Below are positions 1 to 64,000 of a stretch of 64,000 nucleotides of DNA, in pieces. The stretch is from positions 1 to 64,000 of IMG/VR virus record IMGVR_UViG_2744054842_000001. One strand, 5' to 3'. Below the pieces are notes generated by a model that made no database searches, was not told the DNA's origin, and saw only the letters and a list, made by a program, of their open reading frames with translations. The first letter of the stretch is position 1. Every line of letters starts with the position of its first letter. Origin of the DNA: a virus (lineage: Duplodnaviria > Caudoviricetes). A program made the position numbers and the translations under genes.

Positions 1-309
1 ATGAGCAGACAACGACGTACTTTCACACCCGAATTCAAACGCGAGGCAGCCGGCCTGGTGCTCGACCAGGGCTATAGCCTTACTGAAGCCGCCCGGTCGC
101 TCGACTTGGTTGAATCGGCGCTGCGCCGCTGGGTGAATCAACTCCAGTCAGAACGTGGCGGTGCTACGCCAGCGAGCAAGGCGCTGACCGCCGAGCAGCA
201 GAAGATCCAAGAGTTGGAAGCTCGGATCAACCGGCTGGAACGGGAGAAATCGATTTTAAAAAAGGCTACCGCGCTCTTGATGGTCGAGGAACACGAGCGC
301 TCGCGTTGA
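1..309 (+). CDS. IS3-family transposase OrfA
   Basis: HTH_Tnp_1-like start (RRTFTPEFKREAAGLVLDQGYSLTEAARSL), C-terminal coiled coil ending EKSILKKA. Confidence 0.93.
   Translation: MSRQRRTFTPEFKREAAGLVLDQGYSLTEAARSLDLVESALRRWVNQLQSERGGATPASKALTAEQQKIQELEARINRLEREKSILKKATALLMVEEHERSR
258..264 (+). other. IS3 programmed -1 frameshift site (A6G)
   Basis: AAAAAAG near the 3' end of orfA, upstream of the -1 frame orfB. Confidence 0.75.
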
Positions 310-770
310 TTGATCAGCTCCGCCGCGAGGAGCCAGTCGAATTACTCTGCTCGGTGTTTGAAGTCACTCGCTCGTGTTACTACGCGCATTGCCATAAACG
401 GCGATCTCCGGACGTTGCGCTACTGGCACTGCGCGTTCGGGTTAACGAGCTATTTACACAGAGCCGTAGTGCCGCAGGTAGTCGAACCATCATGTGCATG
501 ATGCGCGAAGAAGGCATTCAGATCGGCCGCTTCAAGGTGCGCAAGTTGATGCGCGAAATGAAGCTGATCAGTAAGCAACCGGGCTCACATGCCTACAAGA
601 AGGCCACAGTGGAGCGCCCTGACATCCCGAATGTGCTGGAGCGCGCATTCGATGTCACGGCACCGAATCAAGTATGGTGCGGCGTCATCACGTACGTGTG
701 GGCTCAAGGTCAGTGCCACTATGTGGCGGCAGTTATCGACCTGTTTGCACGGCGCATGGTGGGATACCCG
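306..770 (+). pseudogene. IS3-family transposase OrfB, truncated in the DDE domain
   Basis: SAGSRTI..GRFKVRKLM and PNQVWCGVITYVW..AAVIDLFARRMVGY; homology stops near 770; the usual WxxDITY Asp reads Val. Confidence 0.88.
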
Positions 771-981
771 CGAGGCTGCCAGGGTGAAAGCTGAACTGGA
801 GAAGAAGCCAGACCTGGCCAATCGAATCGCCCAGTTCCAGTTCCGCGATATCCGGCCGAAGGCCGCATCGGAGATCAACGACCTGAGCGAGGCAAGCGTG
901 CTGTTGGGCCGCTCGAAAGAGGGGATTACCGAGCGCGTTTACCGGCGCGTCGGCGCCATCGCCAAGCCCTCGAAAGGCTGA
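771..981 (+). pseudogene. C-terminal remnant of a phage tyrosine integrase
   Basis: FQFRDIRPKAASEI..ASVLLGRSKEGITERVY (box II and catalytic Tyr; LLGH reads LLGR); no N-terminus. Confidence 0.8.
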
Positions 982-982
982 A

Positions 983-1016
983 GTTTCGGAACTCCATGCC
1001 TTTAGTTTCGGAACTC
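983..1016 (+). repeat. Direct repeat AGTTTCGGAACTC x2, possible integrase arm sites of the left remnant element
   Basis: Two copies between the integrase stop and the tRNA fragment. Confidence 0.45.
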
Positions 1017-1040
1017 TTGGCTTTTTTGACCCGCAAAGAA

Positions 1041-1071
1041 AAACCCCGCAGACGTTAATCTGCGGGGCTTT
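1041..1071. terminator. Intrinsic terminator-like hairpin downstream of the tRNA fragment
   Basis: CCCCGCAGA-cgttaa-TCTGCGGGG flanked by A/T runs. Confidence 0.7.
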
Positions 1072-1078
1072 CGAATAG

Positions 1079-1126
1079 TGGAGGCCGAGGTCGGAATCGA
1101 ACCGGCGTAGACGGATTTGCAATCCG
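1079..1126 (-). tRNA. 3' half of tRNA-Cys(GCA), prophage att core (not a full tRNA)
   Basis: Minus strand CGGATTGCAAATCCGTCTACGCCGGTTCGATTCCGACCTCGGCCTCCA: anticodon arm, T arm, CCA; no D arm or 5' acceptor strand. Confidence 0.88.
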
Positions 1127-1219
1127 GTCTCAACCTGCTATTTTATTGGAGCAAATCGCTCAACCCCCTGTATCCATTGGGGTTTCCCTCATTTTCCTGC
1201 ATCTTGATTCATCATCATT

Positions 1220-1249
1220 TGGGACATTCAATGTCCCAGATTTGTCCCA
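1220..1249. repeat. TGGGACA/TGTCCCA/TGTCCCA repeats, possible integrase arm sites
   Basis: One inverted and two direct 7-mers about 100 bp inside the att core. Confidence 0.4.
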
Positions 1250-1319
1250 CGCTTCTTGCCGTCCCTCTCCGGCGTTCTGCCGACCGATTCCCTTCCTTTA
1301 TATAACTCCTCACAGATCC

Positions 1320-1498
1320 GCGCCATCCAGCACCCACAGCCTGGCCGACTCGACCAGTTCGAGCATATCGACCTCTCGCCGCCTGCGCGCGGCATAGGCC
1401 ATCTCATCGAGCGCTGCTGCACGCCCATCGGGATCCTCGACCAAGGCAACCTAGTCGTCCAGTTCTGACACCCAGGCCTGCGGTACCCCGGCCATCAT
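1320..1498 (-). pseudogene. Degenerate paralog of the 5134-5346 gene
   Basis: [38 protein letters not shown] versus [34 protein letters not shown]; TAG at 1451-1453. Confidence 0.8.
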
Positions 1499-1796
1499 TC
1501 CTATCTGCACCGTCCGCTTTCGACCCATTGCGGACATTCAACAGAGGCTACAATACAGCACCAAATCACCAACAACTGCCTGCCCTACTGTCTTCCTCAA
1601 TAAAGCTCGCAATCGCATCAAGGTGTTGTATTGGGAGCGTCGACAGCCAGTCTCTGCCTAGCGTTCGTGCGCCAGTCGCCATGAAGGCGAGAGCTGTGAT
1701 TTCTCCACGCCGCGGCACGGCGTGATAGAAGGCACGTGTCAGGCGCCCGAAGACCCTCGATAAGTGCTGCCCCTGCCTGAGGGCCTAAAGCATTGG

Positions 1797-2537
1797 TTAG
1801 GGGCCGTCAGCATCCTGCCCCGGGGCGACGGAATGCTGCATCCTTAAAATGAATTGCTGGGTTTCGGGCAATAGTTTCTGGAACACCTCGTCCAGTTCCG
1901 GGGCAATCTGGATATCCCCGCCTCGTAAACCCTGGGCAACCTGATCCTGGTAACGCTCAACAAAACGCTGCCGGATGTGCAGTGCCTCGGGGGTATCGTT
2001 GGCGACAAGTTCTTCAAGAACCCCTTGCACTGCCTGCATGAACACCAAGCTGCGCTTGTACTGCTGGTCTCGAAGCCTGGATTGCTCGAGCGCTGCTGCA
2101 TAATGCTCATCCATGACCTCAACCCTTGCCTGCAACAGGTCATTGGTGCTCTGCAACGCCTCAAACGCTTTTGACATTCCCGTCGTCTGTCCGCCCTCGG
2201 CGCGCTTGCCCGCTTTCGCGACTTGGGAGAGTTGTTGGTACATCAGGTCAATCATTGTCTCCTGGCGCTCTACAACGGCCCTGAGCTGCACTGCCTCCTC
2301 GAAATACTGCCGGAGATGCCCCCTCAGCGGCTCCAATTTTTCATTGGCGCACGCCGCCCCCGCATCCCAGCCTTGCGAGTAGCCTTGGGAATGCCCTTCA
2401 TCGAAGCCCTCCTTGCGCCCTTCTTGCTGCCCCTGGCTGCGCCCGACATGCAAGTTGGAGATCGCATGGTCCAGCGACCCGGTATAACCGCCATCCAGGC
2501 CGCCACCGCGCCTGCCCGCACCCCAGTTGTGATCCAT
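1797..2537 (-). CDS. Hypothetical protein with GxxxG repeats and coiled coil
   Basis: 246-aa ORF, GGAGG RBS, QGQQEGRKEGFDEGHSQGYSQG repeat. Confidence 0.7.
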   Translation of the reverse strand: MDHNWGAGRRGGGLDGGYTGSLDHAISNLHVGRSQGQQEGRKEGFDEGHSQGYSQGWDAGAACANEKLEPLRGHLRQYFEEAVQLRAVVERQETMIDLMYQQLSQVAKAGKRAEGGQTTGMSKAFEALQSTNDLLQARVEVMDEHYAAALEQSRLRDQQYKRSLVFMQAVQGVLEELVANDTPEALHIRQRFVERYQDQVAQGLRGGDIQIAPELDEVFQKLLPETQQFILRMQHSVAPGQDADGP

Positions 2538-2753
2538 CCGCCACCTCCTTTGATCCGCCTGTCGTTAGCATGCCCACCGGCAGTCTGGCACAGGGTGGCG
2601 GATGAATGTCAGCGTCGTACAGCGCTCGGAATCGGGCAACATTAGTGTGGGTAGCCTTGGGCTGGCCATGTCCTTGTTGCTGCCAGTACCATCAAAGTGC
2701 ACCGTGACGTGCAATGAATCATTCATGCCATTTCCCTATGAACATACGTCGGA

Positions 2754-3206
2754 TCAGTCCGCATTCAACTTCAGAATGTGATCACGTATTGCAAACCCGG
2801 CCTGGTCGATGAGTGGCTCCCAGAACTCACGCCCCCTGGTCATGAGTGGCGATCCTCGCAAAGCGTCCGCCGAGGCATGCAGTGCAAGCACTCCGAACTC
2901 TTCAGCCATGCTGGTGACGCTGCGCTTACGCCTGTCCAGGTTGTCATACGGTTTCTGATACCACGTCGCGATCTGGAACTCGACACCCTGCTCTTCGAAC
3001 TTGGCGTACAGATGAGAGACCAGTGAAATGATGGTTTCGCGAATCAGGCCAGGGTCAACGCCCTGTCTTTCCAGGAAAGCCTGGGTAGCAATCTGGGCAA
3101 CCGCAGACAGATCTTCGTGGGTATAGCCAGACATCGGCGGAAAAACGCCATCCGGCATTTCCATCTCGGCACCTAAGTCGTGGCAGGTATTTTCATCATC
3201 TTGCAT
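2754..3206 (-). CDS. Hypothetical protein
   Basis: 150-aa ORF with GGAG RBS. Confidence 0.65.
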   Translation of the reverse strand: MQDDENTCHDLGAEMEMPDGVFPPMSGYTHEDLSAVAQIATQAFLERQGVDPGLIRETIISLVSHLYAKFEEQGVEFQIATWYQKPYDNLDRRKRSVTSMAEEFGVLALHASADALRGSPLMTRGREFWEPLIDQAGFAIRDHILKLNAD

Positions 3207-3516
3207 GAAGGGCTCCAGAGCAGTTCAGCTCATGAAAATGAATGCCGACAAAGTGCAGTTGAACACATGCAGCCCTTGCTGGGCGAGTGTGGCCAGGCTT
3301 ACCCAGCGCTCGTAACGCCGGTCGAGGGCTCCATCCTGGCTCGCGAGTTTGCCCACGAACGTGCCGCACAGCAGGCTGACGTCAGCCAAGACTGGCTGAA
3401 CGCTGCCGATATACCCACCACAGGGATCATCGAGTCAGCCGCAGACGGCATCTGGAACATGAACCCTTAGCCAAAAATGCAGGCACAAAACCGACAAAAG
3501 CAGGTGAATTCACGCG

Positions 3517-4365
3517 CTATCGCGAAGCAGTCTTGAACTGCCGGGTGCTGTCCTTGCACCCCATGGATGCAACCGTGAACAACACCTCATACCGCGTGTA
3601 TGCACTGGCATAAATGCTCGATGGCCTAGGCCCCTTGTCCACGGTCTTGCTGTATGCAAGCACCGCATCGCACGCGATAGCATCCACGACCTGGTTGCTG
3701 ACACTAGCCGCACGCTGGCGCATCCCCAGCTCGAACTGCGCATCATCCAGAACAACCGGCGTACGCGCTGGCGTGGTCGCCAATGCAGCGTAAGTCCCTT
3801 GGGTTTCCCCCAGCAAACGTACGGCAATCGTGATACCGCCACCGTTCTCGATCCGCGGATACCCGGCAAACCGCGCAGTGAACTTATCCGTAGCCGCCAA
3901 CTGGCTTACCGTGCGACCCACCACTTTGGCCCAGTATTCATTTGGCGGATTGGACGGCTCATAAGCTGGCGCCCCTCGATCATAGGGCTTGCCCGCCATC
4001 CTGAGCTGCTCCTGGCGCAAGAAGTAGCTGGAGCGGCATTTATTACTAATCTGCGCCTCCAGCGGCCGACCAGACTTTGCGCTGTAAAGCAAAGCAGATG
4101 CGCATTGCAGCTCGAACTGCCCATTGAGGTACAGTGGCTCACCGGTCCCCAGCGGGCTTATAGTGGGGATAAGGTTGACCGCCCCCCCACCTGCACCACC
4201 CGCAACCCCGGTCACAAGGGCATTAGGCATCATCGAGGTCAGCGAATTGACAGCCTCGTCCGAAAAGCGAATCTTGGTGGTCCCGTCCGGCATCTGCTCG
4301 GTGGTTACACAGCCCGCCATTCCCGCAGTCGCCAGCAGGAGCAGGATGAGTTTGTACTTGGTCAT
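3517..4365 (-). CDS. Putative lipoprotein
   Basis: MTKYKLILLLLATAGMAG-C signal peptide and lipobox; AAGGA RBS. Confidence 0.75.
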   Translation of the reverse strand: MTKYKLILLLLATAGMAGCVTTEQMPDGTTKIRFSDEAVNSLTSMMPNALVTGVAGGAGGGAVNLIPTISPLGTGEPLYLNGQFELQCASALLYSAKSGRPLEAQISNKCRSSYFLRQEQLRMAGKPYDRGAPAYEPSNPPNEYWAKVVGRTVSQLAATDKFTARFAGYPRIENGGGITIAVRLLGETQGTYAALATTPARTPVVLDDAQFELGMRQRAASVSNQVVDAIACDAVLAYSKTVDKGPRPSSIYASAYTRYEVLFTVASMGCKDSTRQFKTASR

Positions 4366-4434
4366 GCTTGTGTCCTTACTTGAAAAATCGAACCAATTTA
4401 TCAACCCCACCTGCCTACAAGGTGAGGCCTTAGT

Positions 4435-4550
4435 TTACCGTGGCATTACTGGCTTACAGTTCCACGGCAACAACGCTTCGAAGTCACCAACTGTTGACGT
4501 ATGCGGCAACAGTTTCAGTGCGTAGCGCAGCCACGCATAGGGGCGCTGGC
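4435..4550 (-). pseudogene. IS66-family transposase (TnpC) C-terminal fragment
   Basis: PYAWLRYALKLLP..FEALLPWNC, typical IS66 C-terminus. Confidence 0.75.
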
Positions 4551-4633
4551 TATCGATCCATTGAAACTCGCATGAATGTGACGATGTTAGGCCAGACCGA
4601 CTCAATACGCATGACGCTGAGGTTGCCTGAGCA

Positions 4634-4939
4634 TCACGCAAGCAAAGGGCGAAGGAAGGTTCTCTCGTAGCTCACGATGAACTTCAATTCGGACGCTTCC
4701 TCAACCAAACGTACACATTCAGGATCGACTGCGGCTTCTTGCCGATACCGTTCGTAGTCGGCAAGGCTGGAGAAGCTAAAGAGGCAATACGCGACGTTAT
4801 TTGCTCCTTCAGCCGGTAGGAAGTAGCCGTGATGCTGGCCACCCATTCGGGTTACTACCGGAATCCAAGAGCGAGAATAGCGTTCGAACGCATTGATCTG
4901 ATGGGGGTCGATGATGTACCGGACATGACAGGTGATCAT
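4634..4939 (-). CDS. NIPSNAP-family protein
   Basis: ITCHVRYIIDP..FERY..GGQHHGYFLPAEGANNVAYCLFSFSSLADYERYR. Confidence 0.85.
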   Translation of the reverse strand: MITCHVRYIIDPHQINAFERYSRSWIPVVTRMGGQHHGYFLPAEGANNVAYCLFSFSSLADYERYRQEAAVDPECVRLVEEASELKFIVSYERTFLRPLLA

Positions 4940-5133
4940 GAAATCGTTCCTTGATTTGGGATCGCTATTTTAGGGGGGGGCAACGACGGGTCAAGAGCAA
5001 TGACAATCGATCACGTGCGGATGTGATTCTTGAGTCGCTCTTGGTTTGGTACCTCGAATGGCTGCAAAGGGTCGAAAGCAGCCATTCACGACCGGCAACT
5101 AACGCCCCCTAGCCGCGGGGCGCATCGAGCGGC

Positions 5134-5346
5134 TCAAGCTGCCTCTTCATCCTCAATCAGTGCCCACAGCCTAGCCGTCTCGGCAAACTCCAGCATGTCG
5201 GCCAACTGACCCGCATCAACGTCCCCGCGTCGGTGCGAAGAAATCGCGAGCTCGGCAAGCACCGCGGCTCGGCCATCAGGATCAGCAACCAGGGCAACCT
5301 GGTCATTCAGCTCGGCCAGCCAAGCCTGCGGAAGTTCAGTTGCCAT
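5134..5346 (-). CDS. Small phage protein
   Basis: 70-aa ORF coupled to the upstream gene; paralog remnant at 1320-1498. Confidence 0.7.
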
Positions 5347-5644
5347 AAGCGCCCACCACCCGGCACCACCAGGATTGGGCGTACGGTACCCCGTCAATTT
5401 CCTCGACACCGTTGATGTTGATGCCGAGCTGGGCCATGCCATTGAGCTTGGCGTCGTGCAGCCGGGGGATGATGTCGGGCCCGGGTGACGGGTTGAACAC
5501 CCACGCCTGGGTCGACACCCGGCCCAGCGGCTCACTGTGGTGGTCGCCGATATGGATGTCGGCCCGCAGGGGCTGGATCTTCCTGAGCTGATCGGAAGGG
5601 ATGGCCACGCCATTCACACGGCGGCGAACGAGGAGGAAGTACAT
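5336..5644 (-). CDS. Hypothetical phage protein, LexA box upstream
   Basis: 102-aa ORF starting just after the SOS box. Confidence 0.75.
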
Positions 5645-5657
5645 GCTGCACCAAATA

Positions 5658-5673
5658 CTGTATATAGATACAG
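5658..5673. promoter_or_regulatory. LexA (SOS) box
   Basis: CTGT-ATATAGAT-ACAG, perfect consensus between divergent genes. Confidence 0.9.
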
Positions 5674-5752
5674 TATTTCAGCATCAGGCAAAGCACCCGC
5701 GCCAGTACCGCCCGGCGGACTATGCTTGTTTGCTCAGGCAGGAGGGAGGCGT

Positions 5753-6448
5753 ATGTGTGGAAGGTTGAGCCAGTACCGGGGTATACACGACTTCGTTGAA
5801 ACCCTGAGCCTGCCAGAATCCTGGAGGAACAACGTCGGCGACCAACCGCTTGGCCGTTACAATGTCGCGCCAACCACGCCGGTGGCAGTGCTGCGGGTGG
5901 ATGATGCAGGCCCGCGGGCGGACCTGGTGAGGTGGGGATGGCGGCCGCATTGGGCGACCGACCGTGCTGCGCCGATCAACGCCAGGGTCGAAAAAGTGGC
6001 ACACGGCACATTCTTCCGAGCGATCTGGCCGCACCGAGCCATCACACCCATCGACGGCTGGTACGAATGGGTTGATGAGGGTGGACCGAAGAAGCAGCCG
6101 TATTACATCCGCCGCTGGGACGGGCGCCCAGCCCTATGCGCCAGCATCGGCCAGTTCGCCGGCAGCGAGCACGACGGGTTTGTGATCATCACCGCCGACG
6201 CCCAGGGCGGCATGGTCGATGTTCACGACCGCCGGCCTGTCGTGCTGTCACCTGAGCTGGCGCACGAGTGGATCGCGGCAGGAATGCCGAGCGAGCATGC
6301 AGAGCAACTGGTGCTCAACTTGGGCGAGCCGGCCGAGGCCTTCGAGTGGTACCGGGTCAGCACGGACGTTGGAAATGTGCGGAACCAAGGGGCAGAGCTG
6401 ATCAACCCAATCAGTGAGCCTGGCCAGCAGGGCCGCCTAACGCTTTGA
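5753..6448 (+). CDS. SOS response-associated peptidase (SRAP/HMCES, YedK-like)
   Basis: N-terminal MCGR, RYNVAPT, INARVE, GWYEW, VHDRRPVVL. Confidence 0.93.
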   Translation: MCGRLSQYRGIHDFVETLSLPESWRNNVGDQPLGRYNVAPTTPVAVLRVDDAGPRADLVRWGWRPHWATDRAAPINARVEKVAHGTFFRAIWPHRAITPIDGWYEWVDEGGPKKQPYYIRRWDGRPALCASIGQFAGSEHDGFVIITADAQGGMVDVHDRRPVVLSPELAHEWIAAGMPSEHAEQLVLNLGEPAEAFEWYRVSTDVGNVRNQGAELINPISEPGQQGRLTL

Positions 6449-6617
6449 GCTGGTAGTCGGTGACCGCCTGGAACTGCGACTCGGCAATCATCCGCAGACG
6501 CTCCACCTCTTCCGTCGGCTCACCCGAAGCCTGGGCTTCGTGATAACGCTTCAAGGCGTCCACGGCGTCGGTGTACATGGGATGGTCAGGGAAAAGGATC
6601 GGCGGCTTACACTTCAT
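6411..6617 (-). CDS. Small phage protein (paralog of 6642-6854)
   Basis: DALKRYHEAQ..EEVERLRMIAESQFQAVTDYQL. Confidence 0.7.
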   Translation of the reverse strand: MKCKPPILFPDHPMYTDAVDALKRYHEAQASGEPTEEVERLRMIAESQFQAVTDYQLKALGGPAGQAH

Positions 6618-6641
6618 CGGGGTTCCATCCTGAAGAGGCCA

Positions 6642-6854
6642 TCACTGAATGGTAGACGGTGCCCGCCCTGCTTGGATTAACTGGTAATCGATAACCGCTT
6701 GGTATAGCGAATCCGCCAATAGACGTAGGCGCTCGACCTCTTCAGGCGGCGCGCCACGGTCCTGGGCTTGGTGGTACTCCCGTATGGCGTCGATGGCCTG
6801 CTGGATCAGCGGCTCGCCAGCCTCGACCATACCGATAACGGTACGCTTGTTCAT
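6642..6854 (-). CDS. Small phage protein (paralog of 6411-6617)
   Basis: DAIREYHQAQ..EEVERLRLLADSLYQAVIDYQL. Confidence 0.7.
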   Translation of the reverse strand: MNKRTVIGMVEAGEPLIQQAIDAIREYHQAQDRGAPPEEVERLRLLADSLYQAVIDYQLIQAGRAPSTIQ

Positions 6855-7036
6855 TGTCCTGCCTAGGCTAAGCACTTCAGCGCAATAGTGCCCGTGGATA
6901 TTGACGCCGTCTAGGCCTCGTTTAGACCCGCGAAAACACGTCCAAGAAACCTAGATGACACAAGCGGGGCGAGGCCCTATGATGACTAGTGGCCAATAGG
7001 CAGCATTGAGTCATGAAAACATAAGAGAGCAGTGCA

Positions 7037-7906
7037 GTGAGCGAAAGAATCCACGTAATCAGCTGTAAAACAGTGGAGGAGTTCATCGAATGGATCACTC
7101 CAGACGATGATGAAGAAAAGCATCAGTGGTTCATATATCGCGGGCAAGCTGATGCGCGCTGGGGGTTGATACCGTCTGCATTTAGGGATACCGGACACAT
7201 TACTGCAAGGAGCTTATTCGGCAGTTATCGCGCCACTCACAAAGAGCAAGCGCATTTCGAGGCTCTAACTCTACAGCGGTTTCTAAAGGCTTGTGATCAG
7301 TCAGGATTGAGCGTTCCTGGATATACAAGAGGCTTATCAGAGGAACTTGAACTTATCCTTACGCAAAAAATGGACCTCCAGTGGCCCTCTGCAGTTTTCG
7401 ACGAACCTCTCGCAGTAGCACAGCATTACGGGGTCCCTACGAGGCTATTGGATTGGACGCGCCGATCATTCGTAGCAGCGTACTTCGCCGCGTCTTCCTG
7501 CGTGAAGCTGACACAGCGCCCACCAGAGATAGCGGTTTGGGCCATAAATCTCACTCATAAGAATAAATGGTCTAACGTTTCCTTAGTTTCCCTTCCCGGC
7601 GGAACCGCAGCGAATTTGGCGGCGCAATCAGGACTCTTCACTATCCAGCGAGGTGTGAAAGCTCCCGACTTCGAATCACTTGGCCTAGAGAACGACCCGG
7701 ATATGTTCGAAGTCGCAGATTCGCAGGGTGAACACGCTTTTGTAAAAGTGACGCTGCCATCCTCAGAGTGCGAAAAGCTCCTGCGCATCTGCGCCCGCTA
7801 CGGGGTTTCGGCTCCAGTGCTTTTCCCTGGGATGGAGGGAGCGAGAAAGTATGTGGAGGACTGGGCGTACAGCGAATTTAATGGTCCCCCGGATAATCTG
7901 ATCTAG
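7037..7906 (+). CDS. FRG-domain protein (moron)
   Basis: WFIYRGQADARWGLIPSAFR and AQHYGVPTRLLDWT..VAAYFA, AAQSGLFT. Confidence 0.9.
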   Translation: MSERIHVISCKTVEEFIEWITPDDDEEKHQWFIYRGQADARWGLIPSAFRDTGHITARSLFGSYRATHKEQAHFEALTLQRFLKACDQSGLSVPGYTRGLSEELELILTQKMDLQWPSAVFDEPLAVAQHYGVPTRLLDWTRRSFVAAYFAASSCVKLTQRPPEIAVWAINLTHKNKWSNVSLVSLPGGTAANLAAQSGLFTIQRGVKAPDFESLGLENDPDMFEVADSQGEHAFVKVTLPSSECEKLLRICARYGVSAPVLFPGMEGARKYVEDWAYSEFNGPPDNLI

Positions 7907-7948
7907 AAAACCCTATCGGCTTCAAGGTGCGCCAAGCGGGATAAATGA

Positions 7949-8458
7949 TCATCGGTGAAGTTGGTCTGCCATCGACTCACATGACAGGCCAGCTATTCGA
8001 CTTCGCTCAAGCGCTGCCGCGAGGTCTCCCGCCATTCGGTCAGCCTCCTCAAGCAATCCCCCGAGCACCACGACGGCAGAGGTTCCTGCTTGGCGCTGCT
8101 GGGCAGCGATGGCATGGCAGGTGGCTCGGTGGCCATCCCGCAATCTGGCGATTTCCCCGCGCAGCCCATCAGCAGCAGACTCAGCATCAGCGGCGCGGCT
8201 TTTGGCCAGTTCCAGTTTCTTGCGTGCACTCTCACCCTCCTCCTCCGCCGCTGCTTGGCGGCGCTGTTCTTCGATTCTTGCTTGGGCGGCGGCGCGTCGG
8301 TCCCGCTCGGAGACTTCCAGGCGGTAGTCGGACAGTTCCTTGCGTGCTTCTGTGGCTTCTCCATTGGCAAGCACAACGCGGTACTGCTGCCCGCCGGCGA
8401 CCAGCACCAGAGCGATCAGCCACCAGCACCAGGCCGGTACAGCGCCGAGCCAGTTCAC
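7949..8458 (-). CDS. Rz-like spanin / DUF2514-type lysis protein
   Basis: GTG start overlapping the endolysin stop, N-terminal TM, coiled coil, C-terminal RIAGLSCE. Confidence 0.8.
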   Translation of the reverse strand: MNWLGAVPAWCWWLIALVLVAGGQQYRVVLANGEATEARKELSDYRLEVSERDRRAAAQARIEEQRRQAAAEEEGESARKKLELAKSRAADAESAADGLRGEIARLRDGHRATCHAIAAQQRQAGTSAVVVLGGLLEEADRMAGDLAAALERSRIAGLSCESMADQLHR

Positions 8459-8943
8459 GCCAGCGCCCCGCCGAGCTTCTGCCACTGAGCCAGCAGTTTG
8501 TCCAGGCGGTGCGGGGTCTGCCCATAGGTGTTGCCTGGGAAACTGGCCCATATGTTCGAGCACTTGGAGATGGCCTGCTGGATGCGGCCAGCCTTGATGT
8601 CGTCCAGGGCCTTGCGCTCGCGGATCTGCTGCAGCGCGATTCGGTCCTGGTTCTCCGGCGTGAACCCGCCCGACAGGTGAAGGCTGACCCGGTATGCATC
8701 CCAGTAACGCTCGAGCAGCTGGTATCGGCCGGCTGCCGTGCTGGTTACCGACTTGCCGTTGATTGGGAACGTCAGCTTGCGCCGCGGGTGGTCCGCGTAG
8801 CCCTGAAATAGGCCGCCGCCATACAGCACATTGTACCCGTCGTCGCTTGCCTTGATGGTTGAGGTACCTTCAGAGAAAGCGATCAGGTCCAGAAACCGGT
8901 GGACGTTGGCGCCGCCGGCAGCAGAAGAATCTATTCGAGCCAT
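8455..8943 (-). CDS. Endolysin, lambda R-type (GH104)
   Basis: FLDLIAFSEGT, GYNVLYGG, STAAGRYQLL, IWASFPGNTYGQ. Confidence 0.93.
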   Translation of the reverse strand: MARIDSSAAGGANVHRFLDLIAFSEGTSTIKASDDGYNVLYGGGLFQGYADHPRRKLTFPINGKSVTSTAAGRYQLLERYWDAYRVSLHLSGGFTPENQDRIALQQIRERKALDDIKAGRIQQAISKCSNIWASFPGNTYGQTPHRLDKLLAQWQKLGGALA

Positions 8944-9009
8944 TTTTTCTCCTAAAAGAAAAACGCCCGCAAATGCGGGCGCAAACAAATCTCTACTATC
9001 TGGTCAGCC

Positions 9010-10752
9010 TTAACCACCTAGCTCAACGTTACAGCTATTAAGCACAGCAGTACCGCTGTCGCCAGTAGAACAAGCAGCAACATCGAAGGTGAGTGCCTCA
9101 TTCGGGAGGTCTATGTTCCCGGACAAAATTTGGCCAACTGCGTCACCTAAGTTCTGCGTTGCCCCCAAGCACGAAAACTGCAAAACGAAGGCATTACGGG
9201 CACTGGTTGGGCGCATAAAAAGTTCAATACGACCATAAGATCCAGCAGCCACTCGGTAGGTGCCTAGAGCGACAGACTCACCGCTACTTAAGCGAACCCT
9301 AGGCGTAAAAAGTCCGTCTGCTGCTTGGGCCCGACAAGTCATAATCACACGAATTGCCTGATCCTGATCAGCCACATACCCAGTGCGTGTTGCCGCGACA
9401 CCACTTAAAACAGTAGCCTCTCCGGTGCCAGTGACCGACCCTCCTGTATACCTAAGTGTGATATCGCTCCAACGATTCGATCTGTATTGCGAGATATCGT
9501 CGACGCCTCCCGCACGACACAAATACCGTCTGATATTGGCCTCTGCACCTACGCCATACACATCCGGAATACCTGGGTTGTCGGCACCGAATCCACCTCG
9601 GAGGTTCCAACAAATATTGTTCTGATAAAACTTACAGCCCCGCGTATCGATAGAGCAATTCGATTTATACCCAAAAAGAGCCGCACCATACGCTGCTGCC
9701 GCTTGCAGCCTCCCATTGTTACGGAACTCCGTATAATCAAGAACTGTACTGGAGTCATGCTTGGAGTACAAACCGTATTCAAGGGCATTCCTGACTACGG
9801 TATAAGTGGAACTTGTCGCACTTAGCGACATTCGCCCACCCGTATTATCCAGGCCATATCTGGCCCCATCCAAAATCCCCCCAGATACCGTTACAGACCC
9901 ACCTGGAAGCGCGGAAATATTGGACAATCCGTTACTGTAGAATCCGCAATTCTGGATGAACGCTACACTCCCTGAAGAGACCGCCAGTGCACGGCGAACC
10001 TGCTTAACGTTCGACAAATTTTGATCGTACCAGTTTCTCATACAGAGGTTACTGATACTGATTCGGTTGCCCTGACCAGAAGTAAAGCCACTTATTGCGG
10101 TTAAACCAGTTCCATCAAGGAACGCCGTATACGCGCTTGGCTCCACCTGGGCACCTCCAACCGCCGGAAAGTCAAACGCAAGATAATTAGCGCCATTGGC
10201 CAACCAGTCTGGCAAAGTTACCGCCTCATTGTAGACACCAGCGGAACCTACGATGATCCATCTTCCTGTAAGCGGCATGTAATTCCGCAATGCCGCTATG
10301 GCGCCAGCAAAGCCATTAAGTGGACGCTCAGGACTCAAGCCATCTCCTGTACCTCCCGGCGCCATGTAAAGCTTGTTGATGTCGGTACTCAACGGCTTAA
10401 GATTGAACACATTAGAGCCAGCTCTAATACTTCCTGCACCAACGTGACGAACAGAATGAAGACCAGAGATAGGCTGATCACTCACTAATGGAACGGCTCC
10501 ATTCGACCAATAGAGATCCGCACCATTAGAAACTGCGACAGCGATAGCTGACTCCAAGCCAACTTGACTGACTGCTGAGCCAGAAACTTCAACATAGTCT
10601 TTAACCGAGACCACATCGCGAAGTCTTTGCTGAACAGAACGACTCAGCTGACCTGGGCCACTGGGAATATATAGTACATTTTCAGCGTCGCTCACTTCGC
10701 CGACTTGCGGCAGGGCATCTGTGTTATTGGTCATATTATCCGACATAGCCAT
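9010..10752 (-). CDS. Tailspike/depolymerase-like beta-helix protein
   Basis: RSVQQRLRDVVSVKDY motif, GTGDGLSPERP, Gly/Asn-rich beta-helix-like repeats; more AT-rich than flanks. Confidence 0.7.
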   Translation of the reverse strand: MAMSDNMTNNTDALPQVGEVSDAENVLYIPSGPGQLSRSVQQRLRDVVSVKDYVEVSGSAVSQVGLESAIAVAVSNGADLYWSNGAVPLVSDQPISGLHSVRHVGAGSIRAGSNVFNLKPLSTDINKLYMAPGGTGDGLSPERPLNGFAGAIAALRNYMPLTGRWIIVGSAGVYNEAVTLPDWLANGANYLAFDFPAVGGAQVEPSAYTAFLDGTGLTAISGFTSGQGNRISISNLCMRNWYDQNLSNVKQVRRALAVSSGSVAFIQNCGFYSNGLSNISALPGGSVTVSGGILDGARYGLDNTGGRMSLSATSSTYTVVRNALEYGLYSKHDSSTVLDYTEFRNNGRLQAAAAYGAALFGYKSNCSIDTRGCKFYQNNICWNLRGGFGADNPGIPDVYGVGAEANIRRYLCRAGGVDDISQYRSNRWSDITLRYTGGSVTGTGEATVLSGVAATRTGYVADQDQAIRVIMTCRAQAADGLFTPRVRLSSGESVALGTYRVAAGSYGRIELFMRPTSARNAFVLQFSCLGATQNLGDAVGQILSGNIDLPNEALTFDVAACSTGDSGTAVLNSCNVELGG

Positions 10753-10967
10753 TATGCGTTCCCCTCTACCATTTGCTGAAGAGCATCAGCTACAGAAACA
10801 GTGACCTTTGCGGAATACCGCTTCATCACCTGTGCGGTCCGTACGAGCGCAGTTGGTTGCTCCTCCAAGAGGCTGCGTGCCGCGGCGTCTGCCTCCTGTT
10901 CGGTGACATACTCATTCTGGTGAATGGGATCGAAGTTGTTACTACTGTTGATGACGATGAAAGGCAT
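10752..10967 (-). CDS. Small tail-associated hypothetical protein
   Basis: 71-aa ORF, GGAG RBS, coupled to the next gene. Confidence 0.65.
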   Translation of the reverse strand: MPFIVINSSNNFDPIHQNEYVTEQEADAAARSLLEEQPTALVRTAQVMKRYSAKVTVSVADALQQMVEGNA

Positions 10968-11029
10968 GTGTTATCTCCAGGCAAAAAAGTACCGCCGGGT
11001 GGCGGTTGGGTTTGGGTGTTGCTGCAAGT

Positions 11030-11284
11030 CAGGCGGTAGCGCCGACCAGTCAATTTTAGTTGGCCAACTGCCCTGCTCTGGCGCACGGCTGAGCAGTACG
11101 CAGAACCGTGCGCCAGTCCGTTAGCATTTCAGCCTCCGCCTCGCTGGCCATTTTTAGGTCCACCGCATCGACCAAAAGCCCTATCGCAGGGCTCAATCGA
11201 AGATGTGTCTTCAGAAAAGACAAACGGGTCCAAAATCCGGGAGACGTTCGCGCCTCCGGCCTGGGCTTCGGTAAGTCTGGCCAT
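11030..11284 (-). pseudogene. Fused relics of an endolysin 5' end and a tail-fibre assembly (Tfa-like) 3' end
   Basis: MARLTEAQAGGANVSRILDPFVFSE resembles the intact endolysin start; DAVDLKMASEAEAEMLTDWR..IDW resembles Tfa; frame broken. Confidence 0.7.
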
Positions 11285-11339
11285 ATTTTCTCCAGGCATA
11301 AAAAAGCCCGCGAATGCGGACATTGATATGAGGCAGGAC

Positions 11340-14054
11340 CTACGGTTTTAGCACCTTGTTTGCCGAAACTGCGAACGCTCGGCGGATCCGCCACTCGTCC
11401 ATGTAGCGCAGAGTGGCAACCATGCCATCCGGCAGGCTGACCGGCCCCCAGGAGTAGCCGCCTCGCCATTGGTAAGACTTGCCGGCCTGCAGCCGCATCG
11501 CATTGGCTGGGTCTCGCTGCAGGAACTTGTGGATAGCTGAGGTGTACTGCTTGGAGCTCGCCGATCCGCCACCTATGATCTTCCCGTAGCCCTCATAGAT
11601 ATGCTCCTCGGCAGCCACCCCATAGTTCCGGTCGATCCATGCCCCCAGCTGGCCATTGGCGCTGGTGGTGAGCACGGCCCACGCATCGGGATACGCCGAT
11701 GGCGCACCAGAGTTGACCGTGCCGTCGAACGGAATCGGTGTGGGGAACTGACCGCCCAAGTAGAACAGCGTGTCGTTGACGCCGCTTGTCACGATCTGGC
11801 AGGCGTAGTCGATGTAGATATCCACGTCCTCCAGCGCCATGATCTCGGCGTGCACCCCGGCAACGCCGGGCATGAAATCGACCTGGAAGGCCTGCAGCAG
11901 CGGGTACCGCCCCAGACTCACAGTGTTACCAGCCATCAGCTTATTGATGATGCGGCAAGTGACCCGGCTGGCCGTTCCGCTCGACCCGGGCACCAGGGTG
12001 ACGCCATCGGCCTCAATCACGTAGGCGACTGAAGCAGCCGTCACCTTGCCGTCCACCAGGTGGTTGCCACCGGTGAACTCAAGGGTTGGCCAACCGTCGC
12101 CGTTGTTCACGGCGTCGAAGATCATGGGCGGCAACCAGTCGGTAGCGAACGAGCTGATTACCCCACCATTCAGGATCACCTGGGCAAAGTTGGCCAGGCT
12201 GTTGGCACCGTTCAGGCCGAAGACGAAGCCTCGAGTACCGACCCCATCCGGCCAACTCAGGGTAAGGCGCATCGACGAATCAACGCTGTAGGTCACTCGG
12301 GAGGGCGTGCCGCCGCTTGTTACGGGGAACTCGTAGCAGGCCGGGTCGATTACCTGCGAGTACCCGTTTTGGAAAATGGCATTCATCCCGTATTGGGTGC
12401 CATAAGCCTGCAGCTTGGAAGCGTCCAGCACCAACTCGATGCGCACATCGGTCTTGGTGTTGATCAGCAGCGTCTGAATGCCCAAGGTGCGGTCGATCGC
12501 CGGCTGCGGGTCGGCCAAGGCCGAGATGCTGTTGCCTGTAGTGATGACCGAGGCGTCATAGCCCGCAATGTCTACCTCTTCCACGATCCAGCCATCAGCT
12601 GCCGGAACCACGGCAGCGTTGCCGTTCTGGAAATACCGCAGGCCGTAGTACTTGCCACGCTTGGCGTTGATGACCCGAGCGTTGAGGATCACGTTAGTCT
12701 GCAGCGGGCTTGGAGTCGATACCGAGCCGCCGCGACTGGTGTTGCGGAAAGGCACGATCTGCCCAGCGTTGAGGCTGATCGAGTTGGTCGATTCGCTTTT
12801 GGCCGGGATGTAGCGGCTCGGGTCAATGATGTAGCTGTAGCCCGGGTTAATCGTGTTAGCCGCACCGATGAAGGTGCCATAGGCCGGCAGCTGGGCCGTG
12901 TCCAGGGTGATCAGGATTCGCAGGTCGATCGCCACCGTACTGGCCAGCACCACCGTCTGGATGCCGTCCCGAGCAATTGTAGGGGTGCCCGCATCTGCCA
13001 CACTAATGACTTGGGTAGCAACGTTGGCGGCCGTCTCGTAGTTGGCCTGGTCAATCTCTTCGATGATCCAGCCGTCAGGCTTGGCCGAGGGCAAAGCGGT
13101 GCTGCCGTTCACGAAGTAGGCCAGACGGTAGTACTTGCCTGGGCGTGCGCCGATGATGCAGATGTTCAGGATCGCCTTGCTGAAGGCGGTCGGCTCGGCA
13201 CTGGTGGTGCCGTTGCGGGTCATCTTGCGCAGCGGGTAGACCTTACCCCGGTTGATACTCAACGAGTCATCTCTGATGACTGGGGGGGCCGAGTAACGAG
13301 ATGGATCTATGATCCAGCTTCGGCCATTTGTACCCGTGCTGCTAGAGTCGATAGCAGTTCCAGAGGCAGGCAGTGCACTGGCATCTACCACGATCTTGAA
13401 TCGGAGATCTGGCCGCAGATTCGGCGTAACGATCAGCGTCTGAACTCCGCCAGTTCGATCGATGTTCGGCGCCGGATTGGTATACGAGTGAATTTCCGTG
13501 ACTGCGCCGGTAGATGCATAGGTCGCTGGGTCGGCCTCGTACAGAATCCAGCCGAATTCATAGCTCCCCCCCAAACTGGCGCCGTTCTTCTGGAGAGAGA
13601 TGAGGTAGTACTTGGTCAGATCCGCCCCGAGGACCTCGCAGTTCAGCAGGAACCGGTTCATCACCGGGTTTGCTGGCGATGTCACGCCACCCCGGTTCAT
13701 TTGGCGAAGCGGATACGCCTTGCCTTTGTTGATGGTCAGCGCATCCGCCAGCCAGGACAGCAGGGACGAGATCTCAACCGCGACCCCGGCATCGTTCCGG
13801 TAGCGGGTTTCAAACACATCGCCAGTTCCCGGTACCGAGAAGAAGCGGTTATTGGTGCCCGAACCGCTGGTGGCGGCCAGGCCGGCTGCCACAGTGGTAT
13901 AGGTCCCCATGCTCGCGAGGAATTCGGCGTAGATCTTTTTTAGGGTGGGCTTGGTGATGCCGTTGATGGTGACTAAGTCAGCATCAGACAGGAACAGCGA
14001 GTTTGCGTTAGCCACAAGCTGTTGGAACAGCTGCAGAGATTCTGCGCCGGTCAT
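11340..14054 (-). CDS. Tail fibre / receptor-binding protein with three tandem ~160-aa repeats
   Basis: Follows the J-like gene; TYTTVAAGLAAT..FFSVP N-terminus; repeats begin LTINKG / LSINRG / ISLNAG. Confidence 0.75.
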   Translation of the reverse strand: MTGAESLQLFQQLVANANSLFLSDADLVTINGITKPTLKKIYAEFLASMGTYTTVAAGLAATSGSGTNNRFFSVPGTGDVFETRYRNDAGVAVEISSLLSWLADALTINKGKAYPLRQMNRGGVTSPANPVMNRFLLNCEVLGADLTKYYLISLQKNGASLGGSYEFGWILYEADPATYASTGAVTEIHSYTNPAPNIDRTGGVQTLIVTPNLRPDLRFKIVVDASALPASGTAIDSSSTGTNGRSWIIDPSRYSAPPVIRDDSLSINRGKVYPLRKMTRNGTTSAEPTAFSKAILNICIIGARPGKYYRLAYFVNGSTALPSAKPDGWIIEEIDQANYETAANVATQVISVADAGTPTIARDGIQTVVLASTVAIDLRILITLDTAQLPAYGTFIGAANTINPGYSYIIDPSRYIPAKSESTNSISLNAGQIVPFRNTSRGGSVSTPSPLQTNVILNARVINAKRGKYYGLRYFQNGNAAVVPAADGWIVEEVDIAGYDASVITTGNSISALADPQPAIDRTLGIQTLLINTKTDVRIELVLDASKLQAYGTQYGMNAIFQNGYSQVIDPACYEFPVTSGGTPSRVTYSVDSSMRLTLSWPDGVGTRGFVFGLNGANSLANFAQVILNGGVISSFATDWLPPMIFDAVNNGDGWPTLEFTGGNHLVDGKVTAASVAYVIEADGVTLVPGSSGTASRVTCRIINKLMAGNTVSLGRYPLLQAFQVDFMPGVAGVHAEIMALEDVDIYIDYACQIVTSGVNDTLFYLGGQFPTPIPFDGTVNSGAPSAYPDAWAVLTTSANGQLGAWIDRNYGVAAEEHIYEGYGKIIGGGSASSKQYTSAIHKFLQRDPANAMRLQAGKSYQWRGGYSWGPVSLPDGMVATLRYMDEWRIRRAFAVSANKVLKP

Positions 14055-14092
14055 ATGTTTCCTCTCATATCCCGGAACCGGGCATTGTTAAA

Positions 14093-17000
14093 TCAGGCGG
14101 GTGGGAACTGGTCGTCGTAGGTGTAAACGCGGGCGTCGTAGGGCATGGCTTTCATGGCCCTGTTGCCGTTGACTGGATCGGATAGCGTGATCAGGGCTGG
14201 GTATGCCCAGCGCGTTGCTGGACCGAACAGGATGTGTGGCGGCTCCAGCGGGCCGTCGACCACGGGCGTGAAGTCAAGGGCATCAACCCGCGCCGTGTAC
14301 GGATCCACCTGTGTGGCGGTCCATGGTCCGGACAGCGTGCCGTCCAGTTTTCGAAGCCCGATCAGGTGCTCACCGCCGGCGCTGAAGTCCAGTGGCTCCG
14401 ATGAGCTCAGCAGCGTTCCCGCACCGGTAACCTCGAAGGCCAGCAGGATCGCGCTCTGGCAACCCTTCGGCCTATCATCGCCAACCGCCGCAAAACTGAG
14501 GTAGCCGCTGTTGCTGCCGTCCATCTCCGTTTCCCAGGCGTACACGTCTGTCCGATACTTCTGGTGGCCACGCCGACGCATGCCGATGCGCCAGGCTCTG
14601 GTCCTGTCGCTGATTCCGGGCATCTTGATCTTCTCGACCTTGTTGCCCAGGTCGCCTGGCCAGCGGCACTCGACCGTTTCCCACGCCCAGGTGGTGCGCG
14701 AGAAGTACTCCACATCCACGCCGTCGAAGTCGTTGATCGACGGCATGGCGCCGCTGATCTTGAGCATCTTGGTCATGTTCTGGGGCGAGTAGGTCTGCGT
14801 CTTTGGCCCGTAGGTGACATCGAACGCAGCCCGGACGCTGTCCCGCACAGGCCGTAGCAGGCCACGGAACGTCACCAGCTCGCCGAACCCGCACGCCAGG
14901 GCGTTGTTCACCATGTCCTTCAAGGTGATCGTCGCGTCCAACGTCTCGTCGTAGGTGTCGCCACGGGCCACACAGACCTCGTGGAAGGCCTGCCACTCAG
15001 GCAGGTCCAGGTCGTCGTCCGTGTATCCGCGCTGTTTCAGCTGGTAAATGCACCAAGGCACGATGTCGCGTGTTGGCCCAGTTCCGCCCTCCATAAGAGG
15101 CAGGATGCGAGTTGCCTCACCGCTTACCTGGCTCTCCGATTGCGCGGATAACCGGTCACCCCCGCGGATGTTGCAAGTGATGACCGTCATCGGATAGCTG
15201 GTTGGCGAGTTCTGCATGCGCCCGCGCAGATCAGTCCATGTGGCGTCGTCGCGGGCCTCGTCGTTGATTCGCCCCGGGCGGTCCTTGTACAGCTTGCGAA
15301 CCCTGGCCTCTGCCCGCATCGGGTATGGCAGCGTCACGCGGTCGGTGAAGCCCTGGGCATCCAGCGAGCCGCCCGTCTTCATCAGTTCAATGACGGTCCA
15401 GGCTCCGGCCAGATCCATGTCCCGATACTCGAATGCGTAGTAGGTCGGAATCTCGTAGATCTGCCCTTCCCGGCCAATGCCGCACAGGCCATTGGCGTAA
15501 GTGACCGACCATTCCAGTTCGACTACCTTTTCGTTGTCCGGGCAACAGGCGAACGGGCCGCGGTAGCCACCCTGCAGGTTAGATGCGTCCAGCGTGATCA
15601 GGCCGTTGACCGTCTGCATGGCGTTGAAGCCTGGCCAGCCGGTATCGGTAGAGCCGGATGCAGTCAGGCGTTCCACCTCGAGCAGGCTCGTGCTGAAGGC
15701 CGTGATCCGGTACCGAAGCCCCCGCGGGCCGATGGTTGCCAGGCCCTGACCCAGTGCCAGGCCCACCACCGGGGATCCACCGTCATAGTCCAGGGTCATC
15801 TCGGCCGGCTGCTCGGGGATAGCACTGGTGGTGGCCGTGCCAGTGGCGCCACCTGGCGACGACCCCAGGATGGTGGAAGCACTGGTAGCGGTGATGGCCT
15901 GGCCGGCGAATGGCGTCAGTTCGACAATGCGAAGCACGCTGCCGCTCACTTGCGCCTGGAACGGCTTACCGCTGAACTGCGTGTTGAGCGCCGATACCAG
16001 CCCGGACAGGTTGGTGGTCGCGGTGTTCAGCGTGATCGGGTAGCTGGTAGCCCCACGGAGCAGGGTGAAGCTCAGTGGGGTGACGTCGAAATCATACCGG
16101 GTTGGTGCAGCGGACCCGGTGAGAGTCGAAGCGGTGCCAGGATTGGCCGGAACGGCCGGGCTGTATGGCGTGTAGCTGTGCACGACGTACAGCCCCGCGT
16201 TTGCCCCCGCCACCTCGATCAGCATGCCCGGCGTTGGGTTCAGCATCTCCAGCGGCCCACGCACGATGTCACGCCCTGCTCCGCCGTCAATGACGGTGTA
16301 GGTGTAGGGCGCGAGTACGCGGATGATGATCCCGTTCGACCAGTCAGCCGGGAACTGGCCGGAGCCGGCCGGCACGCTGATCGTGCCGCCCACGAACTGG
16401 TACGCCGAAGCCGTGGCCGACCTGGTCAGGTCGGTGGCCATGGTCAGTTCCAGGCCGGCAGAGCCGCTTGAGCTTGCCCCCACCTCTGGCGCGTTAAACC
16501 AGTTGATATGCGCCGGATCGGCAGACAGGTCGGCGCCTGGCGGATAGATGGTGAACGTAGCATCCGCGCCCAAGGAGATCAGCGGGGTTTCCCCAACCTT
16601 GACCTTGGCCAGCGGCACGTCGTACTCACCTTCGCCGATGTACAGCAGCATTTCCACGCGCTGGTCCCGCGGCGCCAGGAATGCTCGGCGCGGCTGGGCC
16701 AGGTACGACGGATAGACGCGCTGGTGGCCTGCGATCTGGCGCACCGGGTCGCCGAGCTTGACCTTGTTGCCTTTGGCACTGGCCTCGGTCAAGGGGTCGC
16801 CCTGCTGGGTGCCTGCGCTGGATGGCATGCCTGGCATCTTGGGCATGAGCAGCTTGGAGACCGCCTTAACCCCTGCGAATAGGGTAACCGCCATGAAAGC
16901 CTGTTCAAGACCTTTTGGCTCTCGGTAGATCTGCAGCAGGTCGGACGGCTTGAACTTCACCTTGTGCCATAGGTGCTGGTCGATGATCTCGTCGTTCAGC

Positions 17001-17143
17001 ACCACGCTGAATGGTGGGCTTTTCCGGCGCTCGTACGACTGGGCCTGGCTCTTCAGCCACTCCTCGATCGTCATACGGCGGTCGGTCTTCCAGGTGCCGA
17101 GCGGCGCCGTATCACTCAGCTTGTTCGGGTAGAACTCGATCAC
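14093..17143 (-). CDS. Central tail / host-specificity protein (J-like)
   Basis: 1016 aa, N-terminal gpI-like region with GNKVKLGDPVRQIAG, tail-tip position. Confidence 0.85.
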   Translation of the reverse strand: MIEFYPNKLSDTAPLGTWKTDRRMTIEEWLKSQAQSYERRKSPPFSVVLNDEIIDQHLWHKVKFKPSDLLQIYREPKGLEQAFMAVTLFAGVKAVSKLLMPKMPGMPSSAGTQQGDPLTEASAKGNKVKLGDPVRQIAGHQRVYPSYLAQPRRAFLAPRDQRVEMLLYIGEGEYDVPLAKVKVGETPLISLGADATFTIYPPGADLSADPAHINWFNAPEVGASSSGSAGLELTMATDLTRSATASAYQFVGGTISVPAGSGQFPADWSNGIIIRVLAPYTYTVIDGGAGRDIVRGPLEMLNPTPGMLIEVAGANAGLYVVHSYTPYSPAVPANPGTASTLTGSAAPTRYDFDVTPLSFTLLRGATSYPITLNTATTNLSGLVSALNTQFSGKPFQAQVSGSVLRIVELTPFAGQAITATSASTILGSSPGGATGTATTSAIPEQPAEMTLDYDGGSPVVGLALGQGLATIGPRGLRYRITAFSTSLLEVERLTASGSTDTGWPGFNAMQTVNGLITLDASNLQGGYRGPFACCPDNEKVVELEWSVTYANGLCGIGREGQIYEIPTYYAFEYRDMDLAGAWTVIELMKTGGSLDAQGFTDRVTLPYPMRAEARVRKLYKDRPGRINDEARDDATWTDLRGRMQNSPTSYPMTVITCNIRGGDRLSAQSESQVSGEATRILPLMEGGTGPTRDIVPWCIYQLKQRGYTDDDLDLPEWQAFHEVCVARGDTYDETLDATITLKDMVNNALACGFGELVTFRGLLRPVRDSVRAAFDVTYGPKTQTYSPQNMTKMLKISGAMPSINDFDGVDVEYFSRTTWAWETVECRWPGDLGNKVEKIKMPGISDRTRAWRIGMRRRGHQKYRTDVYAWETEMDGSNSGYLSFAAVGDDRPKGCQSAILLAFEVTGAGTLLSSSEPLDFSAGGEHLIGLRKLDGTLSGPWTATQVDPYTARVDALDFTPVVDGPLEPPHILFGPATRWAYPALITLSDPVNGNRAMKAMPYDARVYTYDDQFPPA

Positions 17144-17516
17144 GGTAATAGACCACCTTGGGATGAGCGGCTTCGAACCCGCCGGTTGTCCGGAGGCAGG
17201 CGCCGCCGGGGTTTGTGTCCAGCACCTTCAGGCGCCCTTCGCTTTCCACCACCACACCTACGTGCAGGCACAGCGCGCCACGGAACACGGCGGCAATGGC
17301 GCCTGGCTCTGGGGCGCACTCCTCCATGCCCTGGCGAAGTTCGTGGTAGGCGGCGGTATTGGCCTTTGGCTTGCTCTTGCCAACGGCACCCAGGCTGGGC
17401 AGCAGGGGCAGGCCGAACACCTCATGGCGCACGGCGATGCAGAGCCCCCAGCAATCGAAGGCAATAGGCCCCCGTGCACCCTCGCGATACGGGGCGCGCA
17501 TGAATTTCTCGATCAT
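17112..17516 (-). CDS. Tail tip NlpC/P60 protein (K-like)
   Basis: PYREGARGPIAFDCWGL..HVGVV. Confidence 0.85.
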   Translation of the reverse strand: MIEKFMRAPYREGARGPIAFDCWGLCIAVRHEVFGLPLLPSLGAVGKSKPKANTAAYHELRQGMEECAPEPGAIAAVFRGALCLHVGVVVESEGRLKVLDTNPGGACLRTTGGFEAAHPKVVYYRDRVLPEQAE

Positions 17517-17518
17517 GA

Positions 17519-17998
17519 TCAGACGTACTTCAGGCCAGGTGCCACGATGGTGGTCAGGACGGTTCGCAGACCGTTGGTGTTCAGAAGATCCATCAGCCCG
17601 CAGGTGAGCTTGGCCACGCCATCCTCATATTCTCGACTGAGCATCGTCATGCGGTACCGCTCTTGCGGGAACGACAGGTCTTCAGCTAGGTAGCGTCGGA
17701 AGGTGATGATGAAGCGCTCGTCGGCCGCTTTGGCCTCCTCAACGACCTCCTGCACTTCACCTGTCGTGTTATCCAGGCCTAGCACGATGTTCTGGAACGC
17801 ACTGTTGTCGTTCTTTGGCAGACCCAAGTCCATCGCCATCGCGATGAAGGTCAGCGTGCGGCCATCCTCGGTGGTGCACACCCGGTCTTCCCAGCCAGAG
17901 CAGTACAGGTGGGAGACGGTGCCGCCCTCCTTGCGCGCCTCGATGGTGTCGACCAGTTCGCCCCTTCCCGATGCATAGCACTCCTCGATCAGGCTCAT
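17519..17998 (-). CDS. Tail tip protein (DUF1833-like)
   Basis: Position, 159 aa, LGLDNTTGEV..FRRYLAEDLSFP. Confidence 0.8.
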   Translation of the reverse strand: MSLIEECYASGRGELVDTIEARKEGGTVSHLYCSGWEDRVCTTEDGRTLTFIAMAMDLGLPKNDNSAFQNIVLGLDNTTGEVQEVVEEAKAADERFIITFRRYLAEDLSFPQERYRMTMLSREYEDGVAKLTCGLMDLLNTNGLRTVLTTIVAPGLKYV

Positions 17999-18465
17999 CC
18001 GAAGTACCTCGTGTACCACTTGTCCAAGCTGCCGGACAGCTGCGTGTTGAACTGGTCGAGCGGCATGCCCATCGCAGCACCGAGGTACTGATCCTCGGTG
18101 TATACCGGGCGGACTTTGAACTCGAGCTCAGCGGAGAATCGCCACCGCTTTACCTGAGCCAGCTCCCCGCCGGTGTACATGCCCTTGAAGTGCACCAAGT
18201 GCACCTGCAGGCCAAGAGGCGTCTGCAGCGGCATCTCGAACCATTCAAAACCGAGATTCAGCGCCCAGGTGTGCCAGCCCTCGAAAAGGGCCGCTTCCTG
18301 CTCGCTGAAGTTGAAGGTGAACCGTGCGGACGTTGGAGGCTTCCGGGTGGTGATCCGGTACCGCGCGCGCCCGGTGACCATCGGCGTAGCCCGCATCGGA
18401 TCAACCGTGCTCAGGCCATACCCCTCCTGCAGCGGAAGTGGCAATTCTGCCGGGTATTGAATCAT
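17995..18465 (-). CDS. Distal/minor tail protein
   Basis: YPAELPLPLQEGYG..GRARYR..WFEMPLQTPLG. Confidence 0.8.
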   Translation of the reverse strand: MIQYPAELPLPLQEGYGLSTVDPMRATPMVTGRARYRITTRKPPTSARFTFNFSEQEAALFEGWHTWALNLGFEWFEMPLQTPLGLQVHLVHFKGMYTGGELAQVKRWRFSAELEFKVRPVYTEDQYLGAAMGMPLDQFNTQLSGSLDKWYTRYFG

Positions 18466-18491
18466 TGCCGTTCCTCAGCTGAGGTTTGCGT

Positions 18492-18635
18492 TTAGGTGAG
18501 CGGGCTGAGGCCCAGCGCCTCCTCGATGCGAGCGAGCCGCCTTTGGAGAAGAAGCTCTTTCTCATCTGGCGGCACAACGGGCTCGGGCACAGTTGCGCCC
18601 GCCCCGCTGTCGGCCTCGTCGGTTTCGGTGGTCAT
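18492..18635 (-). CDS. 47-aa small protein (not in ORF track)
   Basis: MTTETDEADSG..LLQRRLARIEEALGLSPLT; paralog at 28645-28803. Confidence 0.5.
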   Translation of the reverse strand: MTTETDEADSGAGATVPEPVVPPDEKELLLQRRLARIEEALGLSPLT

Positions 18636-18644
18636 GGGATCTAC

Positions 18645-21600
18645 CTACGTTGGGTTGCGCGAGAGCCCGTAGGCCGCTTCGATTGCCTGCGCACGCTCGC
18701 CCCCGCCCCAGATATCAGCCACGAAGGCGTCGATCTGCAGCTGGCCGTCTTCACCGGTGCGCTGATCAACAGTGCCGGCACGGGACCGGTCTTCGATCAG
18801 GTTCACGGTGACGCTTGGCTGGGCGACCACGGGCGCCTGGGTGCTGCCAGACGATTGAGTCGAAACAACCGAGCCGCCACCACCAGCCACCGATACCCGC
18901 TCGTTCGAGTTGATCGCCTCGAGCAGCACCCGGTTACGCTTGGTCGCCGCGGCATTCACCACGAACTCGCCGTCGCTCAGGCGGGCCATGATGCTGTCGG
19001 AGGTGCCGGTACCGGCGCCGGACACATAGCCACCGGTGGCGAAGCCCGGGATCACGGCCAGGCTTGACGCCAGAGCCGTGGTCGAGGTCAGCGCGGCCGC
19101 TGCAGGAACGGAGTTGGCGCCCAGCGTTGCAAGGGATGCCATCGCCGCCGCCGGTGCCCAGGCCGTGGCCGTGGTACCCGCCAGGATCATGCTCTGGCCG
19201 GCCGCGGCTGTGCCGAGAGTGGCGTTCAGCGCAGCATTCAGTGCCATCTGCACGCCCATCTTCACGAAACCGGCGATGATCTCGCGCACCACGTTCGAAG
19301 CGATATCGCCAAGCGTGCTCATGGACAGCTGCCCGCTCATGATCGCGTCGGTGATATCGGTCGAGATGGTGTTGAATGCGCTGGAGAAGATCGACTGCGT
19401 TTGCCCAGCAATGTCGCGCGCCTGGTTGCCGAAGTTCTGCACGGCAGCCGTCCACCCGTTGATCGGGTTGAGCATGGCCTGGTCGATCTGCGCCCAGCCA
19501 GCCTGCATCGCTGCAAGCTGCTGAGGCAGGAACTCGTTCGTCAGGTCGATCTGCGCCTGCAAGTCCTGCCGCTGCTTCTCCGTCGTGGCGTTCGCCAGTT
19601 CGGTGCGCAGCTGCAGGATGCGGTCGTTGGTCTGCTGCTCAAGCTGTACGCGCTGCTGCAGTCGTTGCGTCTGCTGGTCGCCCATGCCGACACCGGCTGC
19701 AGCAATGCTGTACTCGCTCTGCTGGCCTGAAAGCTGCCGCTCAAGCTGTGCCCGGTACTGCTCGGCCTGAGTGAGGCCTTGGGCTCCCTTTATGGCGGCG
19801 GCGTAGTTCAGCGAGGACTGGGCCAGCGCTTCATTGTACTGCTGCTGAGTGATCTTCCCTTTCGACAGCAGAAGCTCAAGCTGAGATTGGCGCTCGACAT
19901 ACTCTTGCAGCGCGAACTTGGCCGGCTGGGCCGCCTTATACAGGTTGTCGAAAGCGGTCTGGGCTTCGTTCAGCTTGCTCGATAACCCCTTCTGCCCTTT
20001 CGGAGATCCAGTGTTTCCGGGCTTCGCAGTGGTGTTTCCGTCAATCTGATCCAGTACTTCCTGAACCATCTCCGCAACCGTCTTGGTTTTCGGCGATGAC
20101 TTCGGTTGCGAGGTCGGCTGCTGCTGGCCAAAGGTCAGAAGGCTAGCCCCCTGCAGAGTTTGCTTAGGCTCGTATTTCTCGACCAGCGAAAGCCCCTTGG
20201 CGTAGCGCACTGTCTGGTCGATAACGGTTTGAATCGCATCAACCTGGCGCTTGGCGCTGGACTCGGCGTTCTCAGCCATGGTCTTCATGGAGCGCCCTTG
20301 GCTCTCCATTTGCGACTTAATGGCTTCGGACGCAGTGATCGAAGCTGTGAGCTGAACCCGCAGCCTTTCCTGGTCTTCCTTCTTGCCGTCCTTGACTGCC
20401 TCCTCGTACTTCTTGAGGAGGTCGGTTTGTTCTCCGATCAGGCGCGCATATTCGACCTGCTGGCTGTTGAATCCAGCCTTCGCAGCCGTATATGCAGCCT
20501 CTTGGGCAGTATTTGCGCCAATGAGGTCACGGGTTTGCGTCAGCTGGGAAATGTACTTTTCCCAGGCCTGCTCGCCACCACCGACTGCCGCAGCCGAGGC
20601 CTGCTGCGCGCTCGCCTGGGACTTGGCTGAACTGGTAGCACCATCAGTTGCGGTCTTGCTGCGGTCAAGCAAGCGGGCGTAGTCGTCAGCCTTCTGGCTG
20701 CTGGCGGAGTATTCGGCGCCGATCCTGACCAGTTCGTCGCGGTACACGCTGGAAATCTGGGTGTTGCTGGTCAGCCATCCGGTCAGCGAGTCCAGCGATC
20801 GCTGTCCGTTCCTGACCTCTTCAAACATGCGCTTGAAGGTGTCGGCCGACTCGACTCCACTGACGCCTAGCGAGTTCAGGCCATCGAACGCCCGGGTGAA
20901 ATACTCGCTGAGCGCGCTACTGGCGTCCTTAGCCGCGTCACGCTGGGCCTCCATCCATTTGGCCGACTGAAAGCGCTGCTGCTCGGCACTGAGCTGCCGG
21001 TATTTAACGATGGAATCGTCAAGCGTCAGGTTCTGGTCAATCAGCGACTGAGTGGCGCTGTCTGTGCTCGACGAAAAGTAGATGACGGCACCTGCAGCCA
21101 CGGTCAGCGCAGTGGTGAGCAGGCCTATAGGCCCTCCGGCCAATGCCATCAGCCCAGCCGAGGCCCGCGCGCCAAGCGATTGCGCGGTGTTCAGGCGAAC
21201 CTGTGCGGCGTTTTGCGCCACGACAGCAGCCGTGTCAGCCTCGCGCAGAGTCGTTAGCCGGGCCTGGCCTGCCGCAAGCTGGCTCTGAATGATGACCTCT
21301 TGCCCTGCCATCTGCCCAAGGGCGCGCTCCGCTGCTGCCTGCTGCAATGTTACTGCGGCCTCGGCCCTTCTGATCTCAGCAAGTCGGGTCAACGACTGCT
21401 GGCGACCAACATCGTTGATCTGCGCTTGGAGGCGCTGCGCCTCAAGCGCGCGATCAGCTGCCAGCTGCTGCTGCACTGCTTGCAGCTGGGCAACGGTATT
21501 TGCCTGGGCCGCTCTCGCCGCTGCGGTCTCGGCCATCGAACGCTGAGTGATTGAAACTGCAGCGGCTTGTTCGGCCACGGCCTTCCGAGAGGCTTGCGCC

Positions 21601-22673
21601 GTAGCTGCCGTGGCCGCCACTTCTGCCTGCCTCTCAGCGACTACCTGCTGCTGACTCGCCGCCAAATCGGCATAGCGAGCCTTAGTAGCAGCCGCAAGCG
21701 AAACCACCAGCCCAGTTCCGACCTTGGCTGCGTAGGCGCCAGTGATGGCCATGAGTACATCGGTGTTTTCCGCTACTGCCTTGAGGCCATCGCCGCCGAC
21801 CGCCACCAGGCTACCAAGAGCATTGGCAATGCTCTGGATACCCATGACCACTTCAGGCTTGGCGAGCGAACTGGCCAGGGCATCTACCGAGCTAACAACC
21901 GGGTCTACGTTGATCTGTCCGATAGCGGCCAAGAAGTTGTTCTTCAGCGCGACAGACGCCTGCTCGAAGCGGCGCGGCATCTTGTCCAATTCACTGTTCA
22001 GTGACGACAGCGATTGCAGAAGCGCGTTCGTAACCACATCGGATGTGATCTTGCCGTCAGCTGCCATCTGGCGAATTTCGCCGTTTGTGACGCCGAGATA
22101 ATCCGCCAAGGCCCTGGTAATGCGAGGCCCTTGCTCCATGACAGAGTTCAGCTCTTCACCGCGCAGGGTGCCGGATGCCAACCCTTGGGACAGCTGAATG
22201 GCGGCGTTCGACGCCTCTTGCATCGTCGCGCCAGAGATCACGAACGCCTTGTTGAGCGCGTCTGTGACGTTTAACAGTTGCTCCTGGGTGAATCCTGCGC
22301 CGCGCGTAGCGTTAGCCAGGCGCGTATACAGCGATACAGTGGCCTCCAGCGAGCTTCCGGTGTTGTTGGCCATCGCCAGCAGTTTCTGGAACGACTCATT
22401 AGCGTTCGTAGTCGACGTGCTAACAAGGGCCAGCGAGCCCTGCATGGACTTGAAGGAATCGGTTAGGCGCAGAACCTCTCGCGTCACTGCGCCGACGCCA
22501 AGAGCAGCAAGGGCACTGCCAGCCGCTCTAGCGGCATCACCTACTCCTCTGGTGCTTTCGGCAGCATCGTCGCCAGCCGCCTGCAGATTTCCCAGGCCAG
22601 ATCGCAACTGGTCGACCTGCTTCTTTGCACCACGCGAGTCGATGACTATCGCGAGTCTTGATTCCTGGGTCAT
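18645..22673 (-). CDS. Tail tape measure protein
   Basis: 1342 aa, Ala/Gln-rich, QLSQGLASGTLRGEELNSVMEQ, GFATGGYVSGAGTGTSDSI. Confidence 0.96.
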   Translation of the reverse strand: MTQESRLAIVIDSRGAKKQVDQLRSGLGNLQAAGDDAAESTRGVGDAARAAGSALAALGVGAVTREVLRLTDSFKSMQGSLALVSTSTTNANESFQKLLAMANNTGSSLEATVSLYTRLANATRGAGFTQEQLLNVTDALNKAFVISGATMQEASNAAIQLSQGLASGTLRGEELNSVMEQGPRITRALADYLGVTNGEIRQMAADGKITSDVVTNALLQSLSSLNSELDKMPRRFEQASVALKNNFLAAIGQINVDPVVSSVDALASSLAKPEVVMGIQSIANALGSLVAVGGDGLKAVAENTDVLMAITGAYAAKVGTGLVVSLAAATKARYADLAASQQQVVAERQAEVAATAATAQASRKAVAEQAAAVSITQRSMAETAAARAAQANTVAQLQAVQQQLAADRALEAQRLQAQINDVGRQQSLTRLAEIRRAEAAVTLQQAAAERALGQMAGQEVIIQSQLAAGQARLTTLREADTAAVVAQNAAQVRLNTAQSLGARASAGLMALAGGPIGLLTTALTVAAGAVIYFSSSTDSATQSLIDQNLTLDDSIVKYRQLSAEQQRFQSAKWMEAQRDAAKDASSALSEYFTRAFDGLNSLGVSGVESADTFKRMFEEVRNGQRSLDSLTGWLTSNTQISSVYRDELVRIGAEYSASSQKADDYARLLDRSKTATDGATSSAKSQASAQQASAAAVGGGEQAWEKYISQLTQTRDLIGANTAQEAAYTAAKAGFNSQQVEYARLIGEQTDLLKKYEEAVKDGKKEDQERLRVQLTASITASEAIKSQMESQGRSMKTMAENAESSAKRQVDAIQTVIDQTVRYAKGLSLVEKYEPKQTLQGASLLTFGQQQPTSQPKSSPKTKTVAEMVQEVLDQIDGNTTAKPGNTGSPKGQKGLSSKLNEAQTAFDNLYKAAQPAKFALQEYVERQSQLELLLSKGKITQQQYNEALAQSSLNYAAAIKGAQGLTQAEQYRAQLERQLSGQQSEYSIAAAGVGMGDQQTQRLQQRVQLEQQTNDRILQLRTELANATTEKQRQDLQAQIDLTNEFLPQQLAAMQAGWAQIDQAMLNPINGWTAAVQNFGNQARDIAGQTQSIFSSAFNTISTDITDAIMSGQLSMSTLGDIASNVVREIIAGFVKMGVQMALNAALNATLGTAAAGQSMILAGTTATAWAPAAAMASLATLGANSVPAAAALTSTTALASSLAVIPGFATGGYVSGAGTGTSDSIMARLSDGEFVVNAAATKRNRVLLEAINSNERVSVAGGGGSVVSTQSSGSTQAPVVAQPSVTVNLIEDRSRAGTVDQRTGEDGQLQIDAFVADIWGGGERAQAIEAAYGLSRNPT

Positions 22674-22739
22674 GCCTTTCTCCGGGCGAAAAAAAACCGG
22701 CCATTGCCGGTTTAGTTAATTTTCATTCTCTTGAGGCGC

Positions 22740-23378
22740 TTATTTCCTCAGCGCCATCAAAATCAGGACGAACACCACGCAAAAGGCGATAGCTCCAAGT
22801 GCCTTGCCGATAGCCTCGTTCTTTTCAGTTTCTGCGGCAGCCCTCTGATTTAGATCATCTGCCTGCCTGTTTAATCTATCAGCCTCAGCGCTCATGTGAA
22901 GGGTGTTTGCATTAAGCTCTTCCGCATACATGGCCTGGAGGGCAAGCGCCTCATCTGGAGGCAGGTTTTTCAACTGTTCGTTGAACCTATCCTGCTGATC
23001 AAGAGCGATCTGATGAATATTCTCGCCTCTTGCTGCGGCCGCCAGCAGTTCGTCGCTATCTGTCTTGACGTATCTCCGCACAGCCTGCCTATCCAGAGTC
23101 CTTTCCTGGCGACTGCTTCCCTCATGATGATCATTCTGATGGGGGGATTCCTGCAGAGAGCTATTCGACTTCGCTTCGAGTTCTGCAACATACGCGTCAG
23201 TGAAGATAACTACGTCCTCATCTGGCCATCCTTGCATGAGGTTTTTCTGAGACTCCTCATGCTTGAGCAGGAGAGCCTGAATATCCTCACCGCTTTTGGC
23301 CGCATGCTCCAGTTCAGCCATGAAATGTGCAGCAACAGTCCTTGCTAGGCTATTCAGATCATCCCTGCTTTGAGCCAT
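22740..23378 (-). CDS. Moron membrane protein with an internal two-fold repeat and C-terminal TM helix
   Basis: ELEHAAKSGEDIQ..AYVAELEA and ELLAAAARGENIH..MYAEELNA; C-terminal ALGAIAFCVVFVLILMAL. Confidence 0.7.
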   Translation of the reverse strand: MAQSRDDLNSLARTVAAHFMAELEHAAKSGEDIQALLLKHEESQKNLMQGWPDEDVVIFTDAYVAELEAKSNSSLQESPHQNDHHEGSSRQERTLDRQAVRRYVKTDSDELLAAAARGENIHQIALDQQDRFNEQLKNLPPDEALALQAMYAEELNANTLHMSAEADRLNRQADDLNQRAAAETEKNEAIGKALGAIAFCVVFVLILMALRK

Positions 23379-23455
23379 TTTTTGCCACTCCCGAGTTGAT
23401 GGCAGCAATCTACCACCATCAGCAGGAAGCGCCAAAACCCCGCGAATACAGGGTG

Positions 23456-23486
23456 AAAAAAAGAAAGGACACCCAAAGGTGCCCTC
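23456..23486 (-). terminator. Intrinsic terminator closing the pentamer array
   Basis: GAGGGCACC-TTTG-GGTGTCCTT hairpin followed by a T run on the minus strand. Confidence 0.7.
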
Positions 23487-23489
23487 TCG

Positions 23490-23727
23490 ATGCCGTTTAC
23501 GGCCCACGCCGGACCAAGCCATACCATGGCCAACCACGGCACGCCTTGTCACGCCCCAGCTCAATTGGCGGCTTACGCCACCGCAATACCCCCTCGACGA
23601 AGGAGCATTACGCTGTTTTCAGCCCATGCCACACCTTGTCACGCCATATCGCGCCGGACCCTTGCGAACCTAGCCGCATGATGCTTTCGCACCGCAATGC
23701 CCTCTCATAGAAAGGGCATGACGCTAC
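23490..23727 (-). ncRNA. Putative guide-RNA array (VIPR vrRNA-like): two units of hairpin scaffold plus phased GGY-NN pentamers
   Basis: 23675-23621: GGCTA GGTTC GCAAG GGTCC GGCGC GATAT GGCGT GACAA GGTGT GGCAT GGGCT; 23560-23501: GCTGG GGCGT GACAA GGCGT GCCGT GGTTG GCCAT GGTAT GGCTT GGTCC GGCGT GGGCC; shared ATTGCGGTG and GNRA hairpin. Confidence 0.75.
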
Positions 23728-24186
23728 TCAGCGCAGGGCCTTCGTCGCCATCCCGCGCAGCGCGGAGAACTTCGCCACCTGATCCAGGTTATCTCGTCGC
23801 TGATCGTCGGTCAGCTCAGTGATGCGCAGATTTCTCAGCTTCTGCCCAGTGCTGCGGAACACCTTGCGAACGTTGCGCCCAAGCTCTTCCATGGCCACCC
23901 CCGTCTGCTCATGCGGTGGCACCCAGCGATAACCGCGCCCTCGTACTGACTGCAGGCAGACCTGGTGATCGCGCAGCAACTCGGCCTTGAACGCCTCGAC
24001 GTTTGCCAGCCATTCGAACTGCCGATCGCGGAACTGCTCGACCGTGAGCGACTTGGAGTCACCCATGGAGGGCATGCCGAACCGCGCCTCAAGCCAGTCG
24101 TGCCCCACAAGGTCGCCGTACTTGAACTCCTTGAGGAAGTCCTCGACCGCCTGCTTGTGACCGGGATATTTGGTGAGCTCAGACAT
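23728..24186 (-). CDS. Accessory protein coupled to the RAMP-like gene
   Basis: 152 aa, overlaps the upstream stop; winged-helix-like LLRDHQVCLQSVRGRGYRWV. Confidence 0.8.
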   Translation of the reverse strand: MSELTKYPGHKQAVEDFLKEFKYGDLVGHDWLEARFGMPSMGDSKSLTVEQFRDRQFEWLANVEAFKAELLRDHQVCLQSVRGRGYRWVPPHEQTGVAMEELGRNVRKVFRSTGQKLRNLRITELTDDQRRDNLDQVAKFSALRGMATKALR

Positions 24187-24754
24187 AGACCACCTTGAAA
24201 CGACCGAACCGTGGGCGATACTCGCAGACACCGATCAGCTTGCCGGAGTCCTCGATGGCCTTCTTCACCTCCTGAAGGTCAAGCACATCGGCATTGATCG
24301 CCACCTCAAGCTGGCATGCCCAGTCGAGAAAGATCGGCCGGTACCGCATGATCTTGGCCTGGCCGACCTTCACTCCGCGGCAGTCGACGAAACGCTGATC
24401 ATCCCAAAGCGACTCCGGCGTCGATGGGCCGGCGAATTCAAGCTCAGCCTTGTCAGTCATTACCAAGGCTCCGCGCTTCCAGTGCGTCCCCAGCTTCTGC
24501 AGCTTGGCGCCTGCAAGGAATGTCGCGTCGAAGTTCGCGCCAGGGATGAAGAACCCGGACGATGAATCAAAATAGGCACCGGCGATGAACTCAGACCGAG
24601 CAATGGCCAAGTGATCATCATCAGTTTTCTTGCGCTTGGCGGTCAGCTCCTTGTGAGCCTTCGTAGCCGGGTGCAGCGGGTTTGCCAGCTTGTCGCTGTG
24701 CATCATCAGCGGCGAAGTGCCCTTGATACTCAGAGTTAACAGCTCCATGCTCAT
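24179..24754 (-). CDS. Stand-alone RAMP/Cas7-like protein (Vipr-like)
   Basis: LTLSIKGTSPLMMH first strand, FFIPGANF motif, C-terminal Gly-rich loop SGKLIGVCEYRPRFGRFKV. Confidence 0.7.
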   Translation of the reverse strand: MSMELLTLSIKGTSPLMMHSDKLANPLHPATKAHKELTAKRKKTDDDHLAIARSEFIAGAYFDSSSGFFIPGANFDATFLAGAKLQKLGTHWKRGALVMTDKAELEFAGPSTPESLWDDQRFVDCRGVKVGQAKIMRYRPIFLDWACQLEVAINADVLDLQEVKKAIEDSGKLIGVCEYRPRFGRFKVVYV

Positions 24755-25629
24755 TTCCCGGCCCTCCGGGTCATGTACTCGTATCGGCTTTTCAGGTTCA
24801 CGACAGCCGCCATCAAGAACTGGAACATTTCGGGAATCGAGACAGGAATATCGCCAGGAGTAGCAACCATGCCCTCCATCAACTCGCGCTTGGACAGGAT
24901 GAATGCGCCTTCTGATATTTCCTCAATGCTCTGCTGGCCTTTGTGGTCGAAAGCCAGCAAGTAGCGCTTGTGTGGCTCGCCGGCGATCTGAACAGGCTCA
25001 CGCTTAGGCAGGTGCTCGCCCTCGAAAACGTAGGCAGCGACGAAGTTACAGGCATTGGCCAGTTCTTCCGCCGGAATCAGTGCGGTCTTCTGAACGCTGA
25101 AGCGGGTGCGCAGCCGGCTCTTCATGGTGTGTTTGAAGCTACGGCGCAGTGCGACCGGGAGAGCGTTGGCCTTCTGATCGATGACCTGATCCAGAACGTG
25201 CTCGCCGTCACTACCTATTACCGTTCCCATGAGAGTCTGAACAGGTACAGGGAAGGAGCTTCCACCTTGCCCCTTAATCTGGAAGTAGCTGTCTTCCAGC
25301 TTCTCGAACACCTCCCAGGCTTCGTCGGTGTCCAGCATCTTGGCATGACGAGCAGCACCACGCTCAGTCCAGAGGATGAGGCTACGCGCCTGCTTATCAA
25401 CAGACCCGATATTATCGGGGCTGTTCTTGAAAGCCTTGAGATCCGCGCCTTCCAGCTTGAAAAAGTGCTTCCCGGCTTCAAATCGGTCTGCGTTGTTCTG
25501 GAAATTGTCCTGGATGTTTTTGGGCTTGGCTCGGTACACGCTAGCGAGTGCCGCAGTGGTAATGACCGGCAGCCCGGTAAAGCGAATGCGCGGGAGGTTG
25601 TCCGGCGTAATTGTTGTGCTATTATTCAT
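24751..25629 (-). CDS. Phage antirepressor (ORF6N domain)
   Basis: PVITTAALASVY..NFQNNADRFEAGKHFFKLEG..LWTERGAARHAKMLDTDEAWEVFEKLEDSYF. Confidence 0.9.
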   Translation of the reverse strand: MNNSTTITPDNLPRIRFTGLPVITTAALASVYRAKPKNIQDNFQNNADRFEAGKHFFKLEGADLKAFKNSPDNIGSVDKQARSLILWTERGAARHAKMLDTDEAWEVFEKLEDSYFQIKGQGGSSFPVPVQTLMGTVIGSDGEHVLDQVIDQKANALPVALRRSFKHTMKSRLRTRFSVQKTALIPAEELANACNFVAAYVFEGEHLPKREPVQIAGEPHKRYLLAFDHKGQQSIEEISEGAFILSKRELMEGMVATPGDIPVSIPEMFQFLMAAVVNLKSRYEYMTRRAGK

Positions 25630-25696
25630 CTCGACGTTTTTCCTAGACCGATTGACGTTATCCAAAGCCTCAGCGCCTGCCAGCACTGGGGCTTTT

Positions 25697-25864
25697 TCAT
25701 GCCCGCTGCTTTTTCTCATCCTGCATCTCCTGCTCGAGTGATTTTCTGAGCCGGAAGACAATCTCTCCGCTCAAGCTTCGCCCATTAATCTCCGCGCGCT
25801 GCTCCAGCTTTTGTCGCATATCGCACAGCATTCTCACTGCGGTGGTTATCTTCTTGGTACCCAT
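25697..25864 (-). CDS. Arc-family ribbon-helix-helix repressor (55 aa, not in ORF track)
   Basis: TAVRMLCDMRQKLEQRAEINGRSLSGEIVFRLRKSL; AGGAG RBS. Confidence 0.8.
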   Translation of the reverse strand: MGTKKITTAVRMLCDMRQKLEQRAEINGRSLSGEIVFRLRKSLEQEMQDEKKQRA

Positions 25865-25978
25865 ACCTGGCTCCTTTTCTTGCGTTTTGTGAGTTTAATG
25901 CCTTTGATTGCCTTGTCAAACATTTTTTGCTTTTTGTGCGTTTGATGTATGCTTCTAGAGACGTACATAGGGCGCGCC

Positions 25979-26404
25979 ATGTCTGACGATTTCGCAACAA
26001 AACTCATCTACCTGCGCGGCGAGAGAAACCTCACGCAGCAGGAACTGGGAGACGCCAGTGGTGTGTCTCCCTCACAGATTTCAAGGTATGAGGCTGGCCA
26101 GGCAAAGCCTCGTAAGACTGTGCTGAGAAAACTGGCCGAAGCACTTTGCGTGCCGGTGGAGGAGCTTCAAGACGAGGTTCCAGTCGTCCTAGAGAGTCCT
26201 GACGGCGATAAAATGCCGATCACGATAGACCGCGAAACCTTCGACCAGATGCAAAAAGCAGCCCGCGCATCAGGCAAGTCCTTGGGCGAAGTCCTGTCTG
26301 AAACCCTCGCCTGGGGCCTCCGAATGCTCAAAGAGAGCCCCGAATTCGCCGCCAGCCTTAAGCGACAGATCGAAGAAAGCCGAAAGGCAGATAAGGACGA
26401 GTAA
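25979..26404 (+). CDS. XRE-family HTH regulator with C-terminal RHH-like segment
   Basis: LRGERNLTQQELGDASGVSPSQISRYEAG. Confidence 0.88.
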   Translation: MSDDFATKLIYLRGERNLTQQELGDASGVSPSQISRYEAGQAKPRKTVLRKLAEALCVPVEELQDEVPVVLESPDGDKMPITIDRETFDQMQKAARASGKSLGEVLSETLAWGLRMLKESPEFAASLKRQIEESRKADKDE

Positions 26405-26487
26405 CCCCAAGCCCGGCCAAGCGCCGGTCTGACCCATCCGTTCATCGGGAATCACGAACGCCGCGGTCAGGCGCTCTACAATCGTCA

Positions 26488-26504
26488 TTAACGACCCACG
26501 TTAA
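26488..26504. promoter_or_regulatory. Probable HigA operator palindrome
   Basis: TTAACG-ACCCA-CGTTAA just upstream of higB. Confidence 0.55.
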
Positions 26505-26513
26505 GCGTTAACG

Positions 26514-26792
26514 ATGATTATCAGCTTCCGTTGCCAAGAAACGCAGACGCTGTTCACGACTGGCGCCTCTCGCAGATGGGCGCCAATTCTGTCTGTCGCT
26601 CAACGAAAGCTGACGATGTTGAATGAGGCGGTCGCCCTGAAGGACCTCAGGGCACCTCCCGGGAATCGCCTGGAAGCACTACAAGGGAACCGGCAAGGTC
26701 AATACAGCATCCGAATAAATGATCAGTACCGAATTTGCTTTACCTGGGATGCTCAGGGGCCTGAAAACGTTGAAATTGTAGACTACCACTGA
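26514..26792 (+). CDS. higB: HigB toxin (RelE/ParE family)
   Basis: DLRAPPGNRLEALQGNRQGQYSIRINDQYRICFTW..VDYH. Confidence 0.93.
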   Translation: MIISFRCQETQTLFTTGASRRWAPILSVAQRKLTMLNEAVALKDLRAPPGNRLEALQGNRQGQYSIRINDQYRICFTWDAQGPENVEIVDYH

Positions 26793-26800
26793 GGTGACTT

Positions 26801-27112
26801 GTGTTTACTAACGGCATGCGCCCGGTCCACCCGGGCGAGATCCTAAAGGAAGAGTTCCTCCATCCACTGGATCTCACTCCGACAGAGGTTGCTCGGAAAC
26901 TTCACGTTTCCCCTCCCACTGTATTGGACATTGTGAACGAGAAGCGCGGCATCACCGCTGACGTAGCATTGCGCCTCGCAACCTGTTTTGACACCACCCC
27001 CCAATTCTGGACGAACCTCCAGTCTGCCTACGAGTTGCGCAAAGCTGAAATCGCGCATGGAGCAGAAATACAGCGGCAGGTGCAAAGGGTTGTGGAGAAT
27101 GCTGAGACATAG
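26801..27112 (+). CDS. higA: HigA antitoxin
   Basis: RPVHPGEILKEEFL..GITADVALRLA..TTPQFWTNLQSAYEL. Confidence 0.93.
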   Translation: MFTNGMRPVHPGEILKEEFLHPLDLTPTEVARKLHVSPPTVLDIVNEKRGITADVALRLATCFDTTPQFWTNLQSAYELRKAEIAHGAEIQRQVQRVVENAET

Positions 27113-27243
27113 GCGCTTGCTGGAGCTTAGCTAGACTTCTGCGCGCAGCCACCAGGCACTCTGAACGCGAACCTACACTCACCTTTAAATGCCTTGGCCA
27201 CACTGAGCGCGTCGACGGCACGATCGCGAGCTACACGATTGAG

Positions 27244-27453
27244 GTGACCTGCTCGCGCAATAGTCGAGTTGATATACTGGAGGTAGAACCCAGTCACCTC
27301 GCCTCGGTCCGAAGCATGAAAAGACTTCTCTTAAACCGATGCATGCTTTACTCGACCACTCAGAAAAAGCACACCGAGACCATAGCTGCGATGTTCGACG
27401 CGCAGGACACTGAAGCGGAGCGAGAGAACAGCCTCGACCAAGCCATCTCGTAG
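27244..27453 (+). CDS. Hypothetical protein, possibly 5'-degenerate
   Basis: Open frame extends upstream without a clear start. Confidence 0.35.
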   Translation: MTCSRNSRVDILEVEPSHLASVRSMKRLLLNRCMLYSTTQKKHTETIAAMFDAQDTEAERENSLDQAIS

Positions 27454-27526
27454 CACGGCGACAGCTAGGCGCAGGCCAGAGCTAGTCACAAAAAGCCCAG
27501 CGCGGGGCTGAGCCGGTCACTTTGAC

Positions 27527-27913
27527 CTACCAACTACTGCGCTTGGGACGGTAATAGAGAAACAAGCTCACGGGGATCAAAAGCGCTATCACCAAGCAAA
27601 GGATGCTCACTCCACCATCCAGCCTCAGCCAACCCACAATCGCAAGAATCTCTCCAATTATCCATGCAAGCACCCACTCACCCGTCGAGTACTCCCTGGG
27701 CCCTCCACTCGAGCTCGCTCGGCTTTGCTTGGCCTTGTAAAGCGTTGAGCTTGAAATGCCAGTTCCTGGTATTCCTGTCGTAACGCGAGTACCGCGTTTG
27801 CTGAGATTGACAGTTGCCCCTTTGACGCCGAGCGAGGTGCTAACGCCACTCTTGCTAAGGTTGATTCGTACGCCGGGGGCGATCTTGATGCTTTTTCGAA
27901 AACGTAGCGCCAT
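27527..27913 (-). CDS. DUF4236-domain membrane protein
   Basis: MALRFRKSIKIAPGVRINLSKSGVSTSLG..GIPGTGIS; two C-terminal TMs. Confidence 0.88.
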   Translation of the reverse strand: MALRFRKSIKIAPGVRINLSKSGVSTSLGVKGATVNLSKRGTRVTTGIPGTGISSSTLYKAKQSRASSSGGPREYSTGEWVLAWIIGEILAIVGWLRLDGGVSILCLVIALLIPVSLFLYYRPKRSSW

Positions 27914-28067
27914 AGCTCGACTCCTTGAGGAAGGCAATGAGCCATCATCGCTGAAAGCTGATCACCTGACCACCCTGTCCGCCCATCCACCCTGGACGGA
28001 AAGCCAGTAACCCGCCATGCGGGTGCCGTAGTAGCGTTGTGCCTCCACATCGCAAGGAGGGTTAGAC

Positions 28068-28328
28068 ATGGCCCAATACGCTTCGGACACAAAGAAATAC
28101 TTAAGCGAAACTACAGAGCCCAATGCGGATCATTGGAAGAAGATGTACGGGGTCGGCGCGATAGTGCCCGTTTCTGGCATATACCGCTGCAGAGGCTGCG
28201 GCGACGAAATTACCTCGAACAAAGGTGACCCCTTCCCACCCCAAAACAAACACCAGCATGCAGACCCAAAAGTTGACATTTGGTGGGAGCTGATCGTTAA
28301 AACCCAAACTACTGGTTCAGGCCGGTAA
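28068..28328 (+). CDS. Small zinc-ribbon protein (YjzC/protein L-like)
   Basis: VPVSGIYRCRGCG..FPPQNKHQH. Confidence 0.75.
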   Translation: MAQYASDTKKYLSETTEPNADHWKKMYGVGAIVPVSGIYRCRGCGDEITSNKGDPFPPQNKHQHADPKVDIWWELIVKTQTTGSGR

Positions 28329-28391
28329 CAAACCGCCCCGGTCCGTTGCCGGCAAGCCCATGGACCGGGGCAACATTGACCAGGAGGTCGC

Positions 28392-28652
28392 ATGAGCTAC
28401 GAACAAGAGATGCATCGCTTCATTGAGCAACAGCAGAAGTACATTCAAGAGCTAGCTAACACCGTTGAGACTATGGCCTGCTTGACTCGAGGACTGCTCA
28501 AGGCTGTGCATCAGTCGTCAGGGGATAGCGGCGTTGATGCAGTCCTCGACACGGCACTGGCGGCAGCAAGCGGTATGCGCTGGAGCGGCGAAGCCAGAGC
28601 TAACAAGGTTCTGATCAAGCAGCTGTGCGACGAGGCTAAATCCGCTAGATAA
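28392..28652 (+). CDS. Hypothetical protein
   Basis: 86 aa, AGGAGG RBS. Confidence 0.65.
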   Translation: MSYEQEMHRFIEQQQKYIQELANTVETMACLTRGLLKAVHQSSGDSGVDAVLDTALAAASGMRWSGEARANKVLIKQLCDEAKSAR

Positions 28653-28803
28653 TCGGATTCAATCCGAGCGCTTCTTCGAGGCGCGTGAGCCGGCGCTCTA
28701 ATAGGTCGGCCTCATCACTCGCGAGCTTCTTCAACTCCTCAAGCGTCTTTACCGGTTTACCATCAGGCTGCTCTTCCATTTCTTCCAGATTTTGCATGCT
28801 CAT
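28645..28803 (-). CDS. 52-aa small protein (not in ORF track)
   Basis: MSMQNLEE..LLERRLTRLEEALGLNPII; AGGAG RBS. Confidence 0.5.
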   Translation of the reverse strand: MSMQNLEEMEEQPDGKPVKTLEELKKLASDEADLLERRLTRLEEALGLNPII

Positions 28804-28806
28804 CTC

Positions 28807-28992
28807 CTAATTTTCGTCCTCTTCCGCCAGCGCGGCCTCATCCAAGGCGAATATCACCTCGTCGACAAGGCGCCTGGGCAGTGGTAGCGGGTGAACCTCA
28901 AGCCAGTCGGTGATCTCCCGGGCTGAAAGCCTTAGTGGCTGCACTGCGGCGGCGCCAACCAGGTAGCGCCGCCCGCGCGCCGAACTACTCAT
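28807..28992 (-). pseudogene. Relic 3' end of a second tail assembly chaperone T region
   Basis: RGRRYLVG..P..REI..VDEVIFALD parallels RSRQYVG..P..IDAAIFALDD of the adjacent gene. Confidence 0.55.
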
Positions 28993-29345
28993 TTTTTCCG
29001 GCGCGCATCCTTCGGCCGCTCTTTTTCCTGCTGCTCGGCCCAGTGCCTGCGGAACTCGTCGTCCAGGGCGAAGATCGCTGCATCAATCTCTTCGCGGCAT
29101 ATCGCTGATGGCTTGCGGTCGAAATACTCGTTGATGGGGGTTAGCGCTATAGGAGCCGGCGCTCCGATCACGCCCACATACTGTCGAGACCTGCTGATGG
29201 CGGCGTAAGCTTCAAGGACCTCGGTCACCACGTTGTCGATCTCCGGCGGATCCTGAGCCTTCAGCCCTAAGCGCTCGTGCTTCCAGCGCTTTTTCTCATT
29301 CTCCTGGCCAGACCAATCACGCGACCAGCGATATGCCTCTACGGC
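28989..29345 (-). CDS. Tail assembly chaperone, -1 frameshifted part (GT-like)
   Basis: Open frame from the AAAAAAG slippery site (29345-29351) with no start of its own. Confidence 0.7.
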   Translation of the reverse strand, partial: AVEAYRWSRDWSGQENEKKRWKHERLGLKAQDPPEIDNVVTEVLEAYAAISRSRQYVGVIGAPAPIALTPINEYFDRKPSAICREEIDAAIFALDDEFRRHWAEQQEKERPKDARRKK

Positions 29346-29782
29346 TTTTTTGCCGTCTCCTTGGCCCGCTCCTCGGCCCGCGTGGCGATGTCGGTGGCCA
29401 CTTGCAGAGCGGTGAAATAGACATCCGGGCGCTGTGCGATGAGAAGCTTGCCGCGCTCTTGCGTGTACTCGATATCAACGCCTGGCTGCTCGGCCTCTTC
29501 CACGCCCTCCCAGCCAAGGATGATGTGCTTGCACACCAGGTCGACCAGCATGTCATCCATGCTTTCGATGTCTGGGATCTCAGCGTTCACCGGGTCGAAA
29601 CCTTCGGTGCCCACGCCGTAGCGAGAGTCCACAATCGCCTGATGCCGCTGGATCAGGGCGTGGTGAGACTTGAACTTCGGATTACCCGCCGATCCGACCT
29701 TGATCCTCACGCCCGGGGCGATATCCACCCACCGCGTGCCTTCAAGGTCCAACTTTGGAGCCTGGGAAATGACGATAGCCAT
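29339..29782 (-). CDS. Tail assembly chaperone (G-like)
   Basis: Downstream of the tail tube; ILGWEGV..YTQERGKLL; ends at the A6G slip site. Confidence 0.82.
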   Translation of the reverse strand: MAIVISQAPKLDLEGTRWVDIAPGVRIKVGSAGNPKFKSHHALIQRHQAIVDSRYGVGTEGFDPVNAEIPDIESMDDMLVDLVCKHIILGWEGVEEAEQPGVDIEYTQERGKLLIAQRPDVYFTALQVATDIATRAEERAKETAKKP

Positions 29783-29839
29783 GGTATTCCTCTGCGGTAA
29801 AAGGCCCGACACACACCGCAGGGCGCGCCGGGCAAAGGG

Positions 29840-31009
29840 TTAAGCGGTGACGGTGACAGCACAGGTGTCGGTCTTGGTGCCGTCTGCGGCGCTGGTCGCG
29901 GTGATGGTGGCGGTGCCGGCAGCCAGGCCGGTTACCAGGCCGGTGGCGCTCACGCTTGCGATGGCCGGGTCCGAAGAGGTCCAGGTAACCAGCTGGCTTG
30001 CGCCAACTGGGGTGACCACGGCCTCGAGATCTGCAGTTTCGTCCACCGCTAGGCTCAGGGTGGCCGGGGTTACTTCCACCGCAGCAATGACGACGGGCGC
30101 CGGCAGACGGGTGATGGTCGGCGGCACGCGGCGGGCGGTGTATGACAACTCGACTTGAACGATGTCGGTGGCGCCACCGTCCGGCCAATCGCCGCTGACT
30201 TCCATCTCGGGGATGAGGAAGGTGTAGCCACCGTCTGCGTTGCTCAGGGTGAACTCGAAGCTGAGCGAGTCGCCGGTCTGCTGCGCCTTCCAGTACTGGT
30301 AGGCGGTCTTGGACCAACTCAGGGTGATCGAGCCGGACGGAACGAACGTCGTTGTGATCACTGCCCCGGGAAACGGGTTGCCGTTGCCGATGCAGCGCTG
30401 GGTCTGCGAGTTGTTGGCGAACTGCAGGTTGAAGGTGTCAACGCACGCGTTGTCGTCACCCAGCTGCACGCCGTTGATCTTCAGCCCGGTCACATCCTTG
30501 AAGCCGTAGCGCCGCTGGTTGGCCTCGGGCGCAGGACTGACGATGAAGGAAGTGTTGTCGGCCTTGTCCTGCCACGAGGTGGCCATGAACGTGGTGGTGA
30601 CGCTGATCTCGTTGTCGTTCGGGACCTCGATGTTGATCGTGTCAACCTGGGCTCCGCGAGCGATGCCGGCGATACCAACGTCCGCGTCATAGGCAGCGAT
30701 GGAGAACGAAATGCGATCGTTGCCCATGGTCAGGGTATTACCGGACCAGTTCGCGCCGAAGCAGGAGGCCAGGAACTCGTCCAGAGCCCCGTAGCGGAAC
30801 TTGGTCTCGATATCGCCGCCGACATCCACGGTCGTCTGGGCAGTGCCCTGCGACATGCGAGTCTCGCCGATCTCGTTGTTCTCTTCGGTGTTGTAGGTAG
30901 GCACCAGGCCGAAGCTGACGCGGGTCAGCACGTTCCATGGGCCTGGCGGGGTAATTCCCGGGGTGATCTCGCGAATCCACGCGGTCGAGCGCTTTGCACC
31001 GCTACTCAT
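29840..31009 (-). CDS. Major tail tube protein with C-terminal Ig-like (Big_2) domain
   Basis: MSSGAKRSTAWIREITPG..; VTWTSSDPAIASVSATGLVTGLAAGTATITAT. Confidence 0.9.
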   Translation of the reverse strand: MSSGAKRSTAWIREITPGITPPGPWNVLTRVSFGLVPTYNTEENNEIGETRMSQGTAQTTVDVGGDIETKFRYGALDEFLASCFGANWSGNTLTMGNDRISFSIAAYDADVGIAGIARGAQVDTINIEVPNDNEISVTTTFMATSWQDKADNTSFIVSPAPEANQRRYGFKDVTGLKINGVQLGDDNACVDTFNLQFANNSQTQRCIGNGNPFPGAVITTTFVPSGSITLSWSKTAYQYWKAQQTGDSLSFEFTLSNADGGYTFLIPEMEVSGDWPDGGATDIVQVELSYTARRVPPTITRLPAPVVIAAVEVTPATLSLAVDETADLEAVVTPVGASQLVTWTSSDPAIASVSATGLVTGLAAGTATITATSAADGTKTDTCAVTVTA

Positions 31010-31125
31010 GGGGTGTTTCTCCTTTCGATAGGCGTAAAAAAACCGCCATGTGGCGGTGAACGATTTGATGCGCGATGCCGGCCCGGATAGCATCAATAAT
31101 TTTGCGGCAACATTGGATACAACAA

Positions 31126-31752
31126 ATGGAAACGGAAACCGCTACCTACATATCGTTTGCACTGAGCGCTATCTCTGCTATTGCTGCTGCCGCATCTGCT
31201 TTTGGCGCTTTCTATACGATCAAAAAAACTGCCCAGAACTCTAAACTTGAGCAGGAGGCCGATAATCAAGCAAGGGAGGATGAGCGATTAATGAATCACG
31301 CGAAAACAACTTTAGAACGCGCATATCTGGCGCTAAGGGGTCCATCCGAAAGGGCAGCAGAACCACCGAGAGACAGACTGAACTGGCTTACCTCAGCGAG
31401 ATTGATCGAGGAATACAAAGCCACCAAAAAGCGCATAACAAGCGACTTCACCATGAGGGAGTGCGAGAGCCATGAGGAGCACTGGCGACATCAGTTCTAC
31501 CTTCTCCTTAGTCCAGTTGCGAAACGGCTAGGAGGAATTGAGTACTACAGGAGGATCAGTGACCAGGAGCTCGGGATTGACCCGGTCTCTGCCATCATAG
31601 TGAAAGCCTTTGCTACCTGGCCCGACGACAAAAATGACCCCCTTGATAAATACAGATCACCTCAAGATGCGGCAAACAAGCTAGGTGTTAGCAACATTTG
31701 GACATCCTTCAGATTTCACTTAAAGGACATCAAAGTTAACCTTCCTGATTAG
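31126..31752 (+). CDS. Moron with N-terminal TM helix, opposite strand
   Basis: ISFALSAISAIAAAASAFGAFY; PPRDRLNWLTSARLI; AT-richer than flanks. Confidence 0.75.
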   Translation: METETATYISFALSAISAIAAAASAFGAFYTIKKTAQNSKLEQEADNQAREDERLMNHAKTTLERAYLALRGPSERAAEPPRDRLNWLTSARLIEEYKATKKRITSDFTMRECESHEEHWRHQFYLLLSPVAKRLGGIEYYRRISDQELGIDPVSAIIVKAFATWPDDKNDPLDKYRSPQDAANKLGVSNIWTSFRFHLKDIKVNLPD

Positions 31753-32156
31753 TAGGCCCGGTATGGGATCGACACGTTTACCTGGTACCAGCCGTGGCCG
31801 TCATCGCCGATCGTATTGGCCGAGGCCGTGTAGCACTCAAACGGACCGGTCGGGTCGCTGTAAAACTCGAAGTGCTGTACCAGCGTGTCGGCGGCCTTGG
31901 TGATGGCCAGTGTGCCCTTGTAGCTCGGCACGAACAGCTGAATCATGATGATGCCGGTCCGGCGCACGCATGGGCCAATGCCGACCTCCGGCGCGCTGGC
32001 CAGACCTGGAACGTCCGCCAGCCTGGCCCAAATGGTTTTCCCGGACGGGTCGAACGGCCCCTGCGGGTTGTTCGGGTAGTCGACAGCGGATGCGGGAATG
32101 CCCGCCCACTGCGTCATGCGGCCAGCGACGATGGCCCGGATCTGTTCGAAGGTCAT
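31749..32156 (-). CDS. Tail terminator (DUF4128-like)
   Basis: VDYPN..RRTGIIMIQLFVP..GWYQVNVSIPY. Confidence 0.82.
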   Translation of the reverse strand: MTFEQIRAIVAGRMTQWAGIPASAVDYPNNPQGPFDPSGKTIWARLADVPGLASAPEVGIGPCVRRTGIIMIQLFVPSYKGTLAITKAADTLVQHFEFYSDPTGPFECYTASANTIGDDGHGWYQVNVSIPYRAY

Positions 32157-32587
32157 GAGTAGGCCTGCGAGACGCCATGGAAGGACGCCGCATAGACGCC
32201 ACCAGGCGCCTGGGTCGAGTGGCCGTCCTCCAACTTGCCGGCGTAGGGCAAGTTCGTCTGAACGTAAATGACGGTGAACGGCTCTAGGCCTGAAAGCTGC
32301 CGCTGCCCTTCGGCGGTGGTTTCGGCGCCGTTCTTGTCGATTTTTGTCGTCTGGGTGTAGACGGGGGCTCCGATGCTGACGATGTGGCTTCCCCGGAATC
32401 TGCCGCCTGTATAGCCTGGGGGTGCCGGGCTCTCCCATAGATCAGGGTTGCCAACTGGCGAGCGCAACACGATCTCTCCAAGCATCGCCATGGCTATCGC
32501 CCTTGATCGCTGCGTCAGCGCATCTTCCACTACCCCAGCAAATGTGCTTGGGGGCGTGCTCCACCCATTGCCCTTGCCTTTGGCCAT
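32153..32587 (-). CDS. HK97 gp10-like neck protein
   Basis: SPVG..TGGRFRGS..NLPYAGKLEDGHSTQAPGG. Confidence 0.85.
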   Translation of the reverse strand: MAKGKGNGWSTPPSTFAGVVEDALTQRSRAIAMAMLGEIVLRSPVGNPDLWESPAPPGYTGGRFRGSHIVSIGAPVYTQTTKIDKNGAETTAEGQRQLSGLEPFTVIYVQTNLPYAGKLEDGHSTQAPGGVYAASFHGVSQAYS

Positions 32588-32589
32588 AG

Positions 32590-32970
32590 TCACTTCCTCA
32601 GCTGGATTTCGTAGTGCGCCTTGGCTGGGTCAATGCCTGGGCTGATGATGCTGTATGTCACTGGCTCGCCAGTGATCAGGTCGGTGGCAGTAATCTGGTG
32701 CCCAACGGCAGGCCTGTCAGTCACTTCGTTGGCCAGGCATATCAGCAGAAGGTCGCCCACCAGGATGTTCAGGCCGTCGATGCGCCGGCTGTCGTAGCTG
32801 TCGAGCACCCCGCGCCCGGTGTAGGTCACTGGCTGGGCCGTGGTGGTCTCGTTTACCGGGTCCCAGACGCCGGGCCCCATGTAGGTACCGGTGAACGTCG
32901 ATACCGCGTCGGCCAGGTCTTCGTCGAAGGCCTCAGCCAGGTCTGCCTGGATATCGTCGCGGAGCCCCAT
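32590..32970 (-). CDS. Head closure / head-tail protein
   Basis: Position; WDPVNET..DPAKAHYEIQLRK. Confidence 0.75.
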   Translation of the reverse strand: MGLRDDIQADLAEAFDEDLADAVSTFTGTYMGPGVWDPVNETTTAQPVTYTGRGVLDSYDSRRIDGLNILVGDLLLICLANEVTDRPAVGHQITATDLITGEPVTYSIISPGIDPAKAHYEIQLRK

Positions 32971-32972
32971 GG

Positions 32973-33365
32973 CTATCCCCTTTTCACAGCAAAGGCGAAC
33001 GGATTGCTGCGCCATGGCGTCAGCAGGGCCAGTGCCAACTGCACACAGGCTGGCTGGGCGACAGTGCAGGTCTTGTCGATCGAGCCGAAGGTCTTGCTGG
33101 TCGATACCGATCCGGCCTTGACGGTCTTCGCCTCGAGCGAGCCCTCGGTCTGCTGCTGGTACAGCCTCCCCTGCGAAGCGCATTTGGCCAGCCTGGCGCC
33201 GGCCTGCTTAACGTCGTCAGGGATGTTGTCCATGTCGATGCCGACCAGGTTGAGCGCGGTCAGATAGGCATTCGCCTCGAAGACCGCCTCGTCCTTCAGC
33301 TCTGGAGCTGCCCAGTCAGGCCCGAGAATGGTGTCCACGTCGGCCACGGTGATGTAGGTAGCCAT
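32973..33365 (-). CDS. Head-tail adaptor
   Basis: MATYITVADVD..IPDDVKQAGARLA..KTVKAGSV. Confidence 0.75.
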   Translation of the reverse strand: MATYITVADVDTILGPDWAAPELKDEAVFEANAYLTALNLVGIDMDNIPDDVKQAGARLAKCASQGRLYQQQTEGSLEAKTVKAGSVSTSKTFGSIDKTCTVAQPACVQLALALLTPWRSNPFAFAVKRG

Positions 33366-33404
33366 CAGGCCTCCGCTTGAATGAGTGGGGCCGCAGCCCC
33401 GGGA

Positions 33405-34001
33405 TTACTGTTGGCCGAGTTCAGTGACCTGCTTCTGCAACGTCTCTTTCGAGGCGTTGGCGCGGTAGGTGACGTTCGCAGCGTCCAGCGTGGCCTTGAG
33501 CTCGGCGACCTCTTTGGCCTCGCGGCTTTCTTCGGTCTCAAGCTCCCGCTTGGCTGCTTGGGCCAGCAGGTCGTCCACTTGCTTCTGCAGCACTCTAGCC
33601 TTCTCGACTTCACCGTCGCGCTCGCGCTGAAGGCTCGCGATACCGGCGTTGACCGCTTCCAACACCTGGAATAGGTGGCCAGCAGTTTCGCCAAGCTCGC
33701 CTTCAGGGCGCTCCAGGCGCTGCGCGGCGAAGGAGTCGACGATCACGCCGATGGATGCAAGCTCGGTGACCACGCGATCGAGCGCTGCATGATCGGGACC
33801 TTCGACAAGAGCCACGCGTGTCGGTACCTCAACCACTGACACATCAGCGCCAGCGGCTTCGTAAGCATCGACCACCTTGGGCCAATCGCCGATCACCACA
33901 ACCGATTCGACGCCTGGTTCGGCCTGATCAAAGTGTCGTGGGTTGCGATAGGTACGGCCTTGCTCGAAGCCGTCACGCTGGGTGGTGTAAATCAGTTCCA
34001 T
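33405..34001 (-). CDS. Capsid-associated protein with C-terminal HeH/LEM-like motif
   Basis: VAELKATLDAANVTYRANASKETL. Confidence 0.7.
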   Translation of the reverse strand: MELIYTTQRDGFEQGRTYRNPRHFDQAEPGVESVVVIGDWPKVVDAYEAAGADVSVVEVPTRVALVEGPDHAALDRVVTELASIGVIVDSFAAQRLERPEGELGETAGHLFQVLEAVNAGIASLQRERDGEVEKARVLQKQVDDLLAQAAKRELETEESREAKEVAELKATLDAANVTYRANASKETLQKQVTELGQQ

Positions 34002-34049
34002 GGATTATCTCCAAGGCAGGCCCGCTGGACCCGCCTTTGCTGTGGCCGA

Positions 34050-34994
34050 TTAAGGCGCGGACAAGTCGATCAGGACGCCGGCAGTAGCCTTGTCGCTGGT
34101 CGCATGCTTACGCCAGTTCGCGCCGGCGCCGAGAGCTGCGAGGTTCGGGTTTACGCCTGCGGTGTCCTTCCAGGAGTAACCCATGATGTCGACGTTGAAA
34201 GCGCCTTCCGCGCGATAGCCGATCGCCAAGTTTTCCTGGGTGTTTACCGGATACGAGCGCACACCCGGGGCTTGGGACTCAGTCACCGAAACAGCGCCCA
34301 CCTGCAGGCCGAAGATGCGCTCTTCGGTGACTTTGTCAGAGACGAGGACCGGTTTGCCCATGGTGCCAGGCGAGCCGCCGTAGATGACCACGCCCGCCTC
34401 TTCGTAAATCTTCTGGTCGATTGCGTCGTCAACCAGATCGAAGTAGGTGGCGGAGTCCATGGCGAAGAGCGCGATGCGATTGAAACGATCGCCAAACTTG
34501 CGCATGCCCTTGGTCAGCACCTTCTTGTGATCGACTGCGAAGGAGCCGGTGGCGACCATGTTGGCGTTAGCACCGATAGCCGCGCCCAGAGCCGCGAAGG
34601 CAGTCTGGATGTAGTAGTCCAGGGCTGCGTCGGCCATATCCTGGCCAACCAGCATGGAGAACTCTTCGGGGCTTCGCGCACGTCGCTTGAAGGCCTCCTC
34701 CGTGGTCTCGTACGGGCCGTACTTCCACGGGGTTTTCACGCCGACCGCTTCGTCGGCGCCGATCTTGATGCCGGCTACAGCGGCGTCAGAGTTGACGTTA
34801 CGGTGGCCCAACGTGCCGCCGATCTTGTAGAACGAACGCTTGCGCAGGTCGCCCTCGATCAGTTCGTTACGCAGGATCAGCGCACCGCCCGACGAGGCGT
34901 TGAACACCTCCAGAACGTCCTGCAGACGCTCCAGATAAGCGGTTTGGGCAAGATCGTTGTAGATGATCATGTCCGAGTTGAGGGTGGTAGGCAT
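34050..34994 (-). CDS. Major capsid protein
   Basis: 314 aa after the scaffold; LEVFNASSGGALIL..GKPVLVSD..KATAGVLI. Confidence 0.9.
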   Translation of the reverse strand: MPTTLNSDMIIYNDLAQTAYLERLQDVLEVFNASSGGALILRNELIEGDLRKRSFYKIGGTLGHRNVNSDAAVAGIKIGADEAVGVKTPWKYGPYETTEEAFKRRARSPEEFSMLVGQDMADAALDYYIQTAFAALGAAIGANANMVATGSFAVDHKKVLTKGMRKFGDRFNRIALFAMDSATYFDLVDDAIDQKIYEEAGVVIYGGSPGTMGKPVLVSDKVTEERIFGLQVGAVSVTESQAPGVRSYPVNTQENLAIGYRAEGAFNVDIMGYSWKDTAGVNPNLAALGAGANWRKHATSDKATAGVLIDLSAP

Positions 34995-35004
34995 CTGCTA
35001 CTTC

Positions 35005-35724
35005 CTATTTTGGCAATTTGAGGTATGCCTCCTGCCCATGCGCTTCGATGTATTCGCGCTTCTGGACAGAGGTCATTTCGGAGCGTTTCTGTGCGGCCCC
35101 GCCGCCTTTTCCAGCACCGCCGGCCCCGCCGCCAGATGCCTTGCTACCAGCGATCAGCGGGCCGAAGGCCGGATCGTTGGTGAATTCTGCTTTCAGCTCA
35201 TCCAGCGTTGCCGCCGAGAGCTTGCCGGCAGCGTCCAGCACGACAACGGTTGGTTTACCGTCGCGCTGCTCGACGCTCAGCCGGCGTTCGATGTGGGGAA
35301 GCAATGCCTTGGCGCTGCCTGGCACGGCCAGAGCAGTCGCGATCTCGGTGGCGGTACGGCCCACGGTCAGATCCCGGATCTGGCCTTGCAGGGTGGCGCG
35401 CTCGCTTTCGAGGGTGCCGGTCAGCTCAGCTTCGCGGCGGTTGTATTTCTCGGACCAGGACTTTTCGAGCTCCTCGACGTTGCCAGACTTGCGCAGGGCT
35501 TCCTCGCGCTCCAGGCGAGCCTGTTCTTCGGCAGCCTTGCGCTTGTCGGCTTCGGCCTTCTTTTCGTCAAGCAGCTCTTGGACTTTGGCCTTCAGGCCGG
35601 TGACATCCTCCTGCTGCGGCAGACCATCGATGCCGAGGACGAACTTGCCGTCCTTCTCGACATACAGGGCTGCTACCGATTCATCGACGCCTTCGAGGCT
35701 GTCAAGTTGGAATTTCAAGGTCAT
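35005..35724 (-). CDS. Capsid scaffolding protein
   Basis: LYVEKDGKFVLGIDG, coiled coil, ASGGGAGG, EAYLKLPK. Confidence 0.85.
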   Translation of the reverse strand: MTLKFQLDSLEGVDESVAALYVEKDGKFVLGIDGLPQQEDVTGLKAKVQELLDEKKAEADKRKAAEEQARLEREEALRKSGNVEELEKSWSEKYNRREAELTGTLESERATLQGQIRDLTVGRTATEIATALAVPGSAKALLPHIERRLSVEQRDGKPTVVVLDAAGKLSAATLDELKAEFTNDPAFGPLIAGSKASGGGAGGAGKGGGAAQKRSEMTSVQKREYIEAHGQEAYLKLPK

Positions 35725-35895
35725 TGCTGTCTCCCAGAGACTTGTGCAGGCCCTGCCTGCGGGCATAAAAAAGCCCCGCACTGGGCGAGGCCTTGGATTT
35801 GCGCGCCACGTTTAACGAGGCAGCTTTTTGTGGCGCGGGGAGCTCATAACGAAAAAGCCCCGGCGGATGCCAGGGCTTTCATGGATGTCTGTAGC

Positions 35896-36072
35896 TCAGG
35901 GTTTGTCGAAGTCGTCTTCGAGCTTTTGCAATACTGCATCTGCCATCTGCTTGCTGAGTTCTTTCCAGGCTTTGCCGCCATCAAAAACGCCAACGCCTCG
36001 GGCAAGATTCGCCTGATGCTCACGCCGGGCTTCTTGAATCAAATCCTGCGCGCTTTTTTTGTTGGTCGTCAT
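35896..36072 (-). CDS. 58-aa ORF coupled to MuF (candidate immunity protein; not in ORF track)
   Basis: ATGA overlap with the MuF stop; MTTNKKSAQDLIQEARREHQ.. Confidence 0.55.
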   Translation of the reverse strand: MTTNKKSAQDLIQEARREHQANLARGVGVFDGGKAWKELSKQMADAVLQKLEDDFDKP

Positions 36073-37643
36073 GATCTCTCCCGGCTGTATTTCAAGCCCA
36101 CCCTGCCGCTCAGGATACTCCAGAACTGGTGTTCAGCTTCCGACTGGGTATGCTCGCGTTCAAGCTCGCCTCGATTGACCAAATCATACACGCGTTTTAC
36201 GGCCTCTTGCTCGACCTGGCCAGACAGCTTGTCGACGACCTCACCACTTGGCCATCCCTTTTCAGCAACCATCGAATAGCGAAGGGTCGGGCCGACGGCC
36301 CGCAGTTCATACAGGCCAATGTAGGATGCAAGCTCAACATCCTCAATCGAGAACGGGCTATTGCCCGGATGATTGTGGGTGAAGGTCGTTCCCTTCAGCT
36401 TGCCGAACTCGCTCACTGGGAAGCCGACACGATCAGGCTGACCCTGACGCTGAAGCAGAATCGAGCCGTCGTCACCAATGAACGCTCCCGTTTCCAGCGC
36501 GTCGCTACGAATTCGATTTTCGAGCTCGACTGCGGTCCGTCGCGCAGGCGTGGATACATCCGGTTTTGCCACCGGATAACCAATGTCATACACCGTGAAC
36601 TCACCAGTCGGCTGCTTGAAAGTAACCGCTTCGCGTTGTCGCAGTTGCTGCAGGGTAAGGGTCTTCCCGTTGTCATCTACGAATTTGTCCAGCGTCAGTT
36701 CGCCCTTGCTGAACAACTCATAGCGGGCTGGGCCCAGCACATCCTTTTGGAACGCCGCGGGCTGCCGCGCCAGCCATTCGCCGTAGCTGGTCTTGCTGCT
36801 CACCTGCTCAACGCCATTCGGGCCAATAGCTGGCCTGGTCGAACCGGGGATCTCCCTGGCGAACTCGTCTTTCAGCACCGGGATTACCGTAGTCCGGCAC
36901 CGCCAGTGATACGGCGGCTTCGGACCATCCAGTGGGATGATCGTCTGGTCGATGCTCATGCAGAACAGCGTGGTTCGACTGTCCAAGGTGGCGATCCGGC
37001 GCATCCCCTTGAGGATGTCGTCGTTATCCTTGAGCACTTCCACCCGCGCCGTGGTGGCGATGTGGTTGGTCATGGTGTTGACCAGGGCCTGAGCTTGATC
37101 GCGCTGCTGGACGCCCAGTGACGTCAGCCGGCGACTGATCTGGCCGGTTGTCTCGCCCAGTGCCGACCCCATGCGAATCTCGCTGATGATCTCGGCGCTC
37201 TTCTTGGTGCCGTACTGGTCGAGCGCGCCGTTGATGCTGATGCGCTGCCGACCCTTGCCGACTTCCAAGTCGAGCGGATCGGCCAGCACTGCGGCGGCGA
37301 CCTGCTCGATGCTGGGCCTGTTCAGTTGCACGACCGTTTTCACGACCTTGCCAAGTAGGGTCAGGTTGAACTCGGCCTCGTAGCCGCCGAACTCAGTCAG
37401 GTCGAGCACTGCCTGCTGCTTCATCTCGCCGTAGACACCAGCGAGTTCGCCCTGTAGCTCCTGAATTTGCTTCTCGTACCGTTGGGTGCCGTAACGGCTC
37501 AATCCCTCTGATACGCGCGATTTGGCGGTGCCAATGGCCTTCGTGATGAACTTGGCCAGGCGCTTGAGGCTTCCCCCGGCGTAGCGTTGCACGTGCACCT
37601 GGTGGCGAGTCGCCGCGTCTGACAGGTAGCCGTCACTGCTCAT
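36069..37643 (-). CDS. MuF/SPP1 gp7 minor head protein with C-terminal JAB/MPN-like extension
   Basis: IATLDSRTTLFC..PPYHWRCRT; extension ETG..THNHPGNSPFSIED. Confidence 0.88.
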   Translation of the reverse strand: MSSDGYLSDAATRHQVHVQRYAGGSLKRLAKFITKAIGTAKSRVSEGLSRYGTQRYEKQIQELQGELAGVYGEMKQQAVLDLTEFGGYEAEFNLTLLGKVVKTVVQLNRPSIEQVAAAVLADPLDLEVGKGRQRISINGALDQYGTKKSAEIISEIRMGSALGETTGQISRRLTSLGVQQRDQAQALVNTMTNHIATTARVEVLKDNDDILKGMRRIATLDSRTTLFCMSIDQTIIPLDGPKPPYHWRCRTTVIPVLKDEFAREIPGSTRPAIGPNGVEQVSSKTSYGEWLARQPAAFQKDVLGPARYELFSKGELTLDKFVDDNGKTLTLQQLRQREAVTFKQPTGEFTVYDIGYPVAKPDVSTPARRTAVELENRIRSDALETGAFIGDDGSILLQRQGQPDRVGFPVSEFGKLKGTTFTHNHPGNSPFSIEDVELASYIGLYELRAVGPTLRYSMVAEKGWPSGEVVDKLSGQVEQEAVKRVYDLVNRGELEREHTQSEAEHQFWSILSGRVGLKYSRERS

Positions 37644-39057
37644 CCTCGCCGCCTCCGGTGTCGTTGCCGGTCACCGGCGGCTGCTGGGCCAGTTCATCGT
37701 CGATGAGCTCGTCGGTGCGGTCAGCCTCAATCACACCGCCCTGGCGCAGATTGGTGCGCAGGTCGGACTTCGCGATGATGCCCTGCTGCCAGAGCTGGAC
37801 CTGGGCCAGGATGTCCTGAGCGGTCATCGTCTCGTCGAAGAACGACTGGTTGAGCCAGAAGACCGTCCCGTCCTCGTCCGGCTCGTCCATCATGAAGCGC
37901 TCGGCGTCGAGGATGGCCCGTTTCAGGGCCTCGGACACGTTGCCGGCGATGGTGCCCAGCACGCTGTTGTCCGAGCTGTAGCGAATACGAACGGCCTCTG
38001 CTGTCTCGGCACCGCCCGCCTTCTGGACGATGCGTGCGCCGATCATCAGCATCTGCTCTTCCTTGTCCTTCATCAGCGTGCGAGAGAGCTGGCTCTCGTC
38101 CGCCTGGACAAGCTTTGCGTCACCGGACTTACCGAGGTTGAACCCGCGGGTAGAGCCGATGTGGATACCGTTGGGGTTAAGCTTGGCGAAATCGTCCGCG
38201 CTGATGTCGGTGGTGATGAACAGCGTGGGCTGGCTGCTGATGAAGCCGCTCTCTTCCACTGTGGCGCTGTTGCCGTAGTGCAGGATGTTTACGTCGGCCA
38301 GGTCTTCCAGCGGCGACTTGTCGATGCTGGCGTCGTTGTTCTGGGCGCCGTAGAAGCTGAACAGGATGTGGTCGAAGGCCCGGCCGTTCTTGTCGAGCGG
38401 TGCGAACTCCGTGAAGGTATTGCCATCCTTTGCGTAGACACGCTGGAAATACCTACCTTCGATCAGCAGAAGCACCCGGTACTGGGTATCAGTGGTGCGC
38501 TCTAAGCTGTCCGGGCTGAATGCAGACACGCGCTCGAGCAGACAGACATAGACCAGACGCTTCACGCCATCGATCACCTGCTCATCCCAGTCGATGATCG
38601 ACTCGGCGTCGTAGTGGTGGATCAGGGCGCGCCGGCCCTGCATGTCCGCCATCGAGGACACGCCCTCAACCGCAGGGAAATCCACGAGGAAGCCGCCACG
38701 GCCAGCATCCAGGCATTCCCCTACAGCATCCTTGGAAAGCTGCTCCAGGCTCGTGCCGTCGCCGCTGGCGTTCTCCTTCAGGTACTCCACGCCCGCGGGC
38801 AGGGTCAGCTCCGCAGTCTTGCGGAACACCGCGCCCAGCAGGCCGGTACGCGTACGCCCGGTGATGTTCAGGAACATCGCTCGCTTCTTGTACTGCTTGT
38901 ACCGCGCCAGGTTCTCCGGTGATTTGTTCTCCGGGTCCGGCATCGGCAGGTATTCGTCGTGCTTGCGCACCTCACGGGCGCCGGCCACGCAGCGCTTGAC
39001 CAGCTGCCAGCCGGGCAAGGCCTCCGAGTACTCTGCCCGGGGAATGAAGTTCGGCAT
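37633..39057 (-). CDS. Portal protein (DUF4055-type)
   Basis: Position after TerL; YKKRAMFLNITGRT, PLEDLADVNILHY. Confidence 0.9.
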   Translation of the reverse strand: MPNFIPRAEYSEALPGWQLVKRCVAGAREVRKHDEYLPMPDPENKSPENLARYKQYKKRAMFLNITGRTRTGLLGAVFRKTAELTLPAGVEYLKENASGDGTSLEQLSKDAVGECLDAGRGGFLVDFPAVEGVSSMADMQGRRALIHHYDAESIIDWDEQVIDGVKRLVYVCLLERVSAFSPDSLERTTDTQYRVLLLIEGRYFQRVYAKDGNTFTEFAPLDKNGRAFDHILFSFYGAQNNDASIDKSPLEDLADVNILHYGNSATVEESGFISSQPTLFITTDISADDFAKLNPNGIHIGSTRGFNLGKSGDAKLVQADESQLSRTLMKDKEEQMLMIGARIVQKAGGAETAEAVRIRYSSDNSVLGTIAGNVSEALKRAILDAERFMMDEPDEDGTVFWLNQSFFDETMTAQDILAQVQLWQQGIIAKSDLRTNLRQGGVIEADRTDELIDDELAQQPPVTGNDTGGGEDEQ

Positions 39058-39065
39058 GGGTGGCC

Positions 39066-40367
39066 TCAGAAAGTGAACGTGATTGGTACGTGGGTAACCG
39101 GCCTGCTGATCGGGTAGTCGTGGTGGATGAAGTAGCCACCCGCGTCGTTCGCGTGGTCCACGCCGGACTTCTTGTCGGGCTCGCCGTTGGCCGCCCATAC
39201 CTGCTGCTCCAGGCCGTCCGCATAGGTCGGGCAGCGCAGCGGGTTGACCAGGTAGCGGCGTTCGCCATTCGCGTTGCAGAACATCGCGTTCATGGCGTTG
39301 ATGCGGTCTTTCACTGGCGGGTTGGCATCGGGAGCTATGACGCTGAAGCCGGCCTGGCGCAGGATGGCAATGTCCGTCTCGCTGGCGTTCACCGACTTGC
39401 GTGACCCGCCCGAGGCGTCGGGGTAGATCCTGATCTCGCAGGTCTTCTCGTAGCCCCTGCCGTTGTGCCGCCAGTAGCGCTCCTTGATGCGCCGGATCAT
39501 GTCCGGGGTATCGAAGCCGTCGATCAGCTCATCCACCGCTCTGGGCTTTCCGTCAGGCCGTTTGACATGAACGATCGCCGCCATCTTGCCGACGTTGAAG
39601 TCCATGCCAATGAACAGGGGTTCTCCAGGCTCTACGGTGTCGAAGCAGGAATTCAGCTTCCTGTCGTAGGCGTGGTAGATCGACCCGGAGTTCAGGTTGA
39701 CGAACTGGCCGTTCAGGTAGGCCATGATCAACTGGGCCGGGTACGACTCCATCAGCGACGGGATGTAGTCAGGCGGTAGGTTCAGCTCGTTGTCGAACGT
39801 GCTGGCCTGGACCAGGCCGTACATGCCCTGCAGGGCCGGCTTCTCCCGAAGCTGCTTCACGAACTGCTGGTAGACGAACTTGAACCCCTCAGGGGTCGTG
39901 GTCACATCCACGCCGTTCTTCAGCCCTGGCTCGTTGTAGCGCATCCGGGCAATGATCTTGCGCCAGGCGTGTTCGGCCTTCAGTGCGGGCAGCACATCGA
40001 GCTCATCGACCAGGGCGTGCCCGATCTTGAAGCCCACGATAGTCTGCGGCTTCTCCATTGAGCGGCAGATGGTCGTGCTGCGGTACTGGCCGCCGCTGTA
40101 GAACTCGACCTCCTTGTCGCTCTCCTTCGTCTTGACCTTCAGGCCCCAGTCGAAGGCGACCTCCTCGATGGTGGGGAAGAAGATGTCGCGGATCTGCGGG
40201 TAGGTCGGGGCGAAGTAGCCGGAGTCGATTCGGGGCCACTCCCACACGTGCTTGCACAGCGCCGCGCAGCCTACCCAGGTCTTGCCCGAGCCGAACCCGG
40301 CGACGAAGCCGCGGAACTTGTTCTCCATCCGAAGGAAGCTGGCCTGGGGCACGTTAAGTGACGGCAT
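39066..40367 (-). CDS. terL: Terminase large subunit
   Basis: Walker A AGFGSGKT, ALVDE, TTTPEG, GMDFN, DHANDAGGY. Confidence 0.95.
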   Translation of the reverse strand: MPSLNVPQASFLRMENKFRGFVAGFGSGKTWVGCAALCKHVWEWPRIDSGYFAPTYPQIRDIFFPTIEEVAFDWGLKVKTKESDKEVEFYSGGQYRSTTICRSMEKPQTIVGFKIGHALVDELDVLPALKAEHAWRKIIARMRYNEPGLKNGVDVTTTPEGFKFVYQQFVKQLREKPALQGMYGLVQASTFDNELNLPPDYIPSLMESYPAQLIMAYLNGQFVNLNSGSIYHAYDRKLNSCFDTVEPGEPLFIGMDFNVGKMAAIVHVKRPDGKPRAVDELIDGFDTPDMIRRIKERYWRHNGRGYEKTCEIRIYPDASGGSRKSVNASETDIAILRQAGFSVIAPDANPPVKDRINAMNAMFCNANGERRYLVNPLRCPTYADGLEQQVWAANGEPDKKSGVDHANDAGGYFIHHDYPISRPVTHVPITFTF

Positions 40368-40815
40368 CAGGCTTCCTCGCATCCACCACATCAACCTGCA
40401 CCCGGGTGGGCGGCACGTTGTCGTGGGGATTCTCGTTCTTGGTCTGGCGGTTCACGTAGACATCGCCGACCTCTTTGGCCGCCTGCTCCAGCAGCTGAGC
40501 CGTCAGGGCCATGTTCTTCATGTTCTCGGCCTTCTCAGCCATCCGCCCCAGCACACGAAGCCGAAACGCTCGGTTGGCGATCGGTATCTCAGCCGTCTCC
40601 TCGCGGAAGCGCTTACGAGTGTCTTCGAACAGAGTTACCCAGCGCTTGGCCAGGTCACGCCCAGCACGCTTGGTCGGGTCGTGCGCCTCACACTTCTGCC
40701 GGGTAACCTCAAGGCCGAATTCTTCTCGGACGGCTGCCGCGACTTGCGAGGGGGTATCGAAACAGGCCAGGGCCTGAACGATGAAGGCTTTCACCTCGTT
40801 GCTCAGGGCCGCCAT
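40354..40815 (-). CDS. terS: Terminase small subunit (DUF2280)
   Basis: VKAFIVQALACFDTPSQVA..IPIANRAFRL. Confidence 0.85.
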   Translation of the reverse strand: MAALSNEVKAFIVQALACFDTPSQVAAAVREEFGLEVTRQKCEAHDPTKRAGRDLAKRWVTLFEDTRKRFREETAEIPIANRAFRLRVLGRMAEKAENMKNMALTAQLLEQAAKEVGDVYVNRQTKNENPHDNVPPTRVQVDVVDARKPDAVT

Positions 40816-40846
40816 AGGTTTTCATCCGTCGTGGGTCTGTCAGGGG

Positions 40847-41455
40847 TCAGGCAGACTTGAGCAGACAGGTTCCGCAGGCCCTCGAAATGTTGATCTTGGC
40901 CACCTCTGGCGGCCGGCTTGCAGCGTCGATCAGCTGCTGTACGTCATGCCCGGCACCGTAGCGGCGAACCACGCCGACGAACTCTTCGACGTCATGGCCG
41001 CGCAGGTACAGCTTGGGTAGCCCGTCCTGTGTGAACTTGGGTGCGCCGTACTCATCAGTCGCCTGGGCGATGTGGTACAGCTCGTGTTCTATCAAAGCGC
41101 AGAACTCGGCGTCGGTGCACTGGGCACAGTAGTCGGCAGCCAGGGTGATGAGGTAGTCCGGCTCCTCACCGAACCATTCCCGCATCTGCTGCTCTTGCCG
41201 AGCTTTCTGCCATCCACCGGCGCGGAACACCAGCTGCTCGGCTTGGCCAAGGACGACCCGGCCCTGCTTGGCGAATCCGCTGGACGCCCAGAGCACGCCG
41301 ATGTTGGCGTCCATCAGGTGGGCATGCTCTGGGTTATGGATGCTGCCGGTGTCGGCGAGGAATTCGCTCTGTACCCAGTCCCACACACCGATGGCCGGGC
41401 GCAGGGTCAACCAGAGCGATTCGAGTAGGTCGGCTGGTGGGATTGGTCTGCTCAT
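40847..41455 (-). CDS. Phage putative metallopeptidase
   Basis: ALIEHELYH and HDVEEF motifs. Confidence 0.85.
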   Translation of the reverse strand: MSRPIPPADLLESLWLTLRPAIGVWDWVQSEFLADTGSIHNPEHAHLMDANIGVLWASSGFAKQGRVVLGQAEQLVFRAGGWQKARQEQQMREWFGEEPDYLITLAADYCAQCTDAEFCALIEHELYHIAQATDEYGAPKFTQDGLPKLYLRGHDVEEFVGVVRRYGAGHDVQQLIDAASRPPEVAKINISRACGTCLLKSA

Positions 41456-41461
41456 GAACCC

Positions 41462-41767
41462 TCACCTGAACCATCCGGTCGCTTCTACACCACAGTTACG
41501 GCAGTGAACCGCGCCACTGGCTTGGCCTGTCTTGCGCATGATGAAGAATGTTTCGCTACCGCAGTTGCAGTGGAATGCCTCGTCACCTGGTTGCGGGCCG
41601 AATGGATACTTGAACGCGCCACAATGGGTGCCGCACTTCGGACACTCCAGCTGAGTGACTCCTACCGGGGCAGCCGCCACCCATTCATGCCGACAGTTCG
41701 CGCAGATGCATTCGCCGGAGGCGTGCGGCTCTTCGCAACCTCGCGGCTTCAGCTCAATCACGTTCAT
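41462..41767 (-). CDS. Cys-rich zinc-finger protein
   Basis: Four CxxC/CxC pairs. Confidence 0.7.
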   Translation of the reverse strand: MNVIELKPRGCEEPHASGECICANCRHEWVAAAPVGVTQLECPKCGTHCGAFKYPFGPQPGDEAFHCNCGSETFFIMRKTGQASGAVHCRNCGVEATGWFR

Positions 41768-41955
41768 TCGGCCACCATCTTGTGGGTTTCGGCATGCGCG
41801 TGACCATGCAGCAAGCCGACCAGCAGCCCCTGAGGAAGGCCGGCTGCCTTGGCGAAATCAATCGCCTTCACCAGGGCAGCATCGAACTCGGCCACCGCGT
41901 GGACGATATCCATGCTGACCGGAAGCTCATGGCGTATGCGGGTGACCTTGCTCAT
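41764..41955 (-). CDS. Small phage protein
   Basis: 63 aa, coupled overlaps. Confidence 0.6.
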   Translation of the reverse strand: MSKVTRIRHELPVSMDIVHAVAEFDAALVKAIDFAKAAGLPQGLLVGLLHGHAHAETHKMVAE

Positions 41956-42077
41956 GCAAGCACCACGCGGAAGTGCGAGAAGACCCAGATCAGGCCCTCA
42001 ATGAATGCCCATCCTGCAACGGCACACATCAGGCCCAGCATGATGAACGCACCGGTCATGTCAGGAAGCTGGCCCAT
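41952..42077 (-). CDS. 41-aa hydrophobic peptide
   Basis: GGAG RBS, single TM, ATGA overlap. Confidence 0.45.
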   Translation of the reverse strand: MGQLPDMTGAFIMLGLMCAVAGWAFIEGLIWVFSHFRVVLA

Positions 42078-42132
42078 CTGGAAATCTCCATAGTCGCGCC
42101 ACGAAACGGCGCATCTCTGTTTTGTGGCGCGG

Positions 42133-42444
42133 TCAACTAGACCGCTTGCACATGTCGCAATCCAGTCGCTGGCAGATCCAGCGCTTTACCTTGGGCCAGT
42201 AGGTGACCACGAACATGTGGCGCAGGCCTGCCATGGCCAGGGCGACGTGCATCGTTACCCCAGCTGTGTTTGGGTTGAAGAACATGCGGTCCGACCTGGC
42301 CAGGATGGCGTAGCCGCTCAGCGCGATGATCGAGTACAGGATCTTGCCAATCACACCGTCTCGAACCTTGCCACTCAGCACGGCCCAGGATGCCCACAGG
42401 GCGATCACCCCAGCCGCCAGAGCGTTGATGTATTCGAAAATCAT
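42133..42444 (-). CDS. Holin-associated membrane protein (3 TM)
   Basis: Hydrophobic, DGVIGKILY motif, coupled to the holin. Confidence 0.65.
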   Translation of the reverse strand: MIFEYINALAAGVIALWASWAVLSGKVRDGVIGKILYSIIALSGYAILARSDRMFFNPNTAGVTMHVALAMAGLRHMFVVTYWPKVKRWICQRLDCDMCKRSS

Positions 42445-42767
42445 CCGTTAGGCCCTCCGAACTTGGACCTGATGACAGACCAGAGATCAGCGGCCTTGAT
42501 AGCGCGGGTGACTGCGGCGATGAGCGACCCGCCGAACGTTCCAAGCAGAAACCCTACCCCCGCCACGCTGCGAGGCTCCACGATGCCGAAGTAGGCGCTG
42601 ACCATTCCGGTCAGGTAGTGGGCGCAGGCCATGCCGGTCAGCAGGAAGAGGATCCAAGCCTTGCGGTCCGTCAGGTCGTCCTTGTGCCACCGGGTGGCAA
42701 CCAAGGCCCCCAATAGGCCCGCTATAGCCCAGTCGAGCTTTTCGAGCAGGCGGTGAAAAAGCTCCAT
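42441..42767 (-). CDS. Putative holin
   Basis: Three TM segments, GFLLGTFGGSL, first membrane gene of the late operon. Confidence 0.7.
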   Translation of the reverse strand: MELFHRLLEKLDWAIAGLLGALVATRWHKDDLTDRKAWILFLLTGMACAHYLTGMVSAYFGIVEPRSVAGVGFLLGTFGGSLIAAVTRAIKAADLWSVIRSKFGGPNG

Positions 42768-42865
42768 GCGCTCGGCTCCCGCTGGAATGAAAATAATAAC
42801 TCAAATTTGCTGTACGCAAAGCAAATTTGCTGTATACTGAGCTCACACAACAACGAGGCGAGGTG

Positions 42866-43048
42866 ATGAGTTACAACGAGTTCAAACGGTGGCTGAAAGC
42901 CAGAGGAGTAAGGTTCGAATCGTTAAACGGAACGAGCCATTTCAAACTCTACTTCGAAGGCAAACAAACGATCTTTCCGGATCACGGTGCAAAAGAAATG
43001 AAAGAAGGAACCCGGAAAGGAATCATCAAGCAACTGGGGCTCAAATGA
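42866..43048 (+). CDS. hicA: HicA toxin
   Basis: EFKRWLKARGV..GTSHFKL..PDHGAKEMKEGTRKGIIKQLGL. Confidence 0.92.
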   Translation: MSYNEFKRWLKARGVRFESLNGTSHFKLYFEGKQTIFPDHGAKEMKEGTRKGIIKQLGLK

Positions 43049-43127
43049 GCCCCTACCACCGTTTGAGTCGAATCATCACCTCGCCTCGCGAACATCACTC
43101 AGAGAGCCGCCCAAGGGAGGGCTAGAA

Positions 43128-43553
43128 ATGTTTGACTACCCGGTAACTGTGCATACCGAAGACAGCCCAGGTGTTGCGCTCACCTGCGACACCATTCCCG
43201 AGTTCAACGCCGCCGGGGATGACTTGGAGGAAGCCTTGGCCGAAGCCAGCATCCTGATGCCTGCCGCACTTTCGATTTACGTTGACCAACGTCGAGCGAT
43301 CCCCAAAGCACCGGCACCTGAAGAGGGCCAGCCCGTAGTAACGCTGACCGCACTCACCGTGGCGAAGATCGAATTGTGGAACTCGATGGTTGAAAAAGGC
43401 ATGCGCAAAGCTGATCTGTGCCGCCTGCTCGGCGTAAGTCAGAGCCAGGGCGACCGGCTAGTGGACTTCATGCACGGCACGAAGCTGGAGGCTCTCGAGA
43501 ATGCACTGGCCGCGCTCGGTAAGCGCCTGGTGGTATCTGTCGAGCCGGCCTGA
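43128..43553 (+). CDS. hicB: HicB antitoxin with C-terminal HTH
   Basis: MFDYPV..IPEFNAAGDDLEEAL..AKIELWN..LENALAALGKRL. Confidence 0.9.
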   Translation: MFDYPVTVHTEDSPGVALTCDTIPEFNAAGDDLEEALAEASILMPAALSIYVDQRRAIPKAPAPEEGQPVVTLTALTVAKIELWNSMVEKGMRKADLCRLLGVSQSQGDRLVDFMHGTKLEALENALAALGKRLVVSVEPA

Positions 43554-43899
43554 ATCTGTGTGGGTCTCTCCCCACCTGTCCGCCGAAGACCATTGCAGCG
43601 CTGGCACCCCAATGCACCAGTCTCGCCGATCCGGTCACGCGCCACCCTGAAAGCATGTGAGGTCAGAGTGCGCGGGCTGCCGGTGTTTTTTCCGTACACC
43701 ACACTACCGGCTAGCAGTGTCCAGGCTGTCCCGTTAGGGCCTGCCCTGGCTGCAGTTGCGTTTCTTGCTGGAACAAAAATCCCGGCGCTTGGCCGGGACT
43801 CTTGAGGCCCTATGGGGGCTTGGACAAGGCCGAGGAGAAGAGAAAGCATGGCCCCATGCTATCGTCGCAATCCCTACAACCGCGACACAGGATGGAACT

Positions 43900-44199
43900 A
43901 TGGCAAGCTTTATCGTCACCTTTAAATTCAAGTCTGATGACACTCGCAGCGAGCGGTATGACTCGTTCGTAAGGAAAATCAACGAGCTAACTAGCTATAG
44001 GCACTGGGACGAAACGACATCGTTTTACTGCTTCGAGCTTGACATGACTGCAGATGCACTTTGTTCAGCCCTGTATGTCGGCACCGACTTCAATTCAACC
44101 AAAGACATCATGGTTGTAATCGATATCACTAACAAACAGAAGGCTACAAAGGGCGCCTTAGAATGGCCTTCGGTGCTCGACTCATACCTTGGGTTCTGA
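43900..44199 (+). CDS. Small moron protein, possibly ferredoxin-like fold
   Basis: 99 aa, opposite strand, AT-richer; FIVTFKF..ERYDSF..DETTSF. Confidence 0.7.
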   Translation: MASFIVTFKFKSDDTRSERYDSFVRKINELTSYRHWDETTSFYCFELDMTADALCSALYVGTDFNSTKDIMVVIDITNKQKATKGALEWPSVLDSYLGF

Positions 44200-44403
44200 C
44201 TGCTGGGCCGGTGGTTGCAATATCTGCGATTCCAGCTCGGTCACGCGCGCCTCGTAGCGCTCAAGCGTCTCTTGGTTGGATCGCAGCGCAGCCGCGAGCT
44301 GCTTCTCTCGGTCAACTGCTTCGGCATGCAGCCTGACCACCTCCGCCAGCTTTGCCTCTTGAGCAATAACTGACTCAACAGCTTGGCGGTATGAGCTCTT
44401 CAT
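44182..44403 (-). CDS. Small coiled-coil protein
   Basis: GGAG RBS, 73 aa. Confidence 0.55.
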   Translation of the reverse strand: MKSSYRQAVESVIAQEAKLAEVVRLHAEAVDREKQLAAALRSNQETLERYEARVTELESQILQPPAQQSEPKV

Positions 44404-44452
44404 GCTGATCTCCAAAAACGAAAAAGCCCAGCAAATGCTGGGCTATCGGCGA

Positions 44453-44668
44453 CTATTCTGCAATCTGCAAGTCTGCGCGCCTCTCCTGCATGGTCAGGCA
44501 TCCCAGTCTGCGTGGATTGCCACACATCCAGCAGGAGCAGACTTTCCCGTGATTGGCGAACAGGCCGGCGTTGCGAGCATCAGTAGCCCAGCATTCCTGG
44601 GCTCGTTGCTTGAGGTAAAAGCGGGCCTTGATTCGGCGTGTATCGTGTCGGCGTTTTGCTCTGGACAT
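44453..44668 (-). CDS. Small basic phage protein (CSCWMCGNPR)
   Basis: AGGAG RBS; CSCxMCGNPR motif. Confidence 0.65.
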   Translation of the reverse strand: MSRAKRRHDTRRIKARFYLKQRAQECWATDARNAGLFANHGKVCSCWMCGNPRRLGCLTMQERRADLQIAE

Positions 44669-44793
44669 TTGATTCTCCTAAGCCAAAGCCGACAAAGCCC
44701 CGGCAGATTTCTCTGGCGGGGCTTTTGTGGTCACTCCTCAACATGCGCAGGAATGACAGGATGGAGAAATAATGCGACACAGCGACAACTAAG

Positions 44794-45342
44794 TCAATCG
44801 TCCAAATGCGCGAGCTCCGATTTTTCGTAAGCTCTCAAAACCTCTCCTAGTCGTTCATTCACGTTATGGAAGAAATATCCTGATTCCATCCATTCAAGCT
44901 CTGATTCCTGTTCTGATTTAGCCCTCGTCACTTTTGAGCAGAGAGAGGTCAGATCAGAGATCTGCTGCCTCAGATTGTCGTCGAGCACCCTCACGCGCAA
45001 AAGATTGGCCTGGCGAAACGCCTCCATGGTTGCGGCGCTCACTTCTTCAGAAAGCTTCTCCTTCGCCCACTCGCCAGAAGCCCGGTAATTGCTAACGTCT
45101 TCCAGATGTTGGCGAGAGACGGACCTCATGAGCTTGGCCAGCACCTCCTGAATCTCAATCAAAAGCTTTCGCTGATTTTCTAATCGCTGCTGCTGAATAA
45201 GCTCTTTCCGCTTCTCGACCCTTATTTTTCTCTCTTTTTCTTCCACTCGCCTTTCAGTTAGAAGATCAAAAGCCGCTTTCAAGACTAGCCCCAGAACGAG
45301 GGTGACCACAGGAAACCAAACAACAGGGGTTAACGCTTCCAT
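44794..45342 (-). CDS. Moron with N-terminal TM and coiled coil
   Basis: 182 aa, AT-richer, AAGGA RBS. Confidence 0.7.
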   Translation of the reverse strand: MEALTPVVWFPVVTLVLGLVLKAAFDLLTERRVEEKERKIRVEKRKELIQQQRLENQRKLLIEIQEVLAKLMRSVSRQHLEDVSNYRASGEWAKEKLSEEVSAATMEAFRQANLLRVRVLDDNLRQQISDLTSLCSKVTRAKSEQESELEWMESGYFFHNVNERLGEVLRAYEKSELAHLDD

Positions 45343-45350
45343 ACAATTCC

Positions 45351-46052
45351 TTAAGCAGCACCAGCCATTTCGGTTGCGACCAACACACCCTCGCTCGCGA
45401 GAATTGTCTCGGCTGATTCAAGTGCCTCGTCAACCATTTCCGTTAGTGTATCGAAAATTTTTTTTCGCCACCGCTGCCTCGTCCGTTCGCTATTCGCATT
45501 AAGGTCCCAGGTGTTTATGTCGTAGAACTCGGCCGGGAGCACGATCATGTCGGTGGAGCGCTTCACATACTGCTCGCGGCGCGCCTGCCCGGCGTCCTCT
45601 GGCATCTCTCCGCCAGCCAGATGCTTGCCCACGCCAGCGGTGAGGGAATCGAACTCTGCGCGCTCTCGGGCCGACCGGCTGGCCACCTCATGCCCCGAGT
45701 GCGCCTGCACGCCCTTCACCGGTGGAATTGCCCAGGCGGTGACCGCCTTGTACCGAAACAGGTTCGGCGCCTGCGTGGCGATCAGCGGTACCAGCTTGCC
45801 GATCGCATCCACCTTCTTGGCCTTGTGGGTCGAGAACCTGGCCGTCAGCGCATTCCAGTGCCGCGGGATCAGCTTGCTGTGCAGGCGGGCGTGCACCCAG
45901 CAGTCGACCAGCATCGCCGCATCCTTCCCGGAGATCTCCCCCTTCAGCTTCGAGGCCTGGACCTTCGGCTCGAAGTCGCCGCCGCCCACCCCGCTCATGG
46001 TTTCTGCCGCGAGGGCACGCACTACTGCCGCCAAAACGCTCTGATACTTCAT
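45351..46052 (-). CDS. Late antiterminator (Q-like)
   Basis: Last nin-region gene; FYDINTWD..ERTRQRW C-terminal HTH-like region. Confidence 0.65.
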   Translation of the reverse strand: MKYQSVLAAVVRALAAETMSGVGGGDFEPKVQASKLKGEISGKDAAMLVDCWVHARLHSKLIPRHWNALTARFSTHKAKKVDAIGKLVPLIATQAPNLFRYKAVTAWAIPPVKGVQAHSGHEVASRSARERAEFDSLTAGVGKHLAGGEMPEDAGQARREQYVKRSTDMIVLPAEFYDINTWDLNANSERTRQRWRKKIFDTLTEMVDEALESAETILASEGVLVATEMAGAA

Positions 46053-46195
46053 TGCTTGCCCCCTGCCTGCTTGGCCTTGCTCAAGATGAATTCTTCGTAG
46101 CTGCGCTTGCGGCGCACGGCGCCTGCCCATGACAGCGCCACACCGGCCACCACCATGAGGGCAGCCATAATCAAAAACCCCCACGCTGGCGTCAT
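46049..46195 (-). CDS. 48-aa membrane peptide
   Basis: MTPAWGFLIMAALMVVAGVALSW; ATGA overlaps on both sides. Confidence 0.5.
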   Translation of the reverse strand: MTPAWGFLIMAALMVVAGVALSWAGAVRRKRSYEEFILSKAKQAGGKQ

Positions 46196-46285
46196 GCCGC
46201 TGCCCTCCTCAGGTCTTTTAGTTTTTGCCGGTACAGAGCCTTGATGGCCTGCAGGTCTTCGATGGTTGCTCGGCTTATCCTCATC
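46192..46285 (-). pseudogene. Orphan 3' end of a displaced ninG
   Basis: TIEDLQAIKALYRQKLKDLRRAAA, a typical NinG C-terminus. Confidence 0.6.
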
Positions 46286-46288
46286 GCT

Positions 46289-46921
46289 TCAGGACCTCTT
46301 GTGGGGCAGAGCATGAAGATCCAGGTATTCGTTCCTGGTTTTGATCGCTTGATCGATATCGTCAAACCTGCCGAGACGAATCTGTCTACGCTGCCACTGG
46401 ACTTTCGCCACCCACTTACCCCTGTCCCACGAGACTCCGACATGACCACTGGTGTTCTTGTCCGTGATCCTCCGATTCGCCGCCTGGACGTTGTAATCGA
46501 CGTATCTGCAGTTCTCAGGGCAATACCCTTTGCTCGACTCAATACGGTCCAAGGTCAGTTGGTCGGTGTAGCCATTCGCCAGGGACCACTCCATGAACGG
46601 CTCGAAGTTCATCCACTCATCACAGAGGGTGACGCCGGCGTACTTTTCCACCTCCGAACCCCGAGGATTGAGGCAGCGGCGCTTCATGTTTGCCCAGGTG
46701 ACGTGGAGTCGACTGTTGGCGTTGTTGAGGCCGTGCGTGGAGCGCGTGCGCCCTCCCCGCTTGTTGGCGCAGGGCGGACAGCACCCAGTCATGGACTTCA
46801 AGCGATCCATGCGCGACGAGAACTCGACGCTGCATGTGCAGCACTGGAATACACCCATCGACCGGTTTGTCCCTGAGCGTTGCTCCACAAAGGTCCTGAG
46901 CGGAATTACCTCGCTACCCAT
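46289..46921 (-). CDS. HNH/AP2-type homing endonuclease
   Basis: WANMKRRC..CDEWMNFEPF..LTLDRIESSKGYCPENCR..NTSGHVGVSW..LGRF. Confidence 0.88.
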   Translation of the reverse strand: MGSEVIPLRTFVEQRSGTNRSMGVFQCCTCSVEFSSRMDRLKSMTGCCPPCANKRGGRTRSTHGLNNANSRLHVTWANMKRRCLNPRGSEVEKYAGVTLCDEWMNFEPFMEWSLANGYTDQLTLDRIESSKGYCPENCRYVDYNVQAANRRITDKNTSGHVGVSWDRGKWVAKVQWQRRQIRLGRFDDIDQAIKTRNEYLDLHALPHKRS

Positions 46922-47519
46922 AGCAAACCTCCTCCTGCCGTTTTTCGAGGCGCCGCGCTTTCTTGCTGAACACCGCCTTGACCCGCCTCAGATATGGGAT
47001 GTCGTGACGAGCGACGTCGCTGTTGCACTCCAGCCAATCAACCTTGGCCTGGCCGATCTTCTCGATGAGCGCCGGCCTGTAAGCCATGATGTTTCCGCTC
47101 AGGAAGTTGTTGCAGGCGCTGCAGGACTTGTTCATGTTCCAGAGGTTGAAGCGCAGGTGCGGGGCGGCGCCGACGCTACGGAAGTGGGAGCAGTGCCATT
47201 GCCCCTGCCATGAGGCCGGCTTGCTGCAACTGATGCAGCCAAGGTGAGCGTCCCGCAAGCGAACGTAGCGATTAATCGCTGCCTGGGCTTCCTTGGCGTA
47301 CTCGGCCCGGCTCTTCAGCTTCTCCCGGCGTGCCTTGAGGTCTTCCCGGGCCTGCCGGGTGATGGCCTTGGCTGCCACCTTCTGCACCTTCGAATCCTTC
47401 GACATGGCCAGCGCACAGGCGATGCTGCACACCTTCTGTGTGGTCATGGTCGGCTTGAAGGGCTTGCCGCAACCTGGTGCCTTGCACTTCTTGAGCTTGA
47501 TCTCCTTGATCGCAGTCAT
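46914..47519 (-). CDS. ninG: NinG/Rap recombination endonuclease
   Basis: NRYVRLRD..CISC..HFRSVGAAPHLRFN..CSACNNFLSGN. Confidence 0.92.
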   Translation of the reverse strand: MTAIKEIKLKKCKAPGCGKPFKPTMTTQKVCSIACALAMSKDSKVQKVAAKAITRQAREDLKARREKLKSRAEYAKEAQAAINRYVRLRDAHLGCISCSKPASWQGQWHCSHFRSVGAAPHLRFNLWNMNKSCSACNNFLSGNIMAYRPALIEKIGQAKVDWLECNSDVARHDIPYLRRVKAVFSKKARRLEKRQEEVCYG

Positions 47520-47767
47520 CAGCGATCCTCCCGTTTCTGCCGCTGGTAGAAGCTCGTGACTACCTCGGCCAGGAACCGGCAGCCCATCTCACTTAGCCCG
47601 CTGGCGAAGTCCGCCGCGGCACCGGCGCGCCCGGCGTACTCTTGATCCAGTCGCTGAGCCACTGCGGAACAGAAGGAGCCAATATCCTCGGCGTCCATCT
47701 CTTTCACGACCTTCTCGGCCGAGAGGAACACAGTGGTTTGCGTTGTGATTCCAAGTCCGTCGCTCAT
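47519..47767 (-). CDS. Hypothetical nin-region protein
   Basis: 82 aa, coupled overlaps. Confidence 0.6.
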   Translation of the reverse strand: MSDGLGITTQTTVFLSAEKVVKEMDAEDIGSFCSAVAQRLDQEYAGRAGAAADFASGLSEMGCRFLAEVVTSFYQRQKREDR

Positions 47768-48234
47768 GCCGCCTCCTCGCTGAGCAAGTCGCTGAACACC
47801 ACGCCCTGCGGCGCGAACTCGGCCACGATGCGGTCGGTGTACTGGCAGCCCTGGGCCCGATCGAACAGTCGGGTAACCGGGAAGCCATCCGGCCCGAACA
47901 TCGCGCACGGCCCCATCAGGCGAAGCTTCACCTCATACGGCAGGTGGATGAACGACTCGGCCCAGCCGGTGCGGAACTCTGCGCAGCCGGCCCGCATGAT
48001 CGGCACGCCGAAATGCAGCTTGCAGTACCGGCGCACATCCTCGATGTCGCCCATCTCGGTGCTCTTGGCGATTCGGTCGTACATGGCGAACCACAGCGCG
48101 TTCTGGTCCAGTGTGCGGTCCTTACCCGGGCGCATGCTGACCACGACGAACTTCTTGTCGCGGAACATGCGGGTGAGCATGGTCACGGCCTCGGAGAGCT
48201 TGGACTGACTGTTCACGCTGATCTTTTCAGCCAT
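47764..48234 (-). CDS. NinB-like protein
   Basis: RTLDQNALW motif. Confidence 0.65.
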   Translation of the reverse strand: MAEKISVNSQSKLSEAVTMLTRMFRDKKFVVVSMRPGKDRTLDQNALWFAMYDRIAKSTEMGDIEDVRRYCKLHFGVPIMRAGCAEFRTGWAESFIHLPYEVKLRLMGPCAMFGPDGFPVTRLFDRAQGCQYTDRIVAEFAPQGVVFSDLLSEEAA

Positions 48235-48436
48235 GGGCGCGGCCCTCCAGTTCAGCCATCGACCGGATAAGCTCGCGGTCATGTTCGACCAGGCCCTTGG
48301 CTTTGTCGTGCAGCCCTCTTCCGCGCACGCCTGGAAACGGCATGGCCCTGTACAGGTCCCAACCGAGGTACCACCTCGACAGGGTCATCTGCGCGTCCAT
48401 TACTCGCATCCGGATCAATAGGCTTCTCATGCTCAT
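48227..48436 (-). CDS. Hypothetical protein
   Basis: 69 aa, coupled overlaps. Confidence 0.5.
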   Translation of the reverse strand: MSMRSLLIRMRVMDAQMTLSRWYLGWDLYRAMPFPGVRGRGLHDKAKGLVEHDRELIRSMAELEGRAHG

Positions 48437-48753
48437 GGCGCCACCTTCAGGCCCTGGACCTCGATCGCAGAACGCAGCGACTCACGCATGTCACGCTCAA
48501 TGCTGGCCGGGTAGTCGTCGAACTTCGGCAACTCCACCACCACAGCCTCGCGCGAGGCCTGCCAGGCCCACCATGCCGCAGCAACCCCAGCCTGCGAATA
48601 CGAGTCGCCCACTCGAGCTTCCTGGATGGCCTGCAGAAGCTCGTCACGCATGAACTCTTTCATTCGCTCAGAGGCGCCATTCTTTTCGCCCTGAAGGGCA
48701 GTTGCTTGAGCGAACGCAACTTCGAACTGCTCGCGCATCTTGTTGGTGTCCAT
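48433..48753 (-). CDS. Phage protein (MREQFE..AWWAWQASR family)
   Basis: Motif common in Pseudomonas phage nin regions. Confidence 0.7.
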   Translation of the reverse strand: MDTNKMREQFEVAFAQATALQGEKNGASERMKEFMRDELLQAIQEARVGDSYSQAGVAAAWWAWQASREAVVVELPKFDDYPASIERDMRESLRSAIEVQGLKVAP

Positions 48754-48962
48754 CAGTGCTTCTCCTCAAGCTTGTTCAGCAGCCAGGCGGTAGGAATGGC
48801 AGCCAGCAGGATCGCCGGGCCTGCCATGAGGACCAGCTTCGCGGGCAACCAAAGATCCAGCCCTACGGCGAACTTGACCCACAGGGTGAAGGCAGCAGAT
48901 GCCGCGATGATCACGGTCGGAGCCAGGACGATCATCAGGACTGCCTTGAGGTAATTTCGCAT
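48753..48962 (-). CDS. Small membrane protein
   Basis: 69 aa, two TMs. Confidence 0.55.
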   Translation of the reverse strand: MRNYLKAVLMIVLAPTVIIAASAAFTLWVKFAVGLDLWLPAKLVLMAGPAILLAAIPTAWLLNKLEEKH

Positions 48963-49723
48963 CACACCCCTTCCCCGGCCGGCTGCCCGGCGCGCTTGAT
49001 GTTCAACTTGGCCAGCAGGTGTGCACGGCACGCGGCGGCGCTGGTTGGGATCTGCTGAATCTCCAGCAGGCGGACCTGCTTCTGGCTGGCGTACTCGTCG
49101 GCCAGCTCGACCATGCTCTTCTGGCTGTCGTGACCGATGCCGGTGGCGATGTCGCCCAGTGGCTCGCCGGCGACCAGCATGCGGATGGTGATGTCGTAGG
49201 CCCGGGCGAACACCTTCTCGGCGCGCTCCACCTCCATCGAACCCAGGTTGTGCGCCTCGCACTGCAGGGCCGCGTGGCGCACCGCTGCATGCGACCAAAC
49301 ACGGGAACCTGCCCTGCTGGGGTGGAAGTTCTCCAGCGCCTCTGCCAGGGCCCGCGCAAGCGGCGGAATACCCATCTCTTCCGGGGTCGGCTGGCACAGC
49401 TTGATGAACTTGCCGCTGCTCGGGGCGAAGTCGGTACCCAGCACCCGGCACTTCTGGATGCCGAAGCGGATCTGCTCGAGCGTGTTGATGCCCGCGGCTA
49501 CGAAGGACTTGATCCAGCTGCGCTTGGCAGCTTTCAGGGCCTCGTCATCCGGCCAGGCCTGCTTCCACGCCGGGAAGATGGCCTGCAGTTCCTTGAACAG
49601 GGCGTTGACCACTTCGGTGGTGCCTGGGTCCAGTTGCTTCGCCGGGGCCTGCACCTCGGCTGGCAGGTTGCGGGCCGTGGCCATGATCTGCGTCACGCTG
49701 CGCAGTTTCGGTTGTGCGGTCAT
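48962..49723 (-). CDS. Replication protein P (helicase loader)
   Basis: VNALFKELQAIFPAWKQAW..AKRSW..FAPSSGKFIKLC. Confidence 0.88.
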   Translation of the reverse strand: MTAQPKLRSVTQIMATARNLPAEVQAPAKQLDPGTTEVVNALFKELQAIFPAWKQAWPDDEALKAAKRSWIKSFVAAGINTLEQIRFGIQKCRVLGTDFAPSSGKFIKLCQPTPEEMGIPPLARALAEALENFHPSRAGSRVWSHAAVRHAALQCEAHNLGSMEVERAEKVFARAYDITIRMLVAGEPLGDIATGIGHDSQKSMVELADEYASQKQVRLLEIQQIPTSAAACRAHLLAKLNIKRAGQPAGEGV

Positions 49724-50463
49724 AAGCCCCCCAGGTCATCAGCCCAGCTGATGTCGTTGAAGTCGGGACCGCTGCGGCGCTGGCCCTGCTGGGCACCTGG
49801 CAGCACCCTCTCCGGGAACAGGCCGGTCCAGCCGTTGCTGATCGACTGGTTGATCACCGCGTCGGGTGCGTGGTGGCCGGCCAGGGTCTTGGCCTGCTTC
49901 GCGCAGGTGGTGGCGGTCAGCGGCTTGCGGATCTCTTTACGGTGCTGACACCAGTCGGCCCATACGGCGGTGTTGACGTTGGACGGGCAGGCGGTCAGAG
50001 GGTCAAACTTCGAGGCCTTGCGCGAAGCGGTCGGGGACGCCTTGGCGGCCGCGCGCTCACCCTCAGTTGTACTGTTGCTCTTTGTATTACTCTCCTCCGC
50101 CTTTTCCGAAGAGGGGTCACCGTGTTTTCCGAATAGGGTCGTCGTGTTTTCCGAATAGGTATTCGACTTTCCGAATAGGTTCGTGAGACGCACACGACGC
50201 TCTACGACCTGCCGACCATCACGGATCAGTTCGACCCGCAAAAGACCCTTGGCCGACAAAGCACTGATGATCTCGGACACGCGAGAGCTCGACAGGCCAA
50301 AGAACCTGGCGAAATGGCTGTTGCTGGCGTAGCAGCCGCGGACAGGGTCTTGCAGGCTACCAATCTCCACCATCATCACCTTCTCGGTGATCGACAGGGA
50401 GTGGTCGAGCCAGACCTCGGCAGGGATCCATACGCCCTTGAATTGACGCGGGATGTCGGTCAT
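49720..50463 (-). CDS. Replication initiator (O-like, N-terminal HTH)
   Basis: FKGVWIP..CYASNSHFA; C-terminal WADWCQHRK..SISNGWTGLF; internal iterons. Confidence 0.88.
   Translation of the reverse strand: MTDIPRQFKGVWIPAEVWLDHSLSITEKVMMVEIGSLQDPVRGCYASNSHFARFFGLSSSRVSEIISALSAKGLLRVELIRDGRQVVERRVRLTNLFGKSNTYSENTTTLFGKHGDPSSEKAEESNTKSNSTTEGERAAAKASPTASRKASKFDPLTACPSNVNTAVWADWCQHRKEIRKPLTATTCAKQAKTLAGHHAPDAVINQSISNGWTGLFPERVLPGAQQGQRRSGPDFNDISWADDLGGL
50103..50179. repeat. Four iterons TTTCCGAA(T/G)AGG, phage replication origin
   Basis: Copies at about 50103, 50126, 50148 and 50168 inside the O-like gene, as in lambda ori. Confidence 0.8.
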
Positions 50464-50915
50464 TGGCCGTGCTCCTTGGCCATGCAGGCAAGAAGCTCCG
50501 CGTCATCGGCCATCGCCTTATCGATGGCCTGGTCGGCAGCTTCGGACTCAAGCCAGAAATGGCGCCCATCGGTAATCCCTACCGCCCGGGCGCAGTTGTT
50601 GTAGGGGAAGTCGCGCATGTAGCGATACCGCTTAGCGTCTTCTCGCAGTGCGTCGTTCTCGGAATGGATCTGATCGCCCTCATCATCGAGGCTGGTGATC
50701 AGATCGCGGACAGCCTTCGCAGCAACCTCGAGCGACTCGTGACGCGGATGAACGCCGTTCTCGATCAGCAAAACGAGTTCCTTGGCTGCCTCCATGAGCT
50801 CGCAATACAACGAGTAGTCACCGATTCCGGCAGCGGTGACACGTCCGCCCGCCAGCTGCATGCCCAGGTGAATCGGCTCGACAGGGGCTTCAACAACAAG
50901 AGTCACGACTTTCAT
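50460..50915 (-). CDS. Hypothetical phage protein
   Basis: ALREDAKRYRYMRD motif. Confidence 0.65.
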   Translation of the reverse strand: MKVVTLVVEAPVEPIHLGMQLAGGRVTAAGIGDYSLYCELMEAAKELVLLIENGVHPRHESLEVAAKAVRDLITSLDDEGDQIHSENDALREDAKRYRYMRDFPYNNCARAVGITDGRHFWLESEAADQAIDKAMADDAELLACMAKEHGQ

Positions 50916-51715
50916 GGGCGACCCTTCCCTGCCAGTTCAACCAGTTCAGGGAAGCGATCCACGTACCAGTGGGGCTGCGTTTCGCGTGGGCATTGAGGGC
51001 TGGTCAAGTTCTTGCCATAGCGAAGCCCTTTGTCGGTGATTGCCCAGAACGTGACCGTCTCCTGCTTGGAGTTCTTGCGCTGCATGACCTTGAGCAGGCC
51101 GGCCTGCTGCAGCGCCTTGTTGAACGAAGCTGGCGACATGCGAATGCCGTTGTCCTTGAGCAAGGCGGTCAGGGCCTTGGTCGGCAACGAACTGCCGCCA
51201 GCTGCGTCAGCCGGCGCATCCACGGCATAGCTGGGCAGGAACTTAGGATCGAGGCCGTTGTTCTCGGCGATCTTGGTCAGCATCTGCATCTGGCAAGACG
51301 CGGCTGGCTTCAGGAGGCGCGTGAAGCACTCCATGATGGCGATCTCGCCTATCACCTTGGTGCCGTTGGCCATGACCGCCTGGCGTGCTTCGGACTGGCC
51401 TTCCAGTTCACGCCAGCGGCGAATCACCTTCATGCGCAGCCCAGCGCTATAGCCGGTCAGCAAGCAGTCGGTGTGCTCGCGATCAAGCAGATACTCGACC
51501 TGCTCGCGGTTCTGCCCGTCCAAGTAGATGTGCTCAAAACTGAGTACATCTGCTTTCAGTTCGGCCAGCATGGCCACAATGTCACGCTTAACGTTGGCGT
51601 GACGCTTGCCAGTCAAGCTGGCGATCTCTCGCGACGACATCGTGCGCGCCACGAAATCGTGGTTCGCATTTTGTGGCGCGGGCCTGGACAGGGCCTGTAC
51701 ACTTTGGGTCTGCAT
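50912..51715 (-). CDS. Rha-family regulator / antirepressor
   Basis: TMSSREIASLTGKRHANVKRDI..LLTGYSAGLRMKVIRRWRELE. Confidence 0.9.
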   Translation of the reverse strand: MQTQSVQALSRPAPQNANHDFVARTMSSREIASLTGKRHANVKRDIVAMLAELKADVLSFEHIYLDGQNREQVEYLLDREHTDCLLTGYSAGLRMKVIRRWRELEGQSEARQAVMANGTKVIGEIAIMECFTRLLKPAASCQMQMLTKIAENNGLDPKFLPSYAVDAPADAAGGSSLPTKALTALLKDNGIRMSPASFNKALQQAGLLKVMQRKNSKQETVTFWAITDKGLRYGKNLTSPQCPRETQPHWYVDRFPELVELAGKGRP

Positions 51716-51843
51716 AGGTAAAATTCCTGAACAGAGTTTTTGTTATGCAGAGAGCCGGGCCGCAATCCCGGCTTTTTTGTCTCTGCGTTTTGGCGTCCCT
51801 TATCAGGGACTGGCGCCCGGGTCCCTAATTAGGGATCGGACGG

Positions 51844-52056
51844 TTACCTCGGCGCCGCGAACGGCACCACGTTGTTGCTCTTGGGCTTCCCCCGCTGCGC
51901 GAGGAAGTGCGTGGCCTTCTTCAGGATCTGCGCGGCAAGCTCGTCGGTGCTGACACCAACCTCCTCCGCCCAGGCCTCCAGGTCCGCGAAGTCATTCCGG
52001 CGGAACCGGGCGACCTCTACGTCGTGCTGCTGTACCGCTTCGTTTGCAGGCGACAT
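51844..52056 (-). CDS. Small RHH-like protein (paralog of 52352-52531)
   Basis: LEAWAEEVGVSTDELAAQIL..NVVPF. Confidence 0.6.
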   Translation of the reverse strand: MSPANEAVQQHDVEVARFRRNDFADLEAWAEEVGVSTDELAAQILKKATHFLAQRGKPKSNNVVPFAAPR

Positions 52057-52075
52057 TCGTCCTCCCTTGACCTAT

Positions 52076-52282
52076 TCAGGCCCTGGCCTTCTTCTCGTTG
52101 ATCAGCGGCAGGTGGCCGTGCTCTTTCTTGAACGCCAGCGCGGCCAGGATGATTTCCCGGGCCAACACGCTGTGCTGAGCCTTGAGCTCCAGGGCGTATC
52201 CCTTCAGCTCGTTGAAGTCCTCGTCATCCAAGCGGACCTTGACCTGGTGGTCGTGTCGGTGTGCTTTGTCGTCGTAGGCCAT
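52076..52282 (-). CDS. Small RHH-like protein (paralog of 52550-52738)
   Basis: HRHDHQVKVRLDDE..SVLAREII. Confidence 0.7.
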   Translation of the reverse strand: MAYDDKAHRHDHQVKVRLDDEDFNELKGYALELKAQHSVLAREIILAALAFKKEHGHLPLINEKKARA

Positions 52283-52351
52283 CAAGTGATCCCCTGCTCG
52301 CTGCTGCTTCAGTAGGTCGGTCGGGCTTATCAGTTACGCGTCAGGGCCTAT

Positions 52352-52531
52352 TCAGGCCTTTCGGTGGAACGGCATTACTGCCCCCCGCGGACTGCGGGGC
52401 TTGGTTCGGTTGGCCAGTTCTCGACGGATCAGGTCGGCTGCGAGCGCTTCAGGGCTGATGCCCCGTCTCGTCGCCTCTCGCTCCAGTTGCTCCATCAGTC
52501 CCTGGTCCAATCCGATGTCTTCAATCGGCAT
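52352..52531 (-). CDS. 59-aa RHH-like protein (not in ORF track)
   Basis: AGGAGG RBS; LEREATRRGISPEALAADLI..AVMPF. Confidence 0.6.
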   Translation of the reverse strand: MPIEDIGLDQGLMEQLEREATRRGISPEALAADLIRRELANRTKPRSPRGAVMPFHRKA

Positions 52532-52549
52532 GGGGCCTCCTACGGGCCT

Positions 52550-52738
52550 TCAGGCCACGTTCTGATCGCCGGTATTCTCCGAAGCCAGGGCGGCCAATTG
52601 AGCTTCGAGCAGCTCACGACAGAGCACGGCGCGCTGGGTGCGGTGAAACTTGGCCAGCGCCTGAATCAGTTCGAACGTGTCCTCATCGACCCGGACCTTG
52701 ATCTCGCGGTCATGCAGGTGATTGCGGTTGGCGTACAT
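52550..52738 (-). CDS. Small RHH-like protein in the cII position
   Basis: HLHDREIKVRVDED..AVLCRELL. Confidence 0.7.
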   Translation of the reverse strand: MYANRNHLHDREIKVRVDEDTFELIQALAKFHRTQRAVLCRELLEAQLAALASENTGDQNVA

Positions 52739-52768
52739 GCGGGAGTAGCTCCTTGCAGTTGGAATTGG

Positions 52769-52984
52769 TTAGGCGGCGACTTGTGCCGGCGGGAAGGCAT
52801 CATCAAGGGCGCAACTGGCGCCCAGGACGTTCAGCGCTTCCACGATTTGGCGCGCCTCTTGAAGGCCCGGATTCCTGAGGCCTGATTCGTAATTCGCCAG
52901 GCGGGACTGATTCCAGCCGAGCTGACGGCGCAGCGCTGCCTGGGTAACGCCAGCCCTTTCGCGGATCGTTCGGACTTGGTTCAT
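52769..52984 (-). CDS. cro: Cro-like repressor
   Basis: IRERAGVTQAAL..WNQSRLANYESGLRNP; divergent from cI. Confidence 0.85.
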   Translation of the reverse strand: MNQVRTIRERAGVTQAALRRQLGWNQSRLANYESGLRNPGLQEARQIVEALNVLGASCALDDAFPPAQVAA

Positions 52985-53015
52985 ACGGTCTTCCTCCATT
53001 GATGACCGAAGGATA

Positions 53016-53075
53016 AACACGCATCGTGTTAATTGCAATCACAATAAGTGAAAGCCGGGTATTTCGTTTCGTGAT
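53016..53075. promoter_or_regulatory. OR operators (three 15-bp sites, AWCAC-N5-GTGWW)
   Basis: AACACGCATCGTGTT, ATCACAATAAGTGAA, ATTTCGTTTCGTGAT at 22-23-bp spacing. Confidence 0.75.
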
Positions 53076-53087
53076 GAAATTCCGCGC

Positions 53088-53894
53088 ATGAACGAATCAT
53101 TGAGCCAGCGCATCAAGCGCCTGAGAAAAGCCAAAGGGATGTCCCAGGCCCAACTTGCTGAGGCCTGCGGCTGGAAATCGCAATCCCGGGTTGGTAACTA
53201 TGAGGTCGGCACTCGCGAGCCTACCTTGGCGGATATCGCCTCGATGGCAGCAGCCTTGGGCGTGGACCAGTCCGAGCTGCTCCTGAATTCGCCGGCGCCT
53301 GAACCAACTGCCGCGCCTGAGCGGAGCATGGCCGATCTTGTGAAGCAGATGCTCGCAAAGAGCGGAAAAGGCTTTTCCGAAGAGGCGCGCCGCCGGCTTC
53401 TCGCAGCAGCTGAGGAGCCGCAACCGTCAAACGTGATTGAGGCTGACTTCTCCCGCCCAGGCCTGGTAGGTGATGAGGTGTGGATTGCCCACTACGATGT
53501 CCGGGCATCGATGGGCGGAGGTCAGAGCGCGCACGACTTTCCAGAGCTGCTCAAGGACATCCGCGTCAGCCCGAGCCATCTCCGTGAGCTGGGCGTCGAG
53601 TTCGAAGAGCACTTCCACCTGAAGGTGGTCACCGGATGGGGCCAGTCGATGGAGCCCACCATCAAGCACCGCGACCCGCTGATCGTGAACATCAACGTCC
53701 GCGAGTTCGTGGGCGACGGGATCTACCTCTTCGTCTGGGATGACCTGCTCTACATCAAGCGCCTGCAGGTGGCTGATGAGGAGCACTTCGAGATGATTTC
53801 GGACAACCCGAGGCACAAGGATCGGCTGATCCGCCGGGATATGACCTACATCCAGGCCAGGGTGCTGCTGGTGTGGAATGCTCATCTAGTGTGA
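53088..53894 (+). CDS. cI: CI-like repressor (HTH + S24 peptidase)
   Basis: N-terminal XRE HTH; GQSMEPTI and YIKRL catalytic Ser/Lys. Confidence 0.93.
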   Translation: MNESLSQRIKRLRKAKGMSQAQLAEACGWKSQSRVGNYEVGTREPTLADIASMAAALGVDQSELLLNSPAPEPTAAPERSMADLVKQMLAKSGKGFSEEARRRLLAAAEEPQPSNVIEADFSRPGLVGDEVWIAHYDVRASMGGGQSAHDFPELLKDIRVSPSHLRELGVEFEEHFHLKVVTGWGQSMEPTIKHRDPLIVNINVREFVGDGIYLFVWDDLLYIKRLQVADEEHFEMISDNPRHKDRLIRRDMTYIQARVLLVWNAHLV

Positions 53895-54000
53895 AATTAC
53901 TCGCAGCCGGACAGGCCCAAACCCGGTTTCTTTTAGCAACGCGCGTGACTGTAATTCCATTAGCTACGCCTATCTCGCTGAACATACTCAGAAGGAAGGA

Positions 54001-55296
54001 ATGATGTACCACGAAGGATTTGAAGAGCTTAAAAGAGCGCTTGAGAAGCAAAGAGCCGAGCGGCTAACTTTGCCCCCGAGATTCTCTTTTAAAGAACATG
54101 ATGTCTATAACTTTGACAGACTCATGGACTTCTTCAATTGGGACATTCATAACACCCCGGTAGAGATTGATCTAACCCAATGCCACACAGCCAATTACCA
54201 AGCTTTATCTCTGTTAGCTATTTATGGATGGCAGCTTAAGGCTCAAGGGTGCAGAGTCACATTCATTGAAAATGACAGGGGCACTGGAGCAAGCGAAATG
54301 TGGCGAAGCATGGGTGCTCGCGGCCTATTTCCTGTTCTGTTCAATGACGAGCAACAATTCAAAGGCCACCAGTTCAAACCGCTATTTGCCCTCCGAAATG
54401 CGGCCGATTTCGGTTCAATCATCCAATCTGCGGAGAGTTACACAAAGGGGTTCAACGTTGAGTATGAAAGCACTCTACGATATGTACTCAGCGAACTCCT
54501 ATACAACACCATGGAGCATGGAACGTGTTACCAAGGCAACACTCGAATACCCTCCCTTGTCCAGTTTACGTGGTACAAGAGCAGGAATGAGATCCAATTC
54601 ATTATCGCAGACCTCGGAATCGGGATCAAAAAACACATAGAACAGGCTTTCCCTCCCCTAGAGAGTGACGAGGAGGCTATTGAGTTTGCCCTCCGTCCTA
54701 AAGTTTCCGGTACGTTTGGACGATCCGACCCATACAGAACGAAAAATAATGCCGGCATGGGCCTATACATTTCGTCAAACATCATTCGCCGCCTGAATGC
54801 CGATATGCACGTTTTGTCTCGCAACGGCCTCGTACATATTTCACCCAGAGATGTAACCCAGAGAAAATTAATCAACCCATGGCCGGGAACTCTTGTACTC
54901 GTCTCCCTACGACTTGAGCAAAATACCACTTTCCTTCTGCATAAGATGATGCAGGAATTTCGTGATGCAGCAGATAAAGAACAGAAGCTAGGCGATAGTA
55001 ATGAGGAAAATTCACGGTTCGTGATTGGAATCTTTAATTTCTTTGGTAAATATGCAGAAGACAAAGAGGCTGCCATACGATTCCGCGACAAGCGAGTATT
55101 CCCAGCAATTGAAGAAGGGAAGTCCATTGTTATAGATTTTGACAATGTCGTTAGCTCTCCACATAGTTTTCTGAGCGCCCTACTCGCCTCACCAATAAAG
55201 ATTCTAGGGATGAGTGCTTATAAGAAAATTAAAGTCGTGAACGCCGCCCCCGAAATCAGGGAAACCATCGACTTCATCCTTGACGACAACACTTGA
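54001..55296 (+). CDS. HATPase_c plus STAS-like (DUF4325-like) protein, moron in the rex position
   Basis: ELLYNTMEH, IADLGIGI, NAGMGLY, WPGT boxes; C-terminal IVIDFDNVVSSPHSFLSAL; AT-rich. Confidence 0.82.
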   Translation: MMYHEGFEELKRALEKQRAERLTLPPRFSFKEHDVYNFDRLMDFFNWDIHNTPVEIDLTQCHTANYQALSLLAIYGWQLKAQGCRVTFIENDRGTGASEMWRSMGARGLFPVLFNDEQQFKGHQFKPLFALRNAADFGSIIQSAESYTKGFNVEYESTLRYVLSELLYNTMEHGTCYQGNTRIPSLVQFTWYKSRNEIQFIIADLGIGIKKHIEQAFPPLESDEEAIEFALRPKVSGTFGRSDPYRTKNNAGMGLYISSNIIRRLNADMHVLSRNGLVHISPRDVTQRKLINPWPGTLVLVSLRLEQNTTFLLHKMMQEFRDAADKEQKLGDSNEENSRFVIGIFNFFGKYAEDKEAAIRFRDKRVFPAIEEGKSIVIDFDNVVSSPHSFLSALLASPIKILGMSAYKKIKVVNAAPEIRETIDFILDDNT

Positions 55297-55381
55297 CAAA
55301 ATCCATCCCCCCGGCCATAAAGAGATTGTCGATGCGAAAGGAGTCGCGCTTCCATCGATCTCCGGCGTAATGCCTACCCGA

Positions 55382-55414
55382 AAAGCCCTTCCTTCCAGGA
55401 AGGGCTTTTCTTTT
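55382..55414. terminator. Bidirectional intrinsic terminator
   Basis: AAAGCCCTTCCT-TCC-AGGAAGGGCTTT between convergent genes. Confidence 0.75.
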
Positions 55415-55418
55415 CTCT

Positions 55419-55745
55419 TCAGATAGTTAGCTGTTCCTCCACCCTCTCCTCCTGCCAATCCCTCTCCGCGACCAGGTCGTCTCGATCGTCTGCGCTCTGC
55501 GGCTCCCACCGAACCGTCACGCTCTCGTCGTCATTGAACGTCAGGTCCAGCTCCGGCGTTTCGGCCAGCAGCCCCATCACCTCCTCCCACTCCCTGTCTC
55601 CATCCGTGTCCAGGCGATGGATCGTCACCCAGCGCTGAGTCTGCGCGATCGGGTGATTGATCATCGATGAAACCCGCAGGCCAAGGCGTTCCAGCCCGGT
55701 CATTTCCTGGCGCGCCTGCGGCGCCGACTTCTTCTGCGTGGCCAT
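55419..55745 (-). CDS. DUF1654-family protein
   Basis: GLERLGLRVSSMINHPIAQTQRWVTIHRLDTDGD. Confidence 0.8.
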   Translation of the reverse strand: MATQKKSAPQARQEMTGLERLGLRVSSMINHPIAQTQRWVTIHRLDTDGDREWEEVMGLLAETPELDLTFNDDESVTVRWEPQSADDRDDLVAERDWQEERVEEQLTI

Positions 55746-55760
55746 TCCTTCCTCCGCTAA

Positions 55761-55776
55761 CTGTACATCCATCCAG
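55761..55776. promoter_or_regulatory. LexA box (near-consensus)
   Basis: CTGT-ACATCCAT-CCAG upstream of the DUF1654 gene. Confidence 0.7.
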
Positions 55777-55793
55777 TATTGAGCAGAGCATAC

Positions 55794-55901
55794 ATCACGC
55801 CTTGTGAAAGGTGAACACGCTTCGCTTGGAAGAATTTCAAAACGGCCTCGAAAAAATAAATCACATTTCGTGTTGACATAAAAAACACATTGCGTGATAT
55901 T
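55794..55901 (+). promoter_or_regulatory. pL-like promoter with OL operators
   Basis: TTGACA (55873-55878), 17 bp, GATATT; operators ATCACGCCTTGTGAA, ATCACATTTCGTGTT, AACACATTGCGTGAT match the OR consensus. Confidence 0.8.
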
Positions 55902-55954
55902 TGCCTCAACACAGCAGTCACTCACGAGGGACTGCAGAGGCCCTCAAGCCTCAC

Positions 55955-55967
55955 CGCTCTTTAACAA
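55955..55967 (+). promoter_or_regulatory. boxA antitermination element
   Basis: CGCTCTTTAACAA shortly downstream of pL. Confidence 0.7.
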
Positions 55968-56248
55968 CCTGCGCCATGCCCGACTACCCGGCCCAGCCGG
56001 TTAGGTCACTCCCGGCTCCATCGGTGGGAGGTCAGTAAACCGATGAACAAAACCGCACTTGCCTCTACCGGCGACCGGCGATCCGACAGGCCCGAAAGCC
56101 TGCCCACGCGCAGCCCACTGCGACGGCGGACGAGGTGTTGACCGAACTGAGTGGATGACCTGGTAAGCGGGTGCGGAGAAACACCACGAGATTCACTGAA
56201 GCACCTGGGCGACCGGGTGCTTTGGGAATCCACTGGAGGAACGCCGAT

Positions 56249-56428
56249 ATGAGTTCGTGGCGAGGCTGGGAACGAAACAATGGGAGGCCGCGCCATGCAA
56301 GCGGTCGTGTTGATGTTCGATATGCCGACGGCAAGGAGTTCCATGACCGTCGCGCAGAGGACTGCTACTGGGGCAAGGACAGTCTGATCGAGTCATGGCG
56401 GCCGACCCCGACCAACCAAATCAAATGA
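56249..56428 (+). CDS. Small early protein
   Basis: GGAGG RBS; VDVRYADG..W..WR. Confidence 0.55.
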   Translation: MSSWRGWERNNGRPRHASGRVDVRYADGKEFHDRRAEDCYWGKDSLIESWRPTPTNQIK

Positions 56429-56502
56429 GCGACAGGCAATTTCACTGGCTGGCCTTGGCGACAGGGCCAGACGGGAAATCAACCGCCCTGGAGGGCAAGA
56501 CG

Positions 56503-56697
56503 ATGAACCTGAATGACAGAAAGCAGGACGACCGAATCCGATCGGCCCTGCGCAATGCGGATCGTCGCGGTCAGCTGCAAGTGGTTGCAGCGGTAACCGG
56601 CATTGCCGGTGGCGTCGATAAGCTGCGCGAGATCATGAACAGCACCGACGAGTTGCACATCATGGACCGCGGCATGCTAGCCCTGCACCTGGGCTGA
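56503..56697 (+). CDS. Small early protein
   Basis: GGAGG RBS, 64 aa. Confidence 0.6.
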   Translation: MNLNDRKQDDRIRSALRNADRRGQLQVVAAVTGIAGGVDKLREIMNSTDELHIMDRGMLALHLG

Positions 56698-56864
56698 ATA
56701 CCTTGACGGCCGGAAAGACTGGCCCGATGCCCTGCTCCCCATCGCAGGCTGCATCGGTGGACCAATTGGTGAAGGACAACCCAGCCTCTCACACCCCGGG
56801 CGAAGCTGGTCGAGCTATGAAGCCAGTTGCTCCACCGATGCATCCCGCATCCGTAGGAGACGAA

Positions 56865-57089
56865 ATGAAAAGAACCCATCTCATCGATTCCGTGTCGGTT
56901 ACCGATCCGTCGGGCTACAGCCATACAGTGAACGTATACGAGGATGAAATCCTCACCCAAACCCTGCAGGGAACTCGCAGCACCAAGGGCCTGAAGTCAT
57001 ACGCCCTGGCCAACGGAAACCCTGTCAACTTCATCTCAGAAGGCAAGTTTTACGACGTTTTCGGCGAGCGCACCCTGACCGCCGCGTAA
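56865..57089 (+). CDS. Small early protein
   Basis: AGGAG RBS, 74 aa. Confidence 0.6.
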   Translation: MKRTHLIDSVSVTDPSGYSHTVNVYEDEILTQTLQGTRSTKGLKSYALANGNPVNFISEGKFYDVFGERTLTAA

Positions 57090-57238
57090 TCCCCTCAAGC
57101 GATAGCGGGCCGCGTTGTAGCCCGCACTACCCCTCTCACTTCACATCGACCGCATTGGCAGGCGCCAGGCCACCTTTCACGGTGGGTTTGGTCACCCGCG
57201 CCTGGCTCCTGGCCAATGCGGTCCAGAGGATTTTCCAT

Positions 57239-57478
57239 ATGTGCGATTGCAGGCAGAAATTCGAAAAGGCTGCAGCAGAGCGGCACCCTGAAATCATCGG
57301 TGCCGAGGCTACCTTGCAGGGTTACATGCTCATTCCAGCCGGCCGCCAGTACGCGAAATGCGAGGTCGTCGGAACCCGCACCACAGCCAAAGGCAAAGAA
57401 GTTAAGGCCAAGGCAACCATCAACGTGCTTGGCAACTACTGCATGTTCTGCGGTGAGAAGCACCCGGAGGCAGCATGA
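57239..57478 (+). CDS. Small zinc-binding early protein
   Basis: MCDC..YCMFCG. Confidence 0.65.
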   Translation: MCDCRQKFEKAAAERHPEIIGAEATLQGYMLIPAGRQYAKCEVVGTRTTAKGKEVKAKATINVLGNYCMFCGEKHPEAA

Positions 57479-57780
57479 GCAAAGTAACAGGCGGCCCTGC
57501 CTTCCCAACGCAGATCAACAACAGCGGAATCACGCCGATCAAGGGTTTCAATGGCGAAGAAATCAAGCCGCAAACCTTCAGCGCATACCCGGGCATGAAC
57601 CTGCGTGATTACTTCGCCGCCAAGTTCGCAGCTGCTCAGGCAACTGCGACCAGTGCAGACAGCAATTTCATAAACCCTGGCTACGTTGATCCGCGCGATG
57701 GTAGGCCGGTCGCACAGAAGATTGCGGAAACCTCCTACGAACTAGCCGACGCCATGCTCGCCGCCCGGTTGAAGCCATGA
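57475..57780 (+). CDS. Phage protein (GGPAFP..LRDYFAAK family)
   Basis: TGGPAFP, GMNLRDYFAAK, YELADAMLAAR. Confidence 0.8.
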   Translation: MSKVTGGPAFPTQINNSGITPIKGFNGEEIKPQTFSAYPGMNLRDYFAAKFAAAQATATSADSNFINPGYVDPRDGRPVAQKIAETSYELADAMLAARLKP

Positions 57781-58211
57781 GCAAGCTCGGTTACTGCGAG
57801 GGTGAAACCTGCGCCCGCGATGGCTGCGAGGGCTCCATCGAAATAGAGTCAGTAAAGGATTGCAGCTGCCACATCGCTGCGCCCTGCTGGAATCACGAGA
57901 ACGCCGACATGCACTGCCCCGATTGCGGGTGGCGCGCAGCCGATGACCCTCTCTGCGTTCGTGAGATCGAATCCATCAGCTTGGGCGCCCCTCTTCCCTT
58001 CATCCAGACAAAACCGCGCGTGCTCGACCCTACCAAGATCGACTGGGTGGCAAAGCTTCACACAGCCAGCTCGATGATCAAGGAAGGCGTTTTCCCTGTT
58101 GGCACCACCGCCAAGGAAGTTGAGGAAAAGGTGCGCGGCACCTTTGGCGGCCGCTTCGAGCGATTCGACGCGGAAAAAGGCCTCTTCAAGTACATCGCAT
58201 ACCCCGACTGA
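57777..58211 (+). CDS. Cys-rich phage protein
   Basis: CARDGC, CSCHIAAPC, CPDCGW. Confidence 0.7.
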   Translation: MSKLGYCEGETCARDGCEGSIEIESVKDCSCHIAAPCWNHENADMHCPDCGWRAADDPLCVREIESISLGAPLPFIQTKPRVLDPTKIDWVAKLHTASSMIKEGVFPVGTTAKEVEEKVRGTFGGRFERFDAEKGLFKYIAYPD

Positions 58212-58232
58212 ACCCACCACCTGGAGGCGACC

Positions 58233-58652
58233 ATGGGCGCACTTCGAGCAGCACAATGGCAGTACGACAACCAGTTGCCTCCGGCGGTGAGCGAAAGCGC
58301 GGCTGAGCAGGCGGAGGCACGCTGGATCGACGACGGTATCGCAGAGCTGATGGCGCGCCGTGACGTAGTGTTCCAGCGCAACTTCCGCCAGCGTGGCGTG
58401 ACCTACGAACGCTTCGCTCAGGCGGTGGATGAGTTCGTGATGGGCCAGCTTGGGCTGTCTGGCATCAGCAATTCGGTGCTTGGCCGTCTGGTCCTGTCTG
58501 CGCGCTGCAAGGTCACCAGCGATGCCGCGGCAGCTGCCGACGAAATCATGAGCATGGCGAGCCCTGAGGCAGCACTACAGGAGATCGCCCGCCAGCTGCT
58601 CACGCCCTTCGCCAAGGAAGCAGTGCTGGCCCAGGCCGAGGACGCGGAATGA
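58233..58652 (+). CDS. Hypothetical phage protein
   Basis: GGAGG RBS; AQWQYDNQLPP. Confidence 0.7.
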   Translation: MGALRAAQWQYDNQLPPAVSESAAEQAEARWIDDGIAELMARRDVVFQRNFRQRGVTYERFAQAVDEFVMGQLGLSGISNSVLGRLVLSARCKVTSDAAAAADEIMSMASPEAALQEIARQLLTPFAKEAVLAQAEDAE

Positions 58653-58852
58653 ATCCTCACAGCGTGGCGGTTCGCGCCATCGAGGCCGCAATCGAGACGA
58701 TGCTTCTGCCGGGCTCAGGCCCGGTGGAGGATGCGAAGGCCGAATCCATGGTGGTCGCATGCTTCTCTCTTCTGGCCATCGACTCCAACGAGTTTAAACA
58801 CTACTGCGAGCGCATTCGGCGTATTGCCGTTCGGCGCAAGGAGGCTGCATGA
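58649..58852 (+). CDS. Small phage protein
   Basis: Coupled overlaps. Confidence 0.6.
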   Translation: MNPHSVAVRAIEAAIETMLLPGSGPVEDAKAESMVVACFSLLAIDSNEFKHYCERIRRIAVRRKEAA

Positions 58853-59019
58853 GCACCGCACCTGTCAAATCCCTGATTGACGAACAGCTTGAGCAGATCG
58901 AACGCAGCCTGGCGATCATCGGCGTGGGTCTTCCCCGCGAACTCCCGGTGCAGAAGCTGCCGCCGGAGATCGTCGCGGCGCTCAAGGCCGGCCAGATCGC
59001 TGTGAGGCCCCGGCCATGA
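58849..59019 (+). CDS. 56-aa phage protein
   Basis: MSTAPVKSLIDEQLEQIER; ATGA overlaps. Confidence 0.55.
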   Translation: MSTAPVKSLIDEQLEQIERSLAIIGVGLPRELPVQKLPPEIVAALKAGQIAVRPRP

Positions 59020-59132
59020 CCAGCTACCAGCGCGCCCGGCGCCTGGTCATCTGGCGCGGCTCCTTCTCCATGCTCTTCGCCTGCACCTTCTTCATGCTCG
59101 CCAGTGCACTGGCCGGCAGCATCACTTCCTGA
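59016..59132 (+). CDS. 38-aa hydrophobic peptide
   Basis: MTSYQRARRLVIWRG plus TM; ATGA overlap. Confidence 0.45.
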   Translation: MTSYQRARRLVIWRGSFSMLFACTFFMLASALAGSITS

Positions 59133-59305
59133 ACACACACCCGGCGCACGGCGGGCCTTCGGGATAACCGTACCCCTTCGGGAGCGTAAGCGGCGAGAGC
59201 GCGCAACCATCCACCGCAGCCAGGGCCTGGAGCGTACCTCCGTGCCTGGGTGACCTGGCATTTCCCCTTTCAACTGACGGCGCCGGCCTGGCGCGAGGTT
59301 TTCCA

Positions 59306-60037
59306 ATGTCCACTACCAACATGCGCATCTGGGAGAAGGTCCAGACGACCGACACCCGATTTACCAAGGACGCCAAGGTCGGCGGCCAGCAGATCACCAG
59401 CCTGAACGGCACCGCCATGATCATGAAGGCCACTGAGGTCTTCGGGCCGGCCGGCATCGGCTTCGGCTGGAACGTGGTTGAGGAGCGCTTCGACAAGGGC
59501 GCCGAGATGTTCAGCGGCGAAGGCGACAAGCGCGTCAGCCTGGGCTTCGAGCTAAACCACACAATCAAAATCACCTTCTGGTTTGTGCTCGACGGCCAGC
59601 GCGGCGAGATCGAGCAATACGGGTGCACCCAGTACCTCTACAAGTCGAAGTACGGCACCACCACCGATGGCGAGGCACCGAAAAAGTCGCTGACCGACGC
59701 CATCAAGAAGGCTCTTTCCATGCTGGGCTTCAGCGCCGATGTGTTCCTGGGCATGTTCGACGATGTGAATTACGTGCAGCAGCTGCAGGCCGAGCAGGCC
59801 ATCGAGCAGGCCGAAGACCGCCAGGCCGAGATAGAGCGCCAACAGCAGGAGCGCCTGGACTTTATCAAGGACACGATCGAGACCATGCAGAAGGCGGTGA
59901 CGCCGCATGAGCGCAAGAAGATCCACGACCACGCAGTACGCAAGCTCATCGGCCGCAAAGATGAGAAAGGAGCTGCGCGAATCTCGCTCGAACTGAAGAA
60001 CCTTGAGGCCGGGAAACCACAGGAGGCTGCAGCATGA
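59306..60037 (+). CDS. Single-strand annealing recombinase (Sak/Rad52-like)
   Basis: ATEVFGPAGIGFGW..EAPKKSLTDAIKKALSMLGFSADVFLG. Confidence 0.8.
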   Translation: MSTTNMRIWEKVQTTDTRFTKDAKVGGQQITSLNGTAMIMKATEVFGPAGIGFGWNVVEERFDKGAEMFSGEGDKRVSLGFELNHTIKITFWFVLDGQRGEIEQYGCTQYLYKSKYGTTTDGEAPKKSLTDAIKKALSMLGFSADVFLGMFDDVNYVQQLQAEQAIEQAEDRQAEIERQQQERLDFIKDTIETMQKAVTPHERKKIHDHAVRKLIGRKDEKGAARISLELKNLEAGKPQEAAA

Positions 60038-60597
60038 CCCAGCTCTACGCACTCACCGGCCAGATGGCCGAACTGGCCGCCATGTGTGACACCGACGACG
60101 AAGGCCTCAAGCAGGCCATTCAGGACACCATGGCCGGCATCCAGGGCGAGTTCGAGGTGAAGGCCGACAACATCGTCATGCTGCGCCGGAACATCGAGGG
60201 CGACATCAGCGCGATCGACGCGGAAATCGACCGCCTCAACGAACTCAAGCGCATCAAGACCAACAGCGTGACGGCCATTACCGACTACCTGCGCCGCAAC
60301 ATGGACGCAGCGAATATCAAGTCGATCAAGCGCCCGCTGTTCACCATCAGCCTGGTCATCGGCAAGGAGAAGGTGATTGTCGACAACGAGGACGCGGTAC
60401 CAGACGACCTCACTTCGGTGGCTACCAAAATCACGCCGGACAAGAACGCCATCGCCGCCAAGCTCAAGGAGTACCGCGAGCACAACGAGTCGGTACGCAA
60501 GCGAATGGCCGCCGGCGAAGACTGCGAAGACGAACTCATCCCCGAGCCAAGCTGGGCGCATCTGGAGCGCGGCGAGAGCTCGATCCGAATCAAGTGA
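60034..60597 (+). CDS. Siphovirus Gp157-family protein
   Basis: MTQLYALT..IDAEIDRL..DKNAIAAKLK..AHLERGESSIRIK. Confidence 0.85.
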   Translation: MTQLYALTGQMAELAAMCDTDDEGLKQAIQDTMAGIQGEFEVKADNIVMLRRNIEGDISAIDAEIDRLNELKRIKTNSVTAITDYLRRNMDAANIKSIKRPLFTISLVIGKEKVIVDNEDAVPDDLTSVATKITPDKNAIAAKLKEYREHNESVRKRMAAGEDCEDELIPEPSWAHLERGESSIRIK

Positions 60598-60604
60598 GGT
60601 TGGC

Positions 60605-61117
60605 ATGAACCAATCAATCGACCTGGAGGCCGCAAAAGCGGCCTTCTTCGCGTCTGGCGGCCAGCTCGTCGTGCTGGAGGGCTTCACCTACCGGCCGCTG
60701 CCGCAGCGCAAGCACCCTGAGCCCAAGCCGAAGCGGGCCAAGCCTGCTGCGCATAAGTCGGAACACCCGCAACAAAGCCGGGCCAGGACTCGCGCCGCAC
60801 AGATCGCCGAGCTTGCCAAGACCATGACCTGTGGCGAGGTCGCGAAGCTCCTGGGCGAGACCAAGGGAGCGCTTTGGGGCGTAGCCGCTCGCGAAGGATT
60901 TAGGTTCTGCAAGCCGCCGCGCCAGGCGCAGCCAGTGAGAGACGCGGCCGCTCAAGAGGCTGCCGATCGGGAATTGGCAGACCGGATCATTGCCTTGCGC
61001 GATGAGGGTATGTCCCGCTGCCGGGCAACTGCAGCACTCGGAATCGGCAATCGCAAGCTGGAGCGGATCTTGGCTGCATACAAGATCAACTTCCCGCTTC
61101 AGCGGCATAGGGGATAG
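60605..61117 (+). CDS. Phage protein with HTH-like segments
   Basis: AAFFASGGQL..; ATAALGIGNRKLERIL. Confidence 0.65.
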   Translation: MNQSIDLEAAKAAFFASGGQLVVLEGFTYRPLPQRKHPEPKPKRAKPAAHKSEHPQQSRARTRAAQIAELAKTMTCGEVAKLLGETKGALWGVAAREGFRFCKPPRQAQPVRDAAAQEAADRELADRIIALRDEGMSRCRATAALGIGNRKLERILAAYKINFPLQRHRG

Positions 61118-61120
61118 GCC

Positions 61121-61315
61121 ATGAGCGACCACGGCGAGCACCCCAGCGTCTACTACCTTGGCCGGGAATGCCGCCGCAACGGTGGCGGCAAGATGGCCAA
61201 CCCATTCGCCTCTCACACGTTCCACGGCTCCTGGTTTTTGGCGGGCTGGAACGACATGGATCTTGAGATTGGACAGAAAAATCCGAAGCGCGCTGCAAAG
61301 AACAAGGCGGCGTGA
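61121..61315 (+). CDS. Small phage protein
   Basis: NPF..WFLAGWND. Confidence 0.5.
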   Translation: MSDHGEHPSVYYLGRECRRNGGGKMANPFASHTFHGSWFLAGWNDMDLEIGQKNPKRAAKNKAA

Positions 61316-61356
61316 GCAGTTCAACCTACCGCCCAGCGGATTGAAGGAGGTGCCGT

Positions 61357-61887
61357 ATGGCGATGTCTCAGCAGGCCCGCGACGAGAAGCGCCGCGCCAA
61401 GGCCGCCAAGTTGCAGGAAGAAGACCTGCGCTTGAAGGTTCGACCAGGGACTAAACAGGCCCTGCTGGAGCTGATGGAGTGGGCCGGGATCGAGGAACAG
61501 GGCGAGGCGATGACGCTGATGATTCATCACATCGAAGCGCTCGGGCATCACGCACTGCTCAGGATCTCGCGCCACGAAATCGATGCCTACCGAACTGTGG
61601 CGCGGACTGAGCCGCTGCGGTTGTCAGCCAGGAAGCGAACCGGCCAACACCTGCGAGCGATCTGCGGCTGGGCTGATGCCACCTACAGCCAGATGATCGA
61701 AGCGCTGATTCACGGAATCCACGCACTGGGCAGGCTGCACGCGGTGAAGTTTCTCACCCCGCCGCGGCATGAGATCAGCATCTCGCCCCGCCTGGCCATG
61801 GCCTTCGACCGGAAGAGCATGCTGATGATTCAGCAGGATCCAGGGGATGAGGTGATCACTCCCGTCGGCCTAGTATCAGGATACTGA
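61357..61887 (+). CDS. Phage protein with an internally duplicated RHH-like domain
   Basis: LRLKVRPGTKQAL..IEALG and LRLSARKRTGQHL..IHALG. Confidence 0.7.
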   Translation: MAMSQQARDEKRRAKAAKLQEEDLRLKVRPGTKQALLELMEWAGIEEQGEAMTLMIHHIEALGHHALLRISRHEIDAYRTVARTEPLRLSARKRTGQHLRAICGWADATYSQMIEALIHGIHALGRLHAVKFLTPPRHEISISPRLAMAFDRKSMLMIQQDPGDEVITPVGLVSGY

Positions 61888-62322
61888 TCTGGCGTTGAGC
61901 ACTCGTCTAACAATCGCAACTAGGGTTCTATAACTCCATTCTGGGTGCTCGCGCGCCATCAATACGTCGCCGGCTGCAGACAAGATGGAACCATCGGATT
62001 TCATCAAGAACCTGCTTACCTCCATGGGTTCGCCCGATACCAGGTCGTTGATGACGACCACAGCCTCGATAACGCCGTTACCTTCATAGCCCAAAGGCTC
62101 ATATCGGATGACGAACTTTTTACCAACAATTTCGCCATTGATGCAGCCATTCACGGGATCAGCCGAAACTACAAGCGATCGCCCCCAGTGGTGGCTTCCT
62201 ACCTCGCTCCAATGCTCAACCATACCTAACAGCTTTTCAGCGGCGCCTTTGACGGCGAACTTGGTAACGCCCAATTGCTTCTGAAACAGGTCTACATCGT
62301 AATCGAAATCGGTGTTGTCCAT
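61876..62322 (-). CDS. Moron, hypothetical protein
   Basis: 148 aa, AAGGAG RBS, opposite strand, AT-richer. Confidence 0.65.
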   Translation of the reverse strand: MDNTDFDYDVDLFQKQLGVTKFAVKGAAEKLLGMVEHWSEVGSHHWGRSLVVSADPVNGCINGEIVGKKFVIRYEPLGYEGNGVIEAVVVINDLVSGEPMEVSRFLMKSDGSILSAAGDVLMAREHPEWSYRTLVAIVRRVLNARSVS

Positions 62323-62434
62323 AGCAACCGCTCCTTGGGCCGGCCCCATGCCGGCCACCCGTAATACCCCATCCCAAACCAAATTGCCACTATGCCGCGA
62401 CCCAGGAAGGGCCTCGCGCACCCAGGAGAAACAC

Positions 62435-63175
62435 ATGAAGGTCGACACCGAAGTCATGTCGCTGCTCAGCGCTGCACGAACCGAAGGCAACAAACTGTTC
62501 ATCACAGGCGGCCAGCTGGAGCGCGGCCTGTATGCCCGCTTGGACAAGACGCTGAAGGCTGCCGGAGGCAAGTGGAACACCAAGGCCAAGGCCCACCTGT
62601 TCGCCGATGACGCTGCCGAAGCGATCGAGAACATCATCCTCACTGGGGAGGTCGCGGTACCGCAGGACTTCGGTTTCTTCCCAACCCCTGGCCCTGTTGT
62701 TGATAGGCTGCTGGAGTTCGCTCAGCTGGACAAGGGTATGTCAGCCCTGGAGCCTTCGGCGGGACGAGGCGCCATTGCCAGCGCCTTGGCCATTGCTGGC
62801 TTGGAGGTGGATTGCGTCGAGCTGTTGCCGGACAACGCCAAGCACCTAGAGCAACTGCCTTTCCGCTCCGTGCGCTGTGCTGACTTCCTCAGCATCGAGC
62901 CTGAGCCGATCTATGACCGCGTCGTGATGAATCCGCCATTCGACAAGAAACGCAGCGACATTCACCACGTGCTGCACGCGCTGAAATTCCTTAAGCCGCG
63001 CGGCCTGCTGGTGGCGATCATGCCGACCGGGGTGATCTTCCGCGAAGACGCCTTGTCCCGTGACTTCCGCGGCATCGTATCAGCACGCAGCGGCAGCATC
63101 GTCAACCTGCCGGAAGCCTCGTTCAAGACCTCAGGCACCATGGTCAACACCTGCATCGCGATCATCCCCGCCTGA
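62435..63175 (+). CDS. Amino-type (N6-adenine-like) SAM-dependent methyltransferase
   Basis: FFPTP, LEPSAGRGAI, VVMNPPF. Confidence 0.85.
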   Translation: MKVDTEVMSLLSAARTEGNKLFITGGQLERGLYARLDKTLKAAGGKWNTKAKAHLFADDAAEAIENIILTGEVAVPQDFGFFPTPGPVVDRLLEFAQLDKGMSALEPSAGRGAIASALAIAGLEVDCVELLPDNAKHLEQLPFRSVRCADFLSIEPEPIYDRVVMNPPFDKKRSDIHHVLHALKFLKPRGLLVAIMPTGVIFREDALSRDFRGIVSARSGSIVNLPEASFKTSGTMVNTCIAIIPA

Positions 63176-63196
63176 CGGCACTGACCGCCAGGACTG

Positions 63197-63478
63197 CTAT
63201 CTGGTTGATGGCCAAAAGGCCGGATTTACTTCCGGTGAGTAGCCTGGCACAAACCCCTCGCAATACTTGCGTATCAACCCCAGGGCCTGCTGCGTGGTCT
63301 TGGCTCCTGAATTCTCCGGTTTGATCGCTTTCCCTCTTCGCTCGCACCGGCAGAAATGGCTTATCTCCCAGTGGAGATCGTCGTCATCAGTAAGCCCTTT
63401 GGTAATCCTAGCTTGGACCGGGTAGCCGAAAACAACGATCGAGTACGTCGCAACAACCTCTCTAATAACCAGCTGCAT
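63197..63478 (-). CDS. Hypothetical protein
   Basis: 93 aa, opposite strand, GGGGA RBS. Confidence 0.5.
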   Translation of the reverse strand: MQLVIREVVATYSIVVFGYPVQARITKGLTDDDDLHWEISHFCRCERRGKAIKPENSGAKTTQQALGLIRKYCEGFVPGYSPEVNPAFWPSTR

Positions 63479-63555
63479 ATTCCCCCCATAGATGTCAACA
63501 GTTTTCCAATTCTACCTCATTTTCTAGATGCCGTTTTTAGGGGGCAGGAACCACC

Positions 63556-64000
63556 ATGACCACAGCAATCGACCTTTTCGCCGGCCTCGGCGGATGGAGC
63601 ACCGGCGCGCGCGCCGCAGGCGTCCAGGTTCTCTGGGCGGCGAACCACTGGCCGGTGGCCATTGAATGGCACAGCGCCAATCACCCCGACACGCAGCATG
63701 TTTGCCAGGACCTGCACCAGGCACGCTGGGAGCAGGTGCCGGCACACGACATCCTGCTGGCCTCGCCCTGCTGCCAAGGGCACGCAAAGGCCCGCGGGAA
63801 GAAGTCAGGCAACCCAGAGCACGACGCATCGCGTTCGACGGCATGGGCGCCAGTATCGGCCCTTGAGTTCCACCGGCCGCAGGCGGCGGTGATCGAGAAC
63901 GTTCCGGAGTTCACCGACTGGCTGCTCTACCCGGCTTGGCTGCAGGCCATCCAAGCGATGGGCTACCAGTGTGCGCCGCACATCGTGGACTGCGCCGACC
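63556..64000 (+). CDS. DNA cytosine-5 methyltransferase (runs off the window)
   Basis: IDLFAGLGG, SPCCQGH, ENV motifs. Confidence 0.92.
   Translation, partial: MTTAIDLFAGLGGWSTGARAAGVQVLWAANHWPVAIEWHSANHPDTQHVCQDLHQARWEQVPAHDILLASPCCQGHAKARGKKSGNPEHDASRSTAWAPVSALEFHRPQAAVIENVPEFTDWLLYPAWLQAIQAMGYQCAPHIVDCAD

What the first reader, a model, noticed from the sequence alone, without database searches (positions are those of the whole stretch)
23456..24754. Candidate phage RNA-guided system: stand-alone RAMP/Cas7-like gene plus a 5-nt-phased GGY-NN guide array (VIPR-like)
Seen in sequence: on the minus strand a 191-aa gene and a coupled 152-aa gene are followed at once by two non-coding units whose pentamer runs end exactly 120 bp apart. 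Each unit is AGCGT, a long hairpin, ATTGCGGTG, a GNRA hairpin (GC-GAAA-GC or GGC-GTAA-GCC), 11 or 12 contiguous pentamers, and a closing hairpin. A terminator ends the array. All 23 pentamers start with G, 14 start GGC/GGT, 20 have a pyrimidine at position 3, and the last two bases vary freely. The scaffold stems differ in sequence but keep their pairing. Established knowledge: the protein's first strand (LSIKGTSPL), IPGxxF motif and C-terminal Gly-rich loop (G..IG..YRPRFGRF.V) are RAMP/Cas7-superfamily hallmarks. No cas1/2/3 genes or CRISPR array are present. Inference: the protein polymerises on the RNA, one subunit per pentamer, and presents the NN bases for target recognition. This matches my recollection of recently reported phage VIPR systems, which I cannot verify here.
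Basis: partly seen in the sequence, partly recalled or inferred. Interest (0 to 1): 0.95.

Follow-up and report, generated by a model that had tools for sequence, protein, structure and literature searches.

The report
Phage VIPR RNA-guided silencing locus
This Pseudomonas prophage carries a recently described VIPR system: a small Cas7-like protein, a helper gene and two guide RNAs built from five-base repeats, and the guides appear to be aimed at the tail-tube genes of rival prophages.

Summary

**Membership**
- The 191-aa protein matches the solved SUSP1 Vipr protein (PDB 36pp) at E 4.3e-43 and 40% identity.
- It folds as a CRISPR RAMP: pLDDT 94, with Csm3/Cas7 chains as the top Foldseek hits.
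- The 152-aa gene is a vap1 homologue.
- Two GGY-NN tracts of 11 and 12 units follow it. These are the only such runs in the window, and 0 of 200 shuffles reproduce one.
- 25 of 27 homologous loci carry similar arrays. Across them NN is near-random and position 3 is 97% pyrimidine.
- VIPR is in print as four 2026 bioRxiv preprints, so the kind is known. This locus is a type II member.

- The conserved hairpins are more likely the 3' tail of the preceding tract than a 5' handle.

**New here**
- Under the published one-base-skip rule, guide 1 matches 18 of 18 bases at one codon-phased site of a tail-tube gene. This holds in 20 of 20 IMG/VR hits and in a Pseudomonas laurentiana prophage.
- Guide 2 matches 19 of 20 bases at another tail-tube site.
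- The phage's own tube gene is spared.

**Not shown**
- Expression and silencing were not tested.

The parts
24179..24754 (-). vipr: 191-aa Vipr (RAMP) protein. The true start may be the third codon (M3, at 24748), which aligns with M1 of SUSP1 Vipr.
   Evidence: PDB 36pp 'SUSP1 Vipr protein' matches at E 4.3e-43 over residues 3-188. BLASTP against SUSP1 gp039 gives 40% identity, E 3e-53. phrog_4652 matches at E 7.6e-73. The AF2 model has pLDDT 94.3. The top Foldseek PDB hits are Csm3/Cas7, type VII Cas7, Cmr and Cas6.
23728..24186 (-). vap1-like accessory gene, 152 aa, overlapping the vipr stop.
   Evidence: It is 22% identical (E 2e-13) to the gene after vipr in SUSP1. phrog_5926 matches at E 7.9e-48. 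A homologue follows vipr in 18 of 27 loci. The fold has pLDDT 87.6; only weak matches to winged-helix DNA-binding domains were found, best E 0.11.
23680..23723 (-). First copy of hairpin A (about 23723-23693) plus tetraloop hairpin B (GGTGC-GAAA-GCATC, about 23693-23680). It sits directly after the vap stop and has no tract before it.
   Evidence: Read from the sequence. It forms direct-repeat family D1 with the second copy. This 5' copy is absent in L001, L006, L007 and L008.
23583..23675 (-). Predicted vrRNA1. It has 11 GGYNN units (23675-23621); units 1-9 carry the guide TA TC AG CC GC AT GT AA GT. The closing hairpin is at 23623-23612 and the 13-bp hairpin A at 23611-23583, which I read as the 3' tail. 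The RNA ends are inferred, not measured.
   Evidence: Searches support the tract. One search supports the tail structure, with compensatory changes at 13 of 17 pairs across 25 tails. Searches support the target.
23561..23582 (-). Hairpin B, second copy (GGTGGC-GTAA-GCCGCC, 23582-23567), plus the linker AATTGA. It is either a spacer, a processing element or a 5' leader of vrRNA2.
   Evidence: Read from the sequence. The equivalent elements in relatives differ in sequence but still form a stem and loop (alignment; inspected by eye, not counted).
23456..23560 (-). Predicted vrRNA2. It has 12 units (23560-23501); units 1-10 carry the guide GG GT AA GT GT TG AT AT TT CC. The closing hairpin GCCG-TAAA-CGGC is at 23503-23492, and the intrinsic terminator at 23488-23463 is followed by a T run.
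   Evidence: Searches support the tract and terminator. Searches support the near-target.
24751..25629 (-). ORF6N/Rha-type antirepressor gene. Its stop overlaps the vipr start (ATGA). It is probably the upstream part of the same transcription unit. The ORF is open up to 25761.
   Evidence: Pfam ORF6N matches at E 7e-18. PHROG antirepressor families match down to E 5.6e-47. A homologue lies upstream of vipr in 7 of 27 loci.
25697..25864 (-). 55-aa Arc-like ORF at the head of the putative operon, with a promoter-like site at 25919-25892.
   Evidence: It is 75% identical to the phage Medea1 gene noted as 'Arc family DNA-binding protein'. The promoter-like site matches 10 of 12 consensus bases. 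I did not run Pfam on it.
29843..31009 (-). The phage's own tail-tube gene. It is a homologue of the predicted targets but is not itself matched by the guides.
   Evidence: Pfam Phage_tube_2 matches at E 3.2e-28 and Big_2 at E 1.5e-18. It is 41% identical to the vr1 target protein and 316 of 389 residues identical to the vr2 target protein. Its own sites match 7 of 18 (vr1) and 13 of 20 (vr2) guide bases.

Best explanation
This is a type II VIPR (Viral Interference Programmable Repeat) system in a Pseudomonas provirus.

Shown by homology and sequence:
- There is a Vipr RAMP protein, a vap1-like accessory protein and two vrRNA genes.
- Each vrRNA gene is a run of GGYNN units closed by a structured 3' tail.

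Inferred from the published SUSP1 work:
- One Vipr protomer binds each pentamer and holds the GGY bases.
- The NN dinucleotides are exposed and pair with double-stranded DNA at two bases out of every three.
- The bound filament blocks transcription.

Inferred here from pattern searches:
- Guide 1 reads the antisense of codon positions 1-2 of the peptide TFTMAGLDY in the tail-tube gene of one lineage of Pseudomonas prophages.
- Guide 2 does the same for GNIIPTTFTP in a second lineage whose tube protein is 81% identical to this phage's own. It carries one mismatch to every target copy found.
- The phage's own tube gene differs enough at both sites to be spared.
- The likely outcome is that rival prophages or superinfecting relatives cannot make tails.
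- The locus probably runs from an Arc-antirepressor (immI-like) promoter to the terminator at 23463, so it would be expressed on infection or induction. This last step is the weakest.
For: Protein:
- PDB 36pp 'SUSP1 Vipr protein' matches at E 4.3e-43 over residues 3-188.
- 40% identity, with SUSP1 H17, K33, R138 and R179 identical. D177 is E and W178 is Y in the window protein.
- H19, R139 and R180 (window numbering) are invariant in 26 homologues.
- the model is confident, and the best-ranked PDB hits (those at E 4e-4 or better) are almost all CRISPR RAMP or effector-complex entries (Csm3/Cas7, type VII Cas7, Cmr1, Cas6).
- the accessory gene is a vap1 homologue.

Arrays:
- the two tracts are unique in the window and are not reproduced by 200 shuffles.
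- 25 of 27 homologous loci have a tract of 8 or more units with 5 or more GGY within 1.5 kb on the same strand. SUSP1 is among them.
- in 392 units from 36 tracts, position 3 is 97% pyrimidine. Positions 4 and 5 carry 1.97 and 1.96 bits of entropy.
- the tail hairpins covary.

Targets:
- guide 1 matches 18 of 18 bases in 1 of 401 Pseudomonas genomes. The reversed-pattern control gave 2 hits, both with 1 mismatch.
- 20 of 20 IMG/VR exact matches lie at the same codon-phased site, with the skip bases at wobble positions.
- guide 2 matches with 2 or fewer mismatches in 7 of 251 genomes, against 1 of 251 for the control.
- 5 of those 7 hits share one identical mismatch, and 5 of the 7 resolve to a tail-tube ORF. 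The other two were read out of frame by my script and share the same DNA site.
- 56 of 56 IMG/VR hits to the 19-of-20 version lie at one peptide, in 18 DNA versions that differ only at skip bases.
- the target genes are Phage_tube_2 plus Big_2.
- there is no self-target.

Context:
- no Cas1 and no CRISPR array.
Against: - Nothing here shows that the RNAs are made, processed or bound. No RNA run is listed for this DNA.
- Only 14 of 23 units are canonical GGY. The others have C, A or G in place of a canonical base at position 2 or 3 (GCA, GAT, GAC twice, GCT, GCC twice, GGG twice), which may weaken binding.
- The pyrimidine-pocket residues E71 and M72 of SUSP1 are A and N here.
- No exact match was found for guide 2. 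Exact 18-base sub-patterns gave only 4 and 1 hits, in unrelated low-GC contigs. Its target call therefore rests on a 19-of-20 match.
- The shuffled-guide nulls were run on loci that had been chosen by the pattern, so they are not independent.
- The published account of the related Pseudomonas fulva clade says most guides hit lysis-lysogeny regulators. It does not mention tube genes.
- The vap fold search gave no significant match.
Confidence: 0.92

Rival explanations
1. This is the same VIPR system, but the unit anatomy is. Hairpin A, the ATTGCGGTG motif and tetraloop hairpin B form a 5' handle for the tract that follows, and only the small closing hairpin lies 3' of the tract.
For: - In the window and in about 9 of 14 close loci, a full A+B copy precedes the first tract directly after the vap stop (my reading of the printed sequences).
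- Hairpin B always sits 3-8 nt before a tract when one follows.
Against: - In L001, L006, L007 and L008 the first tract starts right after the vap stop with no scaffold.
- In L004, L005, L009, L012 and L027 the last tract is followed by an A+B copy with no tract behind it.
- Where there is no A, a terminator hairpin takes its place after the closing hairpin.
- Hairpin A abuts the closing hairpin with no spacer.
- The discovery preprint states that the tract precedes an invariable 3' tail.
- A tract plus closing hairpin plus A comes to about 93 nt, which fits the reported vrRNA size of about 100 nt.
Confidence: 0.25
2. This is a decayed or repurposed Vipr locus. The protein and RNAs are relics, or they regulate the phage's own genes and do not attack rivals.
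For: - 9 of 23 units depart from GGY.
- Guide 2 has no perfect target in the collections searched.
Against: - Both ORFs are intact and 85-99% identical to those of other Pseudomonas proviruses.
- The key contact residues are kept.
- No site in the 75.6-kb record matches either guide better than 15 of 22 bases.
- Guide 1 has perfect, codon-phased targets in 20 viral contigs.
- The preprint itself notes that internal degeneracy of the units is frequent.
Confidence: 0.05
3. This is not a guide system at all. On this view a ring-forming RNA-binding protein of the TRAP type binds 11-12 spaced G-rich triplets to attenuate the downstream genes.
For: - The number and spacing of the repeats (11-12 units with a 5-nt period) recall the TRAP binding site. 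This comparison is from my own recall, not from any call.
Against: - The adjacent protein is a full-length homologue of a solved Vipr filament protein and has a RAMP fold.
- The array is followed by a terminator and not by a regulated gene's leader.
- The NN strings find specific phage targets.
Confidence: 0.01

Closest known systems
Type II VIPR of Escherichia phage SUSP1 (bioRxiv 10.64898/2026.04.26.720920 and 10.64898/2026.04.26.720927; PDB 36pp)
   Same: - The gene order is vipr then vap1, with vrRNA genes downstream on the same strand.
- Vipr is 40% identical over its full length, and the G-contacting H, R and R residues are kept.
- The units are GGYNN, and the tract length (11-12 units) lies within the reported 9-16.
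- The tract is followed by a structured tail.
- Targets fit the NNx rule, with skip bases at codon wobble positions.
   Different: - There is no vrRNA upstream of vipr here, and two lie downstream instead of three.
- The tail here is a 4-bp closing hairpin plus a 13-bp hairpin or a terminator. I did not find or test a pseudoknot.
- The host is Pseudomonas and the carrier is a temperate siphovirus-like provirus, not a lytic Ounavirinae phage.
- The predicted targets are tail-tube genes of rival prophages, not a satellite's recombinase.
- D177 is E, W178 is Y, and E71/M72 are A/N.
Pseudomonas fulva prophage VIPR clade (same preprint; 32 loci above 90% Vipr identity)
   Same: - It is a Pseudomonas prophage-borne type II system with vipr, vap1 and two or three vrRNAs.
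- Its guides are reported to hit resident Pseudomonas prophages.
- No self-targeting is reported.
   Different: - I could not obtain the P. fulva sequence, so I cannot say whether this locus lies inside that 90% clade.
- The preprint text says most guides of that clade hit lysis-lysogeny regulators of one prophage locus.
- The two guides here point at tail-tube genes. The words 'tube' and 'antirepressor' do not occur in its main text.
Class 1 CRISPR backbone subunits (Csm3/Cas7 of type III-A, Cas7 of type VII)
   Same: - They share the RAMP fold. The top Foldseek hits have probability 1.00 and TM about 0.5.
- One subunit binds per fixed length of guide, with a thumb that breaks the guide-target pairing periodically. 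This point comes from the preprints.
   Different: - Sequence identity is about 10%.
- The period is 5 nt with 2 pairing bases, not 6 nt with 5.
- There is no cas1, no CRISPR array and no other cas genes.
- The guide is hard-wired in the genome and is not acquired.
P22 immI region (mnt-arc-ant); recalled knowledge, not tested against P22 sequence
   Same: An Arc-like gene and an antirepressor gene sit head to tail and face a divergent HTH regulator gene.
   Different: - Here the operon continues into vipr, vap and the vrRNAs.
- The regulator is an XRE-type HTH, not Mnt.
- No regulation was tested.

Membership tests
VIPR system (type II) | A Vipr protein homologous to a characterised Vipr | tested here: met
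   PDB 36pp SUSP1 Vipr matches at E 4.3e-43 over residues 3-188. BLASTP gives 40% identity, E 3e-53.
VIPR system (type II) | A RAMP fold (RRM core, glycine-rich loop, thumb) | tested here: met
   The AF2 model has pLDDT 94.3 and pTM 0.87. 54 PDB matches have E <= 0.001, and the listed top ranks are CRISPR RAMPs. The G-loop segment aligns with SUSP1 residues 173-179. I did not examine the thumb separately.
VIPR system (type II) | Residues that hold G1, G2 and the target backbone in SUSP1 (H17, R138, D177, W178, R179, K33) | tested here: met
   H, K, R and R are identical. D is replaced by E and W by Y, both conservative. H19, R139 and R180 are invariant in 26 sequences. The Y3-pocket residues E71 and M72 are not kept (A and N).
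VIPR system (type II) | Adjacent vrRNA genes made of tandem GGYNN (YNNGG) units, 9-16 per RNA, on the vipr strand | tested here: met
   There are 11 and 12 units, 14 of 23 of them canonical GGY. 0 of 200 shuffles reproduce such a run.
VIPR system (type II) | GGY conserved and NN hypervariable among relatives | tested here: met
   In 392 units from 36 tracts in 14 loci, position 2 is G in 73%, position 3 is a pyrimidine in 97%, and positions 4 and 5 carry 1.97 and 1.96 bits. Position 1 is G by the way the runs were defined.
VIPR system (type II) | A conserved structured 3' tail after the tract | tested here: met
   In 25 internal tails, the 4-bp closing hairpin is invariant and the 13-bp hairpin has compensatory changes at 13 of 17 predicted pairs. 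I did not test for the pseudoknot reported in the SUSP1 clade.
VIPR system (type II) | A vap accessory gene next to vipr, predicted to bind DNA | tested here: inconclusive
   Homology to the SUSP1 gene after vipr is met (E 2e-13), and a homologue is present in 18 of 27 loci. The DNA-binding fold is not established: the best Foldseek hit has E 0.11, although the weak rows are mostly OmpR/PhoB-type winged-helix domains.
VIPR system (type II) | Guides find targets under the one-base-skip (NNx) rule, with skip bases at codon wobble positions and no self-target | tested here: met
   Guide 1 matches 18 of 18 bases at one site in 20 of 20 IMG/VR hits and in one genome. Guide 2 matches 19 of 20. The best self match is 15 of 22 bases.
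VIPR system (type II) | vrRNAs are expressed, co-purify with Vipr and silence matching DNA | not testable with these tools
   This needs small-RNA sequencing, a pull-down and a reporter assay.
Pseudomonas fulva VIPR clade | Vipr more than 90% identical to the P. fulva protein | not testable with these tools
   The P. fulva sequence and the supplementary tables were not available. The nearest Pseudomonas relatives held are 90% identical (L001-L003).
CRISPR-Cas class 1 | A CRISPR repeat-spacer array and adaptation genes | tested here: not met
   No Cas1 is found in the record, while the same search found it in 7 of 14 control genomes. No direct-repeat family has three or more spaced copies.

The most novel reading that the evidence does not exclude
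This provirus uses VIPR against late structural genes and not against regulators. Both hard-wired guides block tail-tube genes: one in a distant lineage and one in close relatives that share 81% of the tube protein. The phage's own tube gene has diverged at exactly that site. The system is also the tail end of an Arc-antirepressor operon. The phage may therefore wake resident prophages with its antirepressor and, from the same transcript, stop them from building tails. The variable GNII[P/Q/T/A]TTF[T/V]P site would then mark an ongoing guide-target arms race.
Probability: 0.3. Interest if true: 0.55.

Novelty: new member of a known kind. Interest (0 to 1): 0.4.

Why it matters
VIPR was reported only in 2026, and the experimental work centres on one E. 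coli phage. The P. fulva prophage system was expressed heterologously as well.

This locus adds a clean, complete Pseudomonas example with a concrete, testable pair of natural targets. Its guides point at a structural gene class that the preprint text does not mention. It also sits in an antirepressor operon, which suggests when the system is switched on.

The comparison of 14 loci gives a covariation-supported model of the vrRNA tail for this branch. The preprint reports tail covariation only for five SUSP1-clade tails.

None of this changes the known mechanism. It extends the catalogue and offers an easy experimental system.

Tried and rejected
**Family and structure searches**
- Pfam gave nothing for either protein. 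There was only a sub-threshold GDE_N_bis match, which I take as chance.
- Rfam has no family for the RNAs. There was only a chance sbrA row at 17 bits against a cut-off of 45.
- The Foldseek search with the vap model found no match at E <= 0.001.

**Guide 2 target searches**
- Exact searches of IMG/VR with two 18-base parts of guide 2 gave 4 and 1 hits.
- All were in contigs of 36-46% GC with unrelated reading frames. I reject them as chance.

**Controls with limits**
- The shuffled-guide nulls were run on loci that the patterns themselves had selected. I do not use them as support.
- I asked whether 23 guides from relatives target this provirus. None beat its own shuffled null clearly; the best was 18 of 22 against a null maximum of 17.

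**Alternative readings**
- I considered that the 274-aa ORF at 22740-23564 codes through array 2. I rejected this because it runs through the terminator, and the downstream gene has its own ATG at 23375.

**Expression and binding**
- No RNA holder was listed for this DNA, and no run held more than 0.18 of the sampled words. I did not lay reads.
- I did not send a complex prediction.

**Supplements**
- The supplementary data of the preprints were closed. Tables S2 and S3 and data S3 and S4 may already list this locus or its targets.
Full report
**What is in the sequence**

On the minus strand a 191-aa ORF (24179-24754) overlaps a 152-aa ORF (23728-24186) by 8 nt. About 270 nt of non-coding DNA follow, ending in an intrinsic terminator at 23488-23463 with a T run.

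I scanned both strands of the window for runs of pentamers phased on G. Only two long runs appeared: 23675-23616 and 23560-23496. The next longest run anywhere has 8 units.

All 23 begin with G, 14 are GGC or GGT, 20 have a pyrimidine at position 3, and the runs end 120 nt apart.

In 200 block shuffles of the window, a G-phased run of 11 or more units arose in 24. A run that also had 7 or more GGY units arose in none; the window has two.

**What it is**

Neither protein has a Pfam family. Both belong to phage families of unknown function, phrog_4652 and phrog_5926.

A literature search showed that VIPR systems are real and were described in 2026. I consulted four preprints:
- The discovery preprint, bioRxiv 10.64898/2026.04.26.720920. 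I read the outline, Results, Discussion, three Methods sections and passages.
- A cryo-EM preprint, 10.64898/2026.04.26.720927. I read the outline and two Results sections.
- A competition study, 10.64898/2026.10.15.759431. I read the abstract, outline and one Methods section.
- A language-model survey that recovers VIPR arrays, 10.64898/2026.10.21.760802. I read passages only.

The window protein matches the PDB chain 36pp_D, 'SUSP1 Vipr protein', at E 4.3e-43 over residues 3-188. It is 40% identical to the SUSP1 phage gene product.

Of the SUSP1 residues named in the cryo-EM preprint:
- H17, K33, R138 and R179 are identical.
- D177 is E and W178 is Y.
- E71 and M72 are A and N (the residue roles come).
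- H19, R139 and R180 (window numbering) are invariant in an alignment of 26 homologues.

An AlphaFold2 model built on that alignment has pLDDT 94.3. Its best-ranked PDB neighbours are almost all CRISPR RAMP or effector-complex entries: Csm3/Cas7 of type III-A, Cas7 of type VII, Cmr1 and Cas6. Their probability is about 1.00 and their TM-score about 0.5.

The 152-aa protein is 22% identical (E 2e-13) to the gene that follows vipr in SUSP1, which the preprint calls vap1. A homologue follows vipr in 18 of 27 loci. Its predicted fold has only weak resemblance to winged-helix DNA-binding domains, with best E 0.11.

The record is an IMG/VR provirus of 75,648 bp rated complete. It has no Cas1, and the window has no CRISPR-like repeats.

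**Relatives**

A scan of one genome per species found 25 loci encoding relatives at 31-90% identity. They range from Pseudomonas to Actinomycetota and Bacteroidota. The phage collection holds 135 records with a match, among them SUSP1 and Pseudomonas phage Medea1.

25 of these 27 loci (23 of the 25 genome loci, plus SUSP1 and Medea1) have at least one tract of 8 or more units with 5 or more GGY. The tract lies within 1.5 kb of vipr on the same strand. There are two exceptions:
- L013 has no tract, and its contig ends 23 nt upstream of the gene.
- L022 has long arrays of GGA-NN units that my GGY criterion does not count.

I pooled 392 units from 36 tracts in the 14 closest loci. Position 2 is G in 73%, position 3 is a pyrimidine in 97%, and positions 4 and 5 are close to random at 1.97 and 1.96 bits. 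Position 1 is G by construction.

The last vrRNA of a Pseudomonas laurentiana provirus (L002) shares its first nine NN pairs with the window's second vrRNA. Five of its GGY triplets differ. That is the pattern expected if the NN bases carry the information.

**Anatomy of the RNAs**

Every tract in the 14 close loci ends with ..AT (or ..GT), then GGGCY, then a 4-bp closing hairpin: GCTG-NNNN-CAGC. In the last unit of an array the hairpin is the covarying GCCG-NAAA-CGGC.

The closing hairpin abuts either a long hairpin A or the terminator hairpin. RNAalifold on 25 internal tails predicts the closing hairpin plus a 13-bp hairpin A, and 13 of 17 pairs show compensatory changes.

Presence and absence across loci decide the orientation:
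- A scaffold copy before the first tract is missing in L001, L006, L007 and L008.
- A scaffold copy with no tract behind it follows the last tract in L004, L005, L009, L012 and Medea1.

I therefore read the closing hairpin plus hairpin A as the 3' tail, as published. Tetraloop hairpin B would then be a spacer or a processing element.

This gives predicted RNAs of about 93 nt (23675-23583) and about 105 nt (23560-23456). These ends are inferred. No Rfam family covers the RNAs.

**Targets**

The preprints state that the NN bases pair with DNA while one target base is skipped per unit.

*Guide 1*
- The pattern from units 1-9 has 18 specified bases. It matches exactly in a P. laurentiana genome, and a second copy matches with one mismatch.
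- It matches in 1 of 401 Pseudomonas genomes. The reversed control pattern hit twice, each time with one mismatch.
- In IMG/VR it has 20 exact matches. All 20 are in contigs of 58-63% GC, at the same site, coding ..KITATFTMAGLDYADGD.. on the opposite strand.
- The skipped bases fall on third codon positions and vary among contigs.
- The gene encodes a tail-tube protein (Phage_tube_2 at E 2.3e-42, plus Big_2).
- Equally long patterns from guide 2 gave 4 and 1 hits, all in unrelated low-GC contigs. This serves as an empirical estimate of the chance rate.
- Units 10 and 11 of guide 1 mostly do not match, which fits their being conserved tail.

*Guide 2*
- Units 1-10 have 20 specified bases. They have no exact match.
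- They match with 2 or fewer mismatches in 7 of 251 Pseudomonas genomes, against 1 of 251 for the control.
- Five hits share the same single mismatch. The site again lies in a tail-tube gene, at GNIIPTTFTP.
- My ORF picker read two of the seven loci in the wrong frame, but they carry the same DNA site.
- The 19-of-20 version occurs in 56 IMG/VR contigs. All 56 are at that peptide, in 18 DNA versions that differ only at skip bases.

*The phage's own gene*
- The phage's own tube gene (29843-31009) is 41% identical to the first target protein. It shares 316 of 389 residues with the second.
- At the two sites it matches only 7 of 18 and 13 of 20 guide bases.
- No site in the whole record matches better than 15 of 22.
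- None of 23 guides from relatives clearly targets this provirus.

**Context and likely use**

Going upstream on the same strand, the locus is preceded by:
- an ORF6N/Rha antirepressor gene, whose stop overlaps the vipr start;
- a 55-aa gene that is 75% identical to the Medea1 gene noted as Arc family;
- a promoter-like site at 25919-25892 that faces a divergent XRE regulator gene.

The antirepressor is upstream of vipr in 7 of 27 loci, and the Arc-like gene in 4 of 27.

I infer one transcription unit from that promoter to the terminator at 23463. It would be expressed on infection or induction. This is the least supported step.

**Verdict**

The locus meets every sequence-level criterion of a type II VIPR system that I could test. 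Expression, RNP formation and silencing could not be tested.

I could not establish whether it falls inside the published P. fulva clade, or whether the authors' supplementary tables already list it.

- The kind is known, and this is a further member.
- The additions made here are the tail-tube targets, the sparing of the phage's own gene, the covariation model of the tail and the corrected unit boundaries.

Noticed in passing
window 26514-27112 (+): A HigB-like toxin gene (Pfam E 4.8e-16) is followed by an HTH antitoxin-like gene (HTH_3, E 9.7e-08). They lie in the same accessory island between the tail-tube and tape-measure genes.
   Followed up: partly
window 25697-26404: An Arc-like ORF and an antirepressor gene face a divergent 151-aa XRE-type regulator gene (HTH_3, E 1.9e-16). 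The layout resembles P22 immI, with the VIPR genes as the distal part of the operon.
   Followed up: partly
L022:3501-3971 (Zixibacteriota MAG): Downstream of a 35%-identical Vipr homologue lie four or five long arrays of GGA-NN units (12-20 units each), each ending in GGCTT. Position 3 is a purine where the canonical motif has a pyrimidine. This may be one of the non-canonical repeat types mentioned in the preprints.
   Followed up: no
G001:C40 (L002 and L028), Pseudomonas laurentiana: The same provirus contig carries its own VIPR locus and, about 3.2 kb away, the perfect target of the window's guide 1. The last guide of that locus shares nine NN pairs with the window's guide 2.
   Followed up: partly
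window 29843-31009 (-) and L057-L063: The guide 2 site in tail-tube proteins varies among phages: GNIIPTTFTP, GNIIQTTFVP, GNIIATTFTP, and GAVITTTFVP in this phage. The flanking residues stay the same. This could be a trace of escape from guides.
   Followed up: no
window 22740-23375 (-): A 211-aa ORF lies between the VIPR terminator and the tape-measure gene. It has no Pfam or PHROG family, and its C-terminal end is hydrophobic.
   Followed up: no
window 50114-50157 and 982-1025: There are two pairs of adjacent 22-nt direct repeats, 91% and 82% identical. They could be operator or iteron-like sites.
   Followed up: no
L016, L018, L021 (Nitrococcus, Piscicoccus, Gemmatimonadales loci): Distant Vipr homologues are flanked by much longer and more regular GGC-NN tracts of 18-24 units. 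In L021 there is one run of 42 units in phase. These exceed the 9-16 units stated for type II.
   Followed up: no

Follow-up and report, generated by a model that had tools for sequence, protein, structure and literature searches.

A type II VIPR locus among the tail genes of a Pseudomonas siphovirus prophage, with guide RNAs that very probably target rival tail-tube genes

What are two arrays of degenerate five-nucleotide repeats doing between the tail genes of a prophage, and do the variable bases within these repeats carry information? The DNA that raises the question is a 75.6-kb provirus of siphovirus type, of which a continuous stretch of 64 kb (hereafter the window) was analyzed; the repeat arrays occupy a 350-nt gap separating minus-strand genes. 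A preliminary description of the window had proposed that the variable dinucleotides of the repeats are two gapped target codes. Such a gapped 2+1 code is not new, because the published VIPR (Viral Interference Programmable Repeat) model, as set out in the main text of the preprint, says the same (10.64898/2026.04.26.720920). According to that text, a VIPR system is built from Vipr, a minimal RAMP protein, and Vap, an accessory protein, together with vrRNAs, which consist of 9–16 YNNGG repeats and a structured 3′ tail. The NN pairs recognize dsDNA and pass over one base of the target each time, in most cases at the wobble position of a codon, and the outcome is transcriptional repression; natural targets are found in rival phages, and the systems studied are those of phage SUSP1 and a P. 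fulva prophage (10.64898/2026.04.26.720920). The accompanying structural preprint describes one protomer per repeat, with GGY flipped out, in a filament that forms an R-loop triplex (10.64898/2026.04.26.720927). Here, we argue that the locus in the window is very probably a type II VIPR moron lodged among the tail genes of a Pseudomonas siphovirus prophage, with vrRNAs that would silence the tail-tube genes of rivals.

Anatomy of the locus and its relatives

The elements of the locus form one string on the minus strand, listed here in the direction of the genes.

25892..25919, minus strand: promoter-like site, TTGACA-16-TAAACT, 10/12 consensus matches, upstream of rha-vipr-vap1-vrRNA; predicted operon start
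24751..25761, minus strand: Rha/ORF6N-type antirepressor gene, directly upstream of vipr and overlapping its start (Pfam ORF6N, 7e-18)
24179..24754, minus strand: vipr, 191 aa, RAMP fold (phrog_4652, 7.6e-73)
23728..24186, minus strand: vap1, 152-aa accessory protein, probably winged-helix (phrog_5926, 1.1e-47)
23680..23727, minus strand: leader, with a tail-like hairpin (23722 to 23694) and a GNRA-type hairpin GGUGC-GAAA-GCAUC (23693 to 23680), before the first repeat tract
23623..23677, minus strand: vrRNA 1 repeat tract, 11 pentamers, guide GC TA TC AG CC GC AT GT AA GT (+AT, unmatched)
23558..23625, minus strand: vrRNA 1 3′ tail, three hairpins and then a linker
23503..23562, minus strand: vrRNA 2 repeat tract, 11 pentamers (12 with GA-GCU), guide (GA) GG GT AA GT GT TG AT AT TT CC (+GT)
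23455..23505, minus strand: vrRNA 2 3′ tail, small hairpin GCCG-UAAA-CGGC (23503 to 23492), intrinsic terminator (23488 to 23463) and a U run

Scans with Pfam and PHROG place a tape-measure gene at 18645-22673 (minus strand), with tail genes downstream, and detected no cas families among the 14 neighboring ORFs. The antirepressor gene matches PHROG anti-repressor families (best E-value 5.6e-47), and a Rha-like gene is present in the same slot upstream of vipr in Pseudomonas phage Medea1 and in many related loci. Adjoining the VIPR string, at 25949-27112 (plus strand), are an HTH gene (Cro/C1-type) and a HigB/HigA-like toxin-antitoxin pair. The VIPR string, the HTH gene and this pair all sit between the tail-tube and tape-measure genes and form a moron island that interrupts the tail module. 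Immediately after the vrRNA terminator, a 212-aa ORF (22740-23378, minus strand) falls into no family of Pfam or PHROG; its place in related loci is taken by unrelated small ORFs, several of which start like lipoproteins or membrane proteins, and it looks like a variable moron slot.

The Vipr protein was modeled with AF2 (pLDDT 73.9, pTM 0.69). Searching the PDB with this model using Foldseek gave 38 matches with E ≤1e-3; every match among those listed is a Cas7-family subunit of a CRISPR system, the best being 8z4j_F (7e-5). Vipr is 40% identical (E 3e-53) to a 195-aa ORF of phiSUSP1, the numbering of which agrees with the published Vipr residues. Residues H17, K33, R39, K82, R138 and R179 of the SUSP1 protein are kept in the window Vipr, while D177 is replaced by E and W178 by Y. 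Hence, K33, K82, R138 and D177, which the structural preprint gives as essential by mutation in SUSP1 Vipr (10.64898/2026.04.26.720927), are kept or conservatively replaced. Moreover, a C-terminal G-loop-like motif is invariant among 14 homologs. Vap1 is more distant from its counterpart, being 22% identical (E 2e-13) to the ORF that follows vipr in phiSUSP1. Its AF2 model (pLDDT 74) yielded no Foldseek matches with E ≤1e-3; winged-helix DNA binders predominate among the weak matches at the top of the list, a faint indication that Vap1 may belong to this class.

The gene order is conserved among relatives. A search with the 152-aa Vap1 recovered 42 IMG/VR loci; vipr directly precedes vap1 in 44/44 other loci (one of them cut by a contig end), and one to five repeat units follow vap1 in nearly all 44, the tail-based parser calling 43 and missing L043. 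Phage Medea1 carries the same gene string with one repeat unit and a fully compensated hairpin stem. Relatives of Vipr itself are present in 136 phage records, mostly Felixounavirus-like; in one of these, SUSP2, the genes are arranged alike and the gap beside them holds GGY/NN arrays. Relatives with 45-90% identity were noted in 22 genome loci (L046-L067) and extend beyond Pseudomonas, to contigs titled Pelagibacterium, Pusillimonas, Achromobacter, Comamonas, Telluria, Rhodoferax, Acidovorax, Vreelandella and others, one of them in a MAG labeled Methanobacteriota archaeon, and arrays with tails could be parsed in 13 of the 22. Phage records of Mycobacterium, Gordonia and Listonella phages also hold Vipr relatives.

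The repeats run on the minus strand from 23677 to 23503 as two tracts, each of 11 NN-GGY pentamers, and the dinucleotide lists given for both units in the preliminary description are exact in this frame. A scan of both strands of the window for at least seven in-frame NNGGY units yields only the two tracts and one 7-unit run in coding DNA (40269-40303), and the tracts therefore exceed what chance would give. Across the clade (84 unique arrays), the three fixed positions of the pentamer are G in 91%, G in 75% and C/T in 89%, and both N positions are near uniform. Tandem Repeats Finder reported only a weak 10-nt period (23518-23540), because the pentamers are too degenerate, and a search of Rfam gave four matches with E-values of 3.2-7.9, all far under the gathering scores, and no known family. 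As had been noted, the two units have a 15-nt block in common (23645 to 23631 and 23555 to 23541, 14/15 bases identical), which is also present in unit-2-like arrays of two related loci (L011 and L024). The duplication or recombination between units that was suggested to explain the block is plausible, though short of proof, because both units have a GAC triplet that departs from the consensus. In a separate observation, 22 of the 84 unique arrays have at least 18 in-frame pentamers and some have 19-31 (L004, L009, L010, L012-L017, L019 and others; the first arrays of L009 and L010 have 31), counts that may include, in some arrays, 2-3 surplus units added by the array parser on the 5′ side. 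The L009 array shows internal duplications.

Each tract is followed by a structured tail. In vrRNA 1, the tail is composed of a small hairpin (GCUG-AAAA-CAGC, 23623 to 23612), a hairpin with a variable 10-bp stem (23611 to 23583) and a third hairpin (GGUGGC-GUAA-GCCGCC, 23582 to 23567). In vrRNA 2, the small hairpin is followed directly by a terminator-like site in which 11 pairs precede TTTTTTT (23488 to 23463), and the compensated GCCG/CGGC stem recurs in the terminal units of 30 related arrays. The leader elements are likewise present in Medea1, where the stem is fully compensated, and in related loci. In an alignment of 41 tails (A4), 99% of the cells are paired and two-sided changes are seen at 10/10 pairs of helix 2; none of 500 shuffles attained the observed values, and slid controls gave 29-56% paired. 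In columns 25-37 and 48-63 of this alignment (41 units), the loop of the 10-bp hairpin keeps UUC...GAG, and GNRA-like loops (GAAA, GUAA, GACA or AGAA) are usual in the third hairpin. Judged from these sequences, a loop-loop or pseudoknot contact in the vrRNA tail is conceivable.

The skip rule and the probable targets of the two guides

If the dinucleotides are a code, the number of target bases skipped between them should be recoverable from the matches. The test was done with 75 unique guides of the clade, scoring windows of nine dinucleotides with at least 17/18 base matches at skips of 0-3. The larger database (430 kb) was in part chosen because the guides of the window match tail tubes; the other, referred to as blind, comprises the window and 39 upstream flanks (180.6 kb) and was fixed before any target was known.

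430-kb database: skip 0, 9; skip 1, 725 (167 perfect); skip 2, 0; skip 3, 0; shuffled NN order, 0-0.8 (mean of 5)
Blind 180.6-kb database: skip 0, 9 sites; skip 1, 40 sites from 6 guides; skips 2 and 3, 0; shuffled NN order, 0-0.2 (mean of 5)

The idea that one base is skipped per pentamer is thus borne out, with 725 matching 9-dinucleotide windows at a skip of one against 9, 0 and 0 at the other skips and less than one with shuffled order. Counts of such 9-dinucleotide windows and of near-identical loci are not independent, and the blind test amounts to approximately six independent guide-site events at skip 1 versus one at skip 0. The skip-0 signal was examined as a candidate and rejected: its nine sites are one 17/18 event copied in nine near-identical loci, including the guide's own, and it stems from the 5′-most, probably non-guide, window of one guide. 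The one-base skip rule is therefore reproduced from sequence in the present clade. Moreover, at the tail-tube sites the skipped base is codon position 3, in keeping with the earlier suggestion that the code ignores wobble.

The targets of vrRNA 1 became apparent only when the ends of its guide were corrected. As listed in the preliminary description, unit 1 gave 30 places compared with 24 for a reversed-pattern control (≤3 mismatches, 401 Pseudomonas genomes), and the proposed enrichment failed for this pattern; exact searches of IMG/VR with the full-length patterns gave no matches for unit 1 and none for unit 2. However, a P. laurentiana prophage (L087) matches all the unit-1 dinucleotides but the last, plus an additional GC at the 5′ end (20/20). 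The boundaries given earlier (23501-23675) therefore call for correction: unit 1 needs the extra 5′ GC at 23677-23676, which is matched in every target, and its 3′ AT is unmatched. With these boundaries, 19 exact matches were found in IMG/VR. The significance of unit 1 rests on the correction, because the uncorrected pattern is without bulk enrichment; the boundary was corrected after the L087 match had been seen, and the later IMG/VR scan is an independent collection. For comparison, approximately 0.001 exact unit-1 matches would be expected by chance in the 401 genomes, as estimated from the 24 control places with ≤3 mismatches.

In L087, the target belongs to a different tail-tube lineage: the gene product (387 aa) is 41% identical to that of the window, and the gene is on a contig that also carries the prophage's own VIPR locus. 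All 19 of the IMG/VR matches are inside tail-tube homologs that are 76-93% identical to the L087 protein. These sites are antisense and in codon phase and read TFTMAGLDYA, and the skipped bases vary while every NN is kept. The preliminary description had predicted that the reverse complement would read [IM]T[FL]T[IM]AGL[DE][Y*]; the sites, in tail-tube genes of rival prophages, read (A)TFTMAGLDY. One of the 19 is on a contig carrying another VIPR locus (L008). These data suggest that vrRNA 1 would aim at the "TFTMAGLDYA" tail-tube lineage, including at least two VIPR-bearing prophages.

For vrRNA 2, the pattern as first listed was already enriched: with a gap of one base and ≤3 mismatches, unit 2 matches 17 places (in 16 genomes) among the 401 Pseudomonas genomes versus none for the control. 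With a gap of two bases, the same genomes gave three places versus nine. On the opposite strand, 15 of the 17 places, translated from the printed matches, read GNII(P/Q/A)TTF(T/V)P, and the gene is again a tail tube (Phage_tube_2, 9.4e-31, with Big_2; Pfam). Here, too, the predicted peptide, TG[KN][IM][IM][HQ]TT[FL]TP, corresponds to what the antisense sites in tail-tube genes read, (P/A)GNII(P/Q/A)TTF(T/V)P. Over 106 loci (L068-L173), which include 80 tail-tube loci that are the best 80 of 456 relatives, 28 match at 20/22 and 63 at 19/22, most of them with a tail-tube site. Unit 2 may have a further repeat, GA-GCT, at its beginning: GA is present at the corresponding target position in 62 of these 80 tail-tube loci. 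With this extra 5′ GA, and over the 80 tail-tube loci only, 21/22 is reached in 20 and 20/22 in 40. A perfect unit-2 target was found neither in IMG/VR nor in the 401 Pseudomonas genomes nor in the loci, the best being 20/22 (21/22 with GA); the true target may be unsampled, or it may be something else. An 18-base core of unit 2, searched exactly in IMG/VR, gave four matches, which is approximately the chance level, and none is in a Pseudomonas-type tail tube; this candidate was set aside. Two of the four read GNI[IM]QTT[FL]T, in unrelated ORFs.

The 3′ ends of the guides show a common feature. In the best targets, the tail-proximal dinucleotide goes unmatched, which applies to AT in unit 1 and, within the GT of unit 2, to the T; none of the 19 exact unit-1 targets continues into the AT. 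This dinucleotide may belong to the tail and not to the guide. Among the best target matches of 14 guides, only 5 extend fully into the dinucleotide adjoining the tail, which is often AT followed by GGGCYG. Guide boundaries matter in such searches, because one missing 5′ dinucleotide together with one unused tail-proximal dinucleotide turned 19 exact matches into none.

Does the phage spare itself? Its own tail-tube gene (29846-31009) is 84% identical to the L075 type, and at the site in question it reads GAVITTTFVP, where unit 2 matches 14/22. The statement in the preliminary description that no match exists in this phage holds for the whole 64-kb window, in which neither guide has a site with ≤3 mismatches and the best match for both is 15/22; within the window, 15/22 is the background level. 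Unit 2 would accordingly be aimed at "GNII(P/Q)TTFTP" alleles within the same tail-tube family as the phage's gene, and the phage's own GAVITTTFVP allele would be spared.

Signs of cross-targeting, a proposed mechanism and rival explanations

Other VIPR phages appear to be engaged with the same gene. The guides of L004/5/7, L008, L023 and L024 match the tail-tube family, as do both units in the window. The vrRNA 1 of the window matches the tail tube of the L008/L186 phage at 20/20, and the first guide of L008 matches the start of the window's tail-tube gene at 17/18; because each one's guide matches the other's tail tube, the targeting between these two phages appears to be mutual. More broadly, unit 1 of L004/L005/L007 and unit 1 of L008 reach 17/18 against the window's tail-tube gene (30180-30229 and 31002-31039). 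Unit 1 of L047 (P. laurentiana) reaches 16/18 at the start of this gene, which is borderline versus a background of 13-15; apart from this unit, the best windows of 31 arrays from 22 genome loci are at background against the window (13-16/18).

The vipr gene itself is also matched. Unit 1 of L023 corresponds to positions 24633-24676 (minus strand) of the window's vipr at 18/18 in its best 9-dinucleotide window and at 22/24 overall, with a one-base skip, and unit 1 of L036 matches there at 17/18. This site is matched in many sibling loci as well. The observation fits the "VIPR targets VIPR" of the preprints, the main text of one of which describes competition between elements with some guides targeting vipr genes (10.64898/2026.10.15.759431).

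By analogy with the published systems, the following mechanism can be envisaged. The string of promoter-like site, rha-type antirepressor gene, vipr, vap1, two vrRNAs and intrinsic terminator would be transcribed as one unit, from 25919-25892 to the terminator, and the array would then be cut into two vrRNAs. Each vrRNA would present approximately ten informative pentamers, with one Vipr protomer per repeat flipping out GGY, as in the SUSP1 and P. fulva structures. If the preprints apply at this locus, the NN pairs would read dsDNA with two bases paired and one skipped, and the filament would form an R-loop triplex that blocks transcription and does not cut DNA. Binding within the tail-tube gene of a rival would block late transcription and result in fewer rival virions upon co-induction or superinfection. 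Repression of a late structural gene would, on this model, be a means of competition.

We also consider, more tentatively, that VIPR and the tail-tube gene might together form a linked "weapon plus immune allele" cassette that acts as a poison-antidote or drive element, a possibility that we regard as doubtful. In such a cassette, the guides would aim at short variable tail-tube patches of sibling phages, and the phage's own mismatched allele would reside approximately 5 kb away. A recombinant that acquired the cassette but not the allele linked to it would silence itself, and the action would therefore be of a poison-antidote or drive-like kind. If this holds, the cassette would push allelic divergence in a structural gene, and guide units would be passed on through recombination, to which the shared block with its GAC triplet points.

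The silencing of rival tail tubes has to be weighed against other explanations of the same data. It is unlikely that the locus is a VIPR system in which the tail-tube matches are a by-product of guide ancestry, while the real targets are elsewhere, for example in lysis-lysogeny regulators. Such a view can draw on the main text of the first preprint, where the P. fulva clade is defined by >90% identity to the P. fulva Vipr, where 36 of 66 targeted guides of this clade point to a single prophage locus, chiefly to regulators, and where tail tubes are never mentioned (10.64898/2026.04.26.720920), as well as on the missing perfect match for unit 2. However, unit 1 matches 20/20 in L087 and in all 19 IMG/VR sites, within one gene family, in codon phase and with the wobble base varying; two guides of the window and those of several other loci converge on the same family; and the 401 genomes hold no better site for either guide. 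It is still harder to believe that the repeats are merely iterated binding sites for an oligomeric RNA-binding protein, a TRAP-like sponge or scaffold in which the NN are meaningless spacers. The 3+2 periodicity and the approximately 11 repeats per unit do resemble TRAP sites, but the NN are informative, in that matches appear only at a skip of one and vanish when the NN order is shuffled. In addition, the adjoining protein has a RAMP fold and not the TRAP fold, and arrays ranging from approximately 10 to 31 repeats are unfit for a fixed ring.

The position of the locus inside the phage's own tail module, beside the regulators Rha, the HTH protein and HigBA, might instead suggest that the guides regulate the phage's own genes, in the late operon or the immunity region. 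This we consider to have next to no probability, given that the window is devoid of sites with ≤3 mismatches, that the best and the homologous own sites stop at the 15/22 and 14/22 given above, and that the first preprint, in its main text, found no self-targets (10.64898/2026.04.26.720920). Repression of tail-tube genes of rival phages remains the explanation that we prefer.

Comparison with known systems

The first reading of the locus was that of a TRAP-like protein-binding repeat RNA, which was dropped after the VIPR literature and the skip-rule tests had been considered. TRAP (MtrB) binds the Bacillus trp leader RNA at approximately 11 tandem (G/U)AG triplets with 2-nt spacers, as an 11-mer ring with one subunit per triplet. 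In the window, by contrast, the triplet is GGY, the protein is of the RAMP filament type and the spacers are informative and read DNA. An attenuation RNA of TRAP type was rejected on these grounds: the GGY triplet, the absence of such a Pfam family among the neighbors and the presence of a RAMP-fold neighbor.

The likeness to the backbones of class 1 CRISPR effectors (Cas7/Csm3/Cmr4 on crRNA) is closer. There, too, a protein with a RAMP fold places one protomer on each fixed RNA step, and, as the structural preprint describes, a thumb periodically interrupts the guide-target duplex (10.64898/2026.04.26.720927). However, neither a CRISPR array nor cas1/cas2 or any other cas gene lies near the locus, as judged from the 14 neighboring ORFs. 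The VIPR period is 5 nt with 2 paired, in contrast to 6 nt with 5 paired in class 1 CRISPR, and the VIPR guide is interleaved with the protein-binding motif, whereas the CRISPR guide is flanked by repeat handles. Membership in class 1 CRISPR-Cas was rejected, in view of the 5-nt period, an organization other than repeat-spacer units and the lack of any cas family.

With type II VIPR, the locus has in common a RAMP protein of approximately 20 kDa, an adjacent vap1 homolog, vrRNAs built of GGY and NN, and a structured 3′ tail. Further likenesses are the wobble skip, targets on either strand, the absence of a self-target, carriage by a phage, and the targeting of rival elements that include VIPR loci. 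All of the sequence features of a type II VIPR system, namely Vipr, a vap gene, repeats, 3′ tail, skip rule and lack of a self-target (in the 64-kb window), are thus present. The description of the family also gives Vipr an RRM core, a G-loop and a thumb, has the vap product predicted to bind DNA, and includes vrRNA species of approximately 100 nt that co-purify with Vipr; dsDNA binding and transcriptional repression by the RNP are known for the SUSP1 and P. fulva systems only. Departures from the published description can also be named. The tail in the window consists of a small hairpin and a covarying 10-bp hairpin, with a third hairpin between the units; for the tail of the SUSP1 clade, the preprint's main text describes a pseudoknot. 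The locus lies inside a tail module, behind a Rha-type antirepressor gene, unlike those described, and both of its guides aim at tail tubes, of which the main texts of the preprints make no mention. Finally, some arrays of related loci parse to 19-31 repeats, as opposed to the 9-16 stated there.

Collectively, the locus is a new example of the VIPR family described in the 2026 preprints and not a new kind of system. Part of its value is confirmation, since the skip rule is reproduced on a clade and on collections other than those in the main text of the preprints. What it adds are natural targets in two tail-tube lineages, with allele specificity, and signs of mutual targeting between VIPR-bearing phages, together with an unused tail-proximal dinucleotide and arrays beyond the published repeat range. 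For the calling of vrRNA targets, this means that late structural genes, besides regulators, can be targets and that arrays of more than 16 repeats exist.
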